Below are positions 1 to 5,938 of a stretch of 5,938 nucleotides of DNA, piece after piece. The stretch lies in IMG/VR virus record IMGVR_UViG_2695420596_000010. One strand, 5' to 3'. The notes beneath the pieces are model-generated. The model searched no databases. It was not told where the DNA came from and was given only the letters and a program-made list of their open reading frames with translations. Source of the stretch: a virus (lineage: Duplodnaviria; Heunggongvirae; Uroviricota; Caudoviricetes). How positions within the stretch are numbered: position 1 is the stretch's first letter; every line of letters begins with the position of its first letter. The translations under genes and the position numbers were made by a program.

Positions 1-678
1 GGTATAACAATCGACGATTGCTGGAAAGGCTGGGCCATACTCCTCCGGCAGAAGCAGAAAAAGCTTATTATGCTTCCATCGGAAACGATGATCTGGCAGC
101 CTGAGTTCACAGATAAAACACTCTCCAGGAAACCCGGGGCGGTTCACAGAGGATTCGCCAGAATTCTCGGACGAAAAAGGTTTTATATTGTCTTTTGTTA
201 GTTTGTCTTTTGTGTTTACCTGATTCGGGTAAACGCCTTTACCTGATTTGGGTAAACTTTTTTTACCTGATTCAGGTAAATTTACCTCTTTCAGGTAAAC
301 TTTATTTTTCTTACCTGATTCGGGTAATGTTGACCATTCACTGACCACATTATTAATGCCGATATTCCGCCCGCTCTGAATAAGAATCCCACGCTTTACC
401 AGAACGCTTTTTGCAGCAGAACACTTGTGCGGCAATATCCCGGTCAATTCGGAAAGTTGCTCGTTGCTCACCCAATCCAGTCTTTTATTAAAGCCATATG
501 TTTTGCGCATGACAGCCAGGAAGACCAGAAGCTGGTGCTGTGTTAATCCGGCCAGCATCACAGCTTCCAGCAACTCATTTGCAATGCGCGTATAACCATC
601 GTCGAGATCTGCCACGCGCCGCTCCTTTTGTGCCACATCCGGCACTGGAAAATTGAATATCTCAGCAGTGTTTGCCAT
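1..678 (-). CDS. Replication initiator, lambda O-like (N-terminal iteron-binding domain plus linker); partial, 3' end lies beyond the left edge of the window
   Basis: Manual translation of the minus strand from ATG (complement of 676-678), preceded by GGGAGG (complement of ~683-688), gives MANTAEIFNFPVPDVAQKERRVADLDDGYTRIANELLEAVMLAGLTQHQLLVFLAVMRKTYGFNKRLDWVSNEQLSELTGILPHKCSAAKSVLVKRGILIQSGRNIGINNVVSEWSTLPESGKK... with no stop before position 1. This resembles my recollection of the lambda O N-terminus (ADLDDGY..., LRKTYGWNK, SQLSE motifs). The iterons lie inside the coding sequence, as in lambda O. Absent from the supplied ORF track, presumably because the ORF is open at the window edge. 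Confidence 0.8.
   Translation of the reverse strand, partial: MANTAEIFNFPVPDVAQKERRVADLDDGYTRIANELLEAVMLAGLTQHQLLVFLAVMRKTYGFNKRLDWVSNEQLSELTGILPHKCSAAKSVLVKRGILIQSGRNIGINNVVSEWSTLPESGKKNKVYLKEVNLPESGKKSLPKSGKGVYPNQVNTKDKLTKDNIKPFSSENSGESSVNRPGFPGECFICELRLPDHRFRWKHNKLFLLLPEEYGPAFPAIVDCYT
181..214. other. AT-rich tract flanking the iterons (candidate DNA-unwinding element of the origin)
   Basis: ttttatattgtcttttgttagtttgtcttttgtg is strongly AT-rich and contains two copies of TTGTCTTTTGT. It lies on the gene-distal side of the iterons, the same relative arrangement as in ori-lambda. Confidence 0.5.
215..328. repeat. Origin iteron array: five ~19-bp direct repeats, each an internal dyad TTACC-N7-GGTAA
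   Basis: Read directly: TTTACCTGATTCGGGTAAAC (215-234), TTTACCTGATTTGGGTAAAC (238-257), TTTACCTGATTCAGGTAAA (262-280), TTTACCTCTTTCAGGTAAAC (281-300), TTACCTGATTCGGGTAAT (311-328). Spacing is 19-30 bp. Located within the O-like gene like ori-lambda iterons. Confidence 0.8.
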
Positions 679-764
679 AATTCCTCCCGCAATGAGTGTG
701 TTACGATTTGCACCTGAAAGTCGGTTCTGTTCGCGCAGACCGGCTTTCGCCATTTCCGAACCTG

Positions 765-1310
765 TCATATTGCCCCCAGCATGGTGGTGACCATCGCCAT
801 CAGTGGACCAGCCAAATCCGGGTCCACACGAAACATCGACACAATGCCTTCACTCATCTCCTTCAGTTTCTGGTGGCGTGGTGCGTTGAGAATGACAGCC
901 TGTTTTGCCTCACTGAGTTCCTTTTCCATTTCAGCCAGCCGAGCCATGTAGCTATCCTGCTCAACCAGGTGGCCGCGATATTCCAGCGGTAGTACCGCCA
1001 GAATTGCCGGGGTCAGTTCACGCACGTTATTTCGGTATTTTTCAGAATCGAATTTGTTATCGAGGAAGCGGAACAGCTTCTGGCGTGCACGGCTGACATC
1101 ATCAGGGAAATCGATGGTGCCGCCGCCCTGCTCCCGATACTCATTCACAATGAGTGCGGCAACAACATCCTGATTATCTGCAGCCGACCAGGCGCGAACG
1201 GCATCACGGATTTTTTCGTGGCCTGGCGCCTGTTTTGTTTGAGAACGATTTATCACCGCAGTCGGGCTAAATCCGCTAGTCTGTTGGTATGTAAGTGGTT
1301 GCATAGTCAT
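765..1310 (-). CDS. YdaT-like / CII-type phage regulatory protein (transcriptional regulator in the cII position)
   Basis: 181-aa ORF with ATG start and AAGG a few nt upstream, lying downstream of the cro-like gene on the same strand. Motifs EYREQGGG and PAILAVLPLEYRGHL resemble what I recall of YdaT-family proteins of Rac-type prophages. Family assignment is from memory only. Confidence 0.55.
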   Translation of the reverse strand: MTMQPLTYQQTSGFSPTAVINRSQTKQAPGHEKIRDAVRAWSAADNQDVVAALIVNEYREQGGGTIDFPDDVSRARQKLFRFLDNKFDSEKYRNNVRELTPAILAVLPLEYRGHLVEQDSYMARLAEMEKELSEAKQAVILNAPRHQKLKEMSEGIVSMFRVDPDLAGPLMAMVTTMLGAI

Positions 1311-1334
1311 TGCCTTATCAGTTAACGCCGCAGT

Positions 1335-1568
1335 TTAGGCGGCAGAATTACTCGCGTTAAACAATGGTGCGAGGTCGGGACGAATATCTGCTGGTTTAAT
1401 CTTTCCACCAGTGGCTGAGACAATTTTCATTACATAGCGGGCATCAATTCCGCCACCGTGTAGCCAACGCCAAACTGTGGGTTGGGCTACACCGCATAGA
1501 TCTGCCAGTCGTTTTTGACTACCTGTAATACTGATTGCGAGTTGAATGGTTTGATTTGTCATTATCAA
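1335..1568 (-). CDS. Cro/YdaS-like HTH DNA-binding protein (lytic-side repressor)
   Basis: 77-aa ORF divergent from the CI-like gene. Sequence GSQKRLADLCGVAQPTVWRWLHGG is a typical Cro/YdaS-type HTH. The track start at 1568 is a TTG codon; the in-frame ATG at 1560-1562 (MTNQ...) is the more likely start. Confidence 0.7.
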   Translation of the reverse strand: MIMTNQTIQLAISITGSQKRLADLCGVAQPTVWRWLHGGGIDARYVMKIVSATGGKIKPADIRPDLAPLFNASNSAA

Positions 1569-1593
1569 TTCCTATTGGTATTGCAATGAATGA

Positions 1594-1622
1594 ATAATAG
1601 CAATGCGTATTAATCCAAGCAA
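1594..1622 (-). promoter_or_regulatory. Candidate pR-like sigma70 promoter for the cro-like operon
   Basis: On the minus strand: -35 TTGCTT (complement of 1617-1622), 17-bp spacer, -10 TATTAT (complement of 1594-1599). The dyad at 1596-1611 overlaps the -10 and spacer. Found by eye, not scored. Confidence 0.4.
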
Positions 1623-1636
1623 TAGCAAAACGTGTT

Positions 1637-1665
1637 TTGACCATCAATACGCAAGCGTATAAATT
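1637..1665 (+). promoter_or_regulatory. Candidate pRM-like promoter producing a leaderless CI-like mRNA
   Basis: -35 TTGACC (1637-1642), 17-bp spacer, -10 TAAATT (1660-1665). The predicted start falls at about 1672-1673, on the ATG at 1673, and no Shine-Dalgarno precedes that ATG. The dyad at 1647-1660 overlaps the spacer. Confidence 0.4.
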
Positions 1666-1672
1666 AAAACTT

Positions 1673-2365
1673 ATGAAAAAAGAAACTCTTGCTGATCGCT
1701 TAAACCTAGCGATGGAACAATCTGGAATGTCTCAAGGCGCTCTTGCAAAGGCGTCTGGCGTAGCTCAACCCACAATCTGGAGACTGACAAGCGGCAACGC
1801 TCGCGGCTCAACAAAAATTGTTGAAATAGCTAATGCATTGGGTGTTCGAACAGAATGGCTCTCATCAGGCATAGGCCCGATGAGAAATGACGGTCAACAA
1901 TCAGGGAAGCCTGCTGTCAGCCATTCAAAATACTTCAAAATTGACGTTCTTGATATAGAAGTCAGTGCCGGGCCGGGAGTCATCAACCGTGAGTTTGTAG
2001 AAGTTCTACGCTCGGTTGAGTACTCGTTTGACGATGCTCGTCACATGTTCGATGGTAGGAAGGCAGAAAATATCCGCATCATTAACGTACGCGGTGACAG
2101 CATGTCAGGAACGATCGAACCAGGTGATCTTCTGTTCGTTGATATCACGGTTAAATCTTTCGACGGTGATGGTATCTATGCGTTTCTGTATGACGACACA
2201 GCCCATGTAAAGCGCCTGCAAATGATGAAGGATAAGCTGCTAGTTATCTCTGATAACAAGAGCTACTCACCGTGGGACCCGATCGAGAAAGACGAGATGA
2301 ACCGGGTATTCATCTTCGGGAAAGTCATCGGAAGCATGCCGCAGACGTATAGGAAGCATGGGTAG
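1673..2365 (+). CDS. CI-like prophage repressor: N-terminal XRE-type HTH plus C-terminal S24 (LexA-like) autopeptidase domain
   Basis: The track ORF 1637..2365 begins at a TTG; the first ATG is 1673 (MKKETLADRLNLAMEQSGMSQGALAKASGVAQPTIWRL = HTH). The C-terminal half has the S24 signatures: a candidate Ala-Gly cleavage site (EVSAGPG), the serine motif RGDSMSGTIEPGDLLFVD and the lysine motif HVKRL. This implies RecA/SOS-inducible autocleavage. Confidence 0.85.
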   Translation: MKKETLADRLNLAMEQSGMSQGALAKASGVAQPTIWRLTSGNARGSTKIVEIANALGVRTEWLSSGIGPMRNDGQQSGKPAVSHSKYFKIDVLDIEVSAGPGVINREFVEVLRSVEYSFDDARHMFDGRKAENIRIINVRGDSMSGTIEPGDLLFVDITVKSFDGDGIYAFLYDDTAHVKRLQMMKDKLLVISDNKSYSPWDPIEKDEMNRVFIFGKVIGSMPQTYRKHG

Positions 2366-2476
2366 TGAAGGACGTGTCAACTCTATTTTGTAAGCTATCC
2401 AGACTCACAGTTGCAGATCGACGAGTAACTTACATACAGCACAAAAAAACAATATGCACGTGCTTTTAGACTAGAC

Positions 2477-2491
2477 TTACCATAATGGTAA
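2477..2491. promoter_or_regulatory. Palindrome TTACC-ATAAT-GGTAA at the 5' end of the toxin gene; candidate autoregulatory operator of the TAC operon
   Basis: Perfect 5-bp inverted arms separated by 5 bp, overlapping the ATG at 2485. MqsA-family antitoxins are known to bind short palindromes in their own promoters; the assignment here is inference. Confidence 0.4.
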
Positions 2492-2895
2492 CAAGTATGA
2501 TTCTTAGCAGATATGTGGGAACTCCTCCCCGTGATGGCGAGGACAGAAAGATTCAAGGTGGTCCGCTTTATTTAGATATCATTGATTTGATTGATGAATG
2601 TGACACACTGCCTTGGACTAGACGGTGTATCAGGGATGTTCAATCGCTTTCTTTAGATGCAGATGACATCAAATCTATGGTGATAAAAGCAGTCACTAAA
2701 GGGAGATTTCTAGGTTCAGAATGGTGTCAAGGCAGTAAACCAGGTGTATGGGCAGCTTGTGATGCTTATAGCTTTGAGCACTCATTTTGGTGCCAAGCTA
2801 TGCATAAAGAACTTAATAACGAGTTCTACATTAAATTTTTTGTAAACATTACTGGCAATGTAGTGCTTACAGTATCTCTTCATCTCTCTAATTGA
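2485..2895 (+). CDS. MqsR-like toxin (type II toxin-antitoxin toxin, RelE/MqsR-fold mRNA interferase family)
   Basis: 136-aa ORF directly upstream of an MqsA-like antitoxin. By eye it aligns with E. coli MqsR (PLYLDIIDLI...LSLDADD..., EFYIKFFVNITGNVVLTVS versus MqsR QVYLKITVIHDVLIVSF). Toxin-before-antitoxin order is characteristic of mqsRA. The start is uncertain: 2485 has no clear RBS and 2497 is an in-frame alternative. The region is AT-rich. Confidence 0.6.
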   Translation: MVTSMILSRYVGTPPRDGEDRKIQGGPLYLDIIDLIDECDTLPWTRRCIRDVQSLSLDADDIKSMVIKAVTKGRFLGSEWCQGSKPGVWAACDAYSFEHSFWCQAMHKELNNEFYIKFFVNITGNVVLTVSLHLSN

Positions 2896-2919
2896 GTGAT
2901 GATAAATGAGGATTTTTAT

Positions 2920-3507
2920 ATGAGAAACAACAACATATGTCCAGTTTGTGGTGTAGGTCATCTCACCGTGGAGATGGAGTATGATGATGTTACTTATAAA
3001 GGGGAAACAAAAAATCTCCCAATAAGGTTTTCTGTGTGTGATCAATGTGGTTCGGAAACTGCCACACCAGTCGATTTACGAGAAAACAAACGAATTTTCA
3101 ATGAATACAAAAAGTCTATCGATGGACTTTTAACAGGAAAAGAATTAAAAAAAATTAGAACTGAAGTATGGATGATAACCCAGCAAAAGGCATCCTCTAT
3201 ATTTGGTGGGGGGCCTAAGGCATTTTCCAAGTATGAATCTGATGATGTCATTCAATCAGAAGCAATGGATAAACTGATGCGTTTAGCAGCAGAAGTTCCT
3301 GATGCATTCAAAAGGTTACGGGAATTATCTGGCGAAATCAAAGTTGAAAGAACAGTCTCATCATCTAAATCTTTACCTATATGGAAATCTGAAGCAAAAG
3401 CACAATTTGAAAACGATGATCAGGGATTTGACAGCAAATCACCAGCCCAAACAAAAATGAATCAAACATCAATAAAGATAAAAACTGTTGCTAAGCGGGT
3501 AGCATGA
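2920..3507 (+). CDS. MqsA-like antitoxin: N-terminal zinc-ribbon, central XRE-type HTH, and a ~60-70-aa C-terminal extension (candidate chaperone-addiction segment)
   Basis: Motifs CPVCGVGHL and VCDQCGSE (zinc ribbon), then ITQQKASSIFGGGPKAFSKYESDD, closely resembling the MqsA HTH (LTQKEASEIFGGGVNAFSRYEKG). GAGGA (2908-2912) sits 7 nt upstream of ATG 2920. The track ORF begins at GTG 2896, immediately after the toxin stop (2893-2895). The C-terminal tail (from ~3300) has no counterpart in the 131-aa E. coli MqsA. Confidence 0.8.
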   Translation: MRNNNICPVCGVGHLTVEMEYDDVTYKGETKNLPIRFSVCDQCGSETATPVDLRENKRIFNEYKKSIDGLLTGKELKKIRTEVWMITQQKASSIFGGGPKAFSKYESDDVIQSEAMDKLMRLAAEVPDAFKRLRELSGEIKVERTVSSSKSLPIWKSEAKAQFENDDQGFDSKSPAQTKMNQTSIKIKTVAKRVA

Positions 3508-4007
3508 TGAATGAACTTCTTAGATCAGCAATAGACGCATTATCAATAATGCATATCAATATCAGAGAATCTAACTTTGCTTTTTCTGAAGGGTATAATA
3601 GCTTTAACTTCAACAGCATAAATAAGCAAACACAATCATTTCGTAAGATAAAAAAAATCGAAGCTATTGAATTAGTAAGTGACGATGACTCATTAAAAAA
3701 TGAGCTATATTACTCTTTTCACTACTCAGTTGGGCTTAGATTTATTGCAAAATCCGAAGAAACATCTAAAGACGAAAATGATGTTGATACAATTTTTTCT
3801 ATAGAAGCAATTTTTGAGGCGATATATCGCTCAAAGAGAGAATTATCTAAAGAAGAGTTAGAAGAATTTGCTAAGCAAAATGTAGGTTTTAATGTATGGC
3901 CTTTTTGGCGAGAGTATGTTCAAAACAGCACATCCAGAATGGGAATTACTACAATAGCTATACCATTCTTTAAATTCAATAAATCAGACATACCTTCATT
4001 AGATTAA
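3504..4007 (+). CDS. SecB-like chaperone (third component of a toxin-antitoxin-chaperone module)
   Basis: 167-aa ORF whose ATG overlaps the antitoxin stop (ATGA at 3504-3507), suggesting translational coupling. The C-terminal half aligns by eye with E. coli SecB (TIFSIEAIF versus GIFSIAGI; NVWPFWREYVQNSTSRMGITTIAIPFFKFN versus [29 protein letters not shown]). Confidence 0.7.
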   Translation: MMNELLRSAIDALSIMHINIRESNFAFSEGYNSFNFNSINKQTQSFRKIKKIEAIELVSDDDSLKNELYYSFHYSVGLRFIAKSEETSKDENDVDTIFSIEAIFEAIYRSKRELSKEELEEFAKQNVGFNVWPFWREYVQNSTSRMGITTIAIPFFKFNKSDIPSLD

Positions 4008-4021
4008 ATTCAAATATAACT

Positions 4022-4048
4022 CCCGGCTACCGTGCCGGGTTTTCTTTT
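4022..4048 (+). terminator. Rho-independent terminator of the TAC operon
   Basis: Stem CCCGGC (4022-4027), loop TACCGT, stem GCCGGG (4034-4039), followed by TTTTCTTTT (4040-4048), 15 nt after the chaperone stop codon. Confidence 0.65.
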
Positions 4049-4189
4049 GCCCTCCCCCCATCACACAAACCGTTCAAAAAACCACCACGACCTCACTTCA
4101 GTTATCGCTATGCGATGCAAGTCACAAAATTAATTCTTTTTGCTATCAAACATTTAATATCAAAACACATCAACTAATAGCAATAAGCA

Positions 4190-4218
4190 TTGATATCACC
4201 AATAGCAATAGCTATTAT
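4190..4218 (+). promoter_or_regulatory. Candidate pL-like promoter with overlapping operator dyad (OL-like)
   Basis: -35 TTGATA (4190-4195), 17-bp spacer, -10 TATTAT (4213-4218), reading towards int. The dyad AATAGC-AATA-GCTATT (4201-4216) overlaps the spacer and -10, and matches 13 of 16 positions of the OR-region site AATAGCAATGCGTATT (1596-1611). Confidence 0.5.
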
Positions 4219-4411
4219 CACCATATCGCAACAACACAACGATACGGCAACCACCTGATTCACCGTTGCGATGACCGCTTAGATCCGCAGCTTGAATTTC
4301 AGCAGGCTTCGGGGAGTGCGAGGGATGAAACGGACGCGTGAACGTCGGTGTGACCAGCTGAAATCAACTCAACATTTCATACCTTAGTCGCTTCAACGAG
4401 GCGGCTTAGTT

Positions 4412-4702
4412 ATGACAACCGGCGGCCATCCACCGCCTGAATACGCGCAGAAGTCTTTATATGTTCAGCAGCCCAGCTTACGGGCAGGAGTTTTTATGGT
4501 TCATCAACATTACGGAACGCAGACCGTTAATCGCGGTGCGGTCATGCCAGGAATGCTGGTCAAACGCAAAGATGGTACCTGGACTGCATCAGCTAATTTA
4601 CACGGACGACTTTATCTGCATCGCGGCATTGAGCGCACTTATACCCGTGACTTGCTCGTGGAAGTTTTTCTCGACGGACGCGGCAACGGTCTGAATCACT
4701 AA
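4412..4702 (+). CDS. Hypothetical protein (no recognisable family)
   Basis: 96-aa ORF with ATG and a weak GAGG ~10 nt upstream, between the pL-like promoter and int. No recognisable motif; it is not lambda-Xis-like or N-like. An alternative-frame ORF (4461..4694) overlaps it, so coding status is uncertain. Confidence 0.3.
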   Translation: MTTGGHPPPEYAQKSLYVQQPSLRAGVFMVHQHYGTQTVNRGAVMPGMLVKRKDGTWTASANLHGRLYLHRGIERTYTRDLLVEVFLDGRGNGLNH

Positions 4703-4777
4703 TCCCCTTTCCTGTTTTCCGAATCAGCCTGGCATTCCGCGGGCGATTTTTTCACAGCCATTTTCAGGAGTTCAGCC

Positions 4778-5938
4778 ATGAACGCTTATTACATTCAGGA
4801 TCGTCTTGAGGCTCAGAGCTGGGCGCGTCACTACCAGCAGATCGCCCGTGAAGAGAAAGAGGCAGAACTGGCAGACGACATGGAAAAAGGCCTGCCCCAG
4901 CACCTGTTTGAATCGCTATGTATCGATCATTTGCAACGCCACGGGGCCAGCAAAAAAGCCATTAAAGAGTTTGGATTAGGCAGAGACAGGCGAATCGCAA
5001 TCACTGAAGCTATACAGGCCAACATTGAGTTATTTTCAGGACACAAACACAAGCCTCTGACAGCGAGAATCAACAGTGATAATTCCGTTACGTTACATTC
5101 ATGGCTTGATCGCTACGAAAAAATCCTGGCCAGCAGAGGAATCAAACAGAAGACACTCATAAATTACATGAGCAAAATTAAAGCAATAAGGAGGGGTCTG
5201 CCTGATGCTCCACTTGAAGACATCACCACAAAAGAAATTGCGGCAATGCTCAATGGATACATAAACGAGGGCAAGGCGGCGTCAGCCAAGTTAATCAGAT
5301 CAACACTGAGCGATGCATTCCGAGAGGCAATAGCTGAAGGCCATATAACAACAAACCCTGTCGCTGCCACTCGCGCAGCAAAATCAGAGGTAAGGAGATC
5401 AAGACTTACGGCTGACGAATACCTGAAAATTTATCAAGCAGCAGAATCATCACCATGTTGGCTCAGACTTGCAATGGAACTGGCTGTTGTTACCGGGCAA
5501 CGAGTTGGTGATTTATGCGAAATGAAGTGGTCTGATATCGTAGATGGATATCTTTATGTCGAGCAAAGCAAAACAGGCGTAAAAATTGCCATCCCAACAG
5601 CATTGCATGTTGATGCTCTCGGAATATCAATGAAGGAAACACTTGATAAATGCAAAGAGATTCTTGGCGGAGAAACCATAATTGCATCTACTCGTCGCGA
5701 ACCGCTTTCATCCGGCACAGTATCAAGGTATTTTATGCGCGCACGAAAAGCATCAGGTCTTTCCTTCGAAGGGGATCCGCCTACCTTTCACGAGTTGCGC
5801 AGTTTGTCTGCAAGACTCTATGAGAAGCAGATAAGCGATAAGTTTGCTCAACATCTTCTCGGGCATAAGTCGGACACCATGGCATCACAGTATCGTGATG
5901 ACAGAGGCAGGGAGTGGGACAAAATTGAAATCAAATAA
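4778..5938 (+). CDS. int: Tyrosine site-specific integrase, lambda Int family; catalytic region near-identical to lambda Int, N-terminal ~66 aa unrelated (chimeric)
   Basis: From [38 protein letters not shown]... to the C-terminal ...[49 protein letters not shown] the protein matches my recollection of lambda Int almost residue for residue, including the catalytic motifs (R in GQRVGDL, HELR, LLGH, tyrosine in SQYRDD). The first ~66 aa ([21 protein letters not shown]...) do not match the lambda Int arm-binding domain. AGGAG lies 7 nt upstream of the ATG. Confidence 0.9.

Follow-up and report, generated by a model that had tools for sequence, protein, structure and literature searches.

The origin of phage lambda is described as a set of iterons together with a High-AT region (PMC6022878), and the initiators of lambda, P22 and L each bind different iterons that are located within their own genes (PMC8022706). 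The C-terminal region of lambda O holds the P-binding domain, and alleles of O that stop at residue 160 or 205, or from which only the last 35 codons are missing, are replication-null (PMC6022878). When a prophage that cannot be excised carries O, P and ori, derepression is lethal, a phenomenon known as 'replicative killing', and survivors obtained in the laboratory have an insertion or deletion in either O or P (PMC6022878).

We have analysed a window of 5,938 nucleotides (the whole stretch of DNA studied here, numbered from its first base) that contains the early region of a lambdoid prophage remnant. We think it very probable that the segment at 147-345 is the lambdoid origin of a replication module of the PhiR70_1/4A7/Perceval type, in which the initiator circuit has been broken by an insertion sequence (IS) within gene O. 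The lambdoid type of origin is itself already known and is textbook material. The anatomy of the region, its homology to characterized phages, the IS junction and the truncation of O are all observed directly. The features of the initiator gene and of the origin are as follows.

147-678, minus strand: truncated O-like initiator gene of 177 native codons, with its ATG at 676-678 and GGAGG at 683-687
334-618, minus strand: coding region of the N-terminal origin-binding domain, residues 21-115
311-327: iteron 1, TTACCTGATTCGGGTAA, an extra copy that lambda does not have, located 29 bp upstream of iteron 2
282-298: iteron 2, TTACCTCTTTCAGGTAA, aligning with lambda ITN1
263-279: iteron 3, TTACCTGATTCAGGTAA, a perfect palindrome about its central base, aligning with lambda ITN2
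239-255: iteron 4, TTACCTGATTTGGGTAA, aligning with lambda ITN3
216-232: iteron 5, TTACCTGATTCGGGTAA, nearest the AT-rich tract and aligning with lambda ITN4
177-215, minus strand: AT-rich unwinding tract, ACACAAAAGACAAACTAACAAAAGACAATATAAAACCTT in the O sense, homologous to the 39-bp High-AT region of lambda (39119-39157)
147-176, minus strand: origin right arm, an imperfect palindrome about GAATTC (TTCGTCCGAGAATTCTGGCGAATCCTCTG) that codes for ...SSENSGESS

Residues 21-115 of the O-like product match Pfam PF04492 Phage_rep_O (E = 2e-34) and NCBIfam TIGR01610 phage_O_Nterm (E = 5e-24); a search of PDB sequences with the O fragment returned no solved relative. Because this domain ends at residue 115 and the iterons code for residues 118-155, the iterons fall within the linker, and the proposal of a first-pass annotation that the iterons and the AT-rich tract occupy the linker-coding part of the initiator gene is upheld. 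The start of O is ambiguous (679-768, minus strand). A PGAP start equivalent to 768, which creates an ATGA overlap with the YdaT stop codon, gives a product of 339 aa, a second gene caller prefers 753 (334 aa), and the start at 678, with a lambda-like MANTAEIF and the GGAGG ribosome-binding site, gives 309 aa.

A repeat search of the whole window finds five direct repeats of a single family (215-241, 238-264, 262-288, 281-307, and 310-336), and each of the five units pairs with itself and with the others as an inverted repeat, indicating internal dyad symmetry. When up to three mismatches are allowed, the 17-mer TTACCTGATTCAGGTAA occurs at exactly five sites in the window, those of the iterons listed above, and because it is a palindrome each site matches on both strands, such that 10 matches are observed compared with 0.01 expected from shuffled sequences. 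The consensus is TTACC-N7-GGTAA, a palindrome of 17-19 bp present in five copies, with start-to-start spacings of 29/19/24/23 counted from iteron 1 toward the AT-rich tract. The five dyad-symmetric iterons reported earlier are therefore confirmed by both the repeat search and the match count, and translation of the minus strand from the ATG at 678 yields the repetitive peptide that had been quoted for them. None of the papers covered by a full-text search contains the iteron strings. An Rfam scan of the window placed rliD over the iterons at E = 0.45, with 15.9 bits against a gathering score of 50, and we rejected this chance-level match as an artefact of the repeats.

The GC content is 0.235 at 181-214 and 0.256 at 177-215, as compared with 0.439 for the window as a whole, and the O-sense strand of 177-215 is 67% purine, a strong strand bias. 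Lower GC than that of the AT-rich tract is found elsewhere in the window, at 2803-2813 and 4122-4129, and we rejected AT-richness as a sole criterion for an origin because of these lower-GC 39-mers; the significance of the tract derives from its homology to the lambda High-AT region and not from its composition alone. The right arm at 147-176 is homologous to lambda 39158-39187, the imperfect palindrome that includes the EcoRI site, with one base differing in the alignment. The earlier recognition of an AT-rich tract at 181-214 beside the iterons is thus borne out by its low GC and its lambda homology, as is that of a lambda-type origin within an O-like gene, since iterons, AT-rich tract and right arm follow one another in the same order as in lambda. 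With both the iterons and the High-AT region of the published ori-lambda description present (PMC6022878), the origin DNA looks structurally complete with respect to the lambda-defined minimal elements, and homology and conservation suggest that these iterons would bind a cognate initiator and support replication.

At the left edge of the window the phage sequence gives way to an IS element.

1-146, plus strand: right end of an IS3-family element of the IS1203/IS629 type, with transposase C-terminus ...YNNRRLLERLGHTPPAEAEKAYYASIGNDDLAA, a stop codon at 103-105, and the inverted repeat end ...GGGGCGGTTCA at 146
147-149: candidate 3-bp target-site duplication, CAG, formed by the first phage bases beside the IS end, as expected if this is a simple insertion

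Positions 1-146 are identical at 145 of 146 bases to an annotated IS1203 copy in O157:H7 TW14359, with the same last base in both, and plus-strand positions 3-104 code for the C-terminus of the transposase (OrfB) just inside a terminal inverted repeat ending ...CA; the left end of the O157 copy reads TGAACCGCCCCGG.... All phage matches start at 147, and an intact relative reads ...GGTTGGTCAGAGGATTC... at the insertion site. The IS is situated 31 bp beyond the AT-rich tract, and the last intact codon of O is 177, which corresponds to lambda O residue 167, with codon 178 split by the element. The intact relative encodes 309 aa from the ATG at 678, such that the O of the window is without 132 C-terminal residues, and in a protein alignment everything past SSENSGESS is missing; the relative continues ...GAATCCTCTG up to the break and ACCAACCAGAAAAC... 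beyond it, where it encodes a C-terminal domain nearly identical to the one in lambda O. The minus-strand frame stays open below 147 only because of read-through into the IS, and it would stop 29 codons past the window edge if the element matches the O157 copy. An open reading frame that continues past the edge of a sequence cannot be taken as evidence that the gene is intact, and here the frame remains open through the end of an IS.

The first-pass annotation assumed that the C-terminal domain of the initiator lay past the window, but phage homology ends at 147 and the IS occupies 1-146. It had listed disruption of the initiator gene just beyond the window as counting against its reading, and a disruption was found, situated inside the window and caused by the IS that ends at 146. 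As judged from sequence, the prophage remnant cannot initiate replication by itself, since its O is without the P-recruiting C-terminal domain, and it is predicted to be replication-dead on its own. The suggestion that it might still replicate on induction does not survive the finding that O is interrupted after codon 177, as comparable truncations of lambda O are null (PMC6022878). We also note that in one draft genome containing the same prophage remnant, O is split into ORFs of 178 aa and 124 aa with no IS present (L015, 4973-5976), reflecting a frameshift or a sequencing error.

The origin allele is widespread. Sequences with at least 97% identity to 147-345 over at least 80% of its length are present in 2,404 of 5,426 complete E. 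coli genomes (~44%), in up to five copies per genome, and they are always annotated 'replication protein'. Over 181-340, the complete phages PhiR34_1, PhiR68_2 and PhiR70_1 are 100% identical to the window, and a dozen more are over 98% identical. PhiR70_1, PhiR34_1, PhiR68_2, 4A7, 1W/3W and Perceval share the same origin allele (99-100% over 181-340), although they have a full-length O followed by P and ren, whereas the O of the window carries the IS. In PhiR70_1 (48.8 kb), the intact O-P-ren genes are accompanied by the same repressor and cro-side genes as in the window. Twelve complete E. coli genomes contain a defective prophage beside ybhC to which positions 147-5938 are 99.5-100% identical, and in these O is followed by P, ren and DLP12-like genes. 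In O157:H7 the same O/ori allele is intact and the neighbouring P gene is split by IS1203 with a 3-bp CAT duplication (L002, TW14359, 899-2913), which represents a separate inactivation of this replication module by an IS. In thousands of genomes the five-iteron TTACC-N7-GGTAA array now stands under 'replication protein' and could be given a rep_origin annotation; beyond annotation the importance of the locus is slight, and it is an ordinary decayed prophage relic.

The remainder of the early region provides the setting in which the loss of O can be considered.

765-1304, minus strand: cII-position gene encoding a YdaT-domain protein, 179 aa
1335-1568, minus strand: cro-position gene encoding a YdaS-type HTH protein, 77 aa
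653-681, plus strand: putative pO-like antisense promoter (TTGAAT, 17 nt, TG-CATAAT), identified by consensus scan
1637-2365, plus strand: cI-like repressor with an S24-peptidase domain
2485-4007, plus strand: block of three genes that separates the repressor from the kil region
4778-5938, plus strand: Gam-integrase fusion, in frame, joining the first 64 residues of Gam to a lambda-type integrase

The minus-strand order of YdaS, YdaT and O fits a rightward operon. A consensus scan of the minus strand over 1-1750 found no promoter-like site, and the cro-side promoter was not located. The YdaS/YdaT pair are 'toxins' by Pfam name, whereas in phage records these genes appear as Cro and cII. The pO-like site at 653-681 has the same position over the start of O as lambda pO when the two regions are aligned. 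Lambda pO drives the oop RNA, and downstream of the pO-like site we found neither an oop-like terminator nor an Rfam match.

The products of the three-gene block are a 136-aa protein with no family hit, a 203-aa MqsA-family antitoxin (TIGR03830, E = 7e-33), and a 167-aa protein with weak similarity to SecB (Pfam E = 0.008), which PGAP names 'protein-export chaperone SecB'. The layout of the block resembles that of toxin-antitoxin-chaperone modules, with the 136-aa protein as the candidate toxin. The first two of these genes are at the same place in PhiR70_1, whose locus is cut before the third. A 68-aa ORF at 4496-4702 (plus strand), just upstream of the Gam-integrase fusion, is similar to KilR, the FtsZ inhibitor; it scores 58 bits against NCBIfam PRK11354, below the cut-off of 92, and Pfam KilR is found in relatives.

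The Gam-integrase fusion shows that a deletion removed everything between gam and int. The fused integrase is without the start of its arm-binding domain, and PGAP marks both halves as pseudogenes in relatives. With its integrase fused to Gam and the start of the arm-binding domain missing, the remnant is probably non-excisable. An identical 386-aa Gam-Int product is indexed in 417 blocks of an assembly collection.

Our favoured account of the locus draws on the behaviour of lambda. In the intact phages, dimers of the O N-terminal domain would bind the palindromic iterons, the resulting bent O-DNA complex would destabilise the AT-rich tract alongside, and the O C-terminal domain would bring in the P-DnaB complex, with rightward transcription from the cro-side promoter assisting; both the binding of O to the iterons and the unwinding step are what we infer from lambda. 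In the window, the IS1203/IS629-type element cuts O after codon 177, and the product would be at most an N-terminal DNA-binding fragment with IS read-through that could not recruit the helicase loader. This would leave a structurally complete origin sequence within a replicon that is unable to fire by itself.

The loss of O would be expected to be tolerated, or even selected, since working O, P and ori in a non-excisable prophage kill the derepressed host. The IS in O may thus be a natural counterpart of the mutations seen in survivors of replicative killing. It resembles in this respect the RK- cryptic lambda prophages, which are also non-excisable fragments that have lost replication initiation through insertion in O or P (PMC6022878), although those arose in laboratory selections, whereas the selective history and rationale proposed here are ones that we infer. 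The O157:H7 module with IS1203 in P is comparable to those prophages too. Loss of O is not obligatory, however, as O-P remains intact in relatives that share the Gam-Int fusion, and this is so in 26 of the 26 contigs read that contain the identical fusion.

There are several alternative readings to consider, and two of these would leave the locus with some residual activity. In the first, the origin DNA fires in trans, with a co-resident prophage or a superinfecting phage of the same O/ori allele supplying O and P and thereby promoting replication in situ. We regard this as possible, if on balance unlikely. The origin DNA is intact with respect to the lambda-defined minimal elements, the allele is so common (with up to five copies in some E. 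coli genomes) that a cognate helper is plausible, and lambda O can complement in trans when provided from a plasmid (PMC6022878). However, lambda origins depend on cis transcription from pR, and the cI-like repressor of the remnant itself (1637-2365) would prevent this. In addition, the IS situated 31 bp from the AT-rich tract alters the right flank of the origin, and any truncated O fragment produced at the locus could compete for iteron binding.

In the second, incoming phages of the same specificity would have their initiator titrated or poisoned by the iteron array, possibly in combination with the N-terminal O fragment, giving exclusion at the level of replication. We note in this regard that ori-lambda plasmids block lambda replication (PMC4488673), that the plasmid inhibition phenotype needs ITN3-4 and oop transcription (PMC3349717), and that a pO-like promoter is retained at 653-681. 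For this reading, as for the first-pass suggestion that the iterons could serve as an incompatibility or titration determinant, the precedents are restricted to multicopy plasmids carrying ori-lambda (PMC4488673, PMC3349717), whereas here there is one chromosomal copy; moreover, neither an oop-like terminator nor an oop-like RNA was detected, repression of the rightward operon would extend to the O fragment, and the presence of the IS junction in no other genome searched argues against a selected trait. Decoy or titration activity by one repressed chromosomal copy seems unlikely on these grounds, and we consider this reading as a whole to be quite improbable. The further proposal that the relic, with its intact iterons and N-terminal O fragment, has been domesticated as a replication-interference defence, acting either as a decoy or as a dominant-negative initiator, is very doubtful. 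If it were true, superinfection by lambdoid phages that share this very common replication specificity would be blocked by the relic.

The rarity of the IS junction also bears on whether it could be an artefact of assembly, for instance through the joining or breaking-off of a contig at a repeat, with O in reality intact. A 38-nt string spanning the IS/O junction gave 0 matches in genome_contigs, metagenome_contigs and viral_contigs, and among complete E. coli genomes none spans 1-5938 in one piece, the best matches starting at 147. The absence of the junction from other genomes of these collections and the intact O-P in all 26 of the contigs with the same Gam-Int fusion would both be accommodated by misassembly. 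The break, however, coincides exactly with the final base of the terminal inverted repeat of the IS, beside uninterrupted phage sequence, which argues for a real transposition, and in O157:H7 the adjacent P gene of this replication module has received an independent IS1203 insertion. We therefore think an artefact most improbable, and from the absence of the junction in the collections and the complete E. coli genomes the insertion appears to be private to the source strain.

The reading that the repeats are merely repetitive coding sequence (LPESGKK repeats) and play no part as DNA is so improbable that it can be set aside, for although the iterons do specify a repetitive peptide, every unit is a DNA palindrome that is not demanded by any peptide repeat, the palindrome arms and spacing are kept across diverged phages while the centres vary, and the location and flanking sequences show homology to the lambda origin as defined by experiment.

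The interpretation of 147-345 as a lambdoid origin with an interrupted initiator can be placed alongside the better-known systems. When the region is aligned against the annotated lambda origin, the two share a location in the linker-coding part of O and a progression from iterons to AT-rich tract to palindromic right arm, with homology of the AT-rich tract and right arm extending through lambda 39119-39187. The four AT-proximal iterons align with ITN1-4 with nearly the same geometry (spacings of 19/24/23 here and 20/24/23 in lambda), and the intact relatives have a lambda-type O C-terminal domain followed by P and ren. The two differ in the sequence of the iterons, TTACC-N7-GGTAA here as compared with ATCCCTC-N4-GAGGGA in lambda, in their number (five rather than four), and in the interruption of the gene by the IS after the equivalent of lambda residue 167. 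The O of the intact relative is 70% identical to lambda O, and the differences are nearly all in the N-terminal half.

Klebsiella phages with ~80% DNA identity have five iterons with the identical spacing of 29/19/24/23, including the extra iteron. Among 15 iteron instances, the TTACC and GGTAA arms are invariant or nearly so, and the central bases and spacers vary. P22 gene 18 and mEp213 match the window at ~73% DNA identity across part of the N-terminal domain and the origin, with related but distinct arms (TTTACC...GGTAAA in P22, and TTAGC-N7-GCTAA in mEp213) and the same AT-rich box, ACACAAAAGACA...ACAAAAGACAATA, which is invariant in P22, mEp213 and the Klebsiella phages. P22 differs in having four iterons whose arms are closer together, and in a C-terminal domain that pairs with a DnaB-type helicase (gene 12) and not with P. 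The Stx phages 933W and P27 also have iterons beyond the core four (six in all), on the side away from the AT-rich tract, although theirs are lambda-type iterons with two extra copies, whereas the window has a single extra copy with a different specificity. The two distal iterons of Stx phages bind O weakly, yet are needed for efficient replication (PMC7466680), and with six iterons in those phages the single extra distal iteron here is unremarkable. The arrangement as a whole is an instance of a known modular pattern, in which a variable specificity module composed of the initiator N-terminal domain and its iterons sits beside a conserved unwinding element.

Follow-up and report, generated by a model that had tools for sequence, protein, structure and literature searches.

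Gene organization of the prophage window

The DNA analyzed here, a stretch of 5,938 nucleotides (hereinafter, the window), is a lambda-like prophage in defective form, in which bases 1300-4420 are 99.9% identical to phage PhiR70_1. The genes and sites of the immunity region come in the order cro (minus strand), OR, cI (plus strand), cargo, terminator, OL-pL and kil, similar to the lambda order of cro, OR, cI-rexAB, tImm and OL-pL. The cro-like gene (1335..1562, minus strand) encodes a 75 aa protein of the YdaS family (Pfam YdaS_toxin, 9.6e-15) with the helix AQPTVWRW. The divergent cI-like repressor gene (1673..2365, plus strand) is separated from cro by a 110 bp gap that holds three 16 bp boxes at a spacing of 25 bp. 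Its 230 aa product combines an N-terminal HTH domain (HTH_3, 1.8e-6; helix AQPTIWRL) with a LexA-type S24 autocleavage domain (Pfam Peptidase_S24, 1.3e-18) and also matches UmuD and LexA. The Cro-like protein is 32% identical to the N-terminal domain of CI; the two have in common the segment GVAQPT(I/V)WR, with the recognition helix AQPT(I/V)WR.

The cargo of the window is a toxin-antitoxin-chaperone set of the MqsA/SecB type. The scan detected no terminator-like site between cI and the cargo, which, by position and orientation, lies within the cI transcription unit; the unit ends at an intrinsic terminator (4022..4049, plus strand; CCCGGC-loop-GCCGGG followed by a T-run) that is retained behind unrelated cargo in PhiR47_2 and ST104. 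To this extent, the proposal of an earlier, sequence-only reading of this DNA that the cargo is expressed together with the repressor is borne out, but the 119 bp gap preceding the cargo contains a perfect palindrome, TTACCATAATGGTAA (2477-2491), so there may be an additional, autoregulated promoter of the cargo's own. The putative toxin (2485-2895) belongs to no family in NCBIfam or Pfam, and a 33-residue peptide at the left end of the window to none in NCBIfam.

Past the terminator lies kil (plus strand; most likely 4496-4702, the longest ORF starting from 4412), which matches the FtsZ-inhibitor family at 1.7e-15 and is followed, in this copy, by a gam'-'int deletion fusion. The cII position is occupied by a YdaT-domain protein, and no N gene was recognized in the interval from pL to kil; in both respects, the prophage differs from lambda.

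Predicted promoters and candidate operators

Of the promoter-like sites in the window, the highest consensus match (10 of 12 positions) belongs to the pL-like promoter (4190..4218, plus strand; TTGATA at 4190-4195, 17 bp spacer, TATTAT at 4213-4218), the hexamers of which are kept in relatives. As the sequence-only reading had it, this promoter is located downstream of the terminator, and it leads into kil and then into the gam'-'int fusion. That it reads into int, as also claimed, is accurate for this copy alone, because of the deletion fusion, whereas in the intact phage int follows pL at a distance of approximately 3.9 kb. The leader of pL was also inspected for an antiterminator resembling nut or put; Rfam yielded nothing relevant, the predicted RNA fold of 4225-4415 was not better than that of shuffled sequences (z = -0.9), and a BLAST search for distant matches recovered close relatives only, plus a 44 bp match in HK225.

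Both hexamers of the pRM-like cI promoter (1637..1665, plus strand; TTGACC at 1637-1642, 17 bp spacer, TAAATT at 1660-1665) are invariant across relatives. The cI mRNA is probably leaderless because the ATG comes only 7 nt after the -10 hexamer; these 7 nt are variable and contain no Shine-Dalgarno sequence. The pR-like promoter of cro (1594..1622, minus strand; TTGCTT at 1622-1617, 17 bp spacer, TATTAT at 1599-1594) was missed by the standard promoter scan because its -35 hexamer matches the consensus in only 3 of 6 positions; in a relaxed scan, it is the sole candidate, and TTGC and TATTAT are kept in relatives, one lineage having TATCAT.

Superimposed on these promoters is a family of boxes of 16 bp with the core AATAGCAA, in which neighboring boxes are 25 bp apart at OR as well as at OL. 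At OR, the boxes start at 1596, 1621 and 1646. The OR1-like box, AATAGCAATGCGTATT (1596..1611), covers the -10 hexamer and spacer of pR; the OR2-like box, AATAGCAAAACGTGTT (1621..1636), overlaps the pR -35 hexamer by 2 bp and adjoins the -35 hexamer of the cI promoter; and the OR3-like box, AATACGCAAGCGTATA (1646..1661), is within the spacer of the cI promoter. At OL there are two strong boxes: OL1, AATAGCAATAGCTATT (4201..4216), which covers the spacer and -10 hexamer of pL, and OL2, AATAGCAATAAGCATT (4176..4191), which overlaps the pL -35 hexamer by 2 bp and at the corresponding site in PhiR70_1 and 4A7 ends in AAGTATT. A weak, degenerate box, AATATCAAAACACATC (4156..4171, plus strand; 9.6 bits), occupies the OL3 position, 20 bp from OL2, where relatives from Klebsiella, Kluyvera intermedia and Raoultella have a good box. 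A distal OL box, GATAGCAAAAAGAATT (4132..4147, minus strand), is 44 bp from OL2. A possible extra box was observed in the cro leader (1567-1582).

The sequence-only reading had named three related dyads, AATAGCAATGCGTATT (1596-1611), ATACGCAAGCGTAT (1647-1660, included in the OR3-like box) and AATAGCAATAGCTATT (4201-4216), each overlapping the spacer or -10 hexamer of a predicted sigma70 promoter. The three are exactly where they were placed, and the overlap with elements of pR, pRM and pL is upheld by both the consensus scan and the conservation of the hexamers. Two of them are good dyads (6 of 7 pairs in 1647-1660 and 7 of 8 in 4201-4216), but 1596-1611 is only a weak one, with 5 of 8 self-complementary pairs. 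As a list of operators, the three real sites make up about half of the set, the boxes at 1621-1636, 4176-4191 and 4132-4147 (minus strand) and the weak one at 4156-4171 having been omitted; the related family is indeed present at both clusters, but with at least three boxes in each rather than one or two. The entire set appears to consist of six or seven candidate sites for the repressor and the anti-repressor. The true recognition unit is uncertain because OR1 is a poor dyad and the half-sites, which are of two types (AATAGC and AATACG), do not share one register.

Enrichment and conservation of the boxes

The core AATAGCAA occurs four times in the window against 0.41 expected, a count that none of the 200 shuffles reached; all four copies are on the plus strand, within the cro-cI and terminator-kil gaps. 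Matches to AATAGCAANNNNNATT with at most one mismatch number seven (0.26 expected). With no preselected motif, these two gaps have twelve 8-mers in common compared to 2.2 expected, a level attained in 2 of 2000 dinucleotide-preserving shuffles.

A scan of the genome collection yielded six loci, enough for footprinting and too few for a per-base preference model. The OR footprint covers nine lineages from six genera, including E. coli 4A7, Salmonella ST104, Klebsiella phage 6, Citrobacter and Raoultella, as well as two Kluyvera species plus K. georgiana. Within the boxes, 3 of the 48 columns are variable (two of 16 in OR1, one of 16 in OR2 and none in OR3, which is invariant in 9/9 lineages), against 27 of 42 columns outside (Fisher p = 3e-9), and those outside columns that are conserved correspond to the promoter hexamers. 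The OL of these lineages has a pair of strong boxes, spaced by 25 bp and placed over the -35 and -10 hexamers of pL; the distal box is present as well, with AATTC.TTT.GCTATCA kept in 9/9 lineages. In ST104, the OL boxes lie upstream of the N-like gene 24, not kil, and the flanks are otherwise unrelated. The more distant SaltyDalty and ASU11, in which CI is 60-67% identical and AQPTIWR is kept, possess boxes of the AATAGC type both at OR and in the DNA downstream of cI. Thus, the search for the motif across related prophages that the sequence-only reading had proposed returns conserved boxes in nine lineages and six genera. Klebsiella phage 2b (L004), which matches the cargo and the C-terminal part only, has no boxes.

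Given that the boxes overlap promoter elements, part of this conservation could reflect promoter function. Taken to the extreme, the boxes would be nothing but conserved promoter DNA along with chance palindromes in AT-rich sequence; indeed, all of the boxes contact a predicted -35 or -10 hexamer, and the regions are rich in A and T. This explanation is most improbable. It does not account for the conservation of the promoter spacers and of the interval between the two -35 hexamers, which promoters normally leave unconstrained, for the recurrence of one 8-mer four times with an exact period of 25 bp, or for the sharing between OR and OL that dinucleotide-preserving shuffles do not reproduce; moreover, the heteroimmune phage PhiR47_2 has hexamers at the same positions, yet a different repeated motif.

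Co-inheritance of the boxes with the DNA-reading segments of CI and Cro

Comparison with PhiR47_2 amounts to a natural swap of immunity. PhiR47_2 has in common with the window the ydaT-O region (98.7%), cI from residue 46 onward, the terminator, the pL leader and kil. Two cassettes are immunity-specific. The first (1306..1808) encompasses cro, OR and codons 1-45 of cI and shows no homology to PhiR47_2 by BLAST, with flanks that are 98.7% (147-1305) and 89.6% (1809-2366) identical. The second, the OL/pL cassette (4131..4224), is of equal length in PhiR47_2 and aligns without gaps; it is the only stretch to the right of the terminator that differs between the two and includes the distal OL box. 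In PhiR47_2, the recognition helices are SQAAIQK and SQQAVYK, and OR and OL share another motif, AAAACAAC..GTTTT; scanning with the AATAGCAA matrix gave no match of at least 12 bits. Relatives from Klebsiella grimontii similarly have different helices and a different OR motif. The boxes are thus co-inherited with the HTH segments of CI and Cro, independently of ydaT, cargo and kil, and the claim that the operators define the immunity specificity is sustained by this covariation, observed for PhiR47_2, K. grimontii and the phages that keep AQPTIWR. The assignment of CI and Cro as the controllers likewise gains comparative support, from the common helix AQPT(I/V)WR and the co-inheritance of the HTH segments.

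Could the boxes instead bind another factor, such as the CII-like YdaT, the MqsA-like antitoxin from the cargo or a protein of the host? Both YdaT and MqsA bind DNA and are encoded beside the sites, and in CP-933P an inverted repeat is the target of YdaT (PMC9986795). Nevertheless, PhiR47_2, with ydaT 98.7% identical, lacks the boxes, whereas ST104 has the boxes and a lambda-type CII, with neither YdaT nor MqsA, so that, on the strength of these natural swaps, both proteins were rejected as the binder. Furthermore, 4A7 and an O157:H7 prophage have the same immunity region with other cargo (the boxes are confirmed in 4A7); the published YdaT site, TTGATTN6AATCAA, bears no relation to the sequence of the boxes; and a host protein is not expected to covary with phage HTH segments. 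The chances of such a factor being the actual binder therefore seem negligible.

Collectively, these comparisons make it highly probable that the boxes serve as operators in a lysis/lysogeny switch of the lambda type, with a previously uncharacterized immunity specificity. The earlier proposal of lambda-like OR/OL logic with a different operator agrees with the gene order, the conservation of the boxes, their co-inheritance and the common helix.

Relationships with known switches

Judging by these sequences, the architecture matches those of lambda and CP-933P, whereas the specificity differs from those of HK022 and CP-933P. As in lambda, cro and cI are divergent with three boxes between them, and a second cluster is found at pL, past cI, the accessory genes and the terminator, at an OR-OL distance of about 2.5 kb; boxes are located on the -10/spacer and -35 elements of the lytic promoters, with one inside the cI promoter; the cI transcript is leaderless (in the window, probably); and the repressor consists of an HTH domain and a LexA-type cleavage domain. 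The spacing of neighboring operators is 23-24 bp in lambda and 25 bp in the window. The differences include the operator itself (16 bp with the core AATAGCAA as opposed to the 17 bp TATCACCGC type of lambda), the Cro protein, which, unlike that of lambda, belongs to the YdaS family and is a relative of the N-terminal domain of CI, the distal OL box 44 bp away and the replacement of rexAB by the toxin-antitoxin-chaperone cargo.

The closest solved relative of the DNA-binding domain of CI is the N-terminal domain of the 434 repressor (PDB 1per, 2or1, 1r69); the best scores are 1.6e-5 for the engineered dh434 and 2.1e-5 for the natural repressor, which matches CI residues 6-67 at 2.1e-5 to 1.2e-4, a weak relationship. 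The window has the helix QPTIWR and a 16 bp box of the AATAG..CTATT type. In 434, the recognition helix is QQSIEQ and the operator is a 14 bp ACAA..TTGT sequence.

Prophage CP-933P of E. coli O157:H7, which encodes PaaR2, YdaS and YdaT, has repeated operators at PR/PRM and at PL (OL1-3), as demonstrated in footprinting experiments and with reporter assays (Jurenas et al., mBio 2021, PMC8630535). It resembles the window in the YdaS-type Cro, the YdaT-type CII and the leaderless repressor gene followed, in one unit, by toxin-antitoxin cargo; this cargo, however, is PaaA2-ParE2 rather than of the MqsA/SecB type, and the repressor of the window differs in having an S24 peptidase domain. The CP-933P (PaaR2/YdaS) immunity type was rejected because, the same architecture notwithstanding, its published consensus, GTTTAGTAA (PMC8630535), is unrelated to AATAGCAA.

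The record of ST104 labels cI and cro as 'similar to HK022', which prompted consideration of the HK022 immunity type; like the window, HK022 has an OL2-OL3 gap, and it shows OL-OR looping (Carlson and Little 1993, summarized in PMC8053113). The CI of HK022 is only 40% identical to that of the window, and its immunity region contains no AATAGCAA-type box (none of at least 12 bits), so the immunity specificity is different.

A proposed model of the switch

We propose that dimers of the SOS-cleavable CI-like repressor would bind pseudo-symmetric 16 bp boxes of roughly the form AATAGCAAT-N3-GTATT. Occupancy of OR1 (1596) and OR2 (1621) would block pR and, with it, cro, ydaT and the replication genes, whereas occupancy of OL1 (4201) and OL2 (4176) would block pL and, accordingly, kil, gam and, in the intact phage, also bet-exo-xis-int. 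Because OR2 ends exactly where the -35 hexamer of the cI promoter begins, CI bound at OR2 could stimulate its own leaderless transcript, which would run through the toxin-antitoxin-chaperone cargo to the terminator at 4022. Activation of the cI promoter in the manner of lambda appears doubtful, though, because acidic residues are absent from SQGALAKASGV, the CI helix that comes before the recognition helix. Binding of the YdaS-type Cro, or of excess CI, to OR3 (1646) would turn cI off. By analogy, cooperative binding and looping would be consistent with the 25 bp spacing, the extra OL boxes and the 2.5 kb between OR and OL.

The boxes at the lytic promoters all carry AATAGCAA, whereas OR3 is a pure ATACGC/ATACGC dyad, invariant over the six genera and altered only in lineages with an altered Cro recognition helix. 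A tentative possibility is that the half-site classes AATAGCA and AATACG(C/T) form a code that separates CI from Cro, such that the order of occupancy could be read from the sequence. If true, the system would amount to a switch of the lambda kind that has four OL positions and, possibly, the cro-leader box (1567-1582), as well as to a ready-made orthogonal repressor/operator pair controlling swappable defense or toxin-antitoxin cargo. A separate reading, in which CI alone uses the whole family and Cro a subset or another register, for example, the ATACGC-type half-sites of OR3, is unlikely. This reading would fit the invariance of the two OR3 half-sites wherever Cro has QPTVWRW, the other boxes being of the AATAGCAA type, and the replacement of the OR3-position box by (G/A)ATAGCGGAGGCTATA in SaltyDalty and ASU11, which combine a Cro of the KQPSVSRW type with a CI that keeps AQPTIWR. 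However, this comparison involves two Cro types only, and the near-identical helices of CI and Cro in the window favor a common core site, as in 434 and lambda.

Implications and distribution

The recognition sequence is apparently undescribed, as no paper with the box sequences was found in the searchable literature; the switch itself is an ordinary one of new specificity that leaves the understanding of such switches unchanged. Once the boxes are known, superinfection-immunity groups become predictable from sequence, and the promoters that a resident repressor would silence are indicated, in this defective copy including the one for a kil-type cell-division inhibitor, such that losing the repressor would be difficult. 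By its location behind cI and ahead of the terminator, the interchangeable cargo also falls within the transcription unit of the repressor; elsewhere, this cargo consists of SIR2, GevTA, HipA/HipD or ASCH genes. The segment from cro through OR to the N-terminus of cI is present at 95% or greater identity in 718 of the 5426 complete E. coli genomes (about 13%), including O157:H7, and relatives of this immunity type are found in Salmonella, Klebsiella, Kluyvera, Citrobacter and Raoultella.

Gene order of the defective prophage

The window is a defective lambda-like prophage. It matches the deposited genome of phage PhiR70_1 (PV340577) at 99.9% identity over bases 1300-4420, and several E. coli strains from chickens and humans carry, beside ybhC, a prophage remnant with 100% identity to bases 147-5938. 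Because the best genomic matches start only at base 147, within an O-type replication gene, bases 1-146 have to be considered a different, foreign sequence joined there; a short frame-3 peptide in this segment, ...YNNRRLLERLGHTPPAEAEKAYYASIGNDDLAA followed by a stop codon at 102-104, resembles the end of an insertion-sequence transposase, and an NCBIfam search with it returned no match. The truncated replication gene contains, at about 190-340 on reading the sequence, several direct repeats (TTACCTGATTCGGGTAAAC-like units) that are presumably the origin iterons.

The minus strand encodes a YdaT-domain protein in the cII position (765-1310) and a YdaS-family Cro (1335-1562). On the plus strand follow the CI-like repressor with helix-turn-helix and S24 peptidase domains (1673-2365), three cargo genes, an intrinsic terminator (4022-4039), a kil-type FtsZ inhibitor (most likely 4496-4702; the longest ORF starts at 4412) and a single Gam-integrase ORF (4778-5938). 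Read along this strand, the layout is that of lambda, namely cro, OR, cI-rexAB, terminator, OL-pL and early left genes. The terminal ORF joins Gam residues 1-64 to an integrase whose arm-binding domain has lost its beginning (Pfam Gam 1-64, Arm-DNA-bind 63-99) and is annotated in RefSeq as two pseudogene fragments; relative to PhiR70_1, the deletion took out bet, exo, xis and the genes in between. Between pL and kil (4219-4495), no N-like ORF is apparent in this phage group, and the same interval gave neither an Rfam match nor a significant fold (z = -0.9). A weak terminator-like hairpin lies ahead of gam (4727-4744).

A family of boxes at OR and OL

The sequence-only reading had proposed lambda-like operators at three dyads, and these are present exactly at 1596-1611, 1647-1660 and 4201-4216, with 5/8, 6/7 and 7/8 symmetric pairs; real as they are, they turn out to be part of a larger set. 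The window has four copies of the 8-mer AATAGCAA, all on the plus strand (1596, 1621, 4176 and 4201) and 25 bp apart within each region, against 0.41 copies expected (none of 200 shuffles reached four). A degenerate 16-bp pattern yields seven matches versus 0.26 expected, all inside the cro-cI and terminator-kil gaps. In a motif-free test, these two gaps have twelve 8-mers in common compared with 2.2 expected, a number equalled by 2 of 2000 shuffles. With a position matrix derived from five boxes, three boxes are located at OR, namely 1596 (AATAGCAATGCGTATT), 1621 (AATAGCAAAACGTGTT) and 1646 (AATACGCAAGCGTATA), and four positions at OL: 4201 (AATAGCAATAGCTATT), 4176 (AATAGCAATAAGCATT), a weak one at 4156 (AATATCAAAACACATC) and a distal, inverted one at 4132-4147 (GATAGCAAAAAGAATT).

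The boxes overlap predicted promoter elements, as had been suggested. The best promoter-like site of the entire window is pL (TTGATA 4190-4195, 17 bp, TATTAT 4213-4218), with its -10 and spacer under OL1 and its -35 overlapped by 2 bp of OL2. In the predicted cI promoter (TTGACC 1637-1642, 17 bp, TAAATT 1660-1665), OR3 fills the spacer and the last base of OR2 directly precedes the -35. The predicted pR on the minus strand (TTGCTT 1622-1617, 17 bp, TATTAT 1599-1594), the sole candidate in a relaxed scan and one with a weak -35, has its -10 and spacer under OR1. The cI ATG lies 7 nt past the -10 without a Shine-Dalgarno sequence, and in relatives the sequence of these 7 nt varies at fixed spacing, which points to a leaderless cI mRNA, likewise found in lambda and CP-933P.

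Two further observations concern individual sites. A fourth box-like sequence on the OR side (1567-1582, minus strand, AATACCAATAGGAATT, 15.2 bits) is found in the predicted cro leader, 29 bp from OR1, where it overlaps the ribosome-binding site of cro; its AATTCCTA..AGTATT is kept in most relatives, ST104 being different, and either ribosome binding or the presence of an extra operator could account for this conservation. At position 4188, OL2 reads ...AAGCATT in the window and ...AAGTATT in PhiR70_1 and 4A7; as every other aligned lineage has T at this box position, the T-to-C change might slightly reduce repression of pL in the defective copy.

Conservation of the boxes among relatives

Relatives of the repressor, found among phage records and in a single scan of bacterial genomes, comprise Salmonella ST104 and SW-70, Klebsiella phage 6, Kluyvera intermedia, K. 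cryocrescens, K. georgiana, Citrobacter pasteurii, Raoultella lignicola and E. coli 4A7. When the nine distinct OR regions are aligned without gaps, variation is seen in 3 of the 48 box columns compared with 27 of the 42 others (Fisher p = 3e-9); the non-box columns that stay invariant are the promoter hexamers, and OR1 and OR2 are separated by 9 bp of almost randomised sequence in which the GC of the pR -35 is kept. At OL, the same lineages keep the two strong boxes, 25 bp apart on the pL -35 and -10 hexamers, and the distal AATTC.TTT.GCTATCA block, with divergent spacer tails and flanks. In ST104, the OL cluster is located upstream not of kil but of the N-like gene 24, which has a nut-like sequence of its own; the boxes therefore track the repressor rather than the neighbouring genes. 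PhiR30_1 shares the box type of 4A7.

A natural exchange of operators and reading heads

The heteroimmune relative PhiR47_2 shows 98.7% identity with the window over 147-1305, ydaT included, 89.6% in cI from codon 46 on, and 92% over the stretch comprising the terminator, kil and gam. Across window positions 1306-1808, that is, cro, OR and cI residues 1-45, no similarity is detectable, and 4131-4224 is replaced without gaps. OR and OL of PhiR47_2 carry another common motif, AAAACAAC..GTTTT, and its recognition helices are SQAAIQK in CI and SQQAVYK in Cro, versus AQPTIWR and AQPTVWR in the window. PhiR47_2 is a second immunity type, of which we found no description; a Klebsiella grimontii prophage has a PhiR47_2-like alternative type at OR. 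The operator family of PhiR47_2 itself is AAAACAAC(C/T)ATAGTTTT-like, at 2160-2260 (OR) and 4570-4660 (OL) of its sequence (L005), in a cassette equal in length to that of the window.

The more distant CIs of SaltyDalty and ASU11 are 60-67% identical to that of the window in the N-terminal domain and keep AQPTIWR, and AATAGC-type boxes are still found at OR and beyond cI. The CI N-terminal domain and Cro of the window are themselves homologous (32% identity) and have GVAQPT(I/V)WR in common, the signature expected of two proteins that compete for the same sites. The conservation footprint and the natural swap jointly argue for the lambda-like operator interpretation.

Could another protein bind the boxes? 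YdaT was rejected, given that the same protein is found in the heteroimmune PhiR47_2 and is missing from ST104, which has boxes, and so was the cargo MqsA, which is missing from 4A7, ST104 and an O157:H7 prophage, all of which share the immunity region.

Relation to known switches

The overall architecture is the same as in lambda, and among the studied systems the closest in architecture is the CP-933P PaaR2/YdaS/YdaT switch, which has been footprinted and studied with reporters (PMC8630535); its operators are GTTTAGTAA-type, unlike the boxes described here. The specificity of HK022 was also rejected: its CI is merely 40% identical and its immunity region is without the box motif. The closest solved DNA-binding domains are of the 434-repressor kind (engineered dh434, 1.6e-5; natural 434 repressor, 2.1e-5). 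Of six box sequences, none was found in any paper by a literature search whose coverage excludes most subscription journals. The specificity is new, the kind of switch thoroughly understood, and the immunity type is common, occurring in 718 of 5426 complete E. coli genomes. The finding is not surprising; it can help to annotate such regions and to predict immunity groups.

The positions of the boxes, their enrichment and conservation, and their co-inheritance with the reading heads of CI and Cro are established. If the switch works as in lambda and CP-933P, CI dimers on OR1/OR2 and OL1/OL2 would repress pR and pL, OR3 within the cI promoter would mediate shut-off of cI by Cro or excess CI, and the prophage would be induced when RecA stimulates cleavage of the S24 domain. 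Activation of the cI promoter from OR2 is only speculative because the helix before the recognition helix contains no acidic residues; cooperative pairs of boxes and OL-OR looping over 2.5 kb are speculative as well. In the defective copy, the chief role of CI would be to keep kil and cro-ydaT silent.

Cargo between cI and the terminator

The cargo consists of a small protein of no assigned family (2485-2895; no Pfam or NCBIfam family matched), an MqsA-family antitoxin (2920-3507) and a weakly SecB-like protein (3504-4007). As had been noted, pL (4190-4218) lies downstream of the terminator (4022-4039). The accompanying proposal that the cargo is expressed with the repressor holds as far as position and strand are concerned: the genes lie between cI and the terminator on the cI strand, and a scan of the window found no terminator-like site between cI and the cargo, so that read-through from the cI promoter is plausible. 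It may be incomplete, since the perfect palindrome TTACCATAATGGTAA at the cargo start (2477-2491) suggests an additional, autoregulated promoter besides this read-through; the palindrome may be an operator of the MqsA-family antitoxin. Its two 7-bp arms (TTACCAT-A-ATGGTAA) overlap the annotated start of the first cargo gene (2485) and lie inside a promoter-like match (2472-2501).

The same terminator ends unrelated cargo in PhiR47_2 (GevTA) and ST104. The interval from the cI stop codon to this conserved terminator (window 2366-4021) is a cargo hotspot, occupied by the MqsA/SecB-like three-gene set in the window, a hypothetical protein and an ASCH-domain protein in 4A7, GevT/GevA in PhiR47_2, HipA/HipD in PhiR5_1 and a SIR2-family protein in the O157:H7 prophage.

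Follow-up and report, generated by a model that had tools for sequence, protein, structure and literature searches.

A predicted MqsRAC-type toxin–antitoxin–chaperone cassette of low G+C content very probably fills the cargo slot behind cI in an E. coli lambdoid prophage

The interval between cI and N is a known hotspot of mosaic diversity, and rexAB lies there in lambda (PMC8585504, citing Degnan 2007). [quoted passage not shown] In the Salmonella prophage BTP1, the abortive-infection gene bstA is located directly downstream of the repressor gene, whose promoter it presumably shares, and is followed by its own Rho-independent terminator (Owen et al. 2021, PMC8585504). MqsRAC of E. coli protects against phage T2, and neutralisation of the toxin requires both the antitoxin and the chaperone (Vassallo et al. 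2022, PMC9519451). A variable defence-bearing locus downstream of cI has, then, already been published, and the cassette described below is an ordinary example of it, not a novel one.

The DNA analysed in this study (the window) is a stretch of 5,938 nucleotides from a virus of the Caudoviricetes (IMG/VR record IMGVR_UViG_2695420596_000010). The features on which the comparison with the above systems is based are as follows.

1673-2365, plus strand: cI-type repressor (HTH and S24 peptidase; Pfam Peptidase_S24, 1.5e-18, and HTH_3), the left anchor of the slot
2366-4021, plus strand: exchangeable AT-rich cargo cassette (35.4% G+C) consisting of a leader and the toxin, antitoxin and chaperone genes, delimited by homology breakpoints in relatives
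2477-2491, no strand assigned: perfect palindrome TTACCAT-A-ATGGTAA, which contains the toxin ATG (2485)
2485-2895, plus strand: toxin of 136 aa, predicted to be a divergent ribonuclease of the MqsR-like type (RelE superfamily) that is extended at its N-terminus by ca. 35 residues
2920-3507, plus strand: MqsA-family antitoxin of 195 aa, a zinc ribbon and HTH followed by ca. 60 extra C-terminal residues
3504-4007, plus strand: SecB-like TAC chaperone of 167 aa, whose start overlaps the antitoxin stop by 4 nt (ATGA)
4022-4049, plus strand: intrinsic terminator of the backbone that closes the slot, CCCGGCTACCGTGCCGGG plus a T tract, with the stem at 4022-4039 (terminator scan)
4129-4225, plus strand: oL/pL-like region of the backbone, AATAGCAAT-type repeats around a promoter-like TTGATA-17-TATTAT (4190-4218)
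4496-4702, plus strand: kil-type inhibitor of cell division, the backbone gene nearest to the slot on its right (phrog_294 Kil, 4.8e-36; NCBIfam FtsZ inhibitor, 6.7e-16)

The AT-rich stretch is very probably a self-contained accessory cassette, a toxin-antitoxin-chaperone (TAC) operon of the MqsRAC type, in the lambdoid cargo slot that extends from the cI stop codon to a tImm-type terminator. It has the same position and orientation as rexA-rexB of lambda, being directly 3' of cI, closed by a homologous terminator and upstream of oL/pL. Both rexAB and, by prediction, the cassette ride as accessory genes in the lysogenic transcription unit, and both have a G+C content below that of their neighbours (40.9% versus 46.0% for rexAB), but the drop is roughly twofold larger in the cassette (12 points versus 5), and the proteins and the mechanism are unrelated, since RexAB is a membrane-depolarising abortive system and the cassette a predicted RNase toxin-antitoxin-chaperone system. 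HigBAC is likewise an operon of a toxin, an antitoxin and a SecB-like chaperone, but its toxin and antitoxin belong to the HigB/HigA family, whereas those of the window are of the MqsR/MqsA type. MqsRAC of E. coli C496_10 is like the cassette in architecture and families (MqsR-MqsA-SecB-like); a search for its sequence or genomic context gave plasmid names only (PMC9519451), and this system is absent from the older TAC papers. In contrast to the toxin-antitoxin systems, BstA, which also lies directly behind a prophage repressor, is one unrelated protein equipped with a DNA-based self-immunity element. Interchangeable accessory or defence cassettes at fixed sites of temperate phage genomes, between conserved flanking genes, are likewise known from morons and the P2/P4 prophage defence hotspots, although these involve other phage families and other flanking genes; base composition is not discussed in the two hotspot papers searched (PMC9122126, PMC9519451). 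The finding leaves the understanding of phage genome mosaicism and of TAC systems unchanged, and its value is one of annotation, in that an MqsRAC-type TAC is placed in the rexAB slot of an E. coli lambdoid element with its ends fixed to the base.

The original prediction had stated that the TAC operon is AT-richer than its flanks, with about one-third G+C against one-half, which proved to be a fair description (35% versus 47%). The G+C content of 2400-4010 was 35.5%, compared with 47.0% in the rest of the window (two-proportion z = -8.0), and the corresponding values for the cassette at 2366-4021 were 35.4% and 47.2%. Sliding-window analysis (300 nt) gave a trough of 0.30-0.39 at ca. 2600-4100, while the flanks ranged from 0.44 to 0.54. 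Among the individual genes, the toxin, antitoxin and chaperone genes had 39.4%, 36.6% and 30.6% G+C, respectively, and their neighbours 46.6% (cI), 46.2% (cro-like), 52.4% (ydaT-like), 49.5% (partial replication gene), 51.5% (the ORF containing kil) and 45.9% (gam::int); the last of these, a gam::int fusion pseudogene, had been mistaken for an integrase gene. Codon usage, which had been proposed as a further check, also differed significantly: GC3s was 0.24 in the TAC genes, 0.49 in the backbone (16 genes) and 0.55 in the host (3 genes), all three TAC genes lay below every backbone gene (lowest value, 0.315), and synonymous codons were heterogeneous between the TAC and the backbone (chi2 = 166, df = 41, p = 7e-17). 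GC1 and GC2 were reduced in the TAC genes as well, and their amino acids were skewed to FYMINK (p = 5e-6).

The change points derived from composition alone were 2567 and 4226, both ca. 200 nt too far to the right when compared with the actual ends of the cassette. The toxin gene opens with 80 nt of 49% G+C, and the backbone region from the terminator to oL/pL (4022-4226) has 39.5%. The discontinuity, which had been said to coincide with the cargo boundaries, does not do so exactly, since the compositional trough is offset from the ends of the cassette (2366-4021).

Such a dip might reflect a protein-level constraint of the three genes, or the ordinary local heterogeneity of phage DNA, and not a foreign origin. 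Phage genomes are indeed compositionally patchy, and the regulatory intergenic regions of the window are also AT-rich (31.7% G+C at 1569-1672, and 4022-4226 as given above). We nevertheless regard this explanation as extremely improbable. The shift is largest at synonymous sites, as seen from the GC3s values, and homologous TAC/TA operons attain 55-64% G+C in GC-rich hosts, so that AT-rich coding is not required by the proteins. Among TAC/TA loci with enough flanking sequence, the G+C content of the cassette tracked that of the host (35 loci, including 30 distant relatives; slope 0.78, r 0.70; up to 64%), and a protein-driven dip was therefore rejected. A chance origin was rejected since the likelihood-ratio statistic for the island (73) exceeded that of all 200 shuffles of 100-bp blocks (mean 21, maximum 51). 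Moreover, the region is demonstrably replaceable.

This replaceability was examined in 13 relatives with other cargo, in which the junctions were read base by base. Homology to the window ended at 2349-2366 in all 13 and restarted at 4009-4022 in 12; in the remaining relative (L005), which carries one 126-aa hypothetical protein as cargo, it restarted only at 4259. The left junction was in every case the wobble base of the last cI codon or the cI stop codon, and the right junction coincided with the first stem base of the terminator in nine of the relatives; in L004 and L003 it lay 5 and 14 nt upstream of the stem, respectively. Leader remnants were common to some cassettes (L002 and L012, and the scar in L007). 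A truly empty slot was sought among the relatives and not seen; the shortest version, of 119 bp in L007, is a deletion scar made of the first ca. 45 and the last ca. 70 nt of an acetyltransferase+ASCH cassette. The comparison with related prophages, which the original prediction had called for, thus revealed the same cro/cI backbone with 97-99% identical flanks around other gene sets or the 119-bp scar, and the TAC genes are, therefore, exchangeable cargo within the predicted cI transcription unit. The TAC cassette starts at 2366, immediately 3' of an S24-type cI on the same strand, with the tImm-type terminator, upstream of oL/pL, at its other end. It is absent from phage genomes that are otherwise near-identical, and its composition is unlike that of the neighbouring phage genes, as is expected of a moron.

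Of the 13 relatives with other cargo, 11 have the terminator at the right junction; it abuts the junction in nine and lies the stated 5 or 14 nt past it in L004 and L003. It has one stem mismatch in L011 and is missing in L005. In lambda, CCCGGCCTCAGCGCCGGGTTTTCTTTGCC is found directly 3' of the rexB stop codon, and the equivalent in the window is CCCGGCTACCGTGCCGGGTTTTCTTTTGCC. The terminator of the window is a homologue of lambda tImm. Since it is common to relatives with other cargoes and is homologous to tImm, it belongs to the backbone, and the possibility that it is part of the cargo was rejected; by the same homology, the slot is the rexAB slot of lambda. The original prediction had located both the cI stop codon (2363-2365) and the terminator (stem 4022-4039, T tract to ca. 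4049) correctly, and the cargo is indeed bounded by the former, but the latter is not a part of it. As for the other backbone elements, the RefSeq cI CDS of L001 (7527-8219) corresponds to 1673-2365 of the window, and cI probably does not start at the TTG (1637) that the ORF finder listed; a promoter-like TTGACC-17-TAAATT at 1637-1665 ends ca. 7 nt before the cI ATG (1673). The AATAGCAAT-type motif of the oL/pL-like region recurs in the cro-cI intergenic region (1575-1630), kil was present in all variants examined, and a search of the window against Rfam, in which the pL-kil leader was covered, recognised no known RNA.

At least 11 other cargoes were found in the same slot of E. coli prophages with 97-99% identical flanks. 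The two-gene cargoes encode ImmA/IrrE+DUF4411, Ser/Thr kinase+PP2C, HipA-like+DUF3037, N-acetyltransferase+ASCH, and DUF6932 with a partner; DUF6414, DUF7946, a lipoprotein and several hypothetical proteins make up the others. All of these cargoes have 33.5-39.4% G+C, compared with 46-53% in their own flanks. Four of the two-gene cargoes matched defence or candidate families of PADLOC (PD-T4-6/Stk2-type kinase, PDC-M11, PDC-M63 and PDC-M66), the ImmA/IrrE cargo gave a weak match, and six further proteins from five other cargoes had no PADLOC match. The contents of the slot can be harvested reliably by means of low G+C content combined with the two anchors (cI stop codon and tImm-type terminator); many of them are unnamed proteins and good candidates for new anti-phage functions.

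The cassettes appear to be exchanged by recombination in the conserved flanks, which on the left consist of the 3' half of cI and on the right of the terminator-pL-kil region. The sharpness of the junctions, with cargo that starts at the last codon of cI or its stop codon and, in nine of 13 cases, reaches exactly to the first stem base, might instead be taken as a sign of dedicated site-directed exchange (integron-like or hairpin-targeted) as opposed to homologous or illegitimate recombination followed by selection. However, no repeats or motifs pointing to site-specific insertion were present at the junctions, and neither a recombinase gene nor a conserved junction repeat accompanies the cassettes. 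The right junctions 5-14 nt before the stem and the leader remnants follow a pattern of nested replacements and deletions, the long and highly similar flanks suit homologous recombination, and selection for an intact cI and terminator would itself sharpen the junctions. A dedicated mechanism is, therefore, very unlikely.

Of 5426 complete E. coli genomes, 18 carry the cassette, each time in this slot and with at least 99.8% identity, and it was 99.9% identical in the viable phage PhiR70_1. The immunity regions of PhiR70_1 and strain 442/2 were 99.6-99.96% identical to the window, and 17 other TAC-bearing complete E. coli genomes were 98.6-100% identical. All E. coli elements with the TAC that were examined belong to a single lineage, so that transfer of the cassette between E. 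coli backbones is deduced from the diversity of the slot. Beyond this lineage, Klebsiella phage 2b LV-2017 carries a copy with 74% DNA identity behind its repressor gene, and toxin homologues with 70, 53 and 35% identity are encoded directly behind S24 repressor genes in other lambdoid prophages. The phage-borne copies (PhiR70_1, 2b LV-2017 and the relatives with 35-70% toxin identity) were 8-16 GC points below their flanks.

These data bear on whether the low G+C content is the fingerprint of a donor, i.e., the mark of a recent, direct and not yet ameliorated import from a low-GC bacterial genome or plasmid. Several observations would fit such an import: the GC3s of the cassette (0.24) is remote from that of either carrier or host, the identity of at least 99.8% across 18 carrier genomes agrees with recent spread, relatives occur in lower-GC hosts such as Pseudoalteromonas (39% G+C in the cassette), and a Vibrio plasmid matches the antitoxin gene over 80 nt at 80%. 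Against it, near-identical copies were not found outside lambdoid phages and prophages of Enterobacterales, and the phage-borne relatives with 35-70% toxin identity, most of which occupy this slot too, have kept a deficit of 8-16 GC points relative to their flanks. Relatives that have diverged and yet remain AT-shifted point to long residence in phages without amelioration. Unrelated cargoes of the slot are equally AT-rich, and the donor reading would, thus, need a separate low-GC donor for every one of them. No donor lineage of matching composition was found, the closest relatives being themselves AT-shifted and all borne by phages or prophages in Enterobacterales of ca. 50% G+C, and no plasmid source was found either. 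We consequently hold an origin of this kind to be unlikely.

It has been partly shown that the low G+C content is the usual composition of accessory and defence cassettes circulating among lambdoid phages; it is probably not the fingerprint of a specific low-GC donor. The "horizontally acquired moron" of the original prediction is accordingly upheld as exchangeable cargo, but it is better read as drawn from an AT-rich pool of lambdoid cassettes, no low-GC donor having been found; with this change and the minor corrections of the boundaries, its interpretation is supported. A tentative suggestion, which we consider somewhat doubtful, is that the AT-richness of all cassettes between cI and tImm, shared even by phage-borne TAC relatives with a toxin identity down to 35%, is a maintained property and not a relic of donor composition. 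Possible causes of such maintenance are selection for H-NS-type silencing or the throttling, by rare codons, of toxic defence genes that would ride on the strongly transcribed repressor operon.

The assignment of the cargo to the MqsRAC type, with an MqsR-like toxin, an MqsA-family antitoxin and a SecB-like chaperone, is a prediction from protein similarity. The toxin is assigned to the MqsR/RelE ribonuclease fold; it is highly divergent and was missed by the Pfam MqsR model, and a profile of 39 toxin homologues retrieved nothing relevant among PDB sequences. The antitoxin gene lies downstream of the toxin gene, and its product matched Pfam MqsA_antitoxin (2.1e-17, residues 15-142 of the 203-aa frame) and TIGR03830 (6.9e-33, above the cutoff); its RefSeq start at 8774 in L001 corresponds to 2920 of the window. 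The protein extends beyond the canonical domain at its C-terminus, and these ca. 60 residues occupy the position of a putative chaperone-addiction (ChAD) extension. The third gene of the operon encodes the SecB-like chaperone. A profile of six homologues matched the SecB-like chaperone Rv1957 of M. tuberculosis (5MTW, E 1.2e-4), and the protein also matched phrog_16879 (1.5e-23), PADLOC PD-T4-9_C (CmdC; 7e-4) and, below the cutoff, Pfam SecB (0.008); it is named SecB in RefSeq. The structure predicted for the chaperone by AlphaFold from its single sequence had too low a confidence to be of use (pLDDT 34).

Based on these assignments, the function of the cassette may be envisaged as described below. 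In the lysogen, it would be co-transcribed with cI from the maintenance promoter up to the shared terminator. There is no terminator between cI and the toxin gene, so the cassette would be read through from cI; the terminator scan found none within the cassette, the only one being that of the backbone. The subsequent steps follow published TAC work, and the chaperone titration described for HigBAC was adopted as the model for the TAC of the window. The chaperone would keep the antitoxin stable, an infecting phage would divert the chaperone and thereby cause the loss of the antitoxin, and the freed toxin would then abort the infection, thus protecting the lysogen population.

Autoregulation by the antitoxin may come in addition, through the conserved palindrome at the start of the toxin gene. 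The window has a single copy of it (0 expected from 200 shuffles), and of 39 related gamma- and betaproteobacterial loci, 27 have the exact pattern at this place and seven more a near-variant. The palindrome of the window is the probable operator of the MqsA-like antitoxin; a more doubtful suggestion is that the 15-bp TTACCAT-N-ATGGTAA, conserved in MqsR-like operons, would be the operator of the whole family. Just 5' of the palindrome lies TAGACT/TTGACT, and the candidate promoter of the cassette is a weak match to the consensus (9/12).

The stretch carries genes of an E. coli lambda-like prophage in the following order.

First in order: O-like replication gene, truncated
765-1310, minus strand: ydaT-like gene
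1335-1568, minus strand: cro/ydaS-like gene
1673-2365: cI-type repressor with an S24 peptidase domain
Between cI and the terminator: three small AT-rich genes, the toxin-antitoxin-chaperone (TAC) genes
4022-4049: terminator, 3' of the AT-rich genes
Between the terminator and kil: operator/promoter region
4496-4702: kil
4778-5938: gam::int fusion, in frame

The GC content dropped to 30-39% at about 2600-4100, compared with 44-54% in the coding flanks (300-nt sliding window). The original prediction, that the TAC operon at 2400-4010 forms an AT-rich island, was borne out: this interval was 35.5% GC versus 47.0% elsewhere in the window (z = -8.0), and the values for the comparatively defined cassette (2366-4021) were 35.4% and 47.2% (z = -8.2). 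The likelihood-ratio statistic of the island was 73; when 100-bp blocks were shuffled 200 times, it averaged 21 and never rose above 51. The toxin, antitoxin, and chaperone genes had GC contents of 39.4%, 36.6%, and 30.6%, respectively. Codon usage, the second check proposed, also set them apart, as their synonymous usage differed from that of the backbone phage genes (p = 7e-17). GC3s was 0.24 in the three TAC genes, 0.49 in the backbone genes (n = 16), and 0.55 in the adjacent host genes (n = 3), each TAC gene being lower than any of the 16 backbone genes. ATA, AGA, and TTA were two to three times commoner in the TAC genes than in the backbone, while CTG, CGC, and GGC were depleted. Codon positions 1 and 2 of the TAC genes were also lower in GC, and amino-acid usage had moved toward residues with AT-rich codons (p = 5e-6).

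Among 5,426 complete E. coli genomes, 2,239 contained some portion of the cI-to-kil segment and only 18 the three AT-rich genes. Junctions were compared in 13 relatives having the same flanks and different content. On the left, homology to the window ended at 2349-2366; base-by-base reading showed that all 13 variants retain the cI C-terminus and diverge from the third base of its final codon or from the stop codon, two seemingly earlier breaks being synonymous changes within the last five cI codons. On the right, homology restarted at 4009-4022 in 12 of the 13 and at 4259 in strain EC01 (L005). The right end coincided exactly with the first base of the stem CCCGGC...GCCGGG in nine variants and lay 5 nt (L004) and 14 nt (L003) short of the terminator stem in two relatives; the stem had a one-base variant in L011 and was absent from EC01. 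From these shared junctions, therefore, the cassette spans 2366-4021 and the terminator belongs to the backbone. The island had also been predicted to end where the cargo ends. The TAC genes do lie between the cI stop codon and the terminator, but the trough defined by composition only (2567-4226) is offset ca. 200 nt rightward of the gene-defined unit; GC is 49% over the first 80 nt of the toxin gene and 39.5% over 4022-4226, the regulatory region of the backbone.

In lambda, the tImm terminator CCCGGCCTCAGCGCCGGGTTTTCTTTGCC stands directly 3' of the rexB stop codon, and the window terminator CCCGGCTACCGTGCCGGGTTTTCTTTTGCC is plainly homologous to it. Repeats of the AATAGCAAT type occur 3' of the window terminator, where they flank a good promoter match (TTGATA-17-TATTAT), and also between cro and cI; repeats and promoter match together are the predicted oL/pL. 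The tImm-homologous terminator and the oL/pL-like region beyond it thus place the AT-rich genes exactly at the position of lambda rexAB. The rexAB genes, in this same place, are also GC-poor (40.9% versus 46.0% for their surroundings).

Comparison with related prophages, as had been proposed, showed that the same backbone carries other cargo, or only a 119-bp remnant, in this slot. The cargoes were as follows.

ImmA/IrrE peptidase and DUF4411
Ser/Thr kinase and PP2C phosphatase
HipA-like kinase and DUF3037
N-acetyltransferase and ASCH
DUF6932 and partner
DUF6414
DUF7946
BamE/SEN1984-type lipoprotein
Hypothetical genes, three kinds

Of 60 records sampled at even intervals, 10 held ASCH-type cargo, 9 HipA-type cargo, 20 other cargoes, in smaller numbers each, 15 no cargo gene, 5 a cI match only, and 1 a trivial short match. 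Every cargo was 33.5-39.4% GC, with flanks of 46-53%. PADLOC gave defence or candidate matches for four two-gene cargoes (PD-T4-6/Stk2-type kinase, PDC-M11A/B, PDC-M63A/B, and PDC-M66A/B) and none for six other cargo proteins.

The 119 bp retained in the slot of the cargo-less relative L007 (L007 1954-2072) match the first ca. 45 and last ca. 70 nt of the acetyltransferase-ASCH cassette. Since both ends of that cassette are present, the remnant is a deletion scar, and a virgin, unoccupied site was rejected in favour of internal deletion. Among cargo-less versions of the slot this remnant is the most frequent, occurring in E. coli ST131 and many others. The unrelated cargoes of L002 (two hypothetical genes) and L012 (DUF7946) share a similar leader, ATAATCAG...GTG.TGATGAG..., in the first ca. 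45 nt past the cI stop codon, which suggests nested replacement with the 5' end of an older cassette partly left behind. AT-rich accessory blocks were also found elsewhere in these prophages, with a minimum of 34.5% GC in the ybcK region of L001, the RefSeq-annotated locus of the window lineage, and 35.1% in the SIR2-family gene region of the relative L006. The ybcK recombinase-family gene (L001 2425-3951) and the SIR2-family gene (L006 1-1745) lie past ren and the replication genes O and P, suggesting a second cargo region of the prophage family.

The cassette DNA occurred once in each of the 18 genomes, always in the cI-tImm slot and with at least 99.8% identity; a DNA-level search did not find it on plasmids. 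Its copy in the viable lambdoid phage PhiR70_1 was 99.9% identical, and PhiR70_1 and strain 442/2 were 99.6-99.96% identical to the window throughout the TAC-bearing immunity region, which is one lineage. The same cro-cI-TAC-kil region is combined with lambda Int at ybhC in the window lineage (L001) and with IntD at tRNA-Arg argU in the DLP12-like prophage of 442/2 (L056), illustrating mosaic exchange of whole modules. Klebsiella phage 2b LV-2017 carries a cassette copy behind its repressor (74% DNA identity); other lambdoid prophages have a toxin homologue immediately after the S24 repressor (identities of 70, 53, and 35%), and a further homologue, 57% identical, lies among tail genes of an Erwinia prophage. 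All six phage-borne copies, PhiR70_1 included, were 8-16 GC points below their surroundings. In 35 TAC/TA loci whose flanking sequence sufficed for comparison (30 of them more distant relatives from other proteobacteria), cassette GC rose and fell with host GC (slope 0.78, r 0.70), the mean difference being -3.5 points. Since the distant loci follow host GC, up to 64%, the highest value among the 35, AT-rich coding is not a requirement of the proteins. The AT shift is a property of the enterobacterial phage-borne clade and of slot cargo generally. The TAC genes had been read as a horizontally acquired moron, and slot variants in the 13 relatives uphold them as exchangeable cargo. No low-GC donor was identified, and the AT shift agrees better with an enduring reservoir of AT-rich accessory cassettes than with one recent import.

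The middle gene encodes an MqsA-family antitoxin (Pfam 2e-17; TIGR03830 7e-33) with ca. 60 residues beyond the canonical MqsA domain, and the chaperone gene start overlaps the antitoxin gene (ATGA). A six-sequence profile of the third gene matched the M. tuberculosis TAC chaperone Rv1957 (E 1.2e-4), and weak matches to SecB and the PADLOC CmdC model were obtained. On the strength of the MqsA-family and SecB-like matches, the cargo is classed as an MqsRAC-type toxin-antitoxin-chaperone system. In TACs, the C-terminal extension of the antitoxin imposes dependence on a SecB-like chaperone (PMC5105189). One E. coli MqsRAC guards against T2, protection being lost with extra chaperone (PMC9519451), and a phage structural protein vies for the chaperone of HigBAC and CmdTAC (bioRxiv 10.1101/2024.02.24.581848). 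By analogy with these published systems, the window TAC would work through a chaperone-dependent antitoxin and diversion of the chaperone by phage.

The toxin ATG is enclosed by a perfect 15-bp palindrome, TTACCAT-A-ATGGTAA (2477-2491), which occurs once in the window against a chance expectation of zero. Of 39 related gamma- and beta-proteobacterial loci, 27 have exact TTACCAT-N-ATGGTAA where the toxin gene begins and seven others have near-variants, usually with TTGAC(T) just upstream. MqsR-like operons of hosts with 35-65% GC (L016-L053) keep the palindrome in their DNA sequence. MqsA binds palindromes within its own promoter, and by analogy this one is the putative operator of the antitoxin. 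Its layout suggests a leaderless message or an operator between -35 and -10 elements. A terminator scan found none between cI and the toxin gene, so the TAC genes are likely also read through from the repressor promoter, as in lambda cI-rexA-rexB.

The cassette is an example of a known pattern, and the original reading of it is correct with small corrections. An unusual base composition is among the traits by which phage morons are classically recognized (Hendrix/Juhala definition). The same argument has been made for gogB in a review (PMC7380047), and the cI-N interval, occupied by rexAB in lambda, is referred to as a hotspot of mosaic diversity where the defence gene bstA is discussed in PMC8585504, citing Degnan et al. 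2007. The present analysis adds the base-exact cassette limits, the reassignment of the terminator, the AT bias common to all slot cargoes, and the conserved palindrome.

Several features of the surrounding backbone were also observed. Window 1-146 is non-prophage DNA matching the end of an IS3-family element known at thousands of places in E. coli and here inserted into the O-like replication gene; this junction occurs in none of the 18 TAC-bearing complete genomes, whose matches all begin at 147. Within the replication gene, four to five direct repeats of the TACCTGATTCGGGTAAA type (ca. 215-335) resemble in placement the ori iterons within lambda O. A promoter-like TTGACC-17-TAAATT (1637-1673 region) ends ca. 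7 nt upstream of the annotated cI ATG at 1673, a position that would make the cI mRNA leaderless, as at lambda PRM; a 242-aa ORF from TTG 1637 is probably an ORF-calling artefact. Between the pL-like promoter and kil (4226-4495), no N-like gene was found and no Rfam family matched the 270-nt leader; certain phages related to the TAC-bearing ones (L018, L020) have an N-peptide gene in the pL-kil leader. The 'integrase' ORF 4778-5938 joins Gam residues 1-64 in frame to lambda Int from about residue 38 of the arm-binding domain, and both halves are pseudogenes in RefSeq. A deletion took out bet, exo, xis, and the intervening genes, and the prophage should therefore be unable to excise. A second, independent gam::int junction is present in strain EC01.

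Follow-up and report, generated by a model that had tools for sequence, protein, structure and literature searches.

Gene organisation of the module

The window, a stretch of 5,938 nucleotides filed as IMG/VR record IMGVR_UViG_2695420596_000010, was found to be Escherichia coli chromosomal DNA from a lambdoid, DLP12-like prophage at the lambda attachment site (attB), between ybhB and ybhC. ORF calling revealed three co-oriented plus-strand ORFs directly 3' of a cI-like repressor gene, namely an mqsR-type toxin gene at 2485-2895 (136 aa), an mqsA antitoxin gene at 2920-3507 (195 aa) and mqsC, encoding a SecB-like chaperone of the toxin-antitoxin-chaperone (TAC) type, at 3504-4007 (167 aa). This arrangement conforms with the first-pass annotation, in which three tightly packed genes were described on the same strand directly after a CI-like repressor. 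The repressor gene itself lies on the plus strand at 1673-2365, with an alternative TTG start at 1637, and its product, composed of an HTH and an S24 peptidase part, matches Peptidase_S24 (1.5e-18), HTH_3 (1.5e-06) and Phage_CI_repr (0.0028). It is listed in RefSeq as an XRE family regulator (WP_001295669.1) and annotated as cI in phage PhiR70_1.

The toxin ORF reads MVTSM... from 2485, and since an MV N-terminus is conserved throughout the toxin family, this position is most likely the start of the gene. RefSeq and the published clones take ATG 2497 as the start, four codons downstream of the family-conserved one, giving a protein of 132 aa. For the antitoxin, an alternative GTG start at 2896 would give a protein of 203 aa; the most likely start is ATG 2920, because GAGGA is found 7 nt upstream of it and homologues begin with MRNNN, MKNEN or MKCNA, and the toxin gene is therefore followed by a gap of 24 nt. 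The chaperone start overlaps the antitoxin stop in an ATGA at 3504-3507 (ATG 3504-3506, TGA 3505-3507), as had been seen at first pass.

The module ends in an intrinsic terminator on the plus strand at 4022-4048, the counterpart of the terminator after lambda rexB. It consists of a CCCGGC-uaccgu-GCCGGG hairpin with a 6-bp all-GC stem and a 6-nt loop, followed by a TTTTCTTTTG tail, and its folding energy of -13.9 kcal/mol (z = -3.4 versus shuffles) bears out the earlier claim that such an element closes the unit. A search for a terminator-like site between cI and the toxin gene (plus strand, 2365-2485) was negative. Frameshifts or stops, named at first pass as signs that would speak against the module, were seen in none of the three genes, and the module was found in 18 of 5,426 complete E. 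coli genomes, each time on the chromosome in a single copy and with 99.8-100% identity. Minus-strand ORFs within the module (2395-2556, 2782-3045, 3042-3251 and 3491-3619) were ascribed to chance in AT-rich DNA, and an Rfam search of the window returned no RNA family.

Relation to published MqsRAC

Comparison with published constructs covered 379 nt of the synthetic "MsqRAC gene fragment" of Vassallo et al. 2022 (Table S8), which begins at window position 2397; these equal window positions 2397-2775 exactly (379 of 379 nt). The gene-specific parts of all six cloning primers of that study also match exactly, at 2497, 2872-2895, 3490-3507, 3504-3526 and 3985-4007; over 2776-4048, identity is read from these primers together with the E. 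coli copies, all of which are at least 99.8% identical. Based on the agreement of fragment, primers and genomic copies, we conclude at the level of sequence that the window carries MqsRAC of E. coli C496_10 (Vassallo et al. 2022, Nat Microbiol), an already known system, with the same gene order and gene sizes and no difference detected. The module had been thought at first pass not to be described in this context; this cannot be upheld, given the publication of MqsRAC and the earlier description of HigBAC in the rexAB slot downstream of cI.

MqsRAC of C496_10 conferred robust protection from T2 and not from T4, and T2 protection was obtained with a low-copy vector on which the module kept its native upstream region (Vassallo et al. 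2022, PMC9519451). In the same study, relief of MqsR toxicity required MqsA and MqsC together, and the induction of extra MqsC abolished protection from T2 (PMC9519451). The phage-defence function guessed at first pass thus proved right, as the identical published sequence protects against T2 (PMC9519451). A follow-up by the Wood laboratory confirmed the inhibition of T2 and read the survivors as persisters, not as abortive infection (PMC10783111). A 2024 preprint that surveyed 132 catalogued defence systems includes MqsRAC, and the definition of MqsRA-type TACs goes back to earlier work (PMC3581621, PMC5105189).

In the published texts searched, a prophage or immunity-region setting of MqsRAC is not stated. 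No MqsRAC sequence or accession is given in the supplements of PMC10783111 or the Mets preprint, strain C496_10 is not mentioned in Bordes 2016, and searches for "PhiR70_1" or the RefSeq accession WP_021568458 found no literature. Public records name the module genes inconsistently, the toxin being listed as "hypothetical protein", the chaperone as "protein-export chaperone SecB" and the copy in a Klebsiella phage not at all.

Family assignment of the three proteins

The antitoxin carries an MqsA domain (2920-3318, plus strand; residues 1-133) made up of a zinc ribbon with two CxxCG motifs, CPVCG and CDQCG, and an HTH; C7, C10, C40 and C43 are invariant among homologues. It scored above the cut-offs of both TIGR03830 (6.9e-33, 113.2 bits, cut-off 61.8) and PF15731 (2.1e-17, 63.9 bits, cut-off 30), and phmmer aligned its residues 6-133 end to end with residues 4-132 of the 133 of E. 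coli MqsA (3gn5; 4.6e-07). By these curated criteria the middle protein is assigned to the MqsA family, as first proposed.

The protein runs on for 62 residues past the point where its alignment with E. coli MqsA stops (3319-3507, plus strand), and these include the aromatic residues W150, F159 and F166. Extensions of similar length are present in the homologues and are poorly conserved, with an aromatic Q[WF] position kept in four of them. A variable C-terminal antitoxin extension with aromatic residues beyond the canonical domain is a mark of TAC systems, and because the extension resembles the chaperone-addiction (ChAD) regions of Bordes 2016 and Mets 2024, it is a candidate ChAD; the first-pass suggestion of a chaperone-addiction extension stands in this form. 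MqsR/MqsA of E. coli K-12 resembles the module in the antitoxin domain, the toxin fold and the toxin gene being first, but comes without a chaperone and without the C-terminal extension of MqsA.

The toxin has an MqsR/RelE-like fold, and its gene lies upstream of that of an MqsA antitoxin. It is 38 residues longer than K-12 MqsR, with a conserved N-terminal extension, and shares 19% identity with E. coli MqsR in structural alignment. Against the Pfam family MqsR_toxin (PF15723) it scored 14.7 bits, below the gathering score of 26.2; of 43 homologues, 14 match this family weakly, the best, P0045, reaching 2e-05 and 25.4 bits under the same cut-off. A profile built from the 43 homologues did not retrieve MqsR from the PDB sequences, and hhalign of this profile with the E. 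coli MqsR sequence gave an insignificant result. Because both comparisons were negative, homology to MqsR is argued from the fold, the weak Pfam matches and the synteny. The earlier designation "MqsR-like" therefore holds for fold and gene order and finds some backing in the homologue matches, but not in the toxin's own Pfam score, and the protein represents a divergent branch.

Within the toxin family, W76, C77, A86, A87, D89, Y91, K113, S127 and H129 (132-aa numbering) are invariant. For comparison we used K56, Q68, Y81 and K96, which we take to be the catalytic residues of MqsR. At motif level, a YxK (Y111, K113) looks retained; K96 of MqsR looks replaced by the invariant H129 and Q68 by the near-invariant C88, and K56 appears unconserved, with G in the toxin family. 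Because K56 appears unconserved and K96 appears replaced by His, the label "GCU-specific RNase", although commonly repeated, is to be read as an assumption for the MqsRAC toxin. A different substrate or chemistry is possible, given a Pfam score under the threshold and a distinct conserved set, comprising C88, D89, Y91, K113, S127 and H129 together with an N-terminal extension of about 25 residues.

MqsC has a SecB fold, its closest solved structure being the TAC chaperone Rv1957 of Mycobacterium tuberculosis, which was also the best PDB match of the chaperone profile (0.0047). Matches to general SecB models fell below the cut-offs, both for Pfam SecB PF02556 (0.0084, 16.5 bits, cut-off 26) and for the NCBIfam SecB equivalog NF004392 (15.3 bits, cut-off 143), and a weak match was obtained to PADLOC PD-T4-9_C (7.3e-4). 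By sequence, the chaperone is thus marginally SecB-like; the first-pass term "SecB-like chaperone" is carried by the fold and by Rv1957 as nearest relative, and not by the curated SecB models. The fold, as well as the RefSeq product name "protein-export chaperone SecB", would also suit a SecB paralogue that simply serves protein export and has no functional tie to a two-gene MqsRA pair. Such an interpretation is highly improbable: it is contradicted by the scores below both SecB cut-offs with a TAC chaperone as the nearest structure, by the translational coupling that the overlap of chaperone start and antitoxin stop represents, and by the published genetics, in which neutralisation needs MqsC (Vassallo et al. 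2022). The chaperone gene moreover co-occurs with the toxin and a long MqsA in distant homologues. In the window, an MqsRA-family type II pair is followed by a SecB-like chaperone gene in one operon, which is the composition of a TAC.

The rexAB slot and the role of the module

Downstream of the terminator, an OL/PL-like region was found at 4150-4225 (plus strand), the function of which is putative. It contains operator-like AATAGCAAT repeats common with the cro/cI intergenic region, a direct repeat joining 1595-1644 with 4175-4224 (72% over 50 nt) and, at 4190-4218, the best promoter-like site of the scan, TTGATA-17-TATTAT, with 10 of 12 matches. Because this region is OL/PL-like and cI lies upstream, we conclude that the module sits between cI and OL/PL, the true rexAB slot, in agreement with the rexAB-equivalent position in an immunity region that was claimed at first pass. 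It shares with lambda RexAB this location, the terminator at the end and a presumed exclusion role expressed in lysogens. RexAB, in contrast, is a membrane ion-channel type system and not a TA, there is no homology between the two, and none of the three proteins matched RexA or RexB in Pfam or PADLOC searches.

The leader upstream of the toxin gene (2397-2484, plus strand) is contained in the published functional clone and is a candidate for the module's own promoter/operator. Its part at 2433-2484 is nearly identical in Klebsiella phage 2b LV-2017, versus about 74% identity for the whole module. The promoter scan was uninformative, with 5 sites versus 8.9 expected and the sole site near the toxin start overlapping the start codon, and we therefore claim no mapped promoter for the module. 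An inverted-repeat search of four loci did not find a shared operator upstream of the toxin gene. In lysogens, expression would come about via read-through from PRM or via a promoter of the module's own.

The module has a GC content of 35% versus 47-48% in the flanks. Strain EC01 has the identical cI protein and, after it, an unrelated 126-aa ORF, the swap boundaries being window positions 2353 and 4258; this ORF had no significant match in Pfam or PADLOC. The module is also present, at the same position and with 99.9% identity, in the intact inducible phage PhiR70_1, and Klebsiella phage 2b LV-2017 has its about 74% identical copy behind its own repressor, unannotated in the record. A homologous module, with a toxin of 35% identity, lies in another lambdoid prophage between an S24 cI and the N gene, and other homologues are located outside phages with the three-gene order kept. 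The GC contrast, the EC01 swap and the occurrence in PhiR70_1, in the Klebsiella phage and among homologues identify the module as a low-GC swappable cargo cassette.

Taken together, the locus is very probably best explained as the MqsRAC anti-phage TAC, carried as low-GC cargo in the rexAB slot of a defective lambdoid prophage at the lambda attachment site. In the proposed course of events, the MqsR-fold toxin would be kept inactive by the MqsA-family antitoxin, and MqsA, by way of its 62-residue aromatic-containing C-terminal extension, would be unstable unless bound by co-translated MqsC. Upon infection by a sensitive phage such as T2, a newly made phage protein may compete for or deplete MqsC; with MqsC titrated, MqsA would be lost by proteolysis, as suggested by analogy with HigBAC, CmdTAC and the M. 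tuberculosis TAC. The freed toxin, by the same analogy presumably an RNase, would then shut down the infected cell, and the phage would not be propagated.

HigBAC of E. coli NT1F31 is, like MqsRAC, a lambdoid-prophage TAC situated downstream of cI, in the variable locus occupied by rexAB in lambda, with a SecB-like chaperone and an antitoxin bearing a ChAD (Mets et al. 2024). Its toxin-antitoxin pair belongs to another family, HigB/HigA, and its trigger is lambda gpV, sensed by the chaperone through competition with the ChAD (Mets et al. 2024); the defence of HigBAC is directed against siphoviruses, that of MqsRAC against T2. CmdTAC (PD-T4-9) is likewise a three-gene TAC defence system with a distantly related chaperone (PD-T4-9_C, see above), but differs in its mRNA ADP-ribosyltransferase toxin, its unrelated antitoxin, its P2-like phage carrier and its defence against T4. 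PADLOC searches with the toxin and the antitoxin of the module gave no matches, neither to the CmdT ADP-ribosyltransferase nor to the CmdA antitoxin. The tripartite logic is also that of M. tuberculosis HigBA1-SecB(TA) (Rv1955-1957) and of the MqsRA TAC of Vibrio cholerae RC385 (Bordes et al. 2016), and the toxin N-terminus of the latter, MVNNAIN as read from a primer, fits the MqsRAC toxin family. Both were studied as stress-responsive TA modules and not for phage defence, and they differ from MqsRAC in host and genomic context.

A stress-responsive or persistence TA like that of M. tuberculosis, activated by host stress (heat, starvation or proteotoxic chaperone load), was weighed for MqsRAC and is rather improbable as its main role. 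The M. tuberculosis TAC is induced by several stresses (Bordes 2016), and persister-like survivors were observed after T2 attack (Wood laboratory, PMC10783111); the location in a phage immunity region, the specificity of protection (T2 yes, T4 no; PMC9519451) and the triggering of sister TACs by defined phage structural proteins argue against it.

Somewhat less unlikely, though still not favoured, is addiction or stabilisation of the prophage by post-segregational killing as the primary role, defence being a side effect of plasmid expression. Stabilising mobile elements is a classical role of type II TA modules, HigBA/Rts1 being an example, and the high identity among the E. coli copies is kept even though the host prophage is defective (bet, exo and xis lost; gam-int fusion present). 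A prophage unable to excise, however, needs no addiction module, and this slot is where lambdoid phages carry exclusion and defence cargo. The defence against T2, furthermore, was seen with the low-copy clone that includes the native upstream region, and it responds to chaperone dosage (PMC9519451). Both the addiction and the stress or persistence role may coexist with defence.

Within the anti-phage interpretation of MqsRAC, we tentatively consider a joint extension, which is possible without being the likelier case, that the toxin may differ from the GCU-cutting E. coli MqsR in substrate or chemistry and that the module may be co-transcribed with cI from PRM, as a true rexAB analogue of the inducible PhiR70_1. 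If such co-transcription holds in PhiR70_1, it would raise the question of how the phage avoids self-triggering its own TAC on induction.

For the genome scan, the chief value of the locus is that of a calibration point, a published and experimentally validated TAC and its rexAB-like placement having been correctly recognised from sequence, without tools. The name of the toxin greatly understates its divergence from MqsR. Published MqsRAC now has an exact location, in a lambdoid prophage at attB between cI and OL/PL as well as in an intact inducible phage, and its slot, behind an identical repressor, takes swappable cargo.

Regulatory sequences around the module

Operator-like repeats (AATAGCAAT) were found to be common to the cro/cI intergenic region (1595-1644) and to positions 4175-4224, located 3' of the terminator of the toxin-antitoxin-chaperone (TAC) module, the two segments being 72% identical over 50 nt. 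Together with a strong promoter-like site, TTGATA-17-TATTAT, at 4190-4218, they are probably the OR and OL/PL elements belonging to this immunity type. The OL/PL-like region is followed by an ORF for a Kil-like septation inhibitor (4412-4702; phrog_294, 4.3e-37), and the interval from the TAC terminator to kil contains no ORF for an N-like antiterminator.

The 50-60 nt directly 5' of the toxin start (2433-2484) are nearly identical to those of Klebsiella phage 2b LV-2017, with which the module as a whole shares only ~74% identity. This leader contains an inverted repeat, AGCAC...GTGCT, and is a candidate promoter/operator of the module. An operator common to more distant homologues of the module was looked for and not found.

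Toxin start and annotation of the module

An N-terminal extension of ~25 residues (MVxxxIxSxYxG..P....RKIxGGPLY; 2485-2560) was conserved across the toxin family and is absent from E. coli MqsR. The toxin start used in RefSeq and in the published pBAD clone, at 2497, lies four codons into this extension. In E. coli RefSeq, the toxin carries the product name 'hypothetical protein' and the chaperone that of 'protein-export chaperone SecB', although the latter scores 15.3 bits with the model of that name, whose cut-off is 143. All three TAC genes are intact in Klebsiella phage 2b LV-2017 (locus L004, 4053-5569), and none of them is annotated in its GenBank record, KY271395.

A possible mosaic boundary and deletions in the prophage

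Within the O-like replication gene, a palindromic unit of ~19 bp (TTTACCTGATTCGGGTAAA) is repeated in five tandem copies at 215-336, spaced 19-29 bp apart, an arrangement resembling the iteron array of a lambdoid ori. Among E. coli genomes, the best matches all start at 147; since positions 1-146, lying within the same gene, diverge from these records, a mosaic boundary is suggested.

At the other end, gam codons 1-64 are fused in frame to the integrase from about residue 33 (4778-5938). Taking the intact phage PhiR70_1 as reference, the junction was placed at 4964/4965, where ~3.2 kb is missing. Because this deletion takes out bet, exo and xis, the prophage should be excision-incompetent. In strain EC01, the gam/integrase junction is a different one, window positions 4862-5007 being missing, and it is therefore suggested that the two deletions were independent or successive.

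Cargo exchange and a homologue outside phages

EC01 encodes an identical cI protein (WP_001295669.1) and, in place of the TAC module, one 126-aa ORF (WP_001228516.1), for which Pfam and PADLOC searches returned nothing significant. The exchanged segment comprises 2353-4258 in the window and 3707-4469 in the EC01 locus. The cargo position downstream of cI is swappable. In a Rhodocyclaceae MAG (L005, 347-2926), a homologous three-gene module lies outside any phage immunity region and adjoins an 859-aa protein with a ResIII helicase domain, which may reflect a defence-island context.

Follow-up and report, generated by a model that had tools for sequence, protein, structure and literature searches.

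The window analyzed here is a stretch of 5,938 nt from a defective lambdoid prophage of E. coli. Its plus strand carries three genes in the order of toxin-antitoxin-chaperone (TAC) systems (toxin, antitoxin, SecB-like chaperone), an arrangement shared by 50 related loci. The genes and features of the window are as follows.

Left part of the window, minus strand: YdaT-domain gene (in the cII position) and cro-like gene
1637-2365, plus strand: cI-type S24 repressor gene
2485/2497-2895, plus strand: MqsR-like RNase-fold toxin gene (136 aa from ATG 2485; 132 aa from ATG 2497), first of the three TAC genes
2920-3507, plus strand: antitoxin gene, 195 aa, second of the three
2920-3318, plus strand: antitoxin core, MqsA zinc ribbon and HTH, residues 1-133 (TIGR03830, Pfam MqsA_antitoxin)
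3319-3504, plus strand: C-terminal antitoxin extension past the end of E. coli MqsA, residues 134-195 (62 aa), a candidate chaperone-addiction (ChAD) segment
3373-3393, plus strand: first conserved tail motif LPIWKSE, residues 152-158, with the Trp155 codon at 3382-3384
3469-3504, plus strand: C-terminal hydrophobic island and terminus SIKIKTVAKRVA, residues 184-195, with the Val-Ala end, a putative ClpXP degron, at 3499-3504
3504-3507, plus strand: ATGA overlap of antitoxin stop and chaperone start, read from the sequence
3504-4007, plus strand: gene for the SecB-like TAC chaperone MqsC, 167 aa (profile, AF2 model, Foldseek), third of the three
4022-4049, plus strand: intrinsic-terminator-like hairpin (CCCGGC-TACCGT-GCCGGG) followed by the T run TTTTCTTTTG, closing the three-gene operon
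3' of the operon: kil-like ORF
4778-5938: fusion ORF, Gam residues 1-64 joined to a lambda-type integrase, the integrase part beginning at the arm-binding domain

The antitoxin starts at ATG 2920, which has GAGGA at 2908-2912, 7 nt upstream, and which is also the start in RefSeq WP_021568457.1. For the toxin, RefSeq and Vassallo et al. use ATG 2497, and homologs favor ATG 2485 (consensus MVxxxILSRY). Of 52 related loci, 51 have a SecB-like frame that opens upstream of the antitoxin stop codon, and in the window the ATGA overlap suggests that translation of the antitoxin and the chaperone is coupled. Overlapping ORFs in other frames (3302-3460 on the plus strand and 3491-3619 on the minus strand) were set aside, the region being explained by the conserved, homology-supported frame.

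Judged by the sequence that could be compared, the window operon is the MqsRAC anti-phage system of E. coli C496_10, described in 2022; the finding is thus correct but already known. Window positions 2397-2775 are identical to 379 nt of the “MsqRAC gene fragment” (Table S8, Vassallo et al. 2022). The gene-specific parts of five primers from the same study match exactly, at 2497, 2872-2895, 3490-3507, 3504 and 3985-4007; the matches at 3504 and 3985-4007 are those of mqsC-F and mqsC-R. Over 2776-4007, the comparison with the published fragment consists of these primer matches. Gene order, names and functions of C496_10 MqsRAC are as in the window, and the compared sequence showed no difference.

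The prophage and its operon

The RefSeq annotation labels the fusion ORF at 4778-5938 as two pseudogene fragments. In the intact phage PhiR70_1 (48.7 kb), whose antitoxin is identical to that of the window, the operon comes directly after cI and is followed by kil-gam-bet-exo…xis-int. Because this intact phage has gam, bet, exo, xis and int as individual genes, the window prophage must have lost everything between gam and int, and it is therefore defective. The same gene arrangement adjoins ybhC in strain E2. The prophage also carries emrE and ybcK (locus L001, 172-2285 and 9674-10957), and its integrase end abuts ybhC. We take emrE and ybcK to be markers of the DLP12 prophage; the presence of DLP12-type markers in a prophage with a ybhC junction suggests that it is mosaic or rearranged.

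The whole three-gene block was present in only 18 of 5,426 complete E. coli genomes, and no copy of the operon occurred in the plasmid collection searched. Partial matches to the 1.7-kb query, at 90-95% identity, were seen in ~1,100 E. coli genomes. Three plasmid matches were limited to window positions 4021-4100 (query 1622-1701), which comprise the terminator and the sequence just past it. From these partial genome and plasmid matches, the flank at 4022-4100 is far commoner than the operon.

The operon lies directly 3' of the cI-type repressor gene and on the same strand (window 1637-4049; 3754-6088 of locus L082). In phage lambda, the slot downstream of cI is occupied by the rexAB exclusion genes. 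Upstream of the toxin gene, the sole promoter candidate (2472-2501; 9/12 matches) is no better than chance and overlaps the start codons. A palindrome resembling the MqsA operator was not found upstream of the toxin, where the sole inverted repeat has 9 nt (2389-2434). As no dedicated promoter could be convincingly placed, the operon may share a transcript with the repressor gene in lysogens, possibly by read-through from the cI gene. Terminator-like sites numbered two in the region, compared with 0.8 expected.

The toxin and the SecB-fold chaperone

The toxin has the MqsR/RelE-like fold. In Pfam, the window toxin had no match at E <= 0.1, and it is thus not recognized by MqsR_toxin (PF15723); that model matched 6 of 33 relatives of the toxin, with a best E of 2e-5. 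An hhalign comparison with an approximate sequence of E. coli MqsR gave a weak match (E 0.047). Sequence and profile searches of the toxin against the PDB returned nothing useful, and neither the toxin nor the antitoxin was matched by a PADLOC model. The alignment with E. coli MqsR (98 aa) covers only the C-terminal ~90 residues of the window toxin. The ~35 residues at its N terminus (window 2485-2600), which include an invariant G-P-L-Y motif, are without a counterpart in E. coli MqsR.

MqsC was identified through its family. As a single sequence, it matched Pfam SecB below threshold (E 0.008; 16.5 bits vs a cut-off of 26), and PADLOC gave a weak match to PD-T4-9_C, i.e., CmdC. An exhaustive profile search yielded 3,129 MqsC relatives, 83 of which were used for a deeper family profile. 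Searched against the PDB, this profile had a sole match, Rv1957 of M. tuberculosis (5mtw; E 7e-7), and 9 of the 83 relatives matched Pfam SecB. The AF2 model of MqsC (pLDDT 91) has SecB topology. Foldseek with this model gave as best match 5mtw, which contains Rv1957 and a ChAD peptide (E 1e-7; TM 0.68/0.81), followed by the SecB structures 1fx3, 1ozb and 1qyn (H. influenzae and E. coli SecB, ~1e-5). As modeled, MqsC is a SecB-fold protein, and it is nearest to the TAC chaperone Rv1957.

The antitoxin tail and its association with SecB-like genes

The antitoxin belongs to the MqsA family, with strong matches to TIGR03830 (E 7e-33; 113 bits vs a cut-off of 61.8) and to Pfam MqsA_antitoxin (PF15731; E 2e-17; 63.9 bits vs a cut-off of 30). 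These family models span residues 15-142 of a 203-aa ORF started at GTG, corresponding to residues ~7-134 of the 195-aa antitoxin. In alignment with the solved structure of E. coli MqsA (3gn5), residues 6-133 match residues 4-132, the full extent of that protein. Cysteines C7, C10, C40 and C43 and the motif FGGG..AFSKYE are invariant among 37 antitoxin homologs. As the alignment places the end of the core at residue 133, the extension consists of residues 134-195, i.e., 62 aa.

Long tails are the rule in this family: they measure at least 25 aa in 112 of 120 homologs (median, 54 aa), and eight of the 120 are tail-less. With identities of 63-77%, the closest homologs align to 100% of the window antitoxin. 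Judging from these homologs, the tail is not a chance read-through.

A preliminary description of this DNA had reported a 195-aa antitoxin with an extra C-terminal segment, and both points hold; the last 60 residues are exactly those quoted there. It had placed the extension at 3300-3507. The tail exists, but that 5' limit was ~19 nt too generous, the actual extension being 3319-3504. The tail was also described as hydrophilic and low-complexity. The first term is apt, as the GRAVY of the tail is -0.86 vs -0.50 for the core. The second had to be dropped: the tail uses 17 different amino acids and has no 12-residue window at or below 2.2 bits (a SEG-type criterion), being merely biased toward Ser and Lys (29% together). 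Relative to the charge-hydropathy boundary, the composition of the tail is on the disordered side.

The tail evolves quickly around a few fixed positions. Averaged over 13 close homologs, identity to the window residue drops from 0.72 in the core to 0.39 in the tail. This fast-evolving tail nonetheless has three invariant positions (G138, W155 and A195) and three that are 92% conserved (E143, E158 and V194). The fixation of W155, G138 and A195 points to selection for specific contacts. Tail positions 6-32 include an aromatic residue in each of 49 unique SecB-linked tails, and in 45 of them a Trp; in the window tail, F163 and F170 are also found near W155. Toward the C terminus, the segment IKIKTVA is the hydropathy peak of the tail (+0.93). 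A strand-like hydrophobic motif occurs within the last 32 residues of 45 of the 49 SecB-linked tails, where it often reads P-x-L-R-V-V-S-S-S; its form in the window is SIKIKTV.

The last residue of the 49 unique SecB-linked tails is Ala in 26 and Gly in 15. The protein search gave a similar picture, with a C-terminal Ala in 55 of 112 long-tailed homologs (AA in 24, VA in 15). In the whole set of homologs (P0001-P0120), the ends of long MqsA tails fall into classes, about half of them ending in Ala (AA, VA, YA or CA) and about a fifth in His, and many tails from SecB-linked genome loci (L038-L080) end in Tyr-Gly. These classes hint at differing routes of degradation or recognition inside one family. 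Overall, with its disorder-like composition, conserved aromatic anchors and Val-Ala end, the anatomy of the tail appears to resemble that of known ChADs.

We asked how tails are distributed relative to SecB-like genes in 80 loci with antitoxin relatives, taken from contigs of one genome per species, whose reading frames were searched with chaperone, toxin and antitoxin profiles. The counts cover only those loci that could be parsed with enough downstream DNA. A SecB-like gene lies directly downstream of the long-tailed antitoxin in 50 of 57 loci and is lacking in seven. Among the loci with short-tailed antitoxins, it is missing in seven of nine; in the other two, the antitoxins look like truncated tails. 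The association has an odds ratio of 25 (Fisher p = 1.3e-4, calculated as if the loci were unrelated).

Tail-less antitoxins occur in 9 of the 68 parsed loci. Three of these loci (L036, L047 and L064) are without a SecB-like gene and yet have the same toxin family upstream. Because the same family of toxin is paired with tail-less antitoxins where no chaperone gene is present, the tail is apparently not needed for neutralization itself. This observation bears on the idea that the tail is mainly a toxin-binding, neutralizing segment, like the disordered C termini of many type II antitoxins. An additional interface is conceivable, as the toxin, at 132 or 136 aa, is ~35 residues longer than the 98-aa E. 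coli MqsR. We nevertheless consider this explanation extremely improbable. Besides the three tail-less pairings, the toxin in the solved MqsR-MqsA complex is bound by the N-terminal zinc domain (title of the 3hi2 entry), and the conserved aromatic anchor and Val-Ala end of the tail are features of ChADs and degrons.

Seven long-tailed relatives are without a SecB-like gene within 400 nt downstream (L030 from Enterobacter intestinihominis, L013, L031, L044, L056, L060 and L073). Their tails are 25-72 residues long; that of L030 has 39 aa with two Trp. These relatives may use another partner or an unlinked chaperone, or their tails may be unrelated.

There is a second way to account for chaperone dependence, in which the dependence resides in the folded MqsA core (for example, in folding of the zinc ribbon) and the tail is a passive appendage or linker. 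The low identity of the tail relative to the core would fit a passive role, as would the seven long-tailed relatives that have no SecB-like neighbor, and truncation data for this MqsA were not found in the literature searched. The invariant W155, G138 and A195, however, lie inside the fast-evolving tail, and the presence of a tail tracks that of a SecB-like gene. Moreover, the MqsA of E. coli K-12, which has the same core, needs no chaperone (Bordes et al. 2016, PMC5105189), and in three other systems, among them the V. cholerae homolog, the tail alone confers dependence (see below). Chaperone dependence of the core is accordingly quite improbable.

Probable chaperone addiction and the response to phage T2

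In known ChADs, it is buried Trp, Tyr or Phe residues that mediate recognition. Published TAC systems provide three sets of precedents for the tail. The closest is the Vcho-TAC of V. cholerae RC385 (MqsR-MqsA-SecB-TA), which has the same three families in the same order as the window. Grafting residues 136-176 of its MqsA transfers chaperone dependence (Bordes et al. 2016, PMC5105189). Vibrio relatives near-identical to this MqsA (e.g., P0101) have a core that is 41% identical to that of the window in the multiple alignment (46% by BLAST), and SecB-like partners of the Vcho-TAC type were recovered by the same chaperone profile. By these comparisons, the graft-tested ChAD of V. cholerae is that of a member of the window antitoxin's own family. 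Its tail starts at the same point after the HTH, and its Trp (…QTSW…) aligns with W155 of the window; apart from this Trp, the two tails have no confident alignment. The Vcho-TAC tail differs in being shorter (41-44 aa vs 62) and in ending …ELEACY(V/G) rather than Val-Ala. Tails of the form AGVERNI…W…ELEACYG are also seen repeatedly among marine relatives, Vibrio included, that have a SecB-like gene downstream.

The second precedent is HigB1-HigA1-SecB-TA of M. tuberculosis (Rv1955-Rv1957), whose chaperone Rv1957 is the solved structure nearest to MqsC, although the two chaperones are only ~14% identical. Its ChAD is likewise a C-terminal extension, recognized via a buried Trp and Tyr: in 5mtw, which contains the ChAD peptide 104-EVPTWHRLSSYRG-116, Trp108, Arg110 and Tyr114 of HigA1 are buried in the chaperone (PMC6377645). 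HigA1 ends in Val-Ala, a ClpXP degron, and the same dipeptide ends the window tail. This system differs from that of the window in that its toxin and antitoxin are HigBA and not MqsRA, and it is not known to act against phages.

The third comprises HigBAC (strain NT1F31) and CmdTAC, prophage-borne TACs of E. coli like the window operon. In these systems, the ChAD is recognized via spaced aromatic residues and a phage protein competes for the chaperone; in HigBAC, this is gpV, which competes with the ChAD for binding to HigC (Mets et al. 2024, bioRxiv 10.1101/2024.02.24.581848). The Val-Ala terminus of HigA1 and the Ala-Ala terminus of CmdA are described as ClpXP degrons in the same study. Both toxin-antitoxin pairs differ from MqsRA, and the HigA ChAD has 96 aa with four aromatic anchors ~30 residues apart, whereas the 62-aa window tail has W155, F163 and F170 close together. 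For E. coli HigA, as for V. cholerae MqsA and Mtb HigA1, the tail alone confers chaperone dependence and removal of the tail abolishes it (PMC5105189; Mets et al. 2024). Outside the Trp and the terminal residues, the window tail has no convincing similarity to the V. cholerae or Mtb ChADs, and published ChADs are themselves mutually dissimilar in sequence (PMC5105189).

We conclude that residues 134-195 are very probably the ChAD of an mqsR-mqsA-mqsC TAC operon that lies immediately 3' of the cI gene in a lambdoid prophage. The preliminary description had put the extension forward as a candidate ChAD situated directly before the SecB-like gene. The position is borne out by the ATGA overlap and by the SecB fold of the chaperone, with Rv1957 as its nearest relative, and the ChAD assignment by the co-occurrence of tail and SecB-like gene, the conserved anchors and the published chaperone dependence of the same DNA. 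The comparison with characterized ChADs that it had called for gave the alignment of the V. cholerae Trp with W155 and the Val-Ala end shared with Mtb HigA1.

For the published system, toxicity of MqsR is rescued only by MqsA and MqsC together (Vassallo et al. 2022 Fig. 5i, PMC9519451). In E. coli K-12, MqsRAC confers protection from T2 though not from T4, and the T2 defense is abolished by excess MqsC (PMC9519451). The T2 defense has been confirmed, with dormant survivors (Fernandez-Garcia et al. 2023, PMC10783111), and MqsRAC is cited as an established TAC by Mets et al. 2024 (bioRxiv 10.1101/2024.02.24.581848).

These data and precedents lead to the following model. The tail would be an unstructured appendage on an otherwise complete MqsA, as its sequence and alignment indicate. 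If the Mtb SecB-TA/ChAD crystal structure and the work on E. coli HigC and HigA are taken as a guide, the co-translated SecB-like tetramer MqsC would bind this tail as MqsA is made, with Trp155 as a likely anchor, Phe163 and Phe170 as possible ones and a further contact at the strand-like SIKIKTV segment. Such binding would also hide the C-terminal Val-Ala. Without MqsC, the exposed tail would leave MqsA non-functional and MqsR would not be neutralized, a requirement for the chaperone that has been demonstrated experimentally with the same DNA (Vassallo et al. 2022, PMC9519451). The route is probably ClpXP degradation that begins at the Val-Ala end, and misfolding may contribute. Bulk hydropathy of the tail is low, with only short hydrophobic islands, and an aggregation tendency is not evident from its sequence; given so little bulk hydrophobicity, destabilization may proceed via the Val-Ala degron and ClpXP and not via aggregation. 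During T2 infection, a phage product would compete for MqsC, MqsA would be lost, and MqsR would cleave mRNA until growth stops. The tail would in this way create dependence on the chaperone while being dispensable for neutralization, as the comparison with tail-less relatives suggests.

The last part of the model has a variant, in which phage sensing falls to the tail: it would be bound or cleaved directly by a T2 protein, and MqsC would merely protect it in uninfected cells. Fast evolution of the tail is what an arms-race surface would be expected to show, and the literature found does not identify the trigger of MqsRAC. The abolition of defense by excess MqsC argues instead that the chaperone is the titrated component, which agrees with the trigger by chaperone titration that the preliminary description had envisaged, and in HigBAC it is the chaperone HigC that gpV binds, competing with the ChAD. 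We hold a sensor tail to be very improbable; it would still treat the tail as a ChAD and so is more a variant of the main explanation than a rival to it. All three alternatives to a ChAD that acts through MqsC are disfavored because of the co-occurrence pattern, the natural controls provided by tail-less relatives and the precedent in homologous systems.

A more specific reading, which we offer only tentatively and consider rather doubtful, divides the tail into two parts: (i) the Trp155 motif, LPIW[KRH]SE, would dock in an aromatic pocket of MqsC, and (ii) the Val-Ala end would be a ClpXP degron that MqsC hides.

TAC systems couple a toxin that arrests growth to how much of a dedicated chaperone is available, and phage proteins can titrate this chaperone; the ChAD tail sets both dependence and specificity. 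The behavior of MqsRAC as a system has already been published, and the present analysis therefore adds no new kind of biology. In effect, the preliminary description arrived independently, from sequence alone, at a TAC characterized in 2022 and at a ChAD concept that had existed for MqsA-type antitoxins since 2016. We found no deletion, point mutant, graft or ChAD map of this MqsA tail in the literature searched. What is added here is a residue-level map of the likely ChAD of this E. coli MqsA (the 133/134 boundary, Trp155 and Val-Ala) and a comparative control in the form of tail-less relatives without a chaperone gene, both of which provide direct targets for mutagenesis and for the search for the T2 trigger. 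The prediction of a ClpXP-dependent trigger is a further contribution. If the two-part reading of the tail is true, MqsRAC would be a proteolysis-triggered TAC like CmdTAC and not an aggregation-triggered one like HigBAC, and the T2 trigger would be expected to mimic the Trp motif, in the way that gpV does for HigC. Tail motifs could then serve to predict the phage triggers of MqsA-type TACs.

Follow-up and report, generated by a model that had tools for sequence, protein, structure and literature searches.

The window, i.e. the whole stretch of 5,938 nucleotides that was analysed, was mapped by open reading frame (ORF) lists and profile searches. It begins with the end of an IS3-family element (1-146, IS629/IS1203-like), which lies within the replication gene O and cuts it at 146/147, leaving a truncated O at 768-147 on the minus strand. 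Five ori iterons (215-336) are present inside the O region. A CII-like gene of the YdaT family (1304-765) and a Cro-like gene of the YdaS family (1568-1335) were identified by profile search on the same strand, with a gap of only 30 nt between them. OR (approximately 1570-1672) is located upstream of cI (1673-2365, plus strand), the product of which carries HTH and S24 peptidase domains by profile search. A three-gene TAC cassette (2485-4007) encodes a 136-aa protein, an MqsA-type antitoxin and a SecB-like chaperone, and the antitoxin-chaperone cassette occupies the rexAB position. The 136-aa TAC toxin gave no match in PADLOC, Pfam or NCBIfam, and the chaperone showed a weak match to Pfam SecB (E=0.008) and is likewise named SecB in RefSeq. 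The cI-toxin-antitoxin-chaperone operon is closed by an intrinsic terminator on the plus strand (about 4022-4049), which consists of a 6-bp all-GC stem and a T run (dG -13.1 kcal/mol, z=-2.9) and has the position of lambda tImm. The spacer that follows (4049-4136, plus strand) is conserved across relatives with other cargo genes and other operators, as revealed by alignment of six phages and prophages.

An OL-like operator region extends from 4137 to 4224 on the plus strand. Its part 4175-4224 is a 50-nt direct repeat of 1595-1644 in OR, with 72% identity, and the motif AATAGCAAT occurs in the whole window only at 1596 (OR), 4176 and 4201. In alignments with relatives that carry a different cI (L007-L009), 4137-4224 diverged and both flanks stayed conserved. 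Divergence confined to this region is the pattern expected for immunity-specific operators, which we consider it to represent. A sigma-70-like promoter resembling pL (4190-4218, plus strand) has a -35 element TTGATA at 4190, a 17-bp spacer and a -10 element TATTAT at 4213, with 10 of 12 consensus matches. The count of promoter-like matches in the scanned region was not above shuffled expectation, and the pL call is credible because of its location inside the operator repeats, not from the consensus match alone. A repressor-controlled pL sharing its operators with OR, as in a lambda-type early-left operon, is therefore predicted here. The promoter given in the preliminary description was thus reproduced, as was its short distance to int, the ATG (4778) of the integrase-ending ORF being about 560 bp downstream. 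No N, bet, exo or xis was found between the pL-like promoter and 4778.

The same interval had been said to contain no kil-type gene, only a small unknown ORF (4412-4702). Profile searches contradict this. ORF 4412-4702 matched PHROG 294, "Kil protein for bacterial septation inhibition" (E=4.3e-37), and NCBIfam NF008465, the KilR "FtsZ inhibitor" (E=7e-16), where residues 29-96 of the ORF aligned with positions 1-70 of the 73 in the profile. The score against NF008465 was 58 bits, under the curated 92-bit subfamily cut-off. Judged by these matches, the product of 4496-4702 is a member of the KilR/PHROG 294 family and not a KilR equivalog. BLASTP comparison with KilR of Rac revealed 34% identity (E=1e-10) in an alignment beginning exactly at Met29, encoded by the ATG at 4496, while the 47-aa Kil of lambda gave no alignment at E<=100. 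A strong Shine-Dalgarno (SD) sequence, AGGAG (4485-4489), lies six bases 5' of this ATG, RefSeq annotates kil as a 207-nt CDS, and in the relative Turner a 1-nt deletion just upstream of the kil ATG would break the longer frame. On the basis of the KilR alignment start, the SD sequence, the RefSeq CDS and the Turner deletion, kil was assigned to 4496-4702 on the plus strand, with ATG 4496 as the probable true start and a 68-aa putative FtsZ/cell-division inhibitor of the KilR family as its product.

Comparison with intact relatives was decisive for the genes that had been considered lost. Over 4049-4777 the window is colinear with the complete 48,757-bp phage PhiR70_1 (PV340577) at 99.7% identity; this phage has the same leader, kil and gam start as the window and also shares its cI, TAC cargo, OL/pL and lambda-type int. 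Identity is 90-95% to Perceval, 4A7, IdasGreatGrand, Turner and PhiR47_2. Perceval, a prophage of E. coli LF82 (OV696612, genus Bievrevirus), is 95% identical over 4049-4777 with the same leader, kil and gam start, and produces virions as an active prophage (PMC9928086). In all six relatives pL reads directly into kil and gam, in the order cI, variable cargo, OL/pL, kil, gam, bet, exo...xis, int, with nothing else between pL and kil. In PhiR70_1 the counterpart of 4049-4777 leads into gam, bet, exo, orf60a, orf63, orf61, a TraR-like gene, xis and int. The intact relatives likewise have no N, cIII, ea10 or ral, and the full annotation of PhiR70_1 lists Q and not N. Since intact relatives are devoid of N, cIII and ral, the compact N-less early-left operon is a trait of the lineage and not a scar. 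The view that N, cIII, kil, gam/bet/exo and xis had all been lost has to be replaced accordingly: the relatives natively lack N and cIII, kil has been kept, and about 3.2 kb has been deleted. As the operon is compact in intact relatives as well, no deletion of N is indicated. Of 5,426 complete E. coli genomes, 2,023 contain at least 80% of 4049-4777, which covers OL/pL, the leader and kil as far as the start of gam. Lambda is thus a poor template for judging missing genes in a very common E. coli prophage lineage that is natively N-less and cIII-less, and for the same reason a missing N is not evidence of deletion.

The approximately 360 bp described earlier as non-coding is the native pL leader of this phage lineage, and it carries an upstream ORF as well as a conserved element that is structured. 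The leader runs for about 270 nt before the kil module, and alignment of relatives showed its 5' part (4225-4374, plus strand) to be lineage-specific. As a whole, the 276-nt leader folds no better than its shuffles (z=0.04), and only the sub-element 4376-4445 is structured. No ORF within 4219-4778 had a PHROG, Pfam or NCBIfam match to N, and no N gene lies directly 3' of pL, where a lambda-type N-dependent operon has it. A mini-ORF of 20 arginine-rich codons (ATG 4323 to TAG 4387, plus strand; MKRTRERRCDQLKSTQHFIP) resembled the arginine-rich motif of N in its beginning, MKRTRERR, and was considered as an N remnant, but was rejected as evidence. A tblastn search of 50,697 phage records returned homologues of it only inside the lineage, and a boxB-like partner was not apparent. 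A TAG-to-CAG change joins this mini-ORF with kil in Perceval, PhiR47_2 and Turner. The Rfam scan of the window was silent for put- or nut-like RNA; Rfam holds no put or nut model, and control scans of HK022 and lambda were likewise silent at put/nut. None of the 25 longest inverted-repeat pairs (the best 25 of 76) links the pL leader with the pR side, and the leader showed no similarity to the region upstream of kilS/kilR in Rac. Most other phages with the same kil module have an intrinsic terminator immediately upstream of it, whereas none is present there in the PhiR70_1/Perceval lineage.

Downstream of kil, a weak terminator-like hairpin in the kil-gam gap (4727-4751, plus strand) was not significant by folding (z=-1.4), and the sequence of this region, just 5' of gam, is 90% identical to that upstream of the short gam of lambda. 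The ORF starting at 4778 had been described as a chimeric int, and Pfam and lambda alignments showed that Gam residues 1-62 are fused in frame to Int residues 33-356 in it. Its first part, gam' (4778-4964, plus strand), comprises codons 1-62 of the short form of Gam. It matched positions 1-64 of 98 in Pfam PF06064 (E=1.8e-38), and 60 of its 62 residues are identical to lambda Gam. The match to lambda Gam stops at residue 62, so the 98-residue Gam domain is incomplete. The second part, 'int (4965-5938, plus strand), contains residues 63-386 of the fusion, which are identical to lambda Int 33-356 at 321 of 324 positions and free of stops. The catalytic domain is complete (Phage_integrase PF00589, positions 2-168 of 172, E=2e-40), while the arm-binding domain is not, as only positions 38-74 of the 74 in the Arm-DNA-bind_1 profile were matched. 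The statement that recombination genes are missing hence stands for bet and exo and fails for gam, codons 1-62 of which lie in the int ORF.

The breakpoints of the deletion were located by blastn against PhiR70_1, where window position 4964 corresponds to PhiR70_1 9916 and window position 4963 to PhiR70_1 13148, and identical breakpoints were obtained against the whole PhiR70_1 record. The junction (4963-4964) displays a 2-bp TA microhomology, with the flanks GCCATTA|CCCGTG on the gam side and GACGGG|TAAAGAG on the int side, and joins gam codon 62 in frame to int codon 33. Relative to PhiR70_1, 3,231 bp have been deleted, comprising the 3' end of gam, bet, exo, orf60a, orf63, orf61, the traR-like gene, xis and 32 codons of int. 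A 160-bp junction probe was found complete in exactly 12 of 5,426 complete E. coli genomes. That the junction might be an assembly or chimera artefact has a practically negligible probability: it has no specific support, and the identical junction recurs in 12 complete genomes, independently assembled and originating from several laboratories and countries. RefSeq annotates both gam and the integrase as pseudogenes in genomes with the same junction.

Might selection have kept the Gam'-'Int fusion as a working new protein, such as an arm-independent recombinase that uses the translation signals of gam? In favour of this, the two parts share one reading frame, the SD sequence and ATG of the native gam are retained, and the catalytic domain is 99% identical to that of lambda Int without stops. 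However, one-third of deletions would be in frame by chance, and since the allele is recent and near-clonal, an intact ORF is uninformative on selection. Further, half of the arm-binding domain is all that is left and Xis is gone, and in lambda the binding of Int to arm sites is required for attL x attR recombination. We therefore regard a selected neo-protein as very unlikely.

The extent of the element beyond the window was extrapolated from the closest complete genomes, which leads one to expect about 17 kb plus the IS between ybhC and ybhB. Over window positions 147-5938, 11 complete genomes, mostly of poultry isolates, are 99.9-100% identical, and a twelfth is 99.5% identical; these are the same 12 that contain the junction. 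The allele looks recent, as it is both rare (12 of 5,426) and almost invariant (11 of the 12 at least 99.9% identical). In strain Z1323CEC0003, the genome of which is 100% identical to the window over 147-5938, the element lies between ybhC and ybhB, i.e. at att-lambda. In PhiR70_1 coordinates it consists of 1-1050, 4282-17807, an IS1 and 46792-48757, a remnant of 17,308 bp. An exact att core was detected on its int side only. Besides the 3,231-bp deletion it has suffered a second one of 28,984 bp (PhiR70_1 17808-46791), which is replaced by IS1 and has removed the lysis, head and tail genes. The AraC and IS2-fragment genes at the att-lambda end of PhiR70_1 are also present in the remnant. Compared with PhiR70_1 and Perceval, the window thus lacks 3,231 bp (from the 3' end of gam to int codon 32) and has an IS in O, and its closest complete genomes lack in addition the 28,984 bp of late genes. 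The IS/O junction (146/147) was not found in any of the 5,426 complete E. coli genomes, and for that reason the strain of the window appears to be one step further decayed. The earlier proposal of a deletion-bearing defective remnant is borne out by these genomes, in which a 17.3-kb element without lysis, head or tail genes resides at att-lambda. A full-length inducible prophage, named earlier as the outcome that would overturn that proposal, is not what the nearest genomes contain.

As an alternative, a natural minimal or satellite-like element had been offered; in this reading the element would be mobile and possess its own compact pL-int module. Small size and the lack of structural genes would suit such an element. 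The remnant is nevertheless base-for-base colinear with a complete phage, being PhiR70_1 minus two deletions plus IS elements; both breakpoints of the gam-int deletion fall inside ORFs and leave truncated domains. Hallmarks of PICI- or P4-like satellites, e.g. an own primase/replicase or capsid-redirecting genes, were not present, and mobility is unlikely because xis is absent and the arm-binding domain of Int is cut. This alternative is extremely improbable.

The preliminary description had gone further, attributing the short interval to extensive deletion of N, cIII, kil, gam/bet/exo and xis, with repressor, TAC cargo and origin kept by selection, as in a domesticated defence island. It is true that the element is a remnant produced by deletions and that cI and the MqsA-type antitoxin/SecB-like chaperone cassette, at the rexAB position, have been kept; TAC systems can mediate phage defence, according to a preprint (bioRxiv 10.1101/2024.02.24.581848). 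Against it, N and cIII are missing from intact relatives too, which already refutes the deletion of N, and kil and 62 codons of gam are present. Selection for the origin is contradicted by the IS3-family element that truncates O in the window itself. Selection for the repressor and TAC is not demonstrable, as an allele found in 12 of 5,426 genomes, almost invariant and apparently recent, offers no time depth for inferring it. Retention of cI would be explained more simply by the toxicity of Kil and the YdaS/YdaT-family proteins on derepression, by analogy with Rac. In Rac, RacR is essential since it silences the toxic ydaS/ydaT (PMC5700373). Loss of cI from the present element is likewise likely to be deleterious, and its retention can thus be explained without domestication, because derepression would release Kil and the YdaS/YdaT-family proteins. 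The repressor-controlled kil and the YdaS/YdaT-type early genes kept by the remnant would make its repressor hard to lose. We consider a domesticated defence island unlikely.

The window is instead, with high confidence, the immunity and early-left end of a defective, decaying lambda-like prophage of the Perceval/PhiR70_1 type at att-lambda, in which the short pL-int distance resulted from one deletion on a natively compact backbone. In the lineage, pL under the control of cI would read the leader, the KilR-type kil and then gam-bet-exo...xis-int. A single illegitimate recombination at the 2-bp TA microhomology is proposed to have removed 3,231 bp and fused gam to int in frame. As long as cI occupies OL, pL would be silent; once RecA stimulates the S24-type cI to cleave itself, both pL and pR would open. 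Open pL is predicted to start transcription near 4225 and to give Kil, which may block division, and the Gam'-'Int hybrid, and open pR the YdaS- and YdaT-family proteins along with truncated O. Such a hybrid would lack the C-terminal third of Gam together with half of the arm-binding domain of Int, and xis is no longer present. Since Int arm binding is cut and Xis is lost, we infer that self-excision of the element should fail. In the closest complete genomes the second, IS1-associated 29-kb deletion has taken every lysis and morphogenesis gene. The whole amounts to ordinary prophage decay, and the finding as originally stated is routine, the pseudogenes of gam and int having already been annotated in RefSeq.

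The element resembles lambda in cI, accessory cargo, terminator and OL/pL, all with the same reading direction, and in gam (60 of 62 residues), int (321 of 324 residues) and the sequence 5' of gam (90% identity). The lambda operon, however, reads pL-N-...-cIII-kil-gam-bet-exo-xis-int, and the window has no N, nutL, ea10, ral or cIII. Its Kil is unrelated to the 47-aa Kil of lambda, and YdaS/YdaT-family proteins replace Cro and CII. Rac of E. coli K-12 (racR/ydaS-ydaT/kilR) is similar as a defective lambdoid remnant with a repressor over a KilR-type gene (34% identity between window Kil and KilR) and YdaS/YdaT-family early genes. It differs in having RacR in contrast to the S24 type of cI in the window, a dissimilar leader upstream of kilS/kilR, a RecET recombination module and a different attachment site. 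The cryptic prophage DLP12 shares the block ren-emrE-ybcK-ybcL-ybcM-ybcN-ninE-ybcO-rusA-ylcG-quuD-porin, as well as IS-associated deletion as a route of decay. DLP12 is located at argU and has lost its immunity region, whereas the element of the window is at att-lambda and keeps cI, cro, OL and OR.

The hairpin and upstream ORF of the leader form a small separate lead, and perhaps the sole part of this locus that would repay further work. Covariation and local folding identified a conserved, interrupted RNA hairpin at 4377-4415 (plus strand; local fold -25.4 kcal/mol, z=-4.08), masking both an SD-like GAGG (4398-4401) and AUG 4412. Its 3' arm holds the SD-like GAG(G), and its outer stem pairs a conserved CAUA box with AUG 4412. 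The whole hairpin comprises 15 pairs, with 96.4% of cells paired and compensatory changes at 7 pairs, and its covariation (0.474) was reached by none of 500 shuffles (0.151), with slid controls at or below 0.08. For the inner 8 pairs, 97% of cells were paired and 6 pairs showed compensatory changes, with covariation of 0.83 as compared to 0.26 in shuffles (0 of 500 reaching it; slid controls at or below 0.12). The sequence of this inner stem varies freely and the pairing is kept. By blastn of the leader, a short conserved piece (4375-4437) was also found in HK225, phi80, Klebsiella phage KO-TP1 and Enterobacter phages, and an exact-pattern scan detected it in at least 120 IMG/VR contigs. The element has no RefSeq annotation and no Rfam entry, the peptide string MTTGGHPPP did not occur in the searchable literature, and nothing directly relevant was found in literature on PhiR phages, KilS or the upstream-ORF peptide.

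The conserved upstream ORF (4412-4495, plus strand; MTTGGHPPP...) has no stop in the window and runs in frame into kil. Elsewhere it is usually 16-21 aa long with variable tails, frequently ending in EVLY. A relaxed scan revealed synonymous changes and one in-frame codon insertion keeping GGHPPP, and also two amino-acid changes and two frameshifts, which lends modest support to conservation as a peptide. In most phages the hairpin and upstream ORF are preceded directly by an intrinsic terminator and followed by kil. They could plausibly act to gate translation of the toxic kil module. We suggest, as a tentative possibility short of being probable, that a hairpin burying the SD sequence and start of a polyproline leader peptide represents a widespread cis-regulatory module, not described before, in the early-left operons of lambdoid phages. 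If so, it could gate translation or transcription of the kil module, with EF-P-dependent ribosome stalling at PPP, temperature and Rho access as conceivable routes. In other phages kil lies 85-770 nt downstream of the upstream ORF in any of the three frames, and the in-frame run-on of the upstream ORF into kil is therefore lineage-specific.

The pL leader carries, between positions 4377 and 4437, an RNA element consisting of a conserved hairpin (4377-4415), the pairing of which is supported by covariation, and a second small hairpin in its 3' part (4421-4437). A polyproline upstream ORF, MTTGGHPPP..., begins at the ATG at 4412, upstream of kil, and both its SD sequence and its AUG are buried by the 4377-4415 hairpin. 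At least 120 viral contigs carry this hairpin/upstream-ORF element 5' of kil, as do phi80, HK225 and KO-TP1, and outside the window it mostly lies directly 3' of an intrinsic terminator. It is missing from Rfam and from RefSeq annotation, and no mention of it was found in the searchable literature. The order in phi80 (X13065, 5286-5660) is the 98-aa 'N gene', as annotated in the 1988 record, then an intrinsic terminator, and then the element as in the window; the 'N gene' product does not possess an arginine-rich N-terminus. The 5' region of kilR in the K-12 Rac prophage contains a small RNA annotated in RefSeq as KilS (7406-7503 of the Rac locus compared), with which the kil leader of the window showed no detectable sequence similarity.

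The same leader also harbours an arginine-rich mini-ORF of 20 codons (MKRTRERRCDQLKSTQHFIP; 4323-4387), which is read in the same frame as both the upstream ORF and kil. In the relatives Perceval, PhiR47_2 and Turner, CAG takes the place of its TAG stop, thereby giving rise to the 128-139-aa 'Kil' annotations in these phages. Variation of the mini-ORF among relatives comprised ATG/GTG and one synonymous change, and homologues were not found outside the lineage.

The interval from cI to the conserved spacer of 88 bp (4049-4136) that precedes OL/pL is a cargo hot spot, as revealed by comparison of window positions 2485-4136 with relatives. The toxin-antitoxin-chaperone (TAC) cassette occupies this slot in the window and in the intact phage PhiR70_1, GevT/GevA in PhiR47_2 and other genes in Perceval, while the slot is empty in Turner; rexAB takes the equivalent position in lambda. 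The first gene of the TAC cassette (2485-2895) encodes the presumed toxin of 136 aa, which had no matches in Pfam, PHROGs, PADLOC or NCBIfam.

An IS3-family end (1-146), IS629/IS1203-like with about 94-97% identity, is inserted in the replication gene O (147-768) approximately 70 bp from the ori iterons, and cuts O off after residue 207. This IS/O junction was absent from all 5,426 complete E. coli genomes, thus placing the source strain outside that collection. Among the 12 carriers of the gam::int junction, NZ_CP148426.1 matched the 160-bp junction probe at no more than 94.4% identity, as compared to 99.5% over the whole window, which suggests that this copy later recombined with another lambdoid prophage. 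The prophage remnant of the closest complete genome (NZ_CP148493.1, 1589464-1606771) has undergone a second deletion, of 28,984 bp (PhiR70_1 positions 17808-46791), wherein IS1 stands in place of the lysis, head and tail genes, and an exact lambda att core (GCTTTTTTATACTAA) could be located in it on the int side only.

Follow-up and report, generated by a model that had tools for sequence, protein, structure and literature searches.

What is encoded by the long reading frame at the right end of this stretch of viral DNA (5,938 nt, the window in what follows), and can its product still be regarded as an integrase? Positions 4778-5938 of the plus strand form a single long ORF of 386 aa that runs from ATG to TAA (ORF list), and a preliminary description had recognized in it a lambda Int body behind an unrelated N-terminus. 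We consider it highly probable that this ORF is a gam-int fusion and the pseudogene-like scar of one ~4.14 kb deletion that led from gam into int in a decayed prophage at att-lambda. The ORF and its parts are the following:

4766 to 4770, plus strand: Shine-Dalgarno sequence AGGAG of gamS, 7 nt 5' of the ATG, read from the sequence.
4778 to 5938, plus strand: in-frame gam'-'int fusion ORF, from the ORF list and the Pfam families Gam, Arm-DNA-bind_1 (partial), Phage_int_M and Phage_integrase.
4778 to 4964, plus strand: gam' part, GamS codons 1-62 (equal to GamL 41-102) with L22I and S61A, by blastn, PF06064 and phrog_259.
4963 to 4964, plus strand: deletion junction, a TA common to the gam and int parents, by three-way alignment with lambda gam and lambda int and by the overlap of the blastn matches.
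4964 to 5938, plus strand: 'int part, lambda Int 33-356, by blastn, PDB, catalytic residues and AlphaFold2.

The N-terminal part does replace a portion of the arm-binding domain, as had been described, and Int residues 1-32 are lost; it is not unrelated, being derived from Gam, the product of a neighbouring gene in the same operon. PF06064 (Gam) matches fusion residues 1-64 with profile positions 1-64 of 98 (E=1.8e-38), the Gam structures 5mbv and 2uuz align to the protein from residue 1, and residues 1-62 are 97% identical to GamS 1-62, L22I and S61A being the only differences. The long N-terminal helix of Gam is present within residues 1-62 (helix predicted for 3-38), and the fusion is not a full-length GamS (98 aa), as the C-terminal 36 residues are absent. 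A search for other occurrences of this segment had been proposed in the preliminary description and led to Gam by Pfam, PHROGs, PDB and nucleotide matches, and the same four lines rule out an alternative arm-binding domain.

Fusion residues 63-386 correspond to lambda Int 33-356 with D133N, H164P and I248V as the sole substitutions. These are natural variants, because ML35 and other strains have the same int allele, at 100% nucleotide identity, in an intact gene of 356 aa. The catalytic residues R212, K235, H308, R311, H333 and Y342 are kept as fusion residues 242, 265, 338, 341, 363 and 372. The near-exact match to lambda Int, catalytic residues included, had been seen correctly, whereas its start had been placed at about residue 67, 4 residues away from the true one at residue 63 (Int K33). 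Regarding its domains, the int part consists of a remnant of the arm-binding domain and the whole core-binding and catalytic domains: PF09003 (lambda Int arm-binding) matches residues 63-99 with just profile positions 38-74 of 74 left, the core-binding domain is covered by PF22022 and PF02899 on residues 111-201 and by PDB entries 2oxo and 1p7d, and the catalytic domain by PF00589 (E=2e-40). The arm-type DNA-binding domain (Int 1-64) is incomplete, since Int 1-32 is replaced. The Int structures 5j0n, 1z1g and 1z1b align to residues 61-386, the match to 1kjk is limited to residues 30-64, and PHROGs give the same two-way split of the protein into a gam-like host nuclease inhibitor and an integrase. 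A scan of the window against Rfam yielded no matches.

How did the two genes come to be joined? By blastn, window positions 4696-4964 match the gam region of lambda (J02459) from 33193 down to 32926 with 96.3% identity, and positions 4963-5938 match the int region from 28787 down to 27812 with 99.6% identity (4 mismatches in 976 nt). Both segments are collinear and in the order and orientation of lambda, and the two matches overlap by 2 nt; when the window is aligned with both lambda gam and lambda int, the TA is the sole homology around the breakpoints. Relative to lambda, ~4.14 kb between gam and int is absent, i.e. the last third of gam, bet, exo, orf60a, orf63, orf61, ea22, ea8.5, xis and int codons 1-32, and this size is deduced from lambda and two different relatives, because the direct parent was not found. 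The locus had already been read as a deletion or recombination scar, and the abutting of collinear gam and int on a 2-bp microhomology, with the interval between them gone, bears this out. The joint had been placed just upstream of the string AAAGAGTTTGG, which is right, as this string begins at the joint itself; the coordinate given for it, ~4970, has to be corrected to 4964. None of 199 matching phage genomes spans the gam-int junction.

As for the mechanism, an Int-mediated recombination at a secondary site was considered and rejected: the sequences at the junction, judged by eye, do not resemble the att core, and for this reason microhomology end-joining or slippage is favoured. In the scenario that we propose, a lambdoid phage of mosaic composition, equipped with an int/xis/att module of the lambda type, would have lysogenised its host at att-lambda, and later one illegitimate-recombination deletion of ~4.14 kb would have occurred inside the early-left operon. 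Such a deletion would have joined gamS codon 62 to int codon 33 over the TA microhomology, in frame by chance, with a loss of the gam 3' end, bet, exo, the small b-region ORFs, xis, the int promoter and int codons 1-32. The product, if made, would come from a repressor-controlled pL-like promoter after induction, and it would begin with Gam's long N-terminal helix, Gam's C-terminal third being absent, followed by an Int that has kept its core-binding and catalytic domains and has lost its N-terminal tail and most of the arm-reading beta-sheet. Because arm binding and Xis would both be missing, no excisive intasome should form on attL and attR, and the element would be locked in the chromosome.

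The chromosomal setting can be seen in E. coli E2 (NZ_CP104509), to which window positions 147-5938 are 99.98% identical. There, a defective prophage of ~18.6 kb lies between ybhC and ybhB-bioA, i.e. at the classical lambda attachment site, and the window is the int-proximal third of this element. The chromosomal gene order around att-lambda is normal. Att sites beyond the right end of the window had been suggested as a point to examine, and attL (P'-core-B) is indeed found there, with attR at the other end of the prophage. The attL begins inside the int 3' end, is identical to the lambda P'-core at 137 of 137 positions, and has the exact 15-bp core 75-89 nt past the last base of the window. 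One part of it lies within the window:

5896 to 5936, no strand assigned: P' arm-type Int-binding sites of attL, equal to lambda 27814-27854 ('int 4' in J02459), overlapping the int 3' end.

The attR at the opposite end has a core with 14 of 15 identical positions and a recognisable P arm. In this region (positions 3070-3286 of the E2 locus L002), the P arm is near-identical to lambda around P1/P2 and the core carries one change (ACTTTTTTATACTAA), and the stretch from P2 to the core, which in lambda holds the Xis, Fis and IHF sites, has clearly diverged and contains several indels. Between the att sites, the element contains a repressor/cro/YdaT immunity region, O, P and ren, then a DLP12-like set (emrE, ybcK-ybcO, ninE, rusA, quuD, porin), IS elements and an AraC-family gene; genes for lysis, head or tail are absent from the E2 element. 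At positions 3074-21727 of the same locus, ren, emrE, ybcK-ybcO, rusA, ylcG, quuD, an nmpC-like porin gene and the AraC-family gene adjoin the int remnant. At the argU locus of E2 (L007 40613-41496), argU is directly followed by envY, and DLP12, ompT and appY are absent from their usual site.

The lack of an Xis-like ORF, noted earlier for the sequence itself, extends to the complete element: tblastn with lambda Xis gave no match in the window or in the 41.6 kb E2 locus (L002) that holds the whole prophage, and in this locus the lambda Ea8.5, Ea22, orf61, orf63, orf60a, Exo and Bet queries gave none either. The same queries match ML35 and 442/2 at 94-99%, lambda Xis with 98.6% in ML35. No excisionase is annotated in E2, and tblastn over the whole prophage and the RefSeq annotation together rule out an xis gene located just outside the window. 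Excision needs Int and Xis, and mutations of the recombinase or the att sites 'ground' prophages (PMC6379469). With its truncated int and its deleted xis, the element, which has also lost all lysis and morphogenesis genes, is by its lesion a grounded prophage in the sense of that work, as the preliminary description had supposed.

What alternatives exist for a deletion within one prophage? The joint could in principle have formed between two elements, e.g. between a DLP12-type phage or prophage that provided the gam side and a resident att-lambda prophage that provided the int side, but we regard this as improbable. In favour of such an origin, window 147-4964, the gam side, shares 99.9% identity with a prophage that 442/2 carries at argU/intD, and, in addition, argU is empty in E2 and the DLP12-like gene set is instead at att-lambda. 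The 442/2 prophage runs on past the breakpoint with a full-length gam, bet, exo and orf60a, and the int side (window 4963-5938) is 100% identical to the att-lambda prophage of ML35, in which xis, ea8.5 and ea22 precede int. None of the closest relatives examined (442/2, W24 and ML35) joins both sides at att-lambda with an intact gam-to-int interval. However, the same kil-gam-immunity module is present in W24 at a different site and with a different integration module that has a torI-type xis, and a combination of this module with varied integration modules indicates that module sharing is normal lambdoid mosaicism. Furthermore, the ML35 att-lambda prophage with its intact int and xis also has DLP12-like late genes, the undisturbed gene order at att-lambda and the presence of both att sites do not point to an exchange, and a transfer from argU would take at least two further crossovers.

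The gam-int junction of the window is found in 12 of 5,426 complete E. coli genomes, and 11 of these, mostly chicken isolates, from Korea, Japan and the USA, have it in identical form. The remaining one, Z1323CEC0014, is a one-base variant with the same joint, in which T4962G leads to I62S; it has another int allele, and its 386-aa frame is still open. There are 29 differences across the window in this allele, and in the region around its joint (L003 9461-9821) the cluster of int-allele differences begins right at the junction. An independent origin of this junction was judged unlikely, as both breakpoints would need to land within 1-3 nt of those of the window, and it is simpler to assume a single event that was followed by a point change or a conversion tract. 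In a 13th genome, EC01, the joint (L004 9461-9680) is 148 bp shorter and leads from gam codon 28 to about int codon 47 over an AG microhomology, out of frame, with the ORF cut to 44 aa; this joint arose either independently or through a second deletion of 148 bp. The joints of both strains are the equivalents of window 4860-5010. Because the EC01 variant is frameshifted, the ORF is dispensable in at least one lineage.

The exact 386-aa protein is furthermore found on 311 public contigs under the name 'integrase' (NCBI, ENA, UniRef), and other gene calls with the same joint peptide share its cluster. PGAP (RefSeq) annotates the locus as two pseudogenes, a Gam that lacks its C-terminus and an integrase that lacks its N-terminus. 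No paper describing this particular fusion was found in literature searches that were made for background and not for the fusion by name. Public annotation already covers the two halves, the att sites and the status as pseudogenes, and no new mechanism is involved.

Upstream of the fusion, two features are of importance for its possible expression:

4175 to 4224, plus strand: probable oL/pL, a 50-nt direct repeat (D2), 72% identical to 1595-1644 in the cro-cI operator region.
4496 to 4702, plus strand: kil (FtsZ inhibitor), phrog_294 (E=4.8e-36), directly upstream of the fusion and in the same operon.

The best sigma-70-like site in the window, TTGATA-17-TATTAT at 4190-4218, agrees at 10 of 12 positions, and AATAGCAAT motifs cluster at 4175-4224. 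Judged by these motifs, positions 4175-4224 are probably the oL/pL that drives kil and gam'-'int, and the fusion would come last in a short pL operon under repressor control, with no N-like antiterminator ORF between this site and kil. The kil product reaches 58.1 bits with NCBIfam NF008465, under the curated cut-off of 92, and PGAP names a variant kil allele 'cell division inhibitor'. The int promoter of lambda sits within xis, and here it would have been deleted along with xis.

Between the repressor gene and the oL/pL-like region, which is the slot of rexAB in lambda, three genes at 2497-4007 encode a hypothetical protein of 133 aa, an antitoxin of the MqsA family (TIGR03830, E=7e-33) that is extended by ~60 aa at its C-terminus, and a chaperone resembling SecB, which is so called after its PGAP name and has a weak Pfam SecB match (E=0.008) and a match to phrog_16879. 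The putative toxin of the module has no Pfam, NCBIfam or PHROG family match. The module looks like a toxin-antitoxin-chaperone (TAC) system of the MqsRAC type, and a strong bidirectional hairpin at 4022-4039 closes it. The E. coli MqsRAC system has been reported to defend against phage T2 (bioRxiv 10.1101/2022.05.12.491691). At the left end of the window, positions 1-146 comprise the 3' end of an IS3-family transposase (its protein ending …YNNRRLLERLGHTPPAEAEKAYYASIGNDDLAA) and a terminal repeat ending GGGGCGGTTCA, within an O-like replication gene. As this IS3-family insertion is missing at that position in E2, Z1323CEC0014 and 442/2, the window comes from a sister strain with one extra inactivating insertion. 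Inside the same O-like gene, five tandem near-palindromic iterons of ~19 nt (TTTACCTGATTCGGGTAAA) with a spacing of 19-29 nt at 215-336 appear to constitute a lambdoid replication origin.

What could the protein do if it were made? Arm sites are bound by Int 1-64, and with Int 65-356 alone attP x attB recombination is 0%, also when the N-terminal domain is supplied in trans; Int 65-356 retains core-site binding and cleavage and the resolution of Holliday junctions (PMC9791396). By analogy, this literature on truncated Int predicts that neither attL x attR nor attP x attB recombination would be carried out by the fusion. The fusion is likely unable to bind arm sites, with Int residues 33-64 still being there, and the element would be unable to excise alone. 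In an AlphaFold2 model that was based on 50 sequences and has a mean pLDDT of 84, the Gam helix extends over residues 3-38, the core-binding and catalytic domains have a pLDDT >90, and the remnant of the N-terminal domain has no beta-sheet; junction residues 42-67, with a pLDDT <50, are predicted to be disordered. On the Gam side, GamS purifies and binds RecBCD as a dimer, and its N-terminal helix plugs the ssDNA channel of RecB (PMC5218532). Without the C-terminal 36 residues of Gam, an inhibition of RecBCD by the fusion is doubtful.

Some aspects nevertheless speak against the fusion being a scar. The frame is open in 12 of the 13 junction-bearing complete genomes and on hundreds of contigs, the catalytic residues are there, and a ribosome-binding site and a plausible promoter precede it, so expression and a residual or new activity are possible. 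Taken further, the fusion could be a selected working protein, in which an arm-independent Int core is tethered to a RecBCD-binding helix, or which acts as a dominant-negative intasome poison against incoming lambda-type phages. We hold such a selected function to be very unlikely, and we give equally little credence to the specific case that Gam(1-62)-Int(33-356) is made from the pL-like promoter on repressor cleavage and is useful. Its open frame with all catalytic residues, the Shine-Dalgarno sequence, the pL-like promoter and the 311 contigs would agree with this, as would the allele of Z1323CEC0014, in which the 386-aa frame has stayed open despite 29 differences in the window, the core-site and Holliday-junction activities of the isolated Int C-terminal domain (PMC9791396), and the fact that Gam's N-terminal helix is just the part that enters the RecB ssDNA channel (PMC5218532). 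But the identity of 11 genomes across the junction fits recent common descent, the EC01 version is frameshifted, a joint falls in frame one time in three, GamS binds RecBCD in dimeric form (PMC5218532) and the last 36 Gam residues are missing from the fusion, the junction is predicted to be disordered, and PGAP calls pseudogenes. If the idea were true, an arm-blind dominant-negative subunit might spoil the integration or excision of superinfecting lambda-type phages, or, alternatively, the Gam helix might carry an Int core free of regulation to DNA ends bound by RecBCD. That the chimera arose as an error of assembly or sequencing can practically be dismissed, as 11 complete genomes from Korea, Japan and the USA, each assembled independently, share the identical junction, two more have variants of it, and the exact protein is found on 311 contigs.

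With the ORF read as the scar of a deletion, it has no place among functional or novel integrases, and the pseudogene call of PGAP is better than the name 'integrase'. As judged from its sequence, it would not qualify as a functional heterobivalent integrase, since a complete arm-binding domain and an Xis partner, both of them defining features, are missing. The locus offers a clean, datable case of a lambdoid prophage grounded by a single microhomology deletion, i.e. of ordinary prophage decay, in which the host keeps the immunity region and the defence-type toxin-antitoxin-chaperone module, and excision, recombination, lysis and virion genes are lost. A helper phage that provides lambda Int and Xis might excise the element, which is conceivable because attL and attR are both intact, and this would be relevant just for tracking the mobility of the cargo of the element.

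With lambda Int (PDB 1z1b, 1z1g, 5j0n), the fusion shares the core-binding and catalytic domains, the R-K-H-R-H-Y active site and an attL next door, but in contrast to lambda Int it has lost residues 1-32, roughly one half of the arm-binding domain, as well as the xis partner and the int promoter region, and it has 62 foreign N-terminal residues. With lambda GamS (PDB 2uuz, 5mbv), it shares the start codon, the ribosome-binding site and the place after kil, but not the C-terminal 36 residues. In the DE3 prophage, int is likewise split, as seen in two rows of the genome matches (H92, H99); there, int is interrupted by the insertion of T7 RNA polymerase gene 1. The element resembles the grounded prophages DLP12, Rac, Qin and e14 (PMC6379469) in being fixed in the chromosome, in the loss of recombinase function and in having decayed further through IS elements and deletions. 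In gene content it is like DLP12 (emrE, ybcK-ybcO, rusA, quuD, porin), whereas its site is att-lambda and not argU, and in contrast to those grounded prophages the lesion is a specific gam-int deletion that has left one long open frame.
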